NCBI GenBank assembly: GCA_964016885.1
Contig: OZ024746.1
Coordinates: 21,452,001 to 21,516,000, forward strand
Length of the DNA stretch: 64,000 nucleotides
From: Eledone cirrhosa
Lineage: Eukaryota
Direction: 5' to 3'
Under the pieces are notes generated by a model. That model was not told the DNA's origin. It ran no database searches and saw nothing but the letters and a program-made list of their open reading frames with translations. The translations under genes were made by a program, and so were the position numbers. Positions 1-64,000 of this stretch are shown piece by piece (within the stretch, counting starts at the first letter, position 1; every line of letters begins with the position of its first letter).

Positions 1-422
1 GAAAATTCAGCACTAGCTGACTGTTGGACTTAGAAAATAAATATTAAAAATTACCAAAAAATATGAATAAATAAATAAACTAGCTCTTTACAAAACATTT
101 TCATTCCCACTATTGCGATGTTCCTGTGCCGTCAGCAATTCTTTTCTACATTTAGATTTTGCAGATAATAAATACTCGGGTAATATTTCTTTGTTAAACA
201 ATATTAAGTTCATCAGCTTCGTGTTAGATAACAATTCTTATTTATAAATTACCTATACATAGAAAAAATATTTGCTAACATTTCTTTAATCTCCAAAGAA
301 AACGAAACGGGAACAGGTCAGTATTCTAAAATTGATATAATTAGAAAACGAACGTGTATAGTTGCTATATATTTTAAAGAGGAAGGCATTAGATTAATAC
401 ATGCACGCAACATACACACTAA

Positions 423-483
<61 letters not shown>

Positions 484-500
484 TGGGTCCGTCAACTCCT

Positions 501-546
<46 letters not shown>

Positions 547-1176
547 ATGTGTGTGTGTCTGTGTGCCTGAGTTGGTATGGACGTATGAATATAATAGTAT
601 GTATAAAGTAATATATATTTTTTCTATACGGAAACATTTGTTCTCAAAATATATTTTTATATTATACTTCTATTCTCTTTAATTATACAAATTATATATG
701 TATGGGTATATGTGTATGCATGTGTGTGTATTTATATAATTGTATATGTAACGTATGTATGTATAGAGAGAGGGTTAGGATAGGTAGTAGAAAAGCAAGT
801 GGTTAATGCTTTAAGAGAAACGATATTGTTTAGTAAGTTTCACCAATGTTATGTTTTACGTGTCATTGATTTAAGGTCGATAGTCTACAATGATAGCAAA
901 GTTTAACTGAGGCATATTAATTCTATTTTCATACGCATACTTCAATGATCACCTATAAAGATGCACAGTTTACTATTTGTCCGATTCCTAAGATTATTCT
1001 TGAGTTCATATAGCATTCATTTCATTTAATACAAAAATATTTGAATTGACAGCAATTAATTTTACTTTCTATTTCTGTACAACACAACATATTCCTTGAC
1101 ATTTGAATATATATACTTGGCAAATAACTATATGTATCACCTATCCCTCCTTTTTCTCTCTTTCTCGATACGTAAA

Positions 1177-1271
<95 letters not shown>

Positions 1272-2815
1272 GTGTGTGTGTGTGTGTGTGATATTATACA
1301 TTTAAGTTCATAAACGGAACAAAAAGCGCTACCTAATATTATTCAAGGTTCAATTCTGATCATCTCCCATTTTGTGCACGATGTTGCATGGTAATGCAGA
1401 GAGGTAACGCTTTTTGTCCTGTTTTTGACATAAAGGATATATCAGCTCTCATACTAGATTGAGGACTGTTTTCTTTTTTCCTTTTTCACATCTACTGATT
1501 TTTTGCTCCACACACATACATATATATAAAGTTTTCTGCAAAGTTTGTAGTATGAAGATAAAAGAATATTCTGCTTGGTTGCTTGTTGTGTGTCATCACA
1601 AATGTCACATTACTAAAGTGACGGTATGATGAATCATTAATACTTTACTATTTTTCTTGTTCCTGGTCTGATACCTGGGTGATTCCAATAGACAATGTCA
1701 TCATTTCTTCTATTTCCCTGAAAGTTAGCATATTAATATATTCGTGGCAAACAAATACGATTCCGGGATTTATTTATTTTTACTTCTTAAAGCGTTGACG
1801 TGCTGTGTTTAGTTCTCATAAGATTTTTTCCTGCTGATTGAAGCTGCATAGAATTATACATATAGTCACAATTTGAAACATGAGACATCAACGCTTGACT
1901 ACAAAATTATGTGGTTTGTAAATTTTGGATTTTTGGCTGGATTTTATCAAAGAATTAGAGTAACGTAGCTTTTCTAATTTTGCAAAAGAATAGACACACA
2001 CACAAAAATAATTTTATGGTTTAATTTTATCGTTTTCATATCGGAATGACGCACTTGTATAATTTCGAAGTCCAATTTCACATCTCAACATCAATACAAC
2101 GATGCTGCTGACTATATGGTTTGAGGGAGAGTTCTCTAAAGTGAAGTGCGTAGCTCACATCGGAGTTCCAGCTGACAAAATGGTGAAAAGGTTGCCCCAG
2201 AATATGGCATGGGAAACGCGTTGGAATAATCAGTCCAACTCACAGGGCTCGATAAGGAAATGGTATGGTGACCAAGAACAGCGAAAGTCTCCACTGCTAG
2301 TTCCGACCTCAAACCTATCAGAGAGCAACTAAAGTGTTCTTTCCATAATTTACCCATAAGTCAAATTTCAGCAAAATTGAAAATGTGGTAGTCTGTTTAC
2401 TTTAATTTTGGTTGTTGTCTTCTCTTTGTTAATTTTCTTCAATTTATTATTACTAATCTGTGATGAACTGGAATACATTTCTAACACGATATCTTACTTT
2501 CTTCTTCTTGACATTTTCTTTTCTTCACGAACGTATTGTTGCCATAAAAGTACAATACAATCACCTAGCCGTCACTTAAAACTCTATATGTACCTGTTAT
2601 GGCTTAACCAATATAAGTTATTGTTTTGTCTTGTCTTTTACCGTCGGTAGCATTCGAAACTGCCAGACGGCCATCACTCGACGACACAAGACCTTGGAGT
2701 TCTGTCTTTCGTTTGCCTTTTTATTAAAAAAAAACTTTTTAAGGTTTCCTTTTAAAAAAATCTTTTTCATTTTGTCTTGTTTTCGTTCGTTGTCTTCTCT
2801 TTGTTGATTTTCCTA

Positions 2816-2861
<46 letters not shown>

Positions 2862-2869
<8 letters not shown>

Positions 2870-3060
2870 AAAAAAAGGAAAAGAATGACTTCACTTGTAG
2901 TGCTAAATAATTTGATTTAATTTTATAATATTATAATCCAACTCATAATATTATGATATTATAAAATTAAATCAAATTATTTAGCACTACAAGTGAAGTA
3001 ATTATTTTCCTTTTTTTCAAATATACCTAACTGTACCAAGGATCTCACACATTTTCCAAT
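2862..3060 (+). mobile_element. Fold-back element in (TA)n (about 70-bp arms plus about 35-nt tail), probably a Penelope-like element end
   Basis: 2862-2935 is the inverted complement of about 2950-3025, followed by a unique tail and then (TA)n. Architecture matches the ribozyme-bearing palindromes, but no hammerhead core is seen. Confidence 0.5.
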
Positions 3061-3970
3061 ATATATATATATATATATAAATATATATAGGCACAGTGGG
3101 ATGGCTGACTGGTATTTAAAATCAAATCATTACTATTTCATTTAGTAGTTGAATATTCTAGTGTTTACCTGAGTTGATTTCAACGTCGTCTGGTGTTCAG
3201 TTTAGAAGAAGGCTTTCTTAATGTATTTAAGCTATAAAACCTAGGCATGTGGCTCATATGTTAAAAATATCACTTATACATTTGTATGAATCCTGAATCT
3301 ATGCGTGTATGTGTGTTACATTGTGTGTGATATACATTGGGCATGTGTGTATAAACGTTCCATTATTGATTATTTACAAAAGCCAATGATCAACAAGTAC
3401 ATTTCTCCCCCTTTTTTTAATCCATATTGAATAAACCATACATATTGGTACTGACCCAAAATCAAGTAATCGATACGCTAGTTGTACACAACCATAAATT
3501 AGTAGCAATAATAGACCTTACTCCTCTCTGAACATATATTTCTTCTATTCTTGTGGCGTTTTGTAATGAATTTGCTCTGCAAACAGTTTTCTTTATCTTT
3601 CTACGCTGTACATAGTTTTTATTTGGTTAAGGTTAAGCTTTACATATCACAAACTATAAATAAGATATCTGAAAGAACCTTCCCCGCAACCTTGCCCCCC
3701 CCCCCCCCCAATCATCTCACATATACACACACAAAGAAGCGAAGCAAAATCACCAGCATCTCATATACCAACCACATTATTTAAATCTTGATCAGTTGGT
3801 AATTGCTAAAAATAATTTAGTATGATTATAGATAATCGATTTTTAAACTAAACACTGACTTTTGACGCTGTCATCAAATAAAGAATATTTTGTTATATAT
3901 TCCGGAAATCTATCTTGTTTTCTGATTATTTTTTCTTGTGTAATATAAACATTTATTAAAATGGGCTTAC

Positions 3971-4295
3971 GTATATATATATAGATATATATATATATAT
4001 GTATATGTATATATATGTATATATATATATGTATGTATATATATATATGTATATATATGTATGTATATATATATATGTATATATGTATATATATATATAT
4101 GTATATATATACATATATATATATGTATATATGTATATATATATATGTATATATATGTATATATATATGTATATATATACATATATGTATATGTATATAT
4201 GTATATATATGTATATATATATATGTATATGTATATATGTATATATATGTATATATATATATATATATATGTATATGTATATATGTATATATATG

Positions 4296-4330
<35 letters not shown>

Positions 4331-4843
4331 GTATATATATGTATATATATATATGTATATATATGTATATATATACATGTATATATATGTATATATATGT
4401 ATATATATGTATATATATACATGTATATATATGTATATATATATACATATATGTATATATATGTATATATATACATATATATGTATATATATGTATATAT
4501 ATACATATATATGTATATATATGTATATATATACATATATATGTATATATATACATATATATGTATATATATACATATATATGTATATATATGTATATAT
4601 ATACATATATATGTATATATATGTATATATATACATATATATGTATATATATGTATATATATACATATATATGTATATATATGTATATATATACATATAT
4701 ATATATGTATATATATGTATATATATACATATATATATATGTATATATATATGTATATATATACATATATATGTATATATATGTATATATATATACATAT
4801 ATATATATGTATATATATACATATATATATATGTATATATATG

Positions 4844-4894
<51 letters not shown>

Positions 4895-4960
4895 GTATAT
4901 ATATACATATGTATATATATATATATATATGTATATATATACATATATATATATGTATAT
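3971..4960. repeat. Compound (TA)n/TG/CA microsatellite, about 1 kb
   Basis: Direct inspection; it generates spurious IY/YM/HI ORFs in all frames. Confidence 0.97.
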
Positions 4961-5003
4961 ATAATATATAAGAATAAAAAAATGGTTAAAAGAGTTCCAT
5001 GTA

Positions 5004-5070
5004 TTTTATTATGCGCATTTCAAAAACAAATATCATCATGCAATAATATTTGTGTTTTCATCAGATAAAA
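5004..5070 (-). ncRNA. Type I hammerhead ribozyme (mirror copy of 5177-5243)
   Basis: Reverse complement of the + strand motif, in the left palindrome arm. Confidence 0.85.
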
Positions 5071-5176
5071 CAGGAAGACATGATATGAAGGTTACAAAAC
5101 ACTTGTGGATAGTGCAGTTTTAAATCAACTGCACTATCCACAAGTGTTTTTTTAACCTTCATATCATGTCTTCCTG

Positions 5177-5243
5177 TTTTATCTGATGAAAACACAAATA
5201 TTATTGCATGATGATATTTGTTTTTGAAATGCGCATAATAAAA
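5177..5243 (+). ncRNA. Type I hammerhead ribozyme, full core
   Basis: Stem I ttttat/ataaaa; CTGATGA at 5183-5189; long stem II aaacacaaatattat-tgcatg-atgatatttgttttt; GAAA at 5226; palindromic stem III atgcgcat; predicted cleavage after AUA at 5237. Confidence 0.85.
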
Positions 5244-5410
5244 TACATGGAACTCTTTTAACCATCTTTTGTTCTTATATATTATGTATACTCCAGTTCT
5301 ACAAACTGTAGAGTGCTTCTTATCCGATATCTGCATTGCTTTATTGTACTACAATAAAACTCACCTCCTACATATATGTATATATATGTATATATATATG
5401 TATATATATG

Positions 5411-5442
<32 letters not shown>

Positions 5443-6087
5443 TGTATATATATGTATATATATATATACATATATATATATGTATATATATGTATATATA
5501 TATATACATATATATTTATATGTATATATATGTATGTATATATATATATATATATACATGTATATTTATATGTATATATATATATACATATATATTTATA
5601 TGTATATATATGTATATATATATATATACATATATATTTATATGTATATATATGTATATATATATACATATATATATATAAGTATATATTATCCTCATCA
5701 TCATCATCATCATCAACGTTTAACGTCCGTGTTCCACGCTTGCATGGGTTTGGACGGGGGTTTTCCCACTTGAGGCAAGAGTGATTGTCTTGCTCGCATA
5801 GGACTGTCTGGCAGGTTTTCTATAGTTGGATGCCCTTCCTAACACCAACCACATTTACAGTGTGGGTCTGGGAGGTTTTTACCGTGTTGCCTACACGGCC
5901 ACATTACAGCGTGGACTGTGTGTTTTTTTGTCGTGACACCTACACGATCTCATTTGTTTCGGCCTGGATGGTGTGGCACCAACATAACTTTACATAGAAG
6001 GGGGCGGTGTGGATGGGGTGGGGGTGGTGGGACGGGGGTGTATTTTGTTAGAGATGCCTACTGACTGTAGTAGGTTTTACTTTGTAT

Positions 6088-9087
6088 TTAGGTAAGGCGG
6101 GTCTTCTCTATTACTGAGTACCGCCAAAGGTCTCGGTCCAGTGACATTGTCTTGGTGAGGTGTAAGTGTGTGAGGTCGGAGTTTATCAGCTCGTCCCAGG
6201 TTTTTCTGGGTCTGCCTATTCCGTGGCTACCGTCTATCTTTATTGCCCTGCACTTTGTTATACAGCTATCGTCCTTCATGCGCATCACGTGACCATACCA
6301 ACGTAGCCTTCTCTCTAGTAAACAACATCTGATCCCTCTTATTTCTAATTTTTTCCTTAGTTCGTTTATGCTTTGTCGTTCACGTATATTACTATTACAC
6401 ATCCAGCGGAGCATGCAAGCTTCGTTTCTCTCTAGTCTGCGTATATCCTCTGCACACAATGCCCAAGTCTCACTGCCATGCAACATTGCTGTTCGTATGC
6501 AGGCATCGTACAGCCTGCCTTTCATTTTTAGGGAGAACCCTTTAGCGGCTAATAGTGGTATAAGCTCTCTGAACTTTTTCCACCCAGTTCTGACTCTAGC
6601 TACTGTACTTTCAGAGCACCCTCCCCCACTGCTGATTTTGTCACCCAGGTAACAGAAGCTGTCCACTATTTCTATAGAACCCTCTGCGCAGTTGAAAGAG
6701 CTAGTATTTTGTGGGCACTTGCTGCTACTTATTGCCCCAGAACACCGGCCACATGTAAAATCTGTTCTTAGTTAGCTTACCTGTGATCCCACTACATCTT
6801 TTATGCACCCAAACTTTGCATTTGGGACACAAAATGGAATTTCTACCTACGCCTTTCCTACACTCTGCGCATGGCCACTTCCCGGAGGGGACCGCCGCCT
6901 TATTTTCTTTCTTACAAACTAGAACTTTAGTCTTAGCCAGGTTAATTTTAAAGCCTTTTGATTCTAGGCCGTGCTTCCATGTTTGGAATTTCTTCTCTAG
7001 CTCGGCCATTGATTCAGCTATGAGCGTTAGATCATCTGCGTATAGGAGTTCCCATGGGCAGCCGGTCTTGAACTCCACTGTTATAGCCTGGAGGGCAATA
7101 ATAAATAGTAGGGGGCTAAGAACAGAGCCCTGATGAACACCAACTTTTACACTAAACTCTTCACTATATTCGTTGTTAATTCTAACCTTGCTGACTGTTA
7201 TACATGGCTTGTATAGCTCTCACAAGCCATTCATCAACACCTAGTTTTCTAAGAGCCCACCAGATAATGGAACGGGGGACTCTGTCGAAGGCCTTCTCCA
7301 AGTCGACGAAAGCTAAGTATAGGGGTTTACTTTTAGCTAGGTACTTCTCCTGTAGTTGTCGTACAATGAAAAGAGCGTTTGTGGTACTTTTTCCTGACAC
7401 AAACCCGAACTGCATTTCATCTAGATCAATTCGCTCTCTGATTAGTTGCGCTATTACATTTTCCGTGACCTTCATGACCTGGTCGATTAATTTAATGCCT
7501 CTATAGTTACTCCTATCTAGGGCATCTCCTTTACCCTTATAACAGTTAACGATAATGCTGCTACGCCAGTCCTTCGGAACAACCCCATTCTGTATGACTT
7601 GGTTGACTATCCGGGTGACCATGGTGTGTCCCACCGTACCAGATGCCTTCAGCATCTCGGCAACTATTTCCGAAGGCCCAGCCGCCTTGCCTGTCTTCAT
7701 ATCTTTGATTGCCTTACTTATTATACTACCCTCGACTAACACTGCTGGTCCCTCTATTGGGTCGATGTGAGGGAGACTGTCTTTCTCCCATTTATTCTCC
7801 TCATTTAGTAGCCTTTCATAGTGACACTTCCAAGCTACCTTCTTATCGGCGTCGGTGATGGCAAGTATGCCGTCACCGTTAAGTACACACTTCTCCCCGA
7901 CAATATCACTGTTTTCCTTGACACATTGCCTAGCAATCCTGAACACCTCACGTTTTTGGTCCTCACGTTGTAGAACATGCTTGAACTTTCTTTCCTCTGC
8001 TTCCCTTCTTGCGAAGTACACTTGTCTCCTAGCTTCCCTCCTGGCCACTTGATAGTCTTCTCTGCTTCCCCCATCCCGCCATACTTTCCAAGCCTGCTTT
8101 TTGGCCTTAATTGACCCCTCCACCTTACTGTTCCACCACCATGTTACTCTCCTCCTGCCTACAGGCCTGCTCCAGCCACAGACTTCGTCTGCCGCCGTCA
8201 GCAGGTTTGCTTTCAGGAATTCCCACTGTTCCTCTACCTTGTACGTCTCTAATTGCTCTTCCTCACTGTCGAAAGCATCAAGTAATATGCTTTGGAATTT
8301 ATTTTTGGCTGTGGGGTCCTTTAGCTTCCATATTTTTCTCCTGAGGATAGACCTCTTCTGTTGTCTAGTACGTCTCGTCCTGACTATTAGGTCGCTAATT
8401 ATCAGTCTATGTTGGGAAGTGCATTCCTCATGGGGGAGGGATTTAGTGTTTACGACAGTCACTTTGTCACGTCTTCTGGTAAGGATATAATCTACCTGGC
8501 TAGTATGTTCCCCTGATCTGTAGGTGATCAAGTGATTGTCTCGTTTTTTGAAGTTAGTGTTGCCGATAGTTAGGTTATTTGCGTCGCAGAATTCCAGTAT
8601 TCTGGAGCCTTCCTCATTTCTAGTACCAAACCCATAGCCTCCATGGATTTCGTCGTAGCCGTCACAATGTTGTCCAACGTGACCGTTTAGGTCGCCTGCA
8701 ATAATTATATAGTCACTGTCGGTTATTTGGGAGGTAGTGAGCATCAGTGTCTCATAGAATCTGTCTTTTATAGTGCTGGGTAGTCCGAATTGGGGTGCGT
8801 ACGCGGATATTACTGTCACCGTAGTTCTATTGAGGACAAGTCTTATTTTAATTATTCTGTCGTTCACTCTATTTACGTCTATTATCTTATCTGCCCACTT
8901 TTCTGCTACCATGATTCCTACTCCACCCAGCCCATTGTCGTTTCCCACCTAGAAAAGCTTATAGCATCGTTCTTTACCCACGATGAATCTAGCAGATCCA
9001 CCCCTCCACCTGGTCTCTTGAATACAACAAACATCGACCTCCTTACGTTCAAGCATTTCTACAACCTCGTTAGAGCGACCCTTTAAG
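6088..9087 (-). pseudogene. Disrupted APE-RT ORF of the RTE LINE
   Basis: In-frame TAG at 8949-8951 (probably from TGG), frameshifts near 7195 and 6770, and the N-terminus interrupted by a TA-rich microsatellite at 9088. Confidence 0.88.
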
Positions 9088-9766
9088 GTGTGTGTGTATA
9101 TATATATACATATATATATATATGTATATATGTATATATATATATATACATATATATGTATATATATGTATATATATGTATATATATGTATATATATGTA
9201 TATACATATATATGTATATATACATATATATATATGTATATATATGTATATATATGTATGTATATATATATGTATATATATGTATATATATGTATATATA
9301 TGTATATGTATATATATGTATATATATGTATGTGTATATATATGTATATATATGTATATGTATATATATATATGTATATGTATATATATGTATATATATG
9401 TATGTATATGTATATATATGTATATATATGTATGTATATGTATATATATGTATATGTATATATATGTATATATATGTATGTATATGTATATATATGTATA
9501 TACATATATATGTATATATATGTATATGTATATGTATATATATGTATATGTATATATATATGTATATACATATATATGTATATATATATGTATATACATA
9601 TATATATACATATACATATATGTATATATGTATATACATATATATGTATATATATGTATATACATATATATGTATATATATGTATATACATATATATGTA
9701 TATATGTATATACATATATATGTATATATATGTATATACATATATATGTATATATATGTATATATG

Positions 9767-9807
<41 letters not shown>

Positions 9808-10167
9808 GTATATACATATATATATATATATATATATGTATATGTATATATATGTATATACATATATATGTATATATGTATATACATATATATGTATATA
9901 TATGTATATACATATATATATATGTATATATATGTATATACATATATATATATATATGTATATGTATATATATGTATATACATATATATGTATATATGTA
10001 TATACATATATATGTATATATATGTATATGTATATACATATATATGTATATATATGTATATGTATATATACATATATATGTATGTATATATATGTATATG
10101 TATATATACATATATATGTATATATATGTATATATATACATATATATGTATATATATGTATATATAG
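9088..10167. repeat. Compound TA-rich microsatellite inside the LINE ORF
   Basis: Direct inspection; it interrupts the endonuclease N-terminus just before TLKGRS. Confidence 0.95.
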
Positions 10168-10438
10168 TAAGCCTATAAACGTTTTGGCCGACTCTCGTAT
10201 GATAATATAGTTTGTATCGAATGGTGAGCAAATGGCGTCCCACGTGCTGGCCTCCCCACAACCCCGGTGGACAGGATGGAGAAGGGGTTTCCTCGGAGGA
10301 TGGTAAGGCAGATGTGCTGCAAGAGCCATTCCAACTCGCGAGGCTCACACCTGCGGTTGGCCAGCTAAGCGCCTGAGCATGTTGAAAGTTAGTTAGTTTG
10401 AACGGCCTGAGTGTTTAAATACTCTGCGTATTACGTTA

Positions 10439-11330
10439 TGTTGTTATGTTATTGGTTAGAATATATTGAATTCTACATTGCCTCAGTTCACGTTGTTATG
10501 TTATTGGCTAGAATATATTGAATTCTACATTGCCTCAGTTCACGTTGTTATGTTATTGGCTAGAATATATTGAATTCTACATTGCCTCAGTTCACGTTGT
10601 TATGTTATTGGCTAGAATATATTGAATTCTACATTGCCTCAGTTCACGTTGTTATGTTATTGGCTAGAATATATTGAATTCTACATTGCCTCAGTTCACG
10701 TTGTTATGTTATTGGCTAGAATATATTGAATTCTACATTGCCTCAGTTCACGTTGTTATGTTATTGGCTAGAATATATTGAATTCTACATTGCCTCAGTT
10801 CACGTTGTTATGTTATTGGCTAGAATATATTGAATTCTACATTGCCTCAGTTCACGTTGTTATGTTATTGGCTAGAATATATTGAATTCTACATTGCCTC
10901 AGTTCACGTTGTTATGTTATTGGCTAGAATATATTGAATTCTACATTGCCTCAGTTCACGTTGTTATGTTATTGGCTAGAATATATTGAGTTCTACATTG
11001 CCTCAGTTCACGTTGTTATGTTATTGGCTAGAATATATTGAGTTCTACATTGCCTCAGTTCACGTTGTTATGTTATTGGCTAGAATATATTGAATTCTAC
11101 ATTGCCTCAGTTCACGTTGTTATGTTATTGGCTAGAATATATTGAGTTCTACATTGCCTCAGTTCACGTTGTTATGTTATTGGCTAGAATATATTGAATT
11201 CTACATTGCCTCAGTTCACGTTGTTATGTTATTGGCTAGAATATATTGAATTCTACATTGCCTCAGTTCACGTTGTTATGTTATTGGCTAGAATATATTG
11301 AATTCTACATTGCCTCAGTTCACGTTGTTA
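10439..11330. repeat. 52-bp tandem minisatellite, about 17 near-identical copies
   Basis: Unit cgttgttatgttattggctagaatatattgaattctacattgcctcagttca with period 52 (10491, 10543, ...). Variants are limited to gaattc>gagttc in three copies and ggcta>ggtta in the first. Confidence 0.97.
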
Positions 11331-11384
11331 GGAAGAATATAGGTTCCTGGTCCTCATCTGCAATTATTATTGATAATGGACTGC

Positions 11385-11595
11385 AAGGGCAATGAATTGG
11401 CAGAATGGGTAGAGCGTCAGACAACATGCTTTTAGGCTTATAGTTCAAAGTTCAAATCCCACCGAAGCTAGCTTTGCCTTTAATTCTTACGGGGTGGATA
11501 AAATAAAGTACCAGTAACGCTCTGGTATCGATTTAATAGACTTTCCCCTCCCTGACAATTGTTGGCCTTGTGCCTAAATCAGAAACCTCTATTAA
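11385..11595 (+). mobile_element. tRNA-derived SINE with Meta-like domain
   Basis: tggcagaatgggtagagc A box, gttcaaatccc B box, ctttgccttt...ggggtggataaaataaagtaccag, and ggccttgtgcctaaa tail. Confidence 0.75.
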
Positions 11596-11596
11596 T

Positions 11597-11788
11597 AATT
11601 GTTTCTACTTTTGGCACAAGGCCAGCAATTATCCCAATGCATTACTGGTACTTCATTTTTCGACCCCGTAAGGATGAAAGGCAAAGTTAACCGTGGCGGG
11701 ATTTGAACTCAGATCGTAAAGGGCCGTAACTCTATGCTGCAAAGCATGGCGTCCGACCCTCTACCGATACTACCAATCCACCGCCCTA
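11597..11788 (-). mobile_element. tRNA-derived SINE with Meta-like domain (tail-to-tail with the previous copy)
   Basis: Reverse complement of the 59885-60085 type; a further partial + copy lies at about 11925-12030. Confidence 0.8.
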
Positions 11789-12639
11789 TTAATAACAAAC
11801 CCGCGTCATATTCATGCGAGATTAATCTTTCATCCGTTTAACACATTAAAGCTGGGGCTAAGCTATGCCTGGACATTGGAAATTCCATCGGAGAGAGGAA
11901 GTATTGTGTCATATACATTATTTTCCGCCGAGGTTAACTTTGCCTTTCATCCTTACGAGGTCGATAAAATAAAGTACCAGTAATGTACTGGGTAATTGCT
12001 GGCCTTGTGCCAAAAGTAGAAACAGTTATTTTCTGCATCCATTACTGCATTTTGATGAAGAAAATGTCAATTAACTTTATAAGAGTATAGAGAGATATTA
12101 AATAGAACAGAACAAAACTTATAGGATTGAAATTTATTGTCACACGATGAAATAATTGACACATAACAGACATCCTATCTATATATATATATACAAAGTT
12201 TTGTAGATCCGCCAAGACAGGTGATATCAATGTAATTCATACTTAGTTTTAAATTCTTTCAGTTAATATCTGCAGAGAATATTCGATTGTTGAAGCAGTT
12301 AAGTTGATTGATCAGTAGTTGAAAGTTTCAGTTGGCAGCGTTGTCAAAGTTGTGGATAGATGACTGAAAAGGTTTGAAGAAGCTTTATTCAGAATATATT
12401 AGACCTGTCAACTTTTCCCGTCCGACGGTGAGATCTCCCACCCATTTAGGGAGGGGTGAGAGATGTCTTCCCTTGTGAAAATGGGTATAGCTTTCATTAA
12501 GTAAAATCTCCCAATTTGTCCCCATTTTGGGATACCTTTTTTCATGATACCCCCGTTTGGGTTTTTTAGAGGTTGGTAGTTCTGATATAGACAACATTAT
12601 ACTAAACATTATTTCAAAAACTGCTCGTCAGACTTGGTG

Positions 12640-12675
<36 letters not shown>

Positions 12676-13406
12676 TCTGGTTTCTCCTCACCCCGAACAG
12701 ATAAATCATTTGCGTTTTACTAAAGATTTCCGTGGGAAGGAACAATTTAATGAATTATACTTCAACTCACGTAATGGGTCGATAACCAATAAAATAACAA
12801 AAAACATAATTTTTCTTATCATATATATATTATTTTCTGCTGAAAATATATAGATTGCCATTTTTGGTTTCACGTAATATCAGTTTCATGTAATATATTC
12901 CATACAAATCTAAATTTTTTAAGAGTGTTCAATTTGAAAGATTATATTTTGTAAAACGTGTCCAAAAATATTTCTTGATTTATAAAAAAAACCCTGATAC
13001 TGATTAAATCGTTTTTTAAATTACTATTCAGTTAAACCGATACAATTATAGTCTTATCAGCTGTAAATAATTTACACAACATATTATCGATTTTGTAAGA
13101 CATGAATTATTTAATAGACACTTTATGGGTTAAGACAATGACATGAGCGGTAAATATTAGATATAAATAGTTACGTCAGAGTTCTGCTATTTATGTACGC
13201 TATTTCTGTTGCAAACTTATGTGTTTCGCTGTGGCTAAATTTAAAACGATTTCGATAAAAAACGTTTTAATATTTATGATTCCTCAGAATGCTTTTAGTT
13301 AGTAAGTAACAGATATATTTAGTGATAGGTATATTTACATTAGGGCTGAATAGGGCATGGAGCCAAATGATTTTAAATTTTCTGTTTCTAAGGACCAGAA
13401 ATGTAT

Positions 13407-13822
13407 TCATCATCATCATCATCATTGTTTACCGTTCATCTTTTCACGCTAGCATGGGTTTAACGAGTTGTCCCATTGTTAGATCAAATAACCGTGTCTT
13501 GCTCATATAGAACTGTTTCTGGCTTGGTTTCTATGACTGGATATTCTTCTTAACTTTAAACACAGTTACAGTGTAGACTGGGTGCTTTTTGTAGTGGCAC
13601 CTACATGACTTAGGATCATAATGTCGTGAGTTCGATTCCTGGGCTATGTTGTGTGTTGCGTTCTTGAGCAAAACACTTTATTTCATGTTGTTCCAGTATA
13701 ATCAAATGAACATGACAACCAACAGCAATAGCTGGGTGTTTAACCCTGCGATGGACTAGCGTCCCGTTCTGGGCGGGGGTGGGGAATCTCGTACTCTTGG
13801 TCGCTTAACGCCACGGAAACAG
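13407..13822. mobile_element. RTE 3' end (-) abutting an older CORE-like SINE (+)
   Basis: (CAT)n plus gctagcatgggtt tail, followed by gagttcgattcc...gttcttgagcaaaacactttatttca. Confidence 0.65.
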
Positions 13823-14190
13823 TCTAATCTAAAATAGTTTTATTCACTCTTCCTAAAACAACTTTATCAAAATATATCTGGTCTGTGAAATATAACAGAA
13901 TTTGTAAGTTAGAAACTATATAACCGTTTGGAGTATATTACACAATGACAAACCTTATAAACAATATTAGGCAGACTGTGCCCATGTTTCATAAAGACAC
14001 TATCTTGAACACCCTGTTCTATTAATCTCGATATATGAAAATGATAAACGGGTGGAGGCCCTAAAACTTTAACGTTCTATCTACACACAAACATTTTATA
14101 TTATTAACATTCTTACATAAAGGTTTATATATTTTATTCCTTATATAAATAGAAAATATTTATTCATTGCATTGATCGCTGGGAAATTGG

Positions 14191-14480
14191 TAGTGGAACC
14201 TCGGCTCACGAACGCCTCTCATCACGAACACTTTTTCCGAACTTAAAACGTTTCAACTCACGGACGATGTCTCGAGTAACGAACACTCAAGCCGGCAACA
14301 AGCTTGGAGTATGGACGGGAAAGCGTCACTTGCTCTGTAGTTAGTTTCTCTGGTGATATCTATCTGTCTTTCATACACAGTCTTTCTCTCACTGTATTTC
14401 TCTCTCAATATTTGGTAAGGGAAAAATAGTTTCAGTTGACGAACAAGTTTCAGGACCGAATTGAACCGAGTTGCACTGTA
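14191..14480. mobile_element. Tigger/pogo-like MITE
   Basis: Termini agtggaacctcggct / aaccgagttgcactgta with repeated acgaac subterminal motifs. Confidence 0.65.
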
Positions 14481-14761
14481 TAAGCATAAATTATTGCCAG
14501 GAATTTATCACAAGTCAATAAGTACACCAATTCTTTGACGACTTGACACATTTAAAAGTAAAGAGATAAATAGATAGATAAGTTCCTTAAATGCTACTGT
14601 AAATTAATGCTCATGTATTTTACAGTTTTTTAAATTTTACCTACATCAATCAATCTTTGACTAAAACTGATTAATAAGATAATTTTATCTCACATTTAGT
14701 TTTTTTTTATCATGCCTTATATAAAGGATTAATGTTGGTTTTATTATTATTATAATTTTAG

Positions 14762-14980
14762 CTCAAAACTGTGAAGATGATTTGGATTGCCGCAGCGGAC
14801 GTGTTTGCAAAAGTTCTACTTGTGTGTGTGCCGAGGAAGATTATTGTTGGGGTCTCAGTAAACCAGTTTGTGGTTCTGATGGTACTCTGTACCCAAGCCA
14901 CTGTGAACTGCATCGTGTTGCTTGTGTTATCGAGAAACATATCAAAGTTGATCCAAAAGGAACTTGTCTTCATGGTATTA
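14762..14980 (+). CDS. FSTL5: FSTL4/5-like gene, exon encoding FOLN + Kazal (follistatin) domain; phase 1-1
   Basis: Acceptor ttttag at 14756-14761 and donor gtaagt at 14981. Translation QNCEDDLDCRSGRVCKSSTCVCAEEDYCWGLSKPVCGSDGTLYPSHCELHRVACVIEKHIKVDPKGTCLHGI contains the Kazal motif PVCGSDG-x-Y-x-x-x-CELHR-x-AC typical of FSTL1/4/5. The symbol reflects the family; an invertebrate gene is probably co-orthologous to FSTL4 and FSTL5. Confidence 0.9.
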
Positions 14981-17900
14981 GTAAGTATTTATATATATAT
15001 ATATATGTGCGTGTGTAAATATGTATGTGTATTTCCTTTTCAATTAATCTCCACGTTTTCCATTGTCTAATTAATCAAATATTATTTTGATTATCATTGT
15101 CAAACAATTACCCTTGCTCAGAATTATAATGTACTTTGTTCAGCTACTTCATGTAGGGACAAACATATTCCGGTGTGGATTTATTATGTTAGTTAGTGTA
15201 CATGAATGATGAAGCACAGATCAGCTGAGAGTATAGAAAACTGGATATAAAAGGAATCTGATGTATGTGCAAGAGAGAAGATTACACTTGTTTAGGTTTG
15301 TCTCTTTGCTGGCTTGTAAAAGGCTTGGTTTTAAAAAGATGAGAAAAAGTGATCTAAAAGGGTGGTGAAGTTGCAATACATTTTCAACTGTGTAGGTACA
15401 CTAACTTTTACATAATTCATAAATACATGCTGGTCACTTAAAGTGGATGGAATGTATGGGAGAGGAAGATCAAGTAAAACATGGGATGAAGTGGTGAAGA
15501 CCGAATCCTTCTCTTTCAGACAATAATGCTTAAATCTTTTTTGCCAACTTTGTCTTCCGTTCAAATCAGCAGGTGTTCATGCCATGCACATGCGTGCGCA
15601 CACACACATCAAAATAAAGTTAAATTACTGTCATGGAAGTACAACTAATAACGTTGATACATTCCACACTTTTATTGCAAAATTTGATATGTTTTAAACA
15701 TTTACATAATTGTTTTCAATCCACAAGCTTTTGATAAAATATGTACTGGATGGAAACATGTTAATCGACATCAAGCACATTGATTTTGTGAAAATGACAA
15801 GAGCAATATCAGCAATACTAAAAGAATAGAAACATTATGGCTGAAAAGCTGTATTGAGGAGAGTGTTCAAGAAAGTTAATGTACTGTTTAGTTTCTGGTA
15901 CTGTGTGAATTTCAGCATAGAAAATGTGTGTAGATAAGAATATGAATGCAATAAATTCAATGATTTCTCAAATTTATCCAGCTATACATGCATTGACAGT
16001 TGTTTCAGCATCAGTTGATCTTCCGTTGCAATATCTTGCACCACTTCCCTCAATCATGAAAAATGGCTGATATGACATTATTGAAACATATCATGTCAAA
16101 TAAGAGTTACATTTGGTCGAAAGTTTGGTTCAATATATTTTGCAACAAATTAACAAAATAATCACGTGGAAATATTGTATACGATTTTTCATATCATATC
16201 AAGCGAGCTATGTACAGATAATGTATTTATCTTTCTAATGTTTCGAACGAAGTTTTCAAACATCCAGGCATTGCCACATTTATTTATGCATTATGTAAAA
16301 GTTAGTGTACCTGCACAGTTGGTAATGAATTGCGACTTCATGTTTGTAATATTCCCTTTTGATTTATTCACTTCACCACCCTTTGAGATTACTTTTTCTT
16401 ACCTTTTTAAAACTAAGGCCTTTCACAAACCAGCAAAGAGACATCTGTATTGTTGCACACCCTGCTAGAAAGGTTAGCTAAATCGCCCTCAAATCCCACA
16501 ATACAGTTTTAGAAGATGAAACACATTTGATAATATACTACTCAGTGTGTTTCATTTAGTAGTATATTATCAAATATACTACTGAAAAATATGTGATGGT
16601 CACAACTATAACACATTTGACCATATGTCTGTTTGATAAGTGCAGAGTCTGCAGACCTAAGGCTACACAAATGCAACTTTTATCTGATATTCCGTTGAGA
16701 GTGACGTGGTTAACCAGTGCTTTATTTCTAGCATTTATACAAATATTTAAAACATCTAAGAAAGATTAATTGTAAAATATTTTGTTAAATTTTTTACTTC
16801 ATTAAATACTTCCTTGACGTCATTTTCTTTAGAAAGTAACATCACACTACTTCAGGGGTTTAATTCCAAATTCCACTACTATTAATTAAAGTGAATAACA
16901 ACTATGTTCAAAATGGCAGTTGAAGCCATTGATAGATTTCTTACTAAAGTACTTCACACTTTGTTTTTAATAGTAAACTATTGCATGTTAATGTTAGTGA
17001 AAATACTAAACCCAACAATTCATAAATACAAAAGTGCATTTATGATGAACTACATTGATATGTAAGTACACAGACATTCTGCTGTTAAGACAACTTTCTA
17101 ACATATTTTACTGAACCTACTGTCGAAAACGGATTCCCTGCATTTGCTATCCCAACCTTAATTATGGAAGCATATTGAAGACATAAAGGGTAATGTGAAT
17201 AAATTCATTATTGAATACTTCCGTTCTTTAAATACTTTCATTATTGAATACTATAGTTCTTTCAACATAAGCTTATATACTGACATCGATGAATATCTTT
17301 AAAATAATATGACCCAACTACACTTTTAGTAATATATGGCATTTTCTACAAAGCACGTTAGGTTTGAGTTCATGTAATGTACGTGAATGATTAAAATACT
17401 GATAATGCATTTGACAAGGGTTTAACCCATATTGTTGACTTGCAGCCAGCTTCATTGATTTGCATGTGTGTTACCCTTATTGATTATTTTTTAATTTAGT
17501 TCAGTGTGATAAACATCTGATCTTTCTACTCAGTCAATATATACTTCGTTTGACAGCACCCCACCCCTTGCTCATTGTCTCTTTATTGTGATAGCAAACA
17601 AAAGCACTAAGTTCATTATCATATCTTGATATTTCTTCCCTTTATGTGCCAATTGCAGAAGTTTCCTATTAGCCAGGAGATTCTCTATATGGCTAATCAT
17701 TCTTCTGGGAAATTGTTCCATATTTAGAGTCTTGTAATCTTTTTGTTTTTCATTTCTCTAAAATAAAGCTATAATTGAAGTGAATATTCTGTATGAATAT
17801 TCCTGCATACAATAGAAACGATATAAGCACTCACTTTCTGAACGGTTTTACATAACGTCTGCCACCCTGGTTATCTACCATCTCAGGTGTCTTGATATTA

Positions 17901-20900
17901 GCCTTTACAACCAAATACTCTTCCTATTTCCTCCATATTAAATGTTACTGGCCTTGAATGCATCACAAAATTCTCCAGATGCTTATTTGATTAAGTTTCA
18001 ATGATTTGTTATGAAACCTACTCTTGGAGAAGTCATACATTATATGCTTTATGATTATCTCATAGAAATAATTAAGTCTGCTTCACATTTCTTTGACACA
18101 TCATGGGTAAGCTGGCAACGTTTGGCTCTCACTATAGACCCCCCCCCCCCATATACACACAAACACAGATATTAAGTCCTTAACTAACTCTTCTCACAAG
18201 TTTACTTTTCAGTTCAGTCATTAGCATAAATATTGAAATCATGCTGAATTACTTGACTTTTAGGGCTTCAATAATATCTGAGAACTACCCAAAAGTGTAA
18301 CTGGGGCAAACATAGAGCTCTGGTAATTAACAGACATTTTCTTCATCTCTAAAGCACTTCTTCAATGACTTAGGGCATTCCTCCTTACCTAGATTCTGAA
18401 AATACTATTTTACAACTTCCCAGCACTTATGCATTCTGTCAATAGCAGTAAACCCCCATCTAATGACAACATAGATTGCAGTTATCAACAAGCATTGATA
18501 AATGTATTGTGTTTTTAGGTGAGATGCTGAAATGGTTGTACACAATTAGCATAGTACTTTTATCATTGAATTCCAGTTTTCCTGTAATAAATTTTGTTAT
18601 TTTGTGTAAAAGATGGACCAGACATTTTGCAGCAATAATGTTCCTTTTCAATTTTTAAAAATAAATAATATTGTATTTTTCATAGTTTACACTTGACAGT
18701 ATTTAGGCTTATTGTCTCTAGTTTAGCGACTAATGGAATTGTTTATTACTCTGATAGTTCGTTGTTATTCATTGCCAAACTCAAATAACATGTTGCACTT
18801 CTTTTTCAAAATGAAAGTATCTCAAAGTTGTGAGAAACACTTTGTTACTCCTTTGTTTGAAGCATAAATTATTACTGAAAATGGTCATCTATGTATGCTT
18901 TTGTATGCTTTTAGTATGCTTTTGTGTTTAGTATGCTTATAGTTTCCCCACATTTTACACTATTTTTATTCAATGGTTCATCGTATATTTCCTTGTCAAC
19001 CTTTACTTTGCAATCCATACTTCTGTAAGACTAATGATGTTTCGTGACACGATAGATTTTATGCAGTTCTGCAGTAAAGAGTTTGTATCTTGGGTTGATC
19101 AAGATGGGGAGCAAACGATGACAAGATAATTTAAAAGAAATACCAGTGTTAACTATTTATTTTTCAAAGCGTGACTATAGCTTTTTCCCTTACTGTCACT
19201 TTCCACATCACAATGACATAGTACACAAAAAAATGTGAACACAATATTTTCATAAATATATCTTACCTGGTATCTGGGAGATACAAAGTTCGATTCCTCA
19301 TAGCAGCTGATGGAAACTTCTTTTTCTGTCTTTAAGGGCCTTCGTCATATTTTAAAAACTATTTTATAGCATCTCTATTCTTTAAACCCAAATTATTTGG
19401 CTCATTTGTGGTTAAATGTAATCCTTCTTTTTTTGGCATTTCTTTGGAGGTTTGTAACGGGAACAAACAAAATCAAGTACACTTCATTGTAACTTTAGGA
19501 TATCTTCTCTCTCATATGAGTTAAGAACATCACTTGTTACCCTTAATTAACACATTATATAACATGGCTTTATGTTTTAACTAAACTTTTATAAACTTAT
19601 ATTAATTTTATCATATATATATAAGCAGCAACATTTTAAAAAATCAGATAGGATTCTCACTGTCTTAAGAATAGCTGAAGTAATTTATATGAGCTGCTTT
19701 TAGTCTGACCCCTAAAATGACAAATTAATTTATAGCTTGAATTGTTATTGAACATAGGATAAAGCACTTAAAACCAGATGGCTGAGCACCTGCGCCTATT
19801 ACATATAGAAATTCATCCATTAATAATAAACCATGAATTACATATACGAAGTGTATTATTATATCATATATATCATTGTTTTAGTACATTAAGATATCTA
19901 CTTGTGAGATTATATTCCCAAATAATTCTTATATCTCTTGTATTATATGGGTAAAGTATTTACAATTTACAGAATTTACCAAACTATAAAATAAGACAAC
20001 ATTTGAAATAGATAATCATGTTCTATTTAATGTTCTATCTCGATAAATACTTGCTTTTAATGTGGGTTATATAAATGCGTTGAATGAAGTTAGAATTGAG
20101 AATAAGAGATCGTTTATTCCACATTAAGAAAATAATAAAAAGTATTAAATCTATCAGGTTAATGAATAATACGAAATATCTACATTTTTTTTGTAACTTC
20201 AAATGTCAGTTATTTTTTATAGAAAGATATATTAGTTTGCATAGAGTCTCAGCTGCCAAGATGATAAGAAGGTCTAATAGCAGTCGAGGATTTGTATCAT
20301 ATGATTGTTGCTGCACTGTGTTAGAAGCCAAGTCATTCAACTGTATAGTCTTCCGTGCTAGTACAACTCAACAATTTAAACCTCAGAGTTACTGCAAAAT
20401 CAACAGATGTCTGAAGAAAAATATTACAGGGCTGATTTCAATGTTTCACATTGGTTCTGGGGCCAGTAATGGATTATATTTACCCGGCTGACTCACTTTA
20501 CTACAGACTTTTATAATTCAATTGATATTTAAACTTTTCTGTAAATGATTTAGGTATCAAGGTGTGAATTTGTATTTCAATAATTACCCCATACAGTTTG
20601 TCTATGGGCATGAGAATGAGAATTTAGCAATTACAATTTGACTGCTCAAATTTTAATCTGGTTTGTTACAAGCTGACTGGCTGAGGCCATGCTGAGTTGC
20701 TGCCAACATTTCGAAATACAGAATTGTTAATTGCTGAATATAGTTTAGATTTTTCTCAGTTAACTTCAGTTTCTAAGGAATAGTAGGAATCTTAGCCTTT
20801 ACAATTTTATACTGACATAAATAAGAGTAGTAAAAATGTGCAAAATATTTTCCTCTTAATAATTTGGGTTTTGAAGCAGTGACACAAATCAACTTGTATT

Positions 20901-23660
20901 AGTTAATCACAAGAAGAGAGATAAGACCCATAGCCCTGTTATGATTTCCTAGAACAGGAAAAAGGATTAGTTCCTAAATTTTTATAGTTTAAACTCAGTT
21001 TGATTTCTTCTTTAATACAGAGAAAGCATAGGAAGTGAGAGTGTAAAATGATGGAAAATAAGTTTAGTACAGACGGATTCAATGAAATATTTAATATATA
21101 ACCACACTTGGGAATATAGCAAATTTCAGAGACAGATACTGTTTACAGTGGTATAACAGAGGGTATGTTATTTAGAATAAACAGCAAAATAAAATGGAGA
21201 AAGGTGTAGTGGAAATATTGTCATGGGAAAACTATAGAGAACAATGGAGATTAGTGAAGTCAACAAAAGATAATCGAACAAACATATACTATGACAATGA
21301 ACTGAAGATTTGTTGTCAAAGGATTTCCTGATCATGTAAATTGCTTTCTCTAAATGAAATTGAAAGTCTGTCAATGATATTAGATTCTTACTAATGGTGG
21401 TTTCCAGGAAAGGTGAAAATCTATGCAGCTGTGGTTGTTTAACCCTAAAATGTAACTTGATTAAGCAAACTTATATGTCTTGGTTATCTCAAAGTAATAG
21501 GGTATTCAGGGAAAATACCATTTTCTCAATCTGAAAAGTCAAGTTATATAGTATCATGGTGGGAATATCTGACATAACTTCTTTGGAGGCAATGTTTGGT
21601 CAAAGTATTTTCTTTAATCTGTCATGCCCTTTGCACTCTCTAATACATTATTATTTACCTTTAGTTTAGTTCACAAAATGAAATAATTATGATCATAGGT
21701 TATAACTAAATTTCCTCTTTAATAATACTCATTCATCCGTGAACTAAGTTGAATATATTTTTTAATCTTTGTAGATTGAAGAACTTTATCTTCTTTGTGT
21801 ATAAAAATGCCTCAGGATCTTTTAATTAGTAGTTCTGATGTTTATTCATCATATTTCTTTAGTGTCATCTCACCTAACTCGAAATTCACAGTGTTTTCAT
21901 CCAGATGTTGTTGTGGTTCCATGAATAAGGAAGTCTTTCTAGGGTTTTAGCTTTTTTCCATGAACTGCCAGATATTGGAACTCTCTTCCATTTCTTTGTT
22001 TTCCTCTCCTCCTTATGATCTGAATGAACTCTTTCCCCTTCTTCATAGTCCCTAACACTAAGTGACTTCAAGCTTTGTTTGGGACTTACTGGAAACAAAT
22101 TACAGCTAAACATTTGGTTGAATATTTGGGTAATTCCGACTGGTTTTAAAATGCTTGGCTATTTAGACTTGAACCTGCAAATTACCAATGTAATGCCTAC
22201 TGTAATATAATAATACACCTATTAAGTAATATGTTCTGAATCTAAATCCCTTCGTTTCTATCCTTTCTAACCTCCACTGATTTATATATATATGAATTAT
22301 ATATATTTATGTAAATATAAAATTATCCTAGTTCTGATTACAGTTTAAAGATAGTCTTAACTTTTAGCTTGTCTTTTAGCTTTATAAAGATAAATGAAAT
22401 AAAGTATTAATATTAAACTAGTATTAATTATGAGTTCTATGTTTGATTGATTTTGATCTTAATAGATCCGTATTATTTTTGTATATACTTTGCTTTTGAA
22501 AGACCTTGAACATTATGTTTAACAATTTATTTTTTTTCTTTTGGAAATCTTAATAATTACTTGCCATTTCCCTTCATGTAATTAGAGTTTAGAGTTGATG
22601 CCAGTAATCTTTACTGATTTTCCTTTAAATCTGAATACATCTGTTTATTTCTCAGTGTGCATGAAATAGCAGTATGATTATACATCAAAGAAAATTCTGT
22701 TTGAGGAAGGTTCCTAATTTAAGAAAATTGCATTGCACCAGGAATAAATTTCATTCAATGAAAGAGTCTTCTTCTAAAAGAGAAAAGAACTCTATTATCT
22801 TTAAGTAGAATAGAAAAACATCATGCAATAAATATTTACAAAGAGTCCTATACTTTGCTTTGATTTCTATTTTCATCATTATTAGGTGACATTTCAAAGA
22901 TTAGATTTTCTAATTTAGTGTTTCAAGGAAAATTGCTTAAATGAATCTAAGTGCCATTTTTATTTCCTATTGAACAAAATGTTTAATAAATAAAAATGTT
23001 GTCATTTTGGCAGTCTTCAAATTTAAAATCATCACAAATTTGTTGAATCAAATATGTCAAATCGCTTTGCAATGCTTCTTTTATTTATTTTAAAATCCAC
23101 ATTAAATAAATAAGCATTTCAGAGAATTGCATCTAAGAAAAAACAGACTTTAGGTTTTCAAGCAGATTTTGCTTTGTTTCTCTTTATTGAAATTCCCTTT
23201 GCCAACAATTCTGATGATTGTTAATTCTACCTGCCATAGACTTCCTCAAAGTTGCTTAATATTTCTGACTTGAATTTTAATTTTCAGGCATCTCTTTTCT
23301 TTATAATGTACACAAACCTTTTTTTATCTTTTTATTGCCATATTTCTAATGAACAACATTACTTCTGATTTTCAAGTAACTTTTTTGAATCAAAAATTCG
23401 AATGTATTTAGTGATACAATTAATTTTCTCATTATTAAGCTGGTATTTGGAAGATAAATTTACAAATGTTCTTGCATGGCAGGTTTTTATATAAATATAA
23501 ATACTTGAAAACTGACAGTTTTGTATCATATTATATTGTAAAGTGTGGTGGATTGGCAATATTGGTAGAGCATTGAACAATACACTTTGTGGCTTATGGT
23601 TATGGTTGTTTACGTTCTGAGTTGTAATCTTGCTGAGGTTAGCTTAGCCTTAAAGCACCA

Positions 23661-23888
23661 TTAACCCTTTAGCATTCACATTATTCTATATATACTATTG
23701 TATTTTCATAGTAAAGGCTTTATCTCACATAATTATCTCACATAATATCGAATCTATTAGATTTTTAAAGTATTTATTTTGAGAACAATACCTTAACATC
23801 AGTTTGAGCGACCAGTTACAGCCAGTTTCAACAGAAAGAGGTAGAGAATTCTGGCCGGTTTGGGCCGGTTTGAACATTAAAGGGTTAA
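23661..23888. mobile_element. piggyBac-like MITE inserted in a SINE
   Basis: TTAA-CCCTTT...AAAGGG-TTAA termini; splits a Meta-like SINE. Confidence 0.75.
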
Positions 23889-25171
23889 TACACTGGAGTC
23901 GATTTAATAAGCTTTTCCCTCTCCCCAAAATTGTTGGCCTTGTGCCTTAATCATAAACCAATATCTTGTAAAACCAGAGGTGGCTTCAGTCAGCTTCGTA
24001 TCGAAAGAGTTAAGAGAACAAATTTGAAATATAGTTCTCTTAGGTTTGGTAGTACTGATAAGATTACATTTTAGTGTAGAGGTCTAATAAGATAGAAAAC
24101 TTTCTGGAGTGGTAATTGTACTGACAGAAATCACACTCACTCCTCAATGTATTCTATTTGTAATTAATTTTTATCAATTTAATTTTGTAACTTGTCTCTC
24201 TGTAAGCATAGTTAATCCTTAATCTAATGATTCTGTCTCCTCACTATTAATATAATTGGAATTAGAAAGGTTGGCAAGCATAGCTATTTCAAGTTGAGGT
24301 GGGCTGCAGGGGATTCCTGGCTCATTTGGTATGGAAAATGTTCATGGTCATGCTGTTCACGAGATGGGGAGGCAGCAGAAAGGGCCTCTTGTTGATTTTG
24401 GAGCAGTAGAGAGGAGATAAACTGGAACCCAGTAGTCAAAGATGGGCAGTAATTTGGCCACCTCTGCTGACCCACTAGCATCTGTCCAAATGCCCAATGA
24501 ATCAGCGCCTCCTGGCCAAGGCAATGTTCATCAAGGGTGAATGAAGATGTAATTATGTCACATAATTTGAATTAATTACAATTTCTTGGCTAACTGCATT
24601 ACATATAGTAGTTTAAACTTTACTAAGTATTCAGTAATATTTGCTCGGCTCACTGAAAATGATAGAATGCATAAAAAAATGATAATGATGATAAAAGTCT
24701 GGTGCATCAATATCATAAGTATTGTACTGCATCTTGTCTTTGTGTCTGTCTAATAAACTACTATTAATTTATTATAAAGGAATCAATTTTTTTGTGTGTA
24801 TATCAAAAATCATTTTTTAATGACTAAAGCAAAAATTGTCTAGTTTTATACAGAATTTTAAATTAACAAAATTTAATTTTCTTTCATTGTAAACAAATAT
24901 CATCATCAGATCGAGCTTGCTCGGCTTTCTACGACACGTTTCCTCCATCCATCTCTGTCTCTCATAGCGTATAATAGAGTGTAGGAAGCAATCAAAATTG
25001 TATAGAATTCTTACAAAATAGATTTTGATTTTAACCATGCTTACAAATACCTTCCTGTAAAGGGATGAGCTCTGTCAGGCTTAAAATGCCCAAGAATAGA
25101 CATATACCACTACAGCACCCTGACAACTCCATCAGGAGTCATAGGATCATATGATCATATCATCATCATAA

Positions 25172-25430
25172 ATACATCTGTTCCTCAATATGAAAAAACA
25201 CTTGCCTGGGAACCAGTATTGCTGTGATGATGATATCATAACTGCTGTTGATGATTTTTTTTACCAACAAGATAAAAGATTCTTCAACAATGGGATACAA
25301 GCTTTGCAACACCAAATGAAAGAAATGTGTGGATCACAATGGGGACTATGTTTAAGAATAAACCTCATTTGATCTCATTCCATGAGAGTATCTTGGCCAG
25401 TTTCTGAGCTTTTCAGCCAATCCTCAAACC
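25172..25430 (+). mobile_element. Mariner transposon 3' remnant
   Basis: HLFLNMKKHLPGNQYCCDDDIITAVDDFFYQQDKRFFNNGIQALQHQ resembles the mariner transposase C-terminus. It is followed by a TIR complementary to the ends at 45572 and 50275. Confidence 0.8.
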
Positions 25431-26081
25431 TTGTTTATTGGGAATATATTTGAATCTGTATATCTTCTTTTGATTTACTTTACCTTCCTTTGAATCTTTT
25501 TTATGGACTGGTCATTTATAACATTAATACTTATCTTTTGATTTCATAATATTAAGCAGAAAATATCAATTTTTCTCTCCTTTAATAAAAAGATGCTAAT
25601 TCACCTTTATATTGTTATTTGAAACAATAAGTGCTTGACTAAAGGCCATGTAAGAGAGAGTTGTTGAGTTGTTAGATGAATATCCCTCTTCTGATACCAT
25701 AATCAAACTAGTACTTCAATTTTTCAACAATAGTGCCTTATTTTGATATTTATTATTCTAAAAACAAAGAAACAAAAAATGGAAATTGGTGATGTGATGA
25801 TTTGCACCAAGGATCATTAAACAGTAAAAGTCATCAGTTGGATTCATTTGTATGTCGTGGAGAGATGAGGACTCTGTTTTTGGACTGATTCTTCATCTAA
25901 AAAGAAAGAAATTTTTCCATTGCTCTATCTCAATTACTTTGAAATGACCCAATAAACAATTAGGGCCAGATTTATTGGGGGGACATAGGGGCAAATGTCC
26001 TCACCCCATCATCAATTAGAGCCCCCATCCCCCAAAATGGCCTCTTCTTCTCTTTGTCTTCATGCTTATGTGATGATGATG

Positions 26082-26117
<36 letters not shown>

Positions 26118-26262
26118 TGTGGGGAGCTCACCAAACCTGAATTGCCCTCCTCCTCCCAAGGTCTAAATCTAGTCCTGTATACAATAGTTGTGTATTTGTT
26201 TGTTTCGATCAATCGTTAGCTTGGCACAGCTAATGGGCTGAGTAATCAGGACTAGATGTAAA

Positions 26263-26695
26263 ATAATTGTTTCTACTTTAGGCACAAGGCCAGCAATTAC
26301 CCAGTACATTACTGGTACTTTATTTTATCGACCCCGTAAGGATGAAAGGCAAAGTCAACCTCGACGGGATTTGAACTCAGATCGTAAAGGGACGTAACTA
26401 TGCTAGAAAGCATGGCGTCCAACCCTCTACCGATACTGCCAATCCAGTTCACTTACAGTCTACCACTAGATAATGTTCTCTGATTTAGACACAAGGCCAG
26501 TAATTTTGGGGAAGAGGAAAATCGATTAAATCGATCCCAGTGTATTACTGGTGCTTTATTTAATTGACCCTGTAAAGATGAAAGGCAAATCTAAGCTCAG
26601 TGGGATTTGAACTCAGAACATAAAGGGCCATAACTATATGTTGTGAAGCATATCCAACACTCTACTGATACTGCTAATCTACTGCCCCATTCTCC
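26263..26695 (-). mobile_element. Two tandem Meta-like SINE copies
   Basis: Two occurrences of ctggt(a/g)cttta...gatgaaaggcaaa...ggatttgaactcag. Confidence 0.8.
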
Positions 26696-29145
26696 CATTA
26701 GATAATACTATCAGTTAGTGCATATAAAGTTCTTTCTTTGAGTATGTGTATATATGCAACTTATATAATTCTCATATCTTTCAGTATATATGTGTGTACA
26801 AGCCAATGTAAATATATGTATATATATACCCACATCTGTGTGTGAGTGTGTGTGTATATGAATATTTTGAATAGCTATGGGAATAGGATTATGGATTTTT
26901 CTAATCTTTGGATGTATCAGATATATCAGTGTGGAGCTCTAAGCTGGTATGCTGATGGGTTACTGCATAGACCAAGTTTATCTGGTGTTTGCCTATATTA
27001 TAGTAAACATAAATAACTAATCAAAATCCAAATCCTTGCATGTACAAGGCCAACACATCCACACACTTAAGAACATTGCAATATAGAAATCAATTTTTCA
27101 AAAGTAATTTTCTATGCATCAACTGAAACATTTGCTTAATTTAACCATCCATCTTATGAGACACAGGGAGGAGATAGTTTTATATAACATAAAACAACTG
27201 ATATGCAATCTTGACTAGAAGATTCCCTAAGGAAATTCTTGACAAACCTATCACATTAATATTTGCCTAAAACAAAGCTGTTTTCTCATAGAAATTCGCT
27301 TCTGAGATAAACTACAGCTAGAAAACATTTAGAATTGGTACTTTATGCATATATGCACTCACCATAGTAACAGTGGATCAATGTATAAATGATTAAAGTC
27401 ATTTCTGTAGCATTTCTCTGACTCATATGTTGTTATAGTTGCAGATATCAGAAACATAAATACTTACAAACCAGTAGTTTGGTTGAAAGCAATGGGTGAG
27501 GGCAGTTGGGTGGGAAGACAATTCTTTGTATAGAAACTTTCCAATGTTTTTCCATTGATATCAGTTAATTAGATTGTAGCAATAATGGTTTTTCTTATAA
27601 CTTCAATTCATTTACAGGTTTGCCTATAAGGTTCTCTAATAAATTTCAATAGAGTTACCCTGTATTTCAAAACATCCTAACAATGAAAAGCTTTTGACTA
27701 GAAGATACAAATACATCTCACACACTAGGACTCAAATTAAAGACAGACTTTCATACCTGATCAACAGACATTTTGTACAGTATTTGTTATATTGGAACAG
27801 ATTTTAAAGCAGTAAAATTAAGTAGAAAGAAACATTCATTTTGGATCTATTAATATTCAACTTAATGGATAAATGATGTTAAATTTACACTTATGATTGA
27901 GATTTCAAAATATTGAAATGATCTTGTAGGATTTAAATTGGTTTGACAGAATGAGTTGGTTGCATAGCTTTGTCACTCTAACAGTTTAGTTTCTTTTTAA
28001 ATTAATCCAATACCAGTCATCATATAACAAAACAATCTTAGGTCTGACAGAATCACATCCATGTTAAGCTTAATTCTTCATGTAATAAGTATTAATTGAT
28101 TAAAACACATAGATTGTAAAATAAGGCAGTTTTTTTCAACTAAAATATTTTCCTGATTCATAGAAAAAATTAAAAATTCGAACACAAGGAACAAGTGCCA
28201 TCAATGACAACAGCGTGGAAGTTGAGTAAAATTACCCCTAAGGACTGAAAACAGTGGACTGCGGTTGTTACAGAGAGACAGAAGTTTGTGAACTGAATGA
28301 AAAATATAAGATAGGAGTGTATTGGCACGTAGGAGTGATAAAGAAAGGGGAACAAGAAAAGCAAGTGGAGAATAAGGTTACACTAAGAATGGAGATTAAC
28401 AAACTTTTTCGATTGTTTTTCATATATATTCAATGCTTTGTCTCGATAATTTTTGATACACCCAATGTTTGTTTATTTTCTTGATTGACACACTGATTAT
28501 AATCATTCAATCTATGATGTGGATGTTCTGAACTAGGTTATGGATATCCATGTATGTGCTCCCTAACCAGAAGGTTGTCAGGATATGCTAGAGTAAAATT
28601 TTGAGGAGATTGAAAGACTAATGAAAACTCATGCACAAACTCAATAAAAAGTCCATGAGAACACACTCAGATATTCAAAATGTTTAGATTGGATACGAAA
28701 ATAGCAGTAACAAGACATGTCTACCATTTCATACCACATATGGTCAACATTTTAAAACAAGTGGCCAACATAGTCATTGAACCAACTAAAATATTGCTTT
28801 TCTGACATGTAAAAACTTATGAAATATCCAATTGACCAGCTGTTCTTGTAACATAAGTTTGTTAAGCAGGCTGAGAGAGTTATACAATAATCCCCCCCCC
28901 CCCCCAAAAAAAAAGATCAGCATCTGTGTGACTACCTGACCTGCTGCAAGTAATTTCTATAAAACCTTCCTAAAATCATACCCAACAAACGATAAAGATA
29001 CATCACATAATGTAACCCAGAGTACATTAATGAAAACATGATGGGTGAATATCTTTGATAATATTGCCGAATCATGGATTATATGGAGCTAAACAACAAA
29101 ACAAACATTACATTGCCCTGACAAAGGTTATTGAAACAAATAACT

Positions 29146-29494
29146 ATCATCATCATTTCATCATCATTTCATTTTACGTCCAATTTTCCCTGCTTGTAAG
29201 GGTGGGACGGGAACTGATTCTGGCATGATTTCTACAGCTGGATGCCCTTCCTAACACCAACCTCATTTACAGTGAGTGTTGGGTGCTTTTTTCCGTGGCG
29301 CCTACACGTCCACTTTACAGTGGATTGATAGGGACCCCAGTCCCTATCATCTCATTTCTACAGCTGAGTAAACTGGAGCAATGTGAAATAAAGTGTCTTG
29401 CTCAGGGAAACATCACATCACCCAGTGTGAGAATTGAACTCACAACCTTTCGATTGCAAGGCCAATGCTCTAACCACTAAGCCATGTGCCTCCA
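29146..29494 (-). mobile_element. tRNA-derived CORE-like SINE with RTE-type 3' end
   Basis: A box (tggcttagtgg), B-box-like gagttcaattc, CORE-like tgagcaagacactttatttcac, and a 3' part matching the RTE 3' UTR with a GAT/GAAAT tail. Confidence 0.85.
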
Positions 29495-31246
29495 TATATT
29501 ATACTTATTAGGTTGAATGAGTGACTATGCCTTTATCCTTAGATATATTTCCATTAAATAGAAACAACATATTTATATCTAAATATCACTTGTTATGATT
29601 GTCTCAAAGTGCCTCTTCAATAACACAACAGAGTCATTCATTTTCCAATGCTTTCCCAGTAAATTATGAATCTATGATATTTAGAGTAAAATCAGTTAGA
29701 AGTTTCAATGTCCATATCTTTCCCGAGGTTATTTAACTACATTAAGGAAAGAGAAATAGAAACAGTCAGAATTTAATAATAGATTGTGGATTCAGTTTTC
29801 CAGAAGCCGAAGCTTCTACATGATAATAGCTATATCATAGATTTACAATAGATTTAAATATATTTCGGTTGATATTTCAGTATTATATTATTAAATGTTC
29901 TTTACTAAGTATGTTTCTCAAACCTATAGTTATAAGCAAAATGTTTTCATTCATATTGTGTGCTTTCTTGTCTGTTTTTACATTCTCTTGTTAGTTTTGG
30001 CTTCTGAATAAGACATATAAAGTTGGTGTTTCAAGAAATCAGCTATATTTTGAAATCTTTTCTAGTTTTTTTGTTTCTTTGATGTTACTTTACAATATAA
30101 GATAAATATATTGGTCCACATGAGATTTTTCCCCGTAGCTGACTATCTGTAGATAAATATAGTTCAGATAGATGAAAGTTTTAAACTCTTTTCAGTTTAT
30201 ATTGCTGCTAGGTAGAAGTTGAGTTTGAACACACATATATAAACACATACATACACACATAAACAGACACACACGCACATACATCATACACTCATTAATA
30301 AAATATTGAGTTAGAAAATGTAATGTTTTTACATGAAAAGGATGTAAAAAGCAATATAGTTTTAGATGAAGTGTTTTACAAAATTTATATATATATATAG
30401 GTACCAAAATGTATATGTAAAGAAAAACAAAAACATATAAATAGCCATTATTCAATATACTATGAAAGAATAGATGAAGTTTAAATTTAAATTTTACCAG
30501 AAATTTTATGATGATTAAATGTATAAAGGGGATGATTAAATGTATAAATAGTTTAAACTTCAGCTGATTGCCATGAAAATGTCCAGTTAAAAATTTCAAA
30601 ACATGATATTATGATAAATGTTAATTAAATCATCATCACCTGCTTTATATGCTGTATTCTAGCATAGATATTAATTATTCAATTATGAAGCCAAATGTAT
30701 GCACATTAGGCAAAAAACCCCACTGATTATTAGAGGTGGGGGTGATCCTAGATATAATGGAGGTGTACATTGATGGTGCAAATGGTGCATAAATGGGTGA
30801 AGTTACATTTTTATGTTGGTAGACAAGTCCTCTTCAGTATTGCATGTTGCCAATCCTTTCAACCTTGTGTCATCTCTGTTGTGAGATTCAGCTTCCTAAG
30901 TTTGGTCTTCACTACTTCAACCTATGTCTTCCTAGGACTACTTCTTACATTAATTCTATATTTATACAACTGACATCTTCCATATGCATCACATGTCCAC
31001 ACCATCACAATCGTCTCTTGTGAACACTAACATTACACATATAACAGCACATTAACTTCATTTATTTCTAGTTTTTGCAAGTCTTCTGCAGTCAATGTAT
31101 ATATATTACATTTTATCTCTCTCTCTATATATATATATTATACATTTTATCTCTATATATATATGTATATATATTATACATTTTATCTATATATATTATA
31201 TATGTTATATATTTTATCTATATATATATTATATATATATATATAA

Positions 31247-31281
<35 letters not shown>

Positions 31282-31682
31282 ACATTATATCTATTTAGTG
31301 CGTGAGTGTGTGTGTGTTTATAATAATGTCAGAAGTAATAAGACATTGGTTGTAACTTGAGGCAAAAAATAAGATAAAAATAAATTGCTTACAATTTAAA
31401 TCTAGTGCTTTCGTTTTTCAGGAGACTTATCACATTACAAACTTAGTTTCTATTTTTTAAGAGGCCAGTAACTCTGTTTGGTAACAACCCTTCCAGCCCT
31501 TGCTATCAGGGAAAACAGACATTAAATGATGATGATATTATATATATCAGTTCCCGTCCCACCCTTGCAAGCAGGGAAAAAGCGGACGTAAAATGAAATG
31601 AAATGAAATGAAAATATATATGCAACAAACATTCTTTGTAATGTAACACACATTTTAATACTTTTAATTACATTTGTTTCAG

Positions 31683-31964
31683 AGACCAAATCCTCCAAAT
31701 CTGACGTGGAGAAGAAACCTTCTAATGACCAATCCAAAGATGCCATAGCTGACTCCACTACAATAGATCTGGCAAAACAGCCAGTCCATGCTGAATCAAC
31801 GAAGCATGAGGATATCATCATCAAAGGAACAGATAATGAAATGAAAACGATGAATCAAGAGGAAACGTGTAATAAACTGCAATATCTTCACTTTAAAGAA
31901 AAGCTTCTTCATTTCCACTGTGAACGATTCCAGGAATCAGACTGTAACCAAGATACGAAAGAAT
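31683..31964 (+). CDS. FSTL5: FSTL4/5-like gene, linker exon between Kazal and EF-hand region; phase 1-1
   Basis: Acceptor tttgtttcag ending 31682 and donor gtaagt at 31965. The 282-nt frame is open and joins both neighbours in phase. TCNKLQYLHFKEKLL resembles the C-x-x-x-E/Q-Y-x-x-x-K-x-x-LL segment after the Kazal domain of FSTL4/5. Confidence 0.8.
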
Positions 31965-32191
31965 GTAAGTAAACTAACAGGAAATTATTTTAGTCTGTTA
32001 CTATATATTCTTAAACATCTTATATCTTACTTAGTGGTAAGGGTATTGGACTTGCAATCATAATGTTGTGGGTTCGATTGTTTCCTGGACTGGGATGTGT
32101 GTTGTGTTCTTGAGCAAACCACATCATTGCTCCAGTATACTCAGCTGAAAATGAATTCCAGCAATGTGTGTATATAGGTATATATATGCGC

Positions 32192-32229
<38 letters not shown>

Positions 32230-33324
32230 ATATATATATATATATGTGTGTGTGTATAAATATATATGATATCTTATCTTTATATTTTTACAAATATTTA
32301 ATTCTGAATATTCATATTTTATTTTCTTCCTATTTTTATCAGCATTTATTAATTTAGTGAAGTGAGATTTTTTTGTAGACTCTTCTAATTTTCATCAACT
32401 TTTCTACTCTCCCAGTAAGAGGAAAAAATGAAGAAAAAAGTATTATAATATATATATACACACACACACACTCAGCCACACACACACACACGCATGCATA
32501 CACACACACACATACACACACACACACACAAATAAAACACTAGAACAGCATCTGATTGAATCTCAAATTGATGTTTCATTTCTTTGAAATGAAAAAAAAA
32601 TCGATAATTCTTAATGTAAGCTAGTGAATTTATTCTTCTTAACATTCAGCTCGAATGTTTAGCAGTTTCCAATGCCATGAGTGTATGCAGGCAAGAGTTT
32701 GTATGGATATAGAGGCAGAGAGCCTTATTTTTAGCATGCATGCAAGGTGTTGAATAGGTTTCTTTATATGTATGTAAATATATTTATAATTTGTTTCATG
32801 AATCCAATCACAAATGTATGAGTTCTTTATTAAATTTAAATAGGAATTTTAGTGAAAGAGATGTTTAAGGCCTATATTCTTGTCCCACAAATTATTATTA
32901 ATGTATAGTCTGCTGGTAGTATGTTGGGTAAATGGGAAAAGTATCCTCAGTGCTTTGTAAAAGTCCAAGAGATCAGTTATGTACAAACAATGTTTGTTGA
33001 CATTTGAAAGCTGTGATTCAGGTATCTAATTTAAGATGGTAAGAGTTGTTATGGTCCCTTGGCTTAATGGTCTAAAGTGCTTAGCAGGGATCTCGGAGAT
33101 ATGGGGTTTGATTCTTTATAGTGGCTGATGGTAACTTCTTTTTCCATCTTTAAAGGGTTTTCACCCTATTTTATAAGTTCTTTTATAGCACCTCCCCACA
33201 TGAACATATCATTCTTCATATTAACTTTATCTTCTCAGCAACTTGTGAAAAATTGGTTACGAATACACAATATATATATATATATAAAATGTGAGTATGT
33301 ATGTATATATATATACACACACAA

Positions 33325-33404
<80 letters not shown>

Positions 33405-34515
33405 TGAAAAGAGTTGTAACATAAAGAAGTGAAAAATTAGAGGTTATTTTAATTTGGTTTCTATTTCAGCTTTGTATTCTGTTTTGTTTTCTTTCAAAAT
33501 GTTAAAGAATAAAATAATTCAATATATAATATAAATTTGAATTAGCTACATGAAAGTGGAAACAAAAATACTATTTTATTGTCTTTCACAAAAAAATTAG
33601 TAAGTTTCTAAATTAATCTTTTGGTGAAATATTGATTCTGCTTACCACAATCAAATTCTGAGGGTGCCACAGTGCAATGACTACTCTCAAAAAAATATCT
33701 ACTTGACCCAGTTCAAGCTACCACTTAAAGATATTTTATTTAGATGCTAATAATTTTTTTATGAGAAACAATGTTCTTTATGATTTTTAAAAAATATCTG
33801 TTCCTGATCTAAATTTGAGTTTTTATTAAAATATTTATAAATACCTGTAGAAGATAGTTCTCCTCACATACATAGATAAGAGATAAAAATTATCTTTTAA
33901 ACCCATCCTCTCCAGGTTTGAATACATCAGATTTTTTCCAGAGAAGGATAGATAGTGAGTGAAAGGAAGTGAGAAAGAGATATAGAGGAAGAGTCAACCT
34001 TGAATGGATGTAAGGTAAAATTGACCATGGAAGAATTTGAACTCAGAAAGCAGAGAGCCAAAGCAATACCACAAAGCATTCTATTCAACATTCTAACAGT
34101 TCTGCCAATTTGCTGCCTTGGTACTCAACAATTCCATTCTACAAATTTGTGGTTTTGTACCAATGTGAGAAGTCAATATTTATTTAATATTGTGTGTATG
34201 TTGAATAGAATACTCAAGAATTTAAGAGAGTGTAACTTCATACACTTCATACTGATCTAAAATGATGGTTGTCTTTGGAAATTAAATCAATACATGTTAT
34301 ATGTTATTAGTGTCAATATTATTAAAGACTGGAACAGTGTGTTAGAAAAAGATTGTAGAGAAGTATTTAGTTTCATCTTCTAATATTTGAATATGCAAGA
34401 GTAGGGAACTGAAAATATCGAACATGTAAGACTGGTGAATTGGAAAGTATGTAACATAATATCCATCTGTAATGATAGTTGATCTTTGAAAGCCCTTAAT
34501 ATAAACACACACATG

Positions 34516-34540
<25 letters not shown>

Positions 34541-34546
<6 letters not shown>

Positions 34547-34858
34547 ATACTTTGGGAGGGTCATGTTGCCAATAAGAAACACATGCACCAGTTGCTTTCA
34601 CTTCAATTTATTATAATAAATTTATAAATTTATAACTTTCTGATTGGTTGGTTGGTTCCACAACCAGATGATTGTTTATATATTGTCAAAGTTCTTTCGT
34701 CACACATTATGTGACCTCTTCAGTGACTGGGAATTCTTTTCTTTGTTTTTGTGCCTCTCCTTTGTTCTGTCCTACGCCATCTTGTTTTTGTGTGTGTGTC
34801 GGTTTCAACACACGTTTTCAGATAAAGAATCTTGCTAAACAAATTCAGAAACAAAATA
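34541..34858 (-). mobile_element. Penelope-like non-autonomous end fragment in (TA)n; related ends at about 48443-48570 and 63246-63298
   Basis: Shared terminus (ttgttatactt)gggagggtcat...ttgcca at three (TA)n sites; this copy contains the hammerhead at 34685-34727. Confidence 0.55.
34685..34727 (-). ncRNA. Minimal type I hammerhead ribozyme
   Basis: Minus strand reads gtca CTGAAGA g gtcaca-taatg-tgtgac GAAA gaac TT tgac: stem I gtca/tgac, 6-bp stem II with one extra nucleotide, and 2-bp stem III. Confidence 0.65.
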
Positions 34859-34875
34859 TATATATATATATATAT

Positions 34876-35216
34876 CATCATCATCATCATCATTTTACGT
34901 CCGCTTTTCCCTGCTTGCAAGGGTGGGACGGGAACTGATTCTGGCTTGATTTCTACAGCTGGATGCCCTTCCTAACACCAACCTCATTTACAGTGAGTGC
35001 TGGGTGCTTTTTTACCATGGCACCTCCACGACCACTTTGCAGTGGAATGATAGGGACCCCAGCCCCTATCATCTCATTTCTACAGCTGAGTAAACTGGAG
35101 CAATGTGAAATAAAGTGTCTTGCTCAAGGAAACAACACATCACCCGGTCTGAGAATTGAACTCATAACCTTTCGATTGCAAAGCCAATGCTCTAACCACT
35201 AAGCCATGTGCCTCCA
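34876..35216 (-). mobile_element. tRNA-derived CORE-like SINE with RTE-type 3' end
   Basis: Highly similar to 29146-29494 and 63461-63789. Confidence 0.85.
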
Positions 35217-35292
35217 CATATATATACATATATGTATATATATACATATATGTATATATATATATATATGTACATATATTTAATATAGAAAA

Positions 35293-35343
35293 GGCTTCTA
35301 CAGGACTAGAACTGTTTCATTTGGGAGTAATCATCAGGAAGCC
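35293..35343 (-). ncRNA. Type I hammerhead ribozyme in a short palindrome
   Basis: Minus strand reads ggcttc CTGATGA ttactcccaaat GAAA cag-ttctagtc-ctg TA gaagcc: 6-bp stem I, 4-bp stem III and weak stem II. Confidence 0.7.
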
Positions 35344-35388
35344 CTGACGATTTCTCCTGAATGAAACAGTTCTAGTCCTGTAGAAGCC
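35344..35388 (+). ncRNA. Hammerhead core lacking the 5' strand of stem I
   Basis: CTGACGA t-ttc-tcct-gaa-t GAAA cag-ttctagtc-ctg TA gaagcc. The fold point of palindrome 35275-35406 lies immediately before CTGA. Confidence 0.6.
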
Positions 35389-35489
35389 TTTTCTATATTA
35401 AATATTTATACTCTGCTATGTATTGAGTACCTTACTCTCTGTGGTTACCCCCGATTGAACCTAGGATAAACTTATATATACATATATAT

Positions 35490-36072
35490 ATAAATGTAAG
35501 TATGTATGTACACGTATATACATATATGTATACAGACGTACAGTAGTATGTATATATATACATACATGCACACATATATATATGCACGTATCGGTTTACC
35601 GAACATTTATTATAATGCTCGGTTTGTTTGTTTGTAAACAAACAGCCCGAATTACGCCGTACATTCTATTCCATTTATCGTTTTCGGTGTGCCCGGCCGA
35701 CTGAACTCACTCGATATGCAAATTAGGCTGCTCAGCCGTTAATATGCATAAGGAAAGTATATACTTTCAGATGTTCAACCATCTGGCAGGAAGGTATACG
35801 ATGCTGACAATAGCTAATAAGCTTGAAACTAGTACATCATTCCTGTGTCAGTGTTGAACAAAAAGGTGATGTGGTTGTCTAAACACTGTACGGCGTAATT
35901 CGGGCGGTTTGTTTGTTTACAAACAAACAAACTGAACATTATAATAAATGTTCGGTAAACCGATACGTGCATATATATATGTGTGCATGTATGTATATAT
36001 ATACATACTACTGTACGTCTGTATACATATATGTATGTACATGTACATACATACATACATACTTACATTTAA
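35490..36072. mobile_element. Element with about 170-bp terminal inverted repeats and a central hammerhead motif
   Basis: About 35490-35662 is the inverted complement of about 35888-36072 (hence the near-identical ORFs MFTNKQTEHY... on both strands). The spacer has ATGCAAAT and the hammerhead. Confidence 0.7.
35800..35838 (+). ncRNA. Degenerate hammerhead ribozyme (G8>A)
   Basis: gatg CTGACAA t-agct-aata-agct-t GAAA ctag TA catc: stems I-III present and stem III palindromic (actagt). CTGACAA is consistent with CpG decay of CTGACGA. Confidence 0.65.
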
Positions 36073-37641
36073 GTAAGTGCCGTACTAAGAGTGAGAAATG
36101 AAATTTTGTTTCATTCTATTCCATTTATATATATATATATATATATATAAATTATTTATCATTAACATTAGTATTAAAAATATAATAATTATATATTTTA
36201 GAGAAGGGCCTCAGCCCTGTAAAAGGCAAGGGTATTATTTAGTTATTTCACTACTACTTTTGATTGGAATCATAAATGAAGTGTTGCACAATTTTATAAA
36301 CTCTTTATTGATTTCTATCAGGCCATGTTTACATTCAACCTAAAATTGTCCTTCATAGATAGGTGAGGCTATAACCAACAGTTAAATGACAGTAACAGCA
36401 TGTTATAGTCTTCATTCAGGAGAAGTTTGTAAAATGGTTGAATGAATAAATGAATTTATAGAAATAATTATGAAATACTATGTGCATGTAGTTAGAATGT
36501 CTTGGGAAAAAATTGCTGGACAGATTTTATGGGCAAAACAAACCATCAAGAGGCCCAGGGGTAGACCCCGAGTCATATCGTTGGATAACATCCACGAGCT
36601 TGGTTGGTCTAGTTTCTGCATCTAGCTGGATCAATTGGAGAAGATGGCTTCTGCCAAGACCTGCTGGAAGGAGTATTTGAGGAATCTGCCTCCATGATTC
36701 TCTCAGAAATAAGTGAGCAAAGAAGAAGAAGAATTATGAAATAAAAAGTTAATATTTTCCCCTTTTGGTGAATAGAGGAGTTTGTCCATAGTTTCCACAT
36801 AATTTTAGAATGTAATACAAAAAGCCAATTACCATTTCTATAAAACCCAACTGACTTGATAACACTATATTATAATAATATGCATTTGCCAATACAATCT
36901 TACATGATACACTACTAATGAAAGTATTGGGGATACATGGAATAAAACAAAAATAATATCTGTATAACTACACATTTCTATGTAAATGTAGGCAAAGGTG
37001 TATGTATGTGTTGTATATGTGTGTGTTGTAGGTATATGTGTTGTATATATATATATGTTGTATATGTATGTGCTGTATATGTATGTGCTGTATATGTATG
37101 TGTTGTTTATGTATGTGTTGTAGCTATATGTGTTGTATATGTATGTGCTGTATATGTATGTGTTGTATATGTGTGACTAAACAATATTATTTTATGACAA
37201 GAATGATATGCAAATGTTCATCAAGCATATTGTCTACAGAAAATGGTAAAAATGCATTTAAGGAATTAATGAAGAATAAAAGAGAGAAGACAAAGAATAC
37301 CAGAAGACAATTAAATTGGAAAAAAAATGATAAAAAGGCAAAACATTATAGCAAGGTATAAAGATATGACAGGTGATGATTAATGGATCAGCTGTGTTGG
37401 TGGACATGTATAGAATCTTTTACCAGCTTTTGCAGGAAGAATCATATTCTGAACATGACTGTTGAGGAAGAAATCTAATTGTATATAATGCATTACCAAT
37501 GTGTTTGTCTGAAACATTTAATGTGGCTTCTGTGTAAATATCTAGATTACTCAACTTCACTTATATATATATATATATACATACACATAAATATATATGC
37601 ACACACACTTACATATAAATATATGTGCATACACACACATT

Positions 37642-37747
<106 letters not shown>

Positions 37748-39621
37748 TCAGTGTTATCAACATTTAATGACCATATTTTCTTCTCGTAAATATATATATA
37801 TGTGTGTTTGTGTGTGTGCATGCACATGTATCATCATAATCATCTACATCATCATCCTCATCATCAGCAACAGCATCATCATAATCATTTTACAGCTGTT
37901 TTTCCATACTGGTATAAATTAGACATAGTCCTATAATATCCATAGATGTTTGTAATAGACATGCACACAAATAGACACACACATATCATCATCGTCGTCT
38001 AACATCCATTTTCCCTACTAGCACGGGTTTGATGTGTCTACATAGACCATGTCACTATGGAAATAGGGCTACTGACCTCCCAGACGGGGCAAGGGTCTGT
38101 ATCTTGCTTACATACAGTTGTACATTCTATCGAGTGCACAAGAGAAGTTGTCATGTCTTTTGACACAAACTGAATGGTCCTGCCAACTCTTTGTTTGACA
38201 AGCTTAGTTATTATTTTAATGAATATATCAAAACATCCAGTGTAGTTTTAGTTTTTAAAAATGTTTTCCAATCAAGGAATGAGATAGGAGAGTGACCATG
38301 ACCTCTGAAAGGGGTGGGATAAATGCATCTAATGTCCAGCTTTAACACCTGCAAGTCAATGGTATGGTATAGTCCTGTAACTCCTGAGTTGTAGGGGTGC
38401 CATATTGTCATACAGTGGAATCCAATCCTCTCCCAGTCTGAATATAGCAGATTTCTTCCAGAGGAGAATAGAGAGTGAAAGAATAGAAGTGAAAAAGAGA
38501 TATAGAGGAAGAATCGACCCAAGTACAAGACTGGTACGTTTTTATCGACCTCGAAATAATGAAAGATAAAGTTGTCTTTGGTAGGAGTTAAACTCAGAGA
38601 GCAAAAAACTGAAACAAATACTGCAAACCATTCTATCTGACATCAATCTCTACAAATAAATGGAGAATTAGAAAGAAGCAAGTGTTGTCTATTCTGAGTG
38701 CTTGCAACAGATAGTAATCTACTAAAGACATACAAGAATCACAAAATTAAATTAAACTAGGTGGTGTGATAAGTCTACTACTCATTGTGATAGTTGAATT
38801 AATTAGGAAAGAAGTCTAATTGCTTGTAACATTTTCCTTCAAGACATCTAGACTGAACTTAAATGTCCTGCACAAATATGCAAAATACTTAGATTTGAAT
38901 TCAATATCTACTTATTTCTAGCATAGGAAAGTGTACATTGATCATCATCGTTTAACATCCATCTTCCATGCTAGCATGGGTTGGATGGTTTTGTCCCACT
39001 TGAGGCAAGATTGGTCAAGAGACTGTCTCACTCGTATAGAACTGTTTCTGGTAGGTTTTTCTATAGCTGGATGCTCTTCCTAACACCAACCACATTTAAC
39101 ATTATAAATGGTTAAGATTTAAACTTAAATAACACACAGAGACATTTGGAAACAAGATAGATGCTTGAACTATAATTGTTTCTACTTTTTGGCACTAGGC
39201 CAGCAATTACCCAGTACATTACTGGTACTTTATTTTATTGATCCCGTAAGGATGAAAGGCAAAGTTAACCTCGGCTATCATATATCCCATGCTTATCTAT
39301 CATCAGTCGGTTGACATTGTTGTGGTTGTTGTTGCTATTATCATTGATGTGGTTCTCGTTGCTGATATTGTATTATTTTGAACAACTCTTGTCATTCCAC
39401 ACCACTGAGATGGCTTTATAGCACACACAAACAAAACACTTTACATTTAAACACCTGTCTGACAACAACACATTGGATAACTGTTACATAGTGATGCCTA
39501 TAAAATGTACATAACAATTGTGATATAATAAACTGAAATTGAATATGTGAAGCTATCTCTCTCTCACTCTCTCTCTCTCTAGCTCTCTTTCTCTCTCTCT
39601 CTCTCTCTCTCTAGCTCTCTT

Positions 39622-39654
<33 letters not shown>

Positions 39655-39833
39655 CCCACAATTCTCAGGAATAAGTGGACAGAGAAGAAGAGTATATATA
39701 TCATAAATCATCATTTTAACGTCTGCTTTCCCTGCTAGAAAAGGTTGGACAATATACAATATTTACATATATTGAATTCATCTTTAATTGTTCTTATTAA
39801 GCATAACTTTTTCTTGTTCATTTTACTTTTCAG

Positions 39834-40037
39834 TTAAACAGTATCTAGCCACACTGATGTTTAGCTACTATGATGACAGCCTTGATAACTTTTTACAAGC
39901 ATCTGAACTCTTGCACATAGAAGAGAAGGAGCAATTTAAGAATTTATCTGCAAAATGCAGTCTCTTGAATATGATACATTTTGAAGATACTGACCATGAC
40001 AGCAAAATTTCCTTCAAAGAATTCATTGCAGCATTTA
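39834..40037 (+). CDS. FSTL5: FSTL4/5-like gene, EF-hand pair exon; phase 1-1
   Basis: Polypyrimidine tract + cag ending 39833 and donor gtaagt at 40038. FKQYLATLMFSYYDDSLDNFLQASEL...CSLLNMIHFEDTDHDSKISFKEFIAAF has two EF loops (DDSLDNFLQASE, DTDHDSKISFKE). Confidence 0.9.
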
Positions 40038-41080
40038 GTAAGTATATTTTGACATTTGTATTTGTATGTATATATTTGTATACTCATTGCGTTTCTCAGA
40101 CCTTTAGTTTTACATTACTCTGTATTTACTATTGTATTTTGTGGTAACAGCTTTATCTCACATATTCTTGAATCTGCCAAGATTTTGATATTATTTATTT
40201 TGAAAATGATATCTTAACTCTGGTATGAATGGCTGGTTACAGCCAGTTTGAACAGAAAAGGGGGAATTTTGACTGGATATGGCCAGTTTAAATGCTAAAA
40301 TGTTTAAGATGGTTAATAATACAGTTTATAAACATACTTTGTATAGAGCCTATCTTTTGACTTCCAGATGAAATGCACTACATTATATATTTTTAATACA
40401 TTCAGGGTAAAGAATGAGTTTTAAAAATTCCATTATTTTTTATCTATATATATACACATATCTGTGTTCATTTATCTTCTGTAGAAGTATGCATAAGAAA
40501 TGATGATGTAGATGTATATAAAAGTGTGTGGGGCGTGAGTCAGGGGAGCATGTGCATAAGTGTGGTATTTGTTTCTATACATATGTCTTTGTATGTATGC
40601 ATAACTAAATGTGTAAGTGATTGCTACTTATTACATAGAATAATATTCATTCATAGATATATTTTTTTTACACACCTATCAGTATACGCACACCCTAACA
40701 TGTATACATAGATATAGATTAGATATACATATTAAAATAACATACACAACAAAGCAGATAAACTTATATAGATACCCATAGAGTTATACAAATATCTACA
40801 CATACTCGTATATGCATCTAGATGTGCCTTTCACTTCCCACACAAGAAATATTTCCACCTTAAACACACATGCTCATACACTCATGTACATACACATAAA
40901 CATAGGCACTACATACACACAATACTATATGCTCTGAAGAATCAGATTTACTGGTGACATAAATCTCTCCTTCGTTCCAAGTACTTCTGAAATTTTAAGT
41001 CAAAAATGTTCCATGATGTAATCAACTAATAGATTACAGGCTAATTCAATCAAGAGCTTCCTTGAAAGCTAATATCATTC

Positions 41081-41885
41081 ATCATCATCATCATCATCAC
41101 CGTTTTCCATCCGTTCTTCCACGCTAGCATGGGTTAGACGGGTTGTCCTGTTGTGGGCAGTGTCTGGTCGGCTGACCATGCCTTGCTCATACAGGAACTA
41201 ATTTTGGCTTGATTTCTACAGCTGGATGCCCTTCCTAACACCAACCTCATTTACAGTGAGTGCTGGGTGCTTTTTCCGTGGCGCCTACACGTCCACTTTA
41301 CATTGTGGGCTGGGTGCTTTTTTGCCGTGGCACCTCCATGACCACTTTGCAGTGGGAGGGTGTGGGGGCATATTGTCTATATGCTTCAGCTTGTACCCAT
41401 GGGAAGTTGGGTACTCTGTATTACTGCGTGACGCCAGAGGTCGCGGTCGTGTGTAATTGGGTAAGGTCGGCTTTTATCACCTCATCGCAGGTCTTCTTGG
41501 GTCTCCCCACTCCGCGGTTTCCATTGACTTCTAGTGCTCTGCACCTTTTTATGCAGCTGTCATCCTTCATACGCATCACATGTCCATACCAACGCAACCG
41601 CCTCTCCTGCACACAGCATTTGATTCCTCTTATGCTCAGTCTCTCTCTCAATTCATTTATGCTTTGTCATTCGCGTATATTACTATTACACATCCATCGG
41701 AGCATGCAGGCTTCGTTTCTTTCTAATCTACGTAAGTCTTCCACCTTCAGTGCCCAGGTCTCACTACCATGTAACATTGCTGTTCGGAAACACGCATCAT
41801 ACAGTCTGCCTTTCATTTTGAGGGAGAAGCCTTTTGCAGCTAGCAGTGGCAGTAGTTCCCTGAACTTAGTAGTTCCCTGAACTTA
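41081..41885 (-). mobile_element. 5'-truncated RTE LINE
   Basis: RERLSIRGIKCCVQERRLRWYGHVMRMKDDSCIKRC...GRPKKT is homologous to 6088-6666. (GAT)n tail, and a 17-bp duplication agtagttccctgaactt at the truncation point. Confidence 0.9.
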
Positions 41886-42344
41886 CATTGTGAGCATATA
41901 TACAATATATCCTGGTTTTTAGAATAGATACTCTGTATTCCTTGCATGTTGTAAGAGGTTACTAAAAGGGATGGCATCATGAAGAGCATCTGGCTGTAAA
42001 ACATTGTCTCAAATCATCCCGTCCAACCCATGCCAGCATGGGAAAGTAGATGTTATGCTAAGCAGCTGAAGTATATGATAACGTTATATCTGTATATATA
42101 TAGAATAGAAGTGGCTATGTAAATGTGTATATAAATTTACACATTTTTAGTGTAGAGACATGTAAACATGCCATGTATATGTATTTATATTTCATTGATT
42201 TGAAAATATCTGTAGATATACAAATATAATTTTGTCATACACACACACACACCGACAGACATATTTTTCATTTCATTTTTCTTTTCATTTTTACGTCCGC
42301 TTTTCCCTGCTTGCAAGGGTGGGACGGGAACTGATATATATATA

Positions 42345-42810
42345 ATTAAAAAGGAAAAGAAAATGCTGACAAATTTTTTCCAGTGAAAAATAGTTTAATT
42401 AGGAATAAGTATAAATTAGTAATAAGTATTGGTTAGTATTCAGTTTTAGTTTTAAGTTTTTACCGGTTGCGCATTTCTAATGCTTTTCAAAAATAATTTT
42501 GAGATAGAGCGCCCGCGATGTTTGCTCTAATCTGATTAGAGCAAACATCACGAGCAAACATTAGAGCAAACATTAGAGCAAACATTAGAGCAAACATCAC
42601 GAGCGCTCTATTTCAAAATTATTTTTGAAAAGCATTAGAAATGCGCATACGGTAAAATCTTAAAACTAAAACTGAATACTAATCAATACTTATTACTAAT
42701 TTATACTTATTCCTAATTAAACTATTTTTCACTGGGAAAAATTTTTCAGCATTTTCTTTTCCTTTTTACTAATATATCACAACTCATGTGTCACACCTCT
42801 ATTTTTTAAT
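42345..42810 (+). mobile_element. Fold-back element (about 185-bp arms plus tail) with internal 13-bp tandem repeat; Penelope-like end
   Basis: Left arm 42349-42530 pairs with the right arm ending about 42767. The centre has a repeated ttagagcaaacat unit, and GAAATGCGCATA (hammerhead 3' half) is at 42638-42649. Confidence 0.6.
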
Positions 42811-42829
42811 ATATATATATATATCTATC

Positions 42830-43158
42830 TATCTAAGGCGGGTAAAATTCCCGAGATCCATGGACGAGTTCTCTCCAGCGGTCTCTGTCCCTCATTATCA
42901 CTGCCATATCCTGCATCTCCAACAGACCAGTGTCTGTCCTTAGGGCATCAACATATGTTAACCTTGGTCTTCCTCTTCTAGTGTGTCCATGTAGGGGCTC
43001 CCAAAGGAGCACTGAGTGCAATGTCAACTCTGGATGTCGGTGAGCATGTCCAGCCAACCTCAGTCTCCTCTGTGTCACTTTTGAGCTGACTTTTGGGATG
43101 CTCCCATACAGCTCTGAGTTTTTCATCCTCAGTGTATACTGATTAATGTTCAGAGCCA
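42830..43158 (-). mobile_element. 3' fragment of a different RTE/RTE-X-like LINE
   Basis: QRRLRLAGHAHRHPE...LLWEPLHGHTRRGRPRLTYVDALRTDTGL; the stop is followed directly by a tagatag/(TA)n tail. Confidence 0.8.
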
Positions 43159-43830
43159 TAATATATAAGATCAAAAGATGGTTAAAAGAGTTCCATGTAT
43201 TTTATTATGCGCATTTCAAAAACAAATATCATCATGCAATAACACTTGTGTTTTCATCAGATAAAATAGGAAGACATGATATGAAGGTTAAAAACACTTG
43301 TGGATAGTGCAGTTTTAAATCAACATATGAAAAGTAGTTTTAGATTGATGTGTGATATTGGGGAAACATTTTTTTTTTTTAGGGGGGAGGGGGAGGTTGG
43401 AAAGGATGAAAAAGAGGAGGCGATGAGAGTAAAAAGTGGAGGGGAGGAGTATAATTAGGAAGGATGAGATAGGACGAGAGATGGGTGATAGAGAGAGATA
43501 GCTTTTATAACTGAGAAAAATATATTGTTTTACATAGAGAGGTTGAAAAACCATTGGAAGATAATGTATAAATTAAAAGAATTTGAAAATTAACGAAGAG
43601 AAAAATAATGTAAAGTTAAGGTTTGTATATTGAAGGGTTTAATAATATGTGCAATGAAAAGAAATTGTTAATATGCATTAAGAATAATATTTAAGGGTTT
43701 AATAATATGTGCGATGGAAAGAAAATTTTGATATGTATTATTAAAAAAAACAAAAGTAATGTAAGTAAAGATATATTGTGAGATGAGCATGAATAAGTTA
43801 GATGAAAGTGAGAAAAAAATAATAATATAT
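43158..43830 (-). mobile_element. Non-folded copy of the 4961-5285 Penelope-like end plus presumed upstream UTR
   Basis: 43160-43324 matches 4961-5129 and then continues into different purine-rich (+ strand) sequence instead of folding back. The right boundary is approximate. Confidence 0.6.
43200..43266 (-). ncRNA. Type I hammerhead ribozyme, same family as 5177-5243
   Basis: Identical core, stem I and stem III. Two A>G changes in stem II convert A-U pairs to G-U pairs. Confidence 0.85.
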
Positions 43831-43879
43831 ATATATATATATAATATATAATAATAATATATATATATAGATATATATA

Positions 43880-43958
43880 TACAAGGTGTCCAAAAGAATG
43901 TATGCATACTTTGATTAGAAAGGTGTTGAAGTGTGTATACATTTTTGGTGGGACACCT

Positions 43959-43962
<4 letters not shown>
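43880..43962. mobile_element. Tc1/mariner-type mini-MITE (TIR-only hairpin) in (TA)n
   Basis: tacaaggtgtcc...tgtat / atacattttt...ggacaccttgta inverted termini with TA flanks. Confidence 0.7.
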
Positions 43963-44007
<45 letters not shown>

Positions 44008-44264
44008 GAGTGTGTTTAAAGAGCAGCGAGTGAAGTTTGAAACAGAAGAATAAGGCTTTGCTGTAACATTTGACTGAATGAAATAGTCTAATAATGGGGT
44101 GTATAAACCCACTGAATGGAAAAAGATGGTTATCAGCACAGCTTTTTCCATTCAGTGGGTTTATACACTGCATTATGAGATTAGATTATTTAGTCACAAT
44201 GTTATGGTGAAGCCTTATATTTCTATTTCAATATACATGCATATATAGATATATATATATATAT

Positions 44265-44336
<72 letters not shown>

Positions 44337-45571
44337 TTTGTTAATAATTAATTTGACATGGTGGAACTTTTCAAAAACCAGAGTTAATGCAGTGAATAGC
44401 TTTTTTCAACTATTGCATACAATAATGTATGAATAAAACTTGGAAATTAAGAATATACACTTTACAAGACTCCATTTCTGAAGAGAAAGGATGGGAACAA
44501 AAAATGTTATGGGGGGCTGCACTTCCTCCTGTGACTAAGCTATTAAAAATAAGAGCATCTTATTGAGGAAACTAGCAAACATAGTAAAAGCATGGTAAAA
44601 TCAGTGTGTAATCTTTTGCGTGCAATATTATGTTCAATTCTCTTGTAGAATGGACTTAACTTGGATACACTCCAAGAGAATGCATTCTTTGAAGGTGCTC
44701 ATATAAGCAAATTGGCTATAAGACTCACTCAAAAAGGAAGGTAGAATAATGATATATTGAAAGTGGGTTAATGATGTTGGCTTCAGTAGAAGTGGTATAC
44801 AGGAAAGGCCAATAATTGCAGATTGTTGCACAGGAAATACATACTAACAAAAGCTTTTATTTGGATGCAATCGGAAATGTTTATGTATGCTCATGAGTAG
44901 CTTCAGAAGATAAGAACATTTAACTTTTTCTGCAAAAGTTAGGGTTCTGGCAACCACAAAATACTTAACAATTTTACATCATTCATTTACTAAGTGGGGT
45001 GGAGCTCATCAAATCAGACCAAGGAAACAATGTTTCAATTGATCTTTGCATTGCTAATGCTATCTACTTGTCTCAACTCCTGGCAGAAAAAGCAACAGGA
45101 AATAAAATGTCTTACTCAAGGACATAATACATTGCCCAGTCTGGGAATAAAACAGACAACCTCACAATTGTAAATCCAATTCTCTAACCACTAAGCCTTC
45201 ACAATGTTAAAGAAATCTATTTCATAATTTTCAGGAACCAGAATTACTACATTGATAGCATTTCCATTAAACATATTAACCTTAGACACATTACAACTCA
45301 TATATAAATAAATAGAAATATATATATATATATATTTATTTATTTTTGACATCCTATTACCTCACTCTAATGCACATATTCACACACAGACAAATACACA
45401 GACAAATATTTATACATAAATTCTAAAGAGACTACATCATTCTCCAATAAGTGGCATATCTATATATTAATTTTTTTACCATTCTGAGAATCTAGACCTG
45501 ATGCTATTAATTTAGCTGATGTATCTTTTAGAATAAATTAAGGAAGGCTGTTTTTTCATTCACATCTGCAG

Positions 45572-45775
45572 TATACAGGGGTCAACAGAAAAGTTCAAGG
45601 CTGACCAAGATACTCTCATGGAATGACAAAATGAGGTTTATTTTTCAATGTAGTCTCTAGAAAGAAACAATGCAGTTATTAATAAGAAAAGTTAAAATTA
45701 ATGCTTGCAAGATTTCACAGTACTAACATCACCCCTTCATACTCAGCCTATGGAATTTTCAGCTGATACTCTTAA
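45572..45775. mobile_element. Mariner-derived MITE; second copy at about 50275-50457
   Basis: tacaggggtcaacagaaaagttcaaggctgac ... cagcctatggaattttcagctga inverted termini, with internal sequence shared with the 50275 copy. Confidence 0.7.
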
Positions 45776-46011
45776 GTTCAAACCCACAAATAATTAAATT
45801 TTTTTCTGCTTCCATTTACCTCTGAGGGGGAATGTACTAGGCTACATGTTTTTATTAATGGCAGTAAAAGAGACAGAAAATTCTTTAACATAAATAAATT
45901 AGCAGAAATTTTAAAATGAGATCTTTGTGTTTCCTCCAAAATATTTTTTTTATTCATATTTCTTTTATTACATCTTTTTTCTATTTTTATGTTTCACTCA
46001 CTACAAATATA

Positions 46012-46043
46012 TTATTGTTGTTGTTGTTGCTGCTGCAGTTTAT

Positions 46044-46088
<45 letters not shown>

Positions 46089-46218
46089 ATGGTGATTGGG
46101 ATGGTGGTTAAGGTGATAGTAGTAATGGTGGTGGTGATAGTAGTAGTAGCAGTAGTAGTAGTAATTGCAGCAGCAACAGTAGTAGTAGTTGTATTGTGCT
46201 GGTTGATGGTGATATTGT
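46012..46218. repeat. (GTA/GTG/GTT)n trinucleotide tract
   Basis: Direct inspection. Confidence 0.9.
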
Positions 46219-46504
46219 AAGAATACTTTCACTTATAGTAAAATGAAGAATTGAATCCAAATCATGTATTGGAGCTTAGGTGCACTTTTGTTTTGGCAAC
46301 GGAACAAAATGATAGCAGAGCATTGTTATCAAGTAATGGGATATTCATATTTACCTCACATTGCATTGTGTTTGCTATCTATTAGTTGCATATGAGTGTA
46401 CATTAGTATTTTATGTATTCTTATCTGTACCTATATATATATATATTATGGAATACTGTTGGCTTTTTGCTACAATATTTTCTATACCTTTCATTTATAT
46501 ATAT

Positions 46505-46553
46505 GTTTCAGAAGATCCCGTTAAGGGTGAAAGCAGCGATTCTTTGCTTAAAC
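46505..46553 (+). ncRNA. Degenerate hammerhead ribozyme (U4>A)
   Basis: gttt CAGAAGA t-ccc-gttaa-ggg-t GAAA gcag-cgattct-ttgc TT aaac: all three stems form, but the core has CAGA instead of CTGA. Confidence 0.55.
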
Positions 46554-46573
46554 TTTAATCTGTTATTTTAATA

Positions 46574-46650
<77 letters not shown>

Positions 46651-46832
46651 ATAAAGTATATATCCCTACACGCAAAAAACGTATAGGGACACATGTATTA
46701 TCCAACCATATGCCAATGTGGTTCTATGGCAGGTTAATAAATTAACGAGCCAGAACATATATAATCAAGGTTTAGCAAATAAGAAAAAGTTTCAAAATAA
46801 ATTTCACAAAATTCACTCTACTTACTATGGTT

Positions 46833-46917
46833 ACCTTTACCGAAACGGTTTCGAGTCTCAAAAATATGGATAGTCCTTGCGGGTCTCCATTGAAAAGATA
46901 AACTCTCGTCAGAAGGT
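46833..46917 (-). ncRNA. Type I hammerhead ribozyme (mirror copy of 47361-47445)
   Basis: Reverse complement of the + strand motif, in the left arm. Confidence 0.88.
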
Positions 46918-47360
46918 TCTTTTCACTCGGAGAATATAAAATTCCCGAGTTCAAATTACGAACTGGCGCTATTCAAAATTGTTCCCAAGATGAGAATGAA
47001 TGATGTGGAAGCAATTCTGTCCAGTGTCGTGTGCAAAGATAGAAGGCAGAGGCAGGGAGGTCAATATACCACCACATTGGCATATGGTTGGATAATACAT
47101 GTGTCCCTATACGTTTTTTGCCTGTAGGGATATATACTTTATTATTATTAATCTCTCCCTGGTCGAGATAAAATTTTGTTGTTTTGGCTGCTGCTATTTA
47201 TAGTGGTGGTAGATTGACCTCTCTGCCTCTGCCTTCTATCTTTGCACACGGCACTGGACAGAATTGCTTCCACATCATTCATTCTCATCTCAGGAACAAT
47301 TTTGAATAGCGCCAATTCGTAATTCGAACTTGGGAATTTTATATTCTCCGAGTGAAAAGA

Positions 47361-47445
47361 ACCTTCTGACGAGAGTTTATCTTTTCAATGGAGACCCGCA
47401 AGGACTATCCATATTTTTGAGACTCGAAACCGTTTCGGTAAAGGT
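47361..47445 (+). ncRNA. Type I hammerhead ribozyme, full core, sense to the host gene
   Basis: acctt CTGACGA gagttt...gagactc GAAA ccg-ttt-cgg TA aaggt. Extended stem II is capped by tgga..cc-GCAA-gg..tcca (GNRA loop). Predicted cleavage after GUA at 47440. Confidence 0.88.
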
Positions 47446-47512
47446 AACCATAGTAAGTCCAGTGAATTTTTTGAAATTTATTTTGAAACTTTTTCTTATT
47501 TGCTAAACCTTG

Positions 47513-49391
<1,879 letters not shown>

Positions 49392-51844
49392 TTTCTGTTC
49401 ATCTTTATTAGCTCCATTGGTATTAAAGATGTTATTCAGCTGGCCCTTAAAATGAAGAAGCACACATACACATATGCATTGCCACACATTGACCGCATAG
49501 TCATACATATATACATAGACACACAAAAGCCAATAAATAAATATTTGTAATAAAATAAACATACAAAAATAACAAACAAAAGAAGCATTTATTATAGACT
49601 TATGGTATTGAATAATATGTTTCCAACTGAATGTAGATATAGTTGAGGTATGGAACAGTGTATGTATGTATATCTATGTGTGTGTGTGTGTATATGTATG
49701 AATGTATCTCTGTATATATATATATCTGTCTATCTATTTATCTATGTATATATGAAGTTATGTATGTATGTGTGTTTGTAAGTATGTTTGTATGTATGTT
49801 TGTATGCATATGTGTTTGTATGTAAGCAGGTAGGTATGTATGTCGGTGTGGTAGATAGGTACTTTGTTTTTTGGCTACTGTATAGTATACACTTAGGGTA
49901 GGCTACATTGCTTTGTACTTTAAAAGAATTGTAGAAATCTCACAGTAAGCTATTTGAATTGTTGCTTTTTCTTGTTGTTTAGCCCAAGGTCAGCAGCAAT
50001 CAATCAGACCTATTGTTAAAAGTGCTCAAGTTATGATTATTTTATCTTTTTGTATATCAAGAACTGCAGTATATGTTTCTTTATTCAAGATGGTACTGTT
50101 TAATATGAAAGAGATTTGTCTGCTCGTCCTAGCAGATTATTTGTTTTACAAAAGCTTCCTCATTGGATTGTTGCATTCTAGATAATTGATTTAAATGTGG
50201 TAGAGTGGGCTTTTTAGGGACATTTGGTTTTTAATCCTAACACATTGAGCAACTACAAACAAAGTTATTAAGGTTACAGTGGTCAACTGAGAAGTTCATA
50301 GGCTGACCAAGTTAGTCTCATGGAATGATCAAATGAGATTTATTTTTCAACATAGTCCCTGGAAAAATCATTAGTTATTAATAAGAAGAGTTAAAATCAA
50401 TGCATGCAAGATTTTACAGCTCTAGCTTCACTCCTTCATAGTCAGCCTACCCTTGTATATCCAGTTGCAATGCATTAAATACATCCAATATGACTGGGCC
50501 TTGATAAATGTCCATAAGCAATAATTTCTTTGTAACCATTTCTATCAGTATCATATGAAATTGAGCCAGGTATGATTGAATGAAACTATTTCACATCCCT
50601 TGTAATTACTTAAGGCAGTGAATTGGCCGAGTCTTTAGAAGGTTGAATAGAATGCTTTGTGATATTCATTCTAGCTCTCTCTTCTCTGAATTCAAATCTT
50701 GCTGAGGTCAACTTTGCCTTTCATCTTTTCGAGGTCGATAAAAAAAATGTACCAGTTTGGTATTGGGGTTGATTCTTTCTCTATATCGCTTTCTCACTTT
50801 CATTCTCTCACTCTCTATCCTTCTGTGGAAGAAATCTGCTGTACTCAGGCCTGGTGATAGTTTGGCTCTGCCAGGCTGAAAATTCCTAAGAAATGCTGTA
50901 TGACAATATGACACCCCAATGACTCCCTTGGGAATTACTGGGCCATAGAATACCATATACTTAACTTGAAGAAAGATAAATATCACAAACACTTTATTTT
51001 ATTTCCCCTTCTTCATTATTCATTTAGCTATTGTACCATAATGTTTCATAAGCTATTAGCGCCTTGCAAATGTTTCTCTTTATGAACTCCAAAGCTCCGA
51101 TTACTAACGGCTAAAGGAAATATCTGCTCATACAACAGTGATTTGGTTTCTCTGTGTTACTTATTTACATATTTGGTAAAGTGAACAAACTTTTAAAGCA
51201 TTGCTCTTTATTTGGTAGACTGACTCTAAAACCAATTTACTCAATCAGGTGTAACACTTGATTCTATATACTTAATTATTCTATGTCAATCTTTCAGCTC
51301 TATAATGCAACATTTGTCAATTATTCACTTCATCCACTATTTACTATGCTAACTGTACCTCTTTATAGTATATACATACATAGCATTGAATATCACCAGT
51401 GGTTAGATATTGGTAATTGACTTCTTAATGTGGTTACCTAATTCTCTTGTGGAATCCATGTACAACCCAGCTGAGATATACTAAAAGTTGGCTAATAATA
51501 AACGTTCAGTTCACCTTTTTGTGCACTATATATTGTAGTCATGTGTGTTCAGCACTCACTAATCCATTATTTCCTGTATTCCAGCTCTTAAATGTTTTCT
51601 TCGTTCTAATACTAAACAATACTTAATAAAACTAGATGCTACTATCTATGTACATATTCAGCCATTTTACCATAGGTGCAGGGATCAGACAGTGCATAGA
51701 GTATGCACATCAGAAAGAGGGTAATTCATATATCCTTCAAAATTCAGTATATCATACAAGATGATAGTGTATGATTTGAGGGAGATTTAGCTGCTATTCC
51801 TCACATGTTGAGCAACTGTATAGGGGTTCCTCAATAGTTATGTG

Positions 51845-52090
51845 GTTAGAATGTTTCAGGAAAGAATCACTGGACAGATTTTATGGGCAAAACCAACTGG
51901 TAGGAGACCCAGGGTTAGAACCTGAGCAAAATGACCGGATAACATCCCTGAGCTTTGCTGGTCATGCTTGGGGATCAAACTTGATCAATTAGAAATGGTT
52001 GTTTCTGACAGGACCCACTGGAATGTGTGTTTGAGGACTCTGCCCCAATTACCCTCCCCAGGACTACGTGGGTGGAAAAGAAGAAAAACA
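51845..52090 (+). mobile_element. Old RTE-like LINE 3' fragment; related copy at about 36490-36730
   Basis: Shared tggacagattttatgggcaaaac...cccaggg...ggataacatcc, translating to QILWAKPTGRRPR-like C-terminal residues. Confidence 0.55.
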
Positions 52091-54168
52091 AAAGAAGAAA
52101 ACAGCAAATCATTTCAGTCGTCACATATTGAACTAATTATATATGGGTATCCATAGTTATGTGGACTTCTGATTAGGTGGTCAAACTCCTGATTATAATA
52201 TTGTAGCTTTGATTCTTAAACTAGATGGCACATTGTGTCTTTAAGTAAGGCACTTCATTTCAGATTGTCCCACATTCACTCAACTGAAAATTTGTACTAA
52301 CAAATGCAGCAACTGAGAGTTAATCTTATGATGGATTGGCACCCCATCCAGGGAAAAGTATTCTACTTTCAGTTGCTTAGCATCACATGAAACAAGGGTA
52401 GACTTTGGTTTGATGAGCCTCTAGCCTCAAAGAAGTCTTTTGATTCACTATAGTCTTTTGATTCACTACTACAAAATAATACATTTAATGACAACATTAA
52501 CAATATACTCTGTATCTGATTGTCTTTTGTCAAGAAATATTATTATTTTTAATTTAAAGGCATTAATTGATATTCTATGCAAGTATTCGCTAAGTAGACA
52601 TTTATTGTTCTTCATTTTCAAACAATAGATTCACTAGCTAACAATAATATTATATTGAAACATCACTAAGGGATTGAAAGAAAGGTTCCTCCTTCTATAA
52701 ACCAAGCAATTAACAGTATGTATGAAACACAAGTTCATAGAGTGTGCACATCAGAAATAAAATAGTTAAATGTTTGGTTAAAGTAAAGTATTCACTTTTA
52801 ATTAATTTTGAACAACGAATATGTCTTATTTGTGACAGAAAATAGAGTATATATTCATTGAAATTAACTTATTTTATAATACTGGTAGGTGGTAAATTGG
52901 CAGTCATTAGGGGATCATACTACATTCATTTTAATTAAGGCTCTCTGCACTCTGAGTGCAAATCTCACCAAGGTCAACTTCATTTCACATCTCCTTTGGA
53001 TCGATAATTAAAATGCCTGTTAAGTACTTGAAATGATTCTTCTTCAGTCTGTCTGTTTGTCTTATTCTCTGGAAGCAATCAGCTATAAGACTTGGAGAAT
53101 GATAGGGTCCACTAGGTTTTGATGCTCAAAACCCGCCATATGTAACAAGAATACTCCTATGACAGCATCAGAAGTTAAAGGTTGAAGATAAGTTTATTAC
53201 TGATAATTATTCTATTGAGACTCGTGGAGGAGATATGATGTTGATTCTGACATATTCTCAACTTAGAATAATAAGGTACCAACCTCGATAGAATTTTTTT
53301 TCCAATGTTATGTCTTATCTGTATCTACTACACTTAGTATGTGATAATGTTATTTTGGCCAATTAAATTAACCCCTAATGTATTGTAGGTTCTTATCTCA
53401 GAAAATGTAAAAGAGAAACCTCATTTCTAGATTTGAATTCAGAATAATAAAATAGAGAGATGAAATTAAATAGTTGTTATCGCCTAAAGTGTTTTCTATC
53501 ATAGCTGTGAGGCCATGAAAGTTTTGTGAGTAAATGTGGTTGTCAGGAACTGTATGGAAGTCTGTTGGAGAGATTGTTCCTGTTCTTGAGAGGTTACCTT
53601 GAGAGGTAACCTTAACCTGAATGGCTTAACACCATTACCTGATCTTTCCAAAGACAATATAATAATGTTAAAAACCTTTGATTCAAATCTCCAGTCTGTG
53701 GATAAAATGGTAGTGTCTTTCATCCCCTGGCTAAATGACACAAGTATTGACATAACATTCATCTTTATTGCAAAGGACAACCTCTCTAAAGTTGATAACA
53801 CAATTAAATGCATCTACATTTCTCTGTAACGTTGATGGTGATAGGAAGGGTATCCTGCCATAGAAACCATGCAAACATTAAATACTGGATTAAGACATGG
53901 ACTCTACTACCTACACCAAAAGCTACCCATTTAGAGGGGATGCACAGTAAATTTGAATAAGAGGTGATACAGGGTAGAATGGACTCTTTAGTCATCCTTG
54001 CATAGGACAACATCTCTAGTGCTGGTGGTATGAGAAAATATACTTTTGTCATACGTTAGAAAGTTGGCCAGTTTTCTCTGTTGCTATGTATTTAAGATGA
54101 TGGCATAATTACGCACAGACAAACACAAATATTATATACATATATATGTATGTATATGTGTGTGTGTA

Positions 54169-54214
<46 letters not shown>

Positions 54215-54421
54215 TGCACACACACACATTAGTTTATGAAGGTCACCAAATTCATTTCAGCAAGCTCTGGCCACCACTCATTTACTCAATGAGCTAATGA
54301 GGTAATATATATGCTAATGAACTAATATATATGTAAAACTCAACAAGGAAAACAACACAGGAGAACAATACTGTACAAGGATGATATATAATAGTTTAGC
54401 ACTTGATATAATAGGAAACTT

Positions 54422-54457
54422 TCTTAACGTTTTGGACATTAACCCTTCATCAGAAGA
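54422..54457 (-). ncRNA. Degenerate minimal hammerhead (G12>A) in a Penelope-like end remnant
   Basis: Minus strand reads tctt CTGATGA a-ggg-ttaatg-tcc AAAA cg TT aaga. This fits the CTGATGAAGGG...CCGAAACGTT minimal form with CpG decay. Confidence 0.6.
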
Positions 54458-56059
54458 TAGAATGAGAGATAGAAGAAATAGAAGAATAGACAAAAATAAG
54501 AAAAGGAAGAGTAGGAAACAAAATGTTCACATGAAGAAAGTATATGTGCATTTTAGTCATAGCTCATTTCCTTTTTCTTTTGTGTTTCATTTCTATTTTT
54601 CTAATATTTTTATCAAGATGAAATTTGTATTCTAGTAATGCTTTCTTTGATAAATCACATATATCCTTAGTGACAGATACTTAACAATTCTTTAGCGCTA
54701 AATCCTTCTTTATTCCTGTTTCTACAATTTTGCTTTCTAGATTATATTCATACGTTGTTTGTATAAATTCAGCAAACTATTGACTTTGATTTCACTTTAT
54801 ATCTCACATTAGATTCTACATTACTAATCACCCAGTGTAAATGAGAAATTTCTTTTATTTGTAATCTTTATTTTCCATCTTAGCAATGGTATGATTATAA
54901 TTCATCCTAGGAAAGTTTACTTAAGTTTCCTGTGTGCTCCCCTGAATTTTATATTTTCAATATTTATTCTGGTATGTTATCTATATATTTATATGAGTAT
55001 ATAAGTTTTATGGAAGAAGTTAATTATGATATTTTTGTTACTATGTTTCTAATGGAATGCACTGCCTATGGTTTTCAAATATTTCTGAACATAATCAAGA
55101 ATTTGGAGGGATAAATTTTAAATAATTTTCTAATTATCAAACTGGTGTTTGGAATATAATGTACCAATGTTTTTTTCCCAAAATGATGGTGGAAAGTTAT
55201 GTTAATACGTTTCTAATAAAATTAACTGCTTATGATTTTCAAATATTTCTGAATATAATCTAGAATTTTGAGGGATTTAGTAAAATAACTTTCTTATTAT
55301 CAAACTAGTGTTTGAAGCAAGTTCATAAGGTTGGGTTAAAAATGCTTCAGTAATTGTTCCAGCTCACTGCACTCAGAGTTCAAATCCTGCTGTGGTTAGT
55401 TTTGCCTTTCATCCTTATGGGGTTAATAAAATAAACTACCAGTAGCATACTGGGGTCGATTTAATCCACTTTCTCCTCCACCAAAATTGTTGGCCTTGTG
55501 CCAAATTCAGAAACCATTATTAAGCTGGTCTTTGGAATGTATCTTAGTAATGGTTTTTACATAAAATTATGATGGAAGGTTTTTAGATAAATACAAACAC
55601 TTTAAATTGACAGTTTTATATCGTAGAACTAGGAACAGCTTCAGAAAATTTGGCATCAAATGTGTTAAATATTTTTTAAAAACTAAGTAAAAACAGTTTA
55701 TCAAAAATGTGGACCATAATATTTTCAGAAAATAACTATAAATATATTTTTTTAGCTTGAACATTTTTGGAAGGAAGAAAAATTCAAATAACCTTGTGAA
55801 ATAGAAAAGGGTAGAGAAACTGAATGAAGTTAGTGCAATAAATTGACAGATGTAACACATAGCATCAAACTAAATACATTACAGTCAAATGACAATGATG
55901 ATGATGATACATACACACACACATATATATATATATGTGTATGTGTATTATCTTCATTTTCATCTTTCTATCAAAATGAAACTACTTAGCATCCATGCAA
56001 TCCTCAAATGTATTGATCAATGTCCAATGTCCTAGTTTCATCCATAATTATTCTAATAT

Positions 56060-56094
56060 ATGTGCATATATATATATATATACACACACACACA

Positions 56095-56144
<50 letters not shown>

Positions 56145-56640
56145 CACATATATACACATATATATATACACACACATATATATATACACATATATATATA
56201 TATATATACACATATATATACACACATATATATATATATATATATACACACACATATATATATATATATACACACACATATATATATATATACACACACA
56301 TATATATATACACATATATATATATATATACACATATATATACACACATATATATATATATATATACACACATATATACACATATATATATACACACATA
56401 TATATATATACACATATATATATATATATATACACATATATATACACACATATATATATATATATATACACACACATATATATATATATACACACACATA
56501 TATATATATATATACACACACATATATATATATACACACATATATATATATATACACACACATGTATACACATATATACACACACATATATATATACACA
56601 CACACACATATATATATACACATATATACACACACATATA

Positions 56641-56676
<36 letters not shown>
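56060..56676. repeat. Compound (TA)n/(CA)n microsatellite
   Basis: Direct inspection. Confidence 0.95.
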
Positions 56677-56678
<2 letters not shown>

Positions 56679-57111
56679 CTCAGAGAGGAGATGATGAAGG
56701 AATGCGGTGAGGGGAGAGATGTTGTGCTGAAAAGACTCAGCCAACACATGAAAGCATGGAAAAATGATGATGATATATATATAATATAGCCACACTCTAC
56801 TATCTCAGGTATTGCATACTCTATTGAATAATGGTCTAACTAGTTTAAAACTGGTTTAATCCTGATATATATATATGTATATGGGGGGGGGGGGTATATG
56901 TGTGTATGCGGAATTTTACTAAAGGCCCTGATATGACTATTTCTTACAAATGGACATATGGTTTTCATTTTATCCATGATAGTAATTAGGTAAAGTTATT
57001 TCACCATAATTACTTTCATATACTTCTCTTACACACGCTAATGCCAGCAACTTAGTTGATGAGTAAATTTGAAAATTATATTTCAGTTCTGTTGACAAAT
57101 AATATTTTCAA

Positions 57112-57398
57112 TCAGTCCACTTCAACCACTGTCCACATAAACACTATTTTTAACCACTGAACTCTTCAACCACTGTACCATATAAAGACCAGTTTACAAT
57201 CACTGTCCTTTTAAAGACCAGTATATAACCACTGTCTGCATAAAGACCAGTTTTAACCACTCTCCACATAAAGACCAGTTTTTAGCCACTGTCCACTTCG
57301 ACCAGTTTTCAACCACTGCCCTTTTAAAGACCAATTTTTAACCATTGTCAACATGAAGAGAAATTTTCAATCACTGTTCCCATAAACACCTGTCTACC
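57112..57398. repeat. Diverged tandem repeat of about 29-30 bp, about 9 copies
   Basis: Recurrent aaccactgtccacataaagaccagtttt-like units about 220 bp upstream of the Ig exon. Confidence 0.8.
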
Positions 57399-57618
57399 AC
57401 TAATATATTCGACATTCAATTCTCAGGCCACCTACATTTTGTGTTATAGCAACAGCTACAATTTTATTATTTAATTTGTGTTTATATTTGAAATTCTTCA
57501 TTCCTTTTATCACATCAATGAATAAAATATTGACTGCTATGAAGAATGTTAAAGTTGTTTTCACACCTACACAACAGAAGAAAAACATTATAGAATGTTC
57601 TTTATATTGTTTTGTTAG

Positions 57619-57779
57619 ATGTTCCTGGCCTTTTGCTTGATGAGAAACTTCGTATAATCCCAACACTGGCCACCGTTGATAATGGTTTAGAGATTAAGTG
57701 TGGCATTAAAGGTTCTTCAGAAATTGTTTGGCGTCGAAATAATATTGATCTTCATAAAATCCACAATCCAGAAATCACG
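57619..57779 (+). CDS. FSTL5: FSTL4/5-like gene, N-terminal half of first Ig domain; phase 1-0
   Basis: Acceptor ttttgttag ending 57618 and donor gtaagt at 57780. NVPGLLLDEKLRIIPTLATVDNGLEIKCGIKGSSEIVWRRNNIDLHKIHNPEIT has the Ig B-strand Cys and C-strand W-x-RNN, as in FSTL4/5. Confidence 0.88.
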
Positions 57780-57986
57780 GTAAGTTGGCTTAGATTTATT
57801 ATTAGTATACTTAACAGTTGAACCCATAGTGTCAAATTCTTCACACTGAGGAAATAATTCACAAGACAACAAAATAACTATGACAGTCACTGCTTAATAA
57901 AGCATATTTCAGAAGCTGAATTCTTAAAAGTTATCTTAAATAAGTTTTTTAGAATATATTTACTGGAAGAATATAATATAATAGAG

Positions 57987-58025
<39 letters not shown>

Positions 58026-58639
58026 AGTATTATGTCATATAAATAAACGTTGACTGCAGTGTTTGATAAATTGGCTGAACGACAGAGTTGTGTTGTATTT
58101 CACATAATTTAAGCACTAATGTCAAACCAAAAAGGGATAGATAGAGTTTCCACTCCTAATGGAAATGTAATATTTCACAAGTTATATACTTACCTATTTA
58201 CCAACCTACATACCTACATACATACATATATGCATGGTGGCTGCCAACTCGTTTTCGAGTACGGCCACTACTTTATATCCATGTAGGAGAACCCCCACCA
58301 ATGCGCTGAACGAGTGTGACTTTTTAGTCCAGCCAGCGACTTGAAAACTCTGGTACAAACACTACACCTGTGACAATTATTGACATATAGTGCTGGGCCC
58401 ATGGTTCCATGTGACGACAAGTGCAGAGAGATCTCCAGATATAAAGCAATGCCTGTGCCGTGAAGCTTTTATAGTGAGCAAAGGCACTGCACAAAGCCAG
58501 TCCCACTCTCTTAACCAAGATGATATTTACCAAAAAGAACAACAAGTCAACATCATTGGATACCATCAGAGTTTTCCTTCTAGAATTCTGCCTTGACAAA
58601 GGCTAAGGGGTCATCTCTACATACCTACATATATACATT

Positions 58640-58670
<31 letters not shown>

Positions 58671-59449
58671 GGATATATATATATTTTAAGGAACGATCGA
58701 CTTTCTAGCAACGTGAAATAAAGTGTCTTGCTCAAGGACATAACACATCAATTATTTTTTGTCTTTTTTAGTTATTGTTATTTATGTTTGTGCTTTGCAT
58801 GAAACCTTACTAGATTTTATATGCAAAAAAAAAAAGAAAAGGAAATTCACATATTTACACAAATACACTCACACAAACACACACAGTCACACACATGTAC
58901 ACAGTCACACACATGTACACAGTCACACACATGTACACACTCACACACATGTACACACTCACACACACTGACCCATATAAATTACTTCTATGTATGTGAA
59001 AATGTGATTTTACATTCTTTTACTTTTTTTACCGGTTCTAGTCATTTGACAGTGGCCATGATAGGGCACTATCTTTAAGAGTTTAGTTGATAGCCTCTAT
59101 TTTGTTTCTGACATTTAATTCACTCTTCAAAATGGCTCTAACATTTTGATAACATTCTTTTCTTATATTTTCTCTCATCAGTGAATGCTTAGTTAGTCCA
59201 CACTCACAAATACCTAAATACGTATAACTACCCTCTGTTTTTAATACTTTTATTGTCATATCCTTATCTAATATAATATTGTTGGTGGCTAATGATTTCC
59301 CTTTGGCACATTTATCAACCCCAAATTTTATTTTGATGTCATCACTGAAGTTTTTACACTCTTAAGGAGTCCTTGTAGTTACAGATCATTGTTTTGGAAA
59401 AAATTTCAAAATCATTCAAATAGAAAAAAAAAATCCAGAATTTCATGAT

Positions 59450-59860
59450 GGTAGTGGTGTTTGTGTTAAGAATTTATGTTGTCTTCTAAAAGCTTCATCA
59501 CATGTGATAAAACATTTCTGATTACAGGTGGGATTTTGAATATCCTCAGGGCATTCTTCACTCTTGATGTGAGGAGTGCTATCAAAGGTTTTTTTTCCAT
59601 AATATATCCATGCCATTGAGAGATTCTTGTGCTTGTTGTAACAATGATCAAGGATCATTCTCTTTACATTCTTTTTGTTCATCAGAAAATTATTGGTGTT
59701 GATAAGGAAAGCATAAGTGCATTCTGTCAGAACTTGTGTGAATTTCATATATTGTTGTGAGGTGCTTTATACATGTATAATTTGGGGGGAATTTTGGTTG
59801 CATCATTTTTAGCTAACAAAAAAGGCATGCTATTAACCAGCCACTCAGGAGCCTTATGTT
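59450..59860 (-). mobile_element. Degraded RT fragment of an R4/Dong-like (RLE-type) non-LTR element
   Basis: HKNLSMAWIYYGKKTFDSTPH resembles the NLSMAWIDYKKAFDSVPH RT motif. Confidence 0.6.
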
Positions 59861-59884
59861 TTTATTATTATTATTATTATTGAC

Positions 59885-60085
59885 AACTGGGTGGTGGATT
59901 GGCAGTATCGGTAGAGAGTCGGACGCCATGCTTTCCAGCATAGTTACGTCCCTTTACGACCTGAGTTCAAATCCCGTCGAGGTTGACTTTGCCTTTCATC
60001 CTTACGGGGTCGATAAAATAAAGTACCAGTAATGCACTGGGTAATTGCTGGCCTTGTGTCTAAAGTAGAAACAATTATTATTATT
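59885..60085 (+). mobile_element. Meta-like tRNA SINE, complete copy
   Basis: A and B boxes, gaggttgactttgcctttcatccttacggggtcgataaaataaagtaccag and (ATT)n tail. Flanking direct repeat attattattgacaactg on both sides is a TSD. Other diverged copies lie near 23545, 33990, 38530, 39175, 50612, 52885, 55340 and 60930. Confidence 0.88.
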
Positions 60086-60480
60086 GACAACTGAGATGGA
60101 AGCCATGCTTCATCCTGGCTCAGTAATATTTCCAAGACTTTTGATTTTTTTTTTCATCAACTCTAAAATTTTTAAACCTGACAAAAACTTCAAGGAACTA
60201 ACCTGCTGGTTGCAGGTCTGGTTGTTGAATTTATAATGACACACACAAAATGGAATGTCATGACTTTAGAATTTCAAATTTCAGCTCTTTTTTTTTACAA
60301 ACATAACAAGGATATCACAAGCAAAGAGAATGCAAGCCATACTACTTCGCAAAAAGAAGTACTTTTACGTAAATAATAGCGTCTGTCATCTATCAAACGA
60401 AATAGAAAAAAAGAAAACAAAAGTCATATCATTATTTTAAACAATATGGATTCAAATAACAAATAAAACCATTTAAACAT

Positions 60481-60610
60481 GAATAACAACAACAATAACG
60501 ACAACGACAACAATGACAACTACAACAATAACGACAACTACATCATCAATGACAACAACAATAAGGACAACGACAACATCAACAACAACAACAACAACAA
60601 CAATGATAGC
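60481..60610. repeat. (AAC/GAC)n trinucleotide tract
   Basis: Direct inspection. Confidence 0.9.
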
Positions 60611-61022
60611 AATCAGAACAAAATACAGTCGTTTGTCTCTGAACTGACAGCACATATCAGCAACAACACACACCAGCGGAATCTGTTCCAAGTGAAAGAC
60701 TAATTAACAACAAAAACATGAATAACAACAACAGCAGCGATAAGAAAAAGGCAAATTAGCCAACCTACAAACACCAACACCAGCACAACAGCCAGGGCTG
60801 CTACAGGTGCCAGCAGAAGCAAAAAGGGTCATGCGAGTCTCTTTTGAAGTTTTAGTGTTGATGAATAATTTAATGTATTTATAAAAAATATACAGCCATT
60901 TTTAGCATATGTCAAATACATTACAATGTAGTGAATTGGCTGTGTCATAAGAAAGATAGAATGCTTTGTAGTATTGGTCTATGAGTTTATATCCCACTGA
61001 GGTGAACTTTGCTTTTTATCCT

Positions 61023-61247
61023 TTAACCCCTTAGCATTTACACTCTTTATATACTTTTGTATTTTCACAGTAACGGCTTTATTTCACATAATATCTCACA
61101 TGATATCAAATTTATGGGATTTTGAAATTATTTATTTTGAAAACAATACCTTAACATCAATATGAGTGGCCAGTTATGGCCGGTTTGAACAGAAAGTGAT
61201 GAGAGAATTATGGACAGATACAGCCGGTTTAAAAGCTAAAGGGTTAA
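61023..61247. mobile_element. piggyBac-like MITE (same family) inserted in a SINE
   Basis: TTAA-CCCCTTAGC...GCTAAAGGG-TTAA, with internal sequence homologous to 23661-23888. A degraded third copy is at about 40097-40307. Confidence 0.75.
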
Positions 61248-61712
61248 TGTTGATAAAGTACCAATCTGGTATTGAGGTCAATTCATCCGCGCTCTCTCTC
61301 TCTCTCACCCATACACTTCCCCCTCTCTTTCTCTCTCTCATAACCCCACACATACACTTCCCCCTCTCTCTCTTTCCCTTTCTCACACATGCACACTTTC
61401 TCTTTCACTCTTGAAGAAATCGGTTGTATACAGACCCAGAGAGGGATGAGCTCCACCAGGTTTAAGTGCATAAGACATATGTCATGTGATGTGATGATGC
61501 CCATGAGGAAGAATTAAGGGACCATAGAATGGAAATAAATATATTACAGAGAATATAAGATTCATTAACCAATTTGTTGTTGGAAATTCCTCATTAAATA
61601 CTGATAGAATGTCTGCAAGAATCCACCAATTCTGAATATCTCTTGGAAAGGACATTCAACCAAATATAAACTGTACAGCAACGTTTTTGCAATTACTTGT
61701 CTCATGAGCAAA

Positions 61713-61743
<31 letters not shown>

Positions 61744-61887
61744 TAGAGAGATTGGCAAAAAGTAAATATTCTGTCATTGTTTTTAATATCCTACTCTACC
61801 AACTAGTGGTAAAGTCTTTGAGAAATTTACAAGACATCTTTCAACGAATCATTCCACTATAATTATATTATATGCTTCTTTTTATAG

Positions 61888-62005
61888 GTTTTTGATGATG
61901 GTTCTTTGTACATAAGTAGCATTGGCATCCACCATATTGGAAATTATTCTTGCCATGACAAAAAAGATTCCAGTATTAAGCAGACACATGTCCTCAAAGT
62001 ACACA
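61888..62005 (+). CDS. FSTL5: FSTL4/5-like gene, C-terminal half of first Ig domain; phase 0-1 (not in ORF track)
   Basis: Acceptor tttttatag ending 61887 and donor gtaagt at 62006. VFDDGSLYISSIGIHHIGNYSCHDKKDSSIKQTHVLKVH matches the FSTL4/5 motif DGSLYI...H-x-GNY-x-C...QTH. Confidence 0.9.
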
Positions 62006-63340
62006 GTAAGTAGTACTTTTTGCTTATTATAAAGGGATTTGTTATTTGCAATTTCTTAATACCTTTTATGATTCTGACAACTTTAAAGGGATTGTTAAGC
62101 TTTTTTATGAGAAACATGATTTTTAGGTTTCCCATTCTATTTAGCCATAAATAGGTACTGTAGGGTCAAAATCAGTAGCACTGTGCAATTGACAAATTGT
62201 CTATTAGGATGTAGTGTTGGGTTCAACACCACTGCTGCGTGGGGAGAGAAACATTCCAATATTCGACCCCAAACCTTCAATTAATTACCAACATGAGTGC
62301 TAATTTTATGTAAATTAGTATGTCCATTTCAGAATAATAATAAGTGTGAATGGGTATATATACCCATCAAATACATGTTTCCTTGTGCTCGATGAGGGTT
62401 CAATAAAATCTGAAAATCAATTGAAGATGTCTATCATTTTGTTCAATTTACAGGGAAATTCATATTTGCTGCCTTGTGTACATATCTACAAATTAGATAT
62501 GTTTATATTTATACATGTTGCAGTCTCATTTATACTCTCTGATTTATGCAGATATAACTTTAAATACATATATATATATATATATATATATAACATATAC
62601 ACAGAGAAACAATTTTGATTATATAAATTGCATTATTTAAATTTTCTCATGTTTTCTTTTTTAATTTACTTTTTATCTTTAAACAATTTTAATTTTCATA
62701 AATTCAACTTTTCCTAAATAGTTTCAGAAGCTTGTATTTTAACCTAGGAGAGTTTTCTATCACCAAACTGACAAGATATGTCACTTTGATAGCATTAGCA
62801 CTATACATTGAAAGTGTCATTTCAAAGGTGAACTTCAAGCCTCTAAAATATCAAAAACTATGTCATGGATAATTCTTTTTCTTGAAAATTTCTCTTTCTT
62901 TCCTTGTCTTTTTTCTTTGTCTTCCACATCATAAAAAATAACAACAAAAACCATCTTTGTGATTTCTAAAATAAAATGTCAGAAGCATTAAATAAATACA
63001 TGAGAAAATTGTTGTACTTTTATGTTTTGTCTATTTGATTCTAATGTTAGACATCAATGTTTCTATTTTAATCAATGGAAGATTTAAAAGAAAAAATCCT
63101 ATCTGACACATATATACACATATATCTTTCATTCTCTCTTACCAACAACATCTCTGCCTCCATTCTTCTGCCCCCCCCCCCCTCTCTCTCTCTCTCACAT
63201 ACACACATTTTTGTGCTCGTGTATGTGTAAATGTATATATATATATTGTTATACTTGGGGAGGGTCATATTTGTGTAATATTGCCAGAATTAATAATATA
63301 TATATATATATATACACACACAAAAATGCATACATATATA

Positions 63341-63452
<112 letters not shown>

Positions 63453-63460
63453 CATTCTTA

Positions 63461-63789
63461 CATGGCTTAGTGGTTAGAGCATTGGCCTTGCAATCGAAAG
63501 GTTGTGAGTTCAATTCTCAGACCGGGTGATGTGTTGTTTCCTTGAGCAAGACACTTTATTTCACATTGCTCCAGTTTACTCAGCTGTAGAAATGAGATGA
63601 TAGGGACTGGGGTCCATATCATTCCACTGCAAAGTGGTAGTGGAGGCAAAAAAGCACCCAGCACTCACTGTAAATGAGGTTGGTGTTAGGAAGGGCATCC
63701 AGCTGTAGAAATCAAGCCAGAATCAGTTCCCGTCCCACCCTTGCAAGCAGGGAAAAAGCGAACGTAAAATGAAATGATGATGATGATGA
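63461..63789 (+). mobile_element. tRNA-derived CORE-like SINE with RTE-type 3' end
   Basis: catggcttagtggttagagc...gagttcaattc head, CORE-like block and (GAT)n tail. Confidence 0.85.
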
Positions 63790-64000
63790 CATGCATACAA
63801 AAATGTATACATCCATACATATAATTATATATGTATATTTCTGTATGTATGTATATTTTATCTTAATATTTCAAAATACGTAATATAAAAATGAATTTTA
63901 ACAGGTTCTCACATCAATTTACACTATGATATATAACTTCAAAAGATTCTGTTCCATAGTAGTAGTATTTATGTTGGCTTTGATGATAGTATTAATATTT

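What the first reader, a model, noticed from the sequence alone, without database searches (positions are those of the whole stretch)
46757..47519. Full-core sense-strand hammerhead in the FSTL intron, preceded by its own antisense copy
Seen: 47361-47445 has a complete core, 5-bp stem I, 4-bp stem III with a UUU loop and a long stem II with a GCAA tetraloop. It is on the transcribed strand between the EF-hand and Ig exons. A near-perfect 310-nt complement lies just upstream and would be transcribed first. Inference: the pre-mRNA can fold either as an active ribozyme that cuts the intron at 47440 or as a long duplex that masks it. ADAR editing, which is extensive in coleoids, could shift that balance.
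Basis: partly seen in the sequence, partly recalled or inferred. Interest (0 to 1): 0.75.

Follow-up and report, generated by a model that had tools for sequence, protein, structure and literature searches.

The report
Mirror-armed retrozyme insertion in an intron
This is one of hundreds of copies of a protein-free jumping repeat carrying a predicted self-cutting RNA motif; its mirror-image arm is the family's usual insertion footprint and would likely keep the motif shut in the gene's transcript, so it is probably an ordinary insertion, not a gene-control switch.

Summary
The hammerhead (47361-47445, +) and the 319-nt, 97% inverted arm are real and lie in a 17.6-kb intron of a + strand Kazal/EF-hand/Ig gene. 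They are not a feature of this gene. The stretch is one insertion of a ~486-nt non-coding tandem unit with 628 exact hammerhead-core matches in this genome. Head-to-head arms occur at 10 of 27 loci picked only by the core. In 19 of 21 two-armed loci, one arm ends at a fixed site and the other about 108 nt further on, both in (TA)n. That is the published Penelope-like (PLE) footprint, and ORF-bearing PLEs in this genome show it too. Both arms carry the ribozyme pointing outward, so transcription of either strand gives 'antisense first, sense second'. The duplex is predicted to beat the ribozyme fold by ~136-153 kcal/mol and to zip up first; simulated editing of 80% of adenosines leaves 52 kcal/mol or more. 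Each arm carries five private mutations. Verdict: a new member of the metazoan non-LTR retrozymes, probably PLE-mobilised and silent here; the switch reading is unsupported. Cleavage and expression are untested. The scan noted this footprint before on other DNA of this genome.

The parts
46579..46648 (.). Left half of the (TA)n target microsatellite
46649..47075 (-). Left arm: 427-nt circularly permuted piece of the ~486-nt unit, ribozyme sense pointing leftward, ending at the family's second fixed end (site 2)
46649..46756 (-). 108-nt extension ('tail') present on this arm only: 34-nt unit junction plus 74 nt that complement 47071-47144
46833..46917 (-). Second hammerhead copy, identical to 47361-47445; antisense in the host pre-mRNA
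47071..47075 (.). 5-nt overlap (microhomology) where the two 5'-truncated arms meet
47071..47521 (+). Right arm: 451 nt of the unit, ending at the family's first fixed end (site 1), 81 nt 3' of the predicted cut
47361..47445 (+). Type I hammerhead motif; predicted cut after A47440; stem III strand is near-palindromic (could form a double hammerhead)
47353..47387 (+). 8-bp pairing 47353-47360 / 47380-47387: competing helix or possible pseudoknot; no covariation
47522..47549 (.). Right half of the (TA)n target microsatellite
40038..57618 (+). Host intron (17,581 nt, phase 1) between the EF-hand exon and the first Ig-like exon

Best explanation
This is one two-armed insertion of a multi-copy, non-coding ~486-nt hammerhead-motif repeat (a non-LTR retrozyme), likely pasted into a (TA)n microsatellite by a Penelope-type reverse transcriptase/endonuclease, and predicted to sit silenced as a long hairpin in the host pre-mRNA. 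Shown: repeat family, tandem unit, two fixed 3' ends, TA targets, head-to-head arms, ORF-bearing PLEs with the same footprint in the genome. Inferred: a multimeric or circular RNA of the unit was copied from both ends of a DNA break, one cDNA starting at site 1 and the other at site 2, and the two were joined at their 5' ends through a 5-nt microhomology. The ribozyme's job is processing the element's own multimeric RNA, possibly as a double hammerhead. In the intron the second arm zips onto the first as it is made, so the motif rarely folds; the hairpin is a likely ADAR substrate, as any long intronic duplex is, but editing does not free the ribozyme.
For: 2606 first-look candidates and best copies 93-95% identical. 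628 exact core matches, reversed-pattern control 0. Among the 100 matches listed: 5 head-to-head pairs, 0 tail-to-tail pairs, 10 same-strand pairs of which 9 are 468-486 nt apart. Cut-to-cut unit 486 nt, 36% GC, longest ORF 52 aa. 10 of 27 core-picked loci are two-armed, 5 of 27 with the ribozyme region on both arms. Site 1 + site 2 in 14 of 16 two-armed loci and in 5 of 5 further loci fetched because they were two-armed. 83 of 85 arm ends run into TA-type repeats, read by eye. RT + C-terminal GIY-YIG elements with type I hammerhead-like motifs and two fixed ends in TA occur in the genome. Arm differences split 5 / 5 / 1 polymorphic. Core intact in 41 of 55 copies picked by overall likeness, core change rate 2.6% against 1.8% outside: no sign of selection after insertion. 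Duplex energies. Papers: PMC4209133, PMC8557442, PMC11167929, PMC7229834, 10.64898/2026.07.22.740005.
Against: No autonomous PLE sharing this unit's sequence was found among 50 GIY-YIG-anchored stretches; the likeness to the L106 family is confined to the ribozyme's 3' half and the wider alignment is no better than shuffles (152 of 500). The arms are identical over 127 nt that cover the whole ribozyme (chance about 0.03-0.04, post hoc), which could be gene conversion or selection for pairing. Rfam does not score the motif. The 108-nt extension is longer than the 30-40 nt tail of PMC8557442. The site-1 excess in the first 20 loci is partly forced by the query. All folding results are nearest-neighbour predictions without proteins, Mg2+ or pseudoknots.
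Confidence: 0.85

Rival explanations
1. Host-adopted switch: ribozyme fold and duplex compete in the FSTL pre-mRNA and ADAR editing tunes intron cleavage.
For: Motif is intact, on the transcribed strand, with the antisense arm upstream. 0 differences in the 85-nt motif against 11 in the other 234 nt. Precedent for an intronic ribozyme that tunes its mRNA: CPEB3 (PMC10919898, abstract read).
Against: Gap of 136-153 kcal/mol; 52 or more after 80% simulated editing; the chance that six core adenosines escape is 0.12 at 30% editing. Same layout at 5 of 85 loci with both cores exact and at 4961-5352 in this window. Arms are young, about 1.6% each from their template. Pooled over 6 other two-armed loci the motif differs at 16 of 506 sites against 59 of 1196 outside, only slightly less. 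The next exon is 10 kb away.
Confidence: 0.04
2. The repeat is the orphaned pseudo-LTR of a lost or unfound autonomous PLE, a dead-on-arrival fragment rather than an independent retrozyme with its own RNA cycle.
For: Footprint equals that of ORF-bearing PLEs; distance from cut site to site 1 is about 80 nt in both this unit and L106; the 3' half of the ribozyme resembles that of L106.
Against: In the 69 loci mapped, upstream of a unit lies another piece of the same unit or unrelated flank. PLE ORF fragments were found in 4 element loci; the 2 read base by base are separate neighbouring insertions. Subfamilies differ by a compensatory change in stem II (8 of 24 rows, probably one event).
Confidence: 0.08
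3. The inverted arm arose after insertion (fold-back DNA duplication) or is an assembly artefact.
For: Both arms share private variants rare or absent in the family (47208, 47394 and a 2-nt deletion in stem II).
Against: The left arm holds 34 nt of unit junction that the right arm lacks and ends at the family's site 2; the same pair of ends recurs at 19 of 21 loci; the arms differ at 11 sites. Shared variants are expected from one template.
Confidence: 0.03

Closest known systems
Metazoan non-LTR retrozymes (Cervera and de la Pena 2020, PMC7229834, passages and part 3 of 6 read; Li, Clavereau and Pollet 2026, 10.64898/2026.07.22.740005, parts 1-3 of 5 read)
   Same: Non-coding, low-GC tandem unit with one type I hammerhead; many dispersed monomers and short multimers; coexists with hammerhead-bearing PLEs; about 43% of Xenopus copies lie in introns, so an intronic copy is ordinary.
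   Different: Unit of 486 nt is above the 170-400 nt of the 2020 paper though inside the 51-972 bp of the preprint; stem II is unusually long; circular RNA and cleavage are untested; the parts read do not describe two-armed insertions with paired fixed ends.
Canonical C-terminal-endonuclease Penelope-like elements (PMC8557442, passages; PMC4209133, parts 1-2 of 4; PMC11167929, parts 1-2 of 4)
   Same: 5' truncation, partial tandems, inverted 5'-truncated copy, tail at one end only, two RT start sites, AT-rich targets; short stem I and long stem II; hammerhead pairs 100-700 bp apart on opposite strands are already reported in PMC4209133.
   Different: No ORF; extension of 108 nt rather than 30-40; stem III has 4 bp, more than in minimal PLE hammerheads; no cognate autonomous element identified.
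Domesticated intronic ribozymes: CPEB3 (PMC10919898, abstract) and amniote HH9/HH10 (recalled; title seen in a reference list, paper not held)
   Same: Self-cleaving motif on the sense strand of an intron.
   Different: Those are single-copy and conserved; this one is a young member of a repeat family, with no sign of selection on the core and a full antisense copy beside it.

Membership tests
Type I hammerhead ribozyme | Core CUGANGA, GAAA, NUH in canonical order with stems I-III, stem I open | tested here: met
   stem I 5 bp (4 bp in 14 of 24 aligned rows)
Type I hammerhead ribozyme | Match to an Rfam hammerhead model | tested here: not met
   no hit at gathering score or E up to 10; the long stem II is the likely reason (inference)
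Type I hammerhead ribozyme | Covariation in stems | tested here: inconclusive
   2 of 30 pairs change on both sides, both in inner stem II; most rows were picked by exact core match, so invariance there is by construction
Type I hammerhead ribozyme | Stem I - loop II tertiary contact | tested here: inconclusive
   an 8-bp pairing could be a pseudoknot but shows no compensatory change and one pair is broken in 13 of 24 rows
Type I hammerhead ribozyme | Self-cleavage | not testable with these tools
   predicted fold is not the minimum even alone: 2.1 kcal/mol above it for the 85-mer, 11.8 for 47340-47470 at 37 C
Non-LTR retrozyme | Non-coding tandem unit of a few hundred nt with one type I hammerhead per unit | tested here: met
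   486-nt unit, longest ORF 52 aa; 9 tandem pairs at 468-486 nt among 100 listed matches
Non-LTR retrozyme | High dispersed copy number | tested here: met
   628 exact core matches; 1788-2606 first-look candidates
Non-LTR retrozyme | Expressed as circular RNA | not testable with these tools
   no RNA run was available
Penelope-like element, insertion footprint | 5' truncation, partial tandem, inverted copy, one-sided tail, AT-rich or microsatellite target | tested here: met
Penelope-like element, autonomous | RT + GIY-YIG ORF | tested here: not met
   no ORF in the unit; tblastn of 5 PLE ORFs against the window finds nothing
Penelope-like element, non-autonomous partner | Sequence shared with the pLTR of an autonomous family | tested here: inconclusive
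   only the ribozyme's 3' half resembles L106; 50 stretches examined out of 10597 GIY-YIG candidates
Domesticated intronic ribozyme | Single-copy, conserved at the orthologous intron across species | tested here: inconclusive
   single copy not met; conservation across species could not be tested, no relatives held

The most novel reading that the evidence does not exclude
Two-ended Penelope-type insertion gives a ribozyme retroelement its own off-switch: copies with the ribozyme on both arms mask themselves on either strand and so survive in introns, while unmasked sense copies are purged. Arm number and orientation of the intronic copies would then be a genome-wide, in vivo read-out of whether these hammerheads cut host pre-mRNA, and each survivor would be a ready-made long ADAR substrate. 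Four of the five hammerhead-like insertions seen in the window besides or including this one are antisense or two-armed and so is the fifth, but a single-armed sense copy of another family lies in a later intron of the same gene, so this is open.
Probability: 0.2. Interest if true: 0.55.

Novelty: new member of a known kind. Interest (0 to 1): 0.2.

Why it matters
For the FSTL-like gene, probably little: it is a passenger. The family has some value as material: hundreds of young copies with two sharply fixed ends support the standing proposal that animal retrozymes are mobilised by Penelope-type enzymes, and give a template for testing two-ended priming in vitro. It is also a caution for genome scans: a sense hammerhead with an upstream antisense copy is produced automatically by this insertion mechanism.

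Tried and rejected
Rfam: no hammerhead hit. RNA evidence: no RNA holder listed; three runs of unrecorded kind, contigs only, one sample, were laid and gave nothing on expression, ends or editing. Autonomous partner: a recalled Pfam accession was not in the library; GIY-YIG search gave 150 scored of 10597 candidates, of which 30 loci and 19 wider stretches plus one element locus were examined with no shared sequence; a pattern for short-stem-II relatives gave 11 matches, all deletion or divergent copies of the same family; end similarity to the L082/L108 family was weak (98 and 32 of 1000 shuffles as good). Editing scars in genomic copies: A>G 5.8 against T>C 4.3 per 1000, C>T and G>A about 11-12; none of the 10 polarised arm changes is A>G in ribozyme sense. 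Pseudoknot: no covariation. Earlier scan notes on scrambled (Naiad) hammerheads concern another kind; no look-alike of this sequence and nothing near this place was on record. Paper searches; the listings showed no paper on this family or on an antisense-masked intronic hammerhead, but most subscription papers are not searched and I opened no supplements, where a Repbase-type family description could sit. Rows set aside before counts: duplicate loci L021, L030, L087, L089, L095, L101 (L089 was added back once to make 27 core-picked loci).

Full report
Observation. On + there is ACCUU (47361-65), CUGACGA, a stem II opening with 6 bp, GAAA (47426-29), a 4-bp stem III with a UUU loop, GUA with the predicted cut after A47440, and AAGGU. 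A strict descriptor run over both strands of the window finds only this motif and an identical copy at 46833-46917 on minus. The arms 46757-47075 and 47203-47521 match at 308 of 319 nt. Rfam gives no hammerhead hit. The host gene runs on +: Kazal and EF-hand exons by Pfam, Ig exons beyond the window, and a 17,581-nt intron 40038-57618 with matching phase. The name FSTL4/5 is recalled from the domain order; the organism was not checked.

Real extent. The left arm continues to 46649. Read on minus it gives the 319 nt shared with the right arm, then 34 nt absent from the right arm, then 74 nt equal to 47071-47144. The two arms overlap by 5 nt at 47071-47075 and each ends in (TA)n. Both carry the ribozyme pointing outward. 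A transcript of either strand therefore meets an antisense copy first and a sense copy second, so the orientation relative to the gene carries no information.

It is a repeat family. A 363-nt query gave 2606 first-look candidates, the 40 scored being 93-95% identical apart from the window itself. An exact core pattern matches 628 times, the reversed control 0 times. Copies form head-to-tail partial tandems with a 486-nt cut-to-cut unit, 36% GC, longest ORF 52 aa. The 34 nt unique to the left arm are the unit junction. The 100 matches listed (of 628) fall in 85 loci: 5 head-to-head pairs, no tail-to-tail pair, 10 same-strand pairs, 9 of them 468-486 nt apart.

The antisense arm is the insertion footprint. 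Of 27 distinct loci picked only by the core pattern, 10 are two-armed and 5 have the ribozyme region on both arms. Over 69 mapped loci, 16 are two-armed, the window included; in 14 one arm ends at site 1 (47521 equivalent) and the other at site 2 (about 108 nt further round the unit). The two exceptions have one arm ending elsewhere. Five more loci fetched because they were two-armed all show site 1 + site 2. By eye 83 of 85 arm ends run into TA-type repeats, and 81 of 85 fall at site 1 or 2 by script; the first 20 loci are biased to site 1 by the query. PMC8557442 (passages) describes partial tandems, an inverted 5'-truncated copy, a tail at one end only and microsatellite bias for PLEs. PMC11167929 (parts 1-2) ties the tail to two RT start sites. 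PMC4209133 (parts 1-2) already reports hammerhead pairs 100-700 bp apart on opposite strands. ORF-bearing RT + GIY-YIG elements are abundant here, carry type I hammerhead-like motifs, and one family has two fixed ends in TA with opposite arms using different ends. I did not find the cognate autonomous element: 50 stretches examined, no shared sequence beyond a likeness in the ribozyme's 3' half.

No sign that the host keeps it. The 11 arm differences split into 5 derived in each arm and 1 polymorphic in the family, about 1.6% per arm. Among 55 copies picked by overall likeness, 41 have an intact core, and core sites change no less often than others (2.6% against 1.8-2.1%), so an intact core is ordinary. 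One result points the other way: no difference falls in a 127-nt run covering the ribozyme (chance 0.03-0.04, post hoc), and locus L086 shows the same. Pooled over six other two-armed loci the motif differs at 3.2% against 4.9% outside; tandem pairs show 3.5% against 3.6%. Several of these loci were picked by exact core match. Gene conversion or chance suffices; selection is not excluded.

Behaviour in the pre-mRNA, all predicted. Alone, the hammerhead fold lies 2.1 kcal/mol above the minimum for the 85-mer and 11.8 above it for 47340-47470 at 37 C, because 47353-60 pairs with 47380-87; such models omit tertiary energy, and that helix could be a pseudoknot, though it shows no covariation. The stem III strand is near-palindromic: two copies pair at -9.9 kcal/mol (-14.3 for the family's commoner variant) against -2.0 for the hairpin, which fits a double hammerhead in tandem RNA as proposed in PMC4209133 and PMC7229834. 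This locus offers one sense copy per strand. With the left arm the gap is 136 kcal/mol at 37 C and 153 at 25 C. Folding of growing transcripts puts 56 of 58 right-arm bases on the left arm by 47260 and 165 of 170 by 47372, before the 3' half of the core exists; at 47230 none of 28 was yet paired. Changing 10-80% of arm adenosines to G or to a non-pairing base, three runs each, with core and stems spared, leaves 52-154 kcal/mol. Editing is likely on such a duplex (general knowledge of ADAR) but would not open it, and would tend to hit core adenosines.

Internal controls. An unrelated family gives the same layout at 4961-5352, with hammerhead-like motifs at 5064 (-) and 5183 (+) and a one-sided tail. 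The end of an ORF-bearing PLE family is inverted at 34799. A 440-nt palindrome with a degenerate hammerhead-like motif on both arms lies at 42338-42777 in the same intron. A single-armed sense motif of yet another family lies in a later intron of the gene.

Comparison and novelty. It works like a non-autonomous PLE-mobilised element and meets the testable sequence features of metazoan non-LTR retrozymes (PMC7229834; 10.64898/2026.07.22.740005, where about 43% of Xenopus copies are intronic and 1 of 9 tested dimers cleaved). It is not an autonomous PLE. It differs from CPEB3 (PMC10919898, abstract) and HH9/HH10 (recalled) in being a young multi-copy insertion. Earlier notes of this scan reached the same reading for other hammerhead families in this genome; they are AI notes and I count them as leads, not support. 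My reading was written down before that look-up.

Verdict. Observation confirmed; masking likely; switch unsupported. New member of a known kind, interest 0.2. Cleavage, expression, editing and conservation across species were not testable here.

Noticed in passing
window 4961-5352 and 43157-43324: Unrelated two-armed element in (TA)n with hammerhead-like motifs at 5064 (-) and 5183 (+) and a ~65-nt tail on the + arm; a third, single copy at 43157-43324 (-) in the same intron as the finding.
   Followed up: partly
window 34539-34856: 3' end of an ORF-bearing PLE family (as in L108 and L082) with a clean inversion at 34799: minimal hammerhead-like motif at 34723 (-), tail on the + arm, TA on both sides.
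   Followed up: partly
window 42338-42777: 440-nt palindrome with short central repeats; each arm has a hammerhead-like motif akin to the L106 family (U3-A8 core) but with GCAA or GCAT in place of GAAA.
   Followed up: no
L106:2773-8815 (G000:C1): Near full-length PLE with a 938-aa RT + GIY-YIG frame, 1.07-kb pseudo-LTRs and a U3-A8 hammerhead variant; relatives L107, L113, L117, L119 show two fixed ends about 65 nt apart in (TA)n.
   Followed up: partly
L138:1314 (+): Single-armed sense hammerhead-like motif of another PLE family in a later intron of the same host gene; a 78% alike antisense relative lies 8 kb away.
   Followed up: partly
window 47548-49391: Large TA-rich inverted repeat (about 80% over 858 nt, inner part 93% over 262 nt) directly right of the element.
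   Followed up: no
window 12672-12790 (+) and 29427-29484 (-): Rfam matches to U5 snRNA (49.9 bits, degenerate 3' end, likely a pseudogene) and to a partial tRNA (37.4 bits, possibly a SINE head).
   Followed up: no
window 47441-47458 (+): Two splice-donor-like words (GGTAAC, AGTAAGT) lie just 3' of the predicted cut and are kept in most copies; PLEs are known to hold introns near their hammerheads.
   Followed up: no
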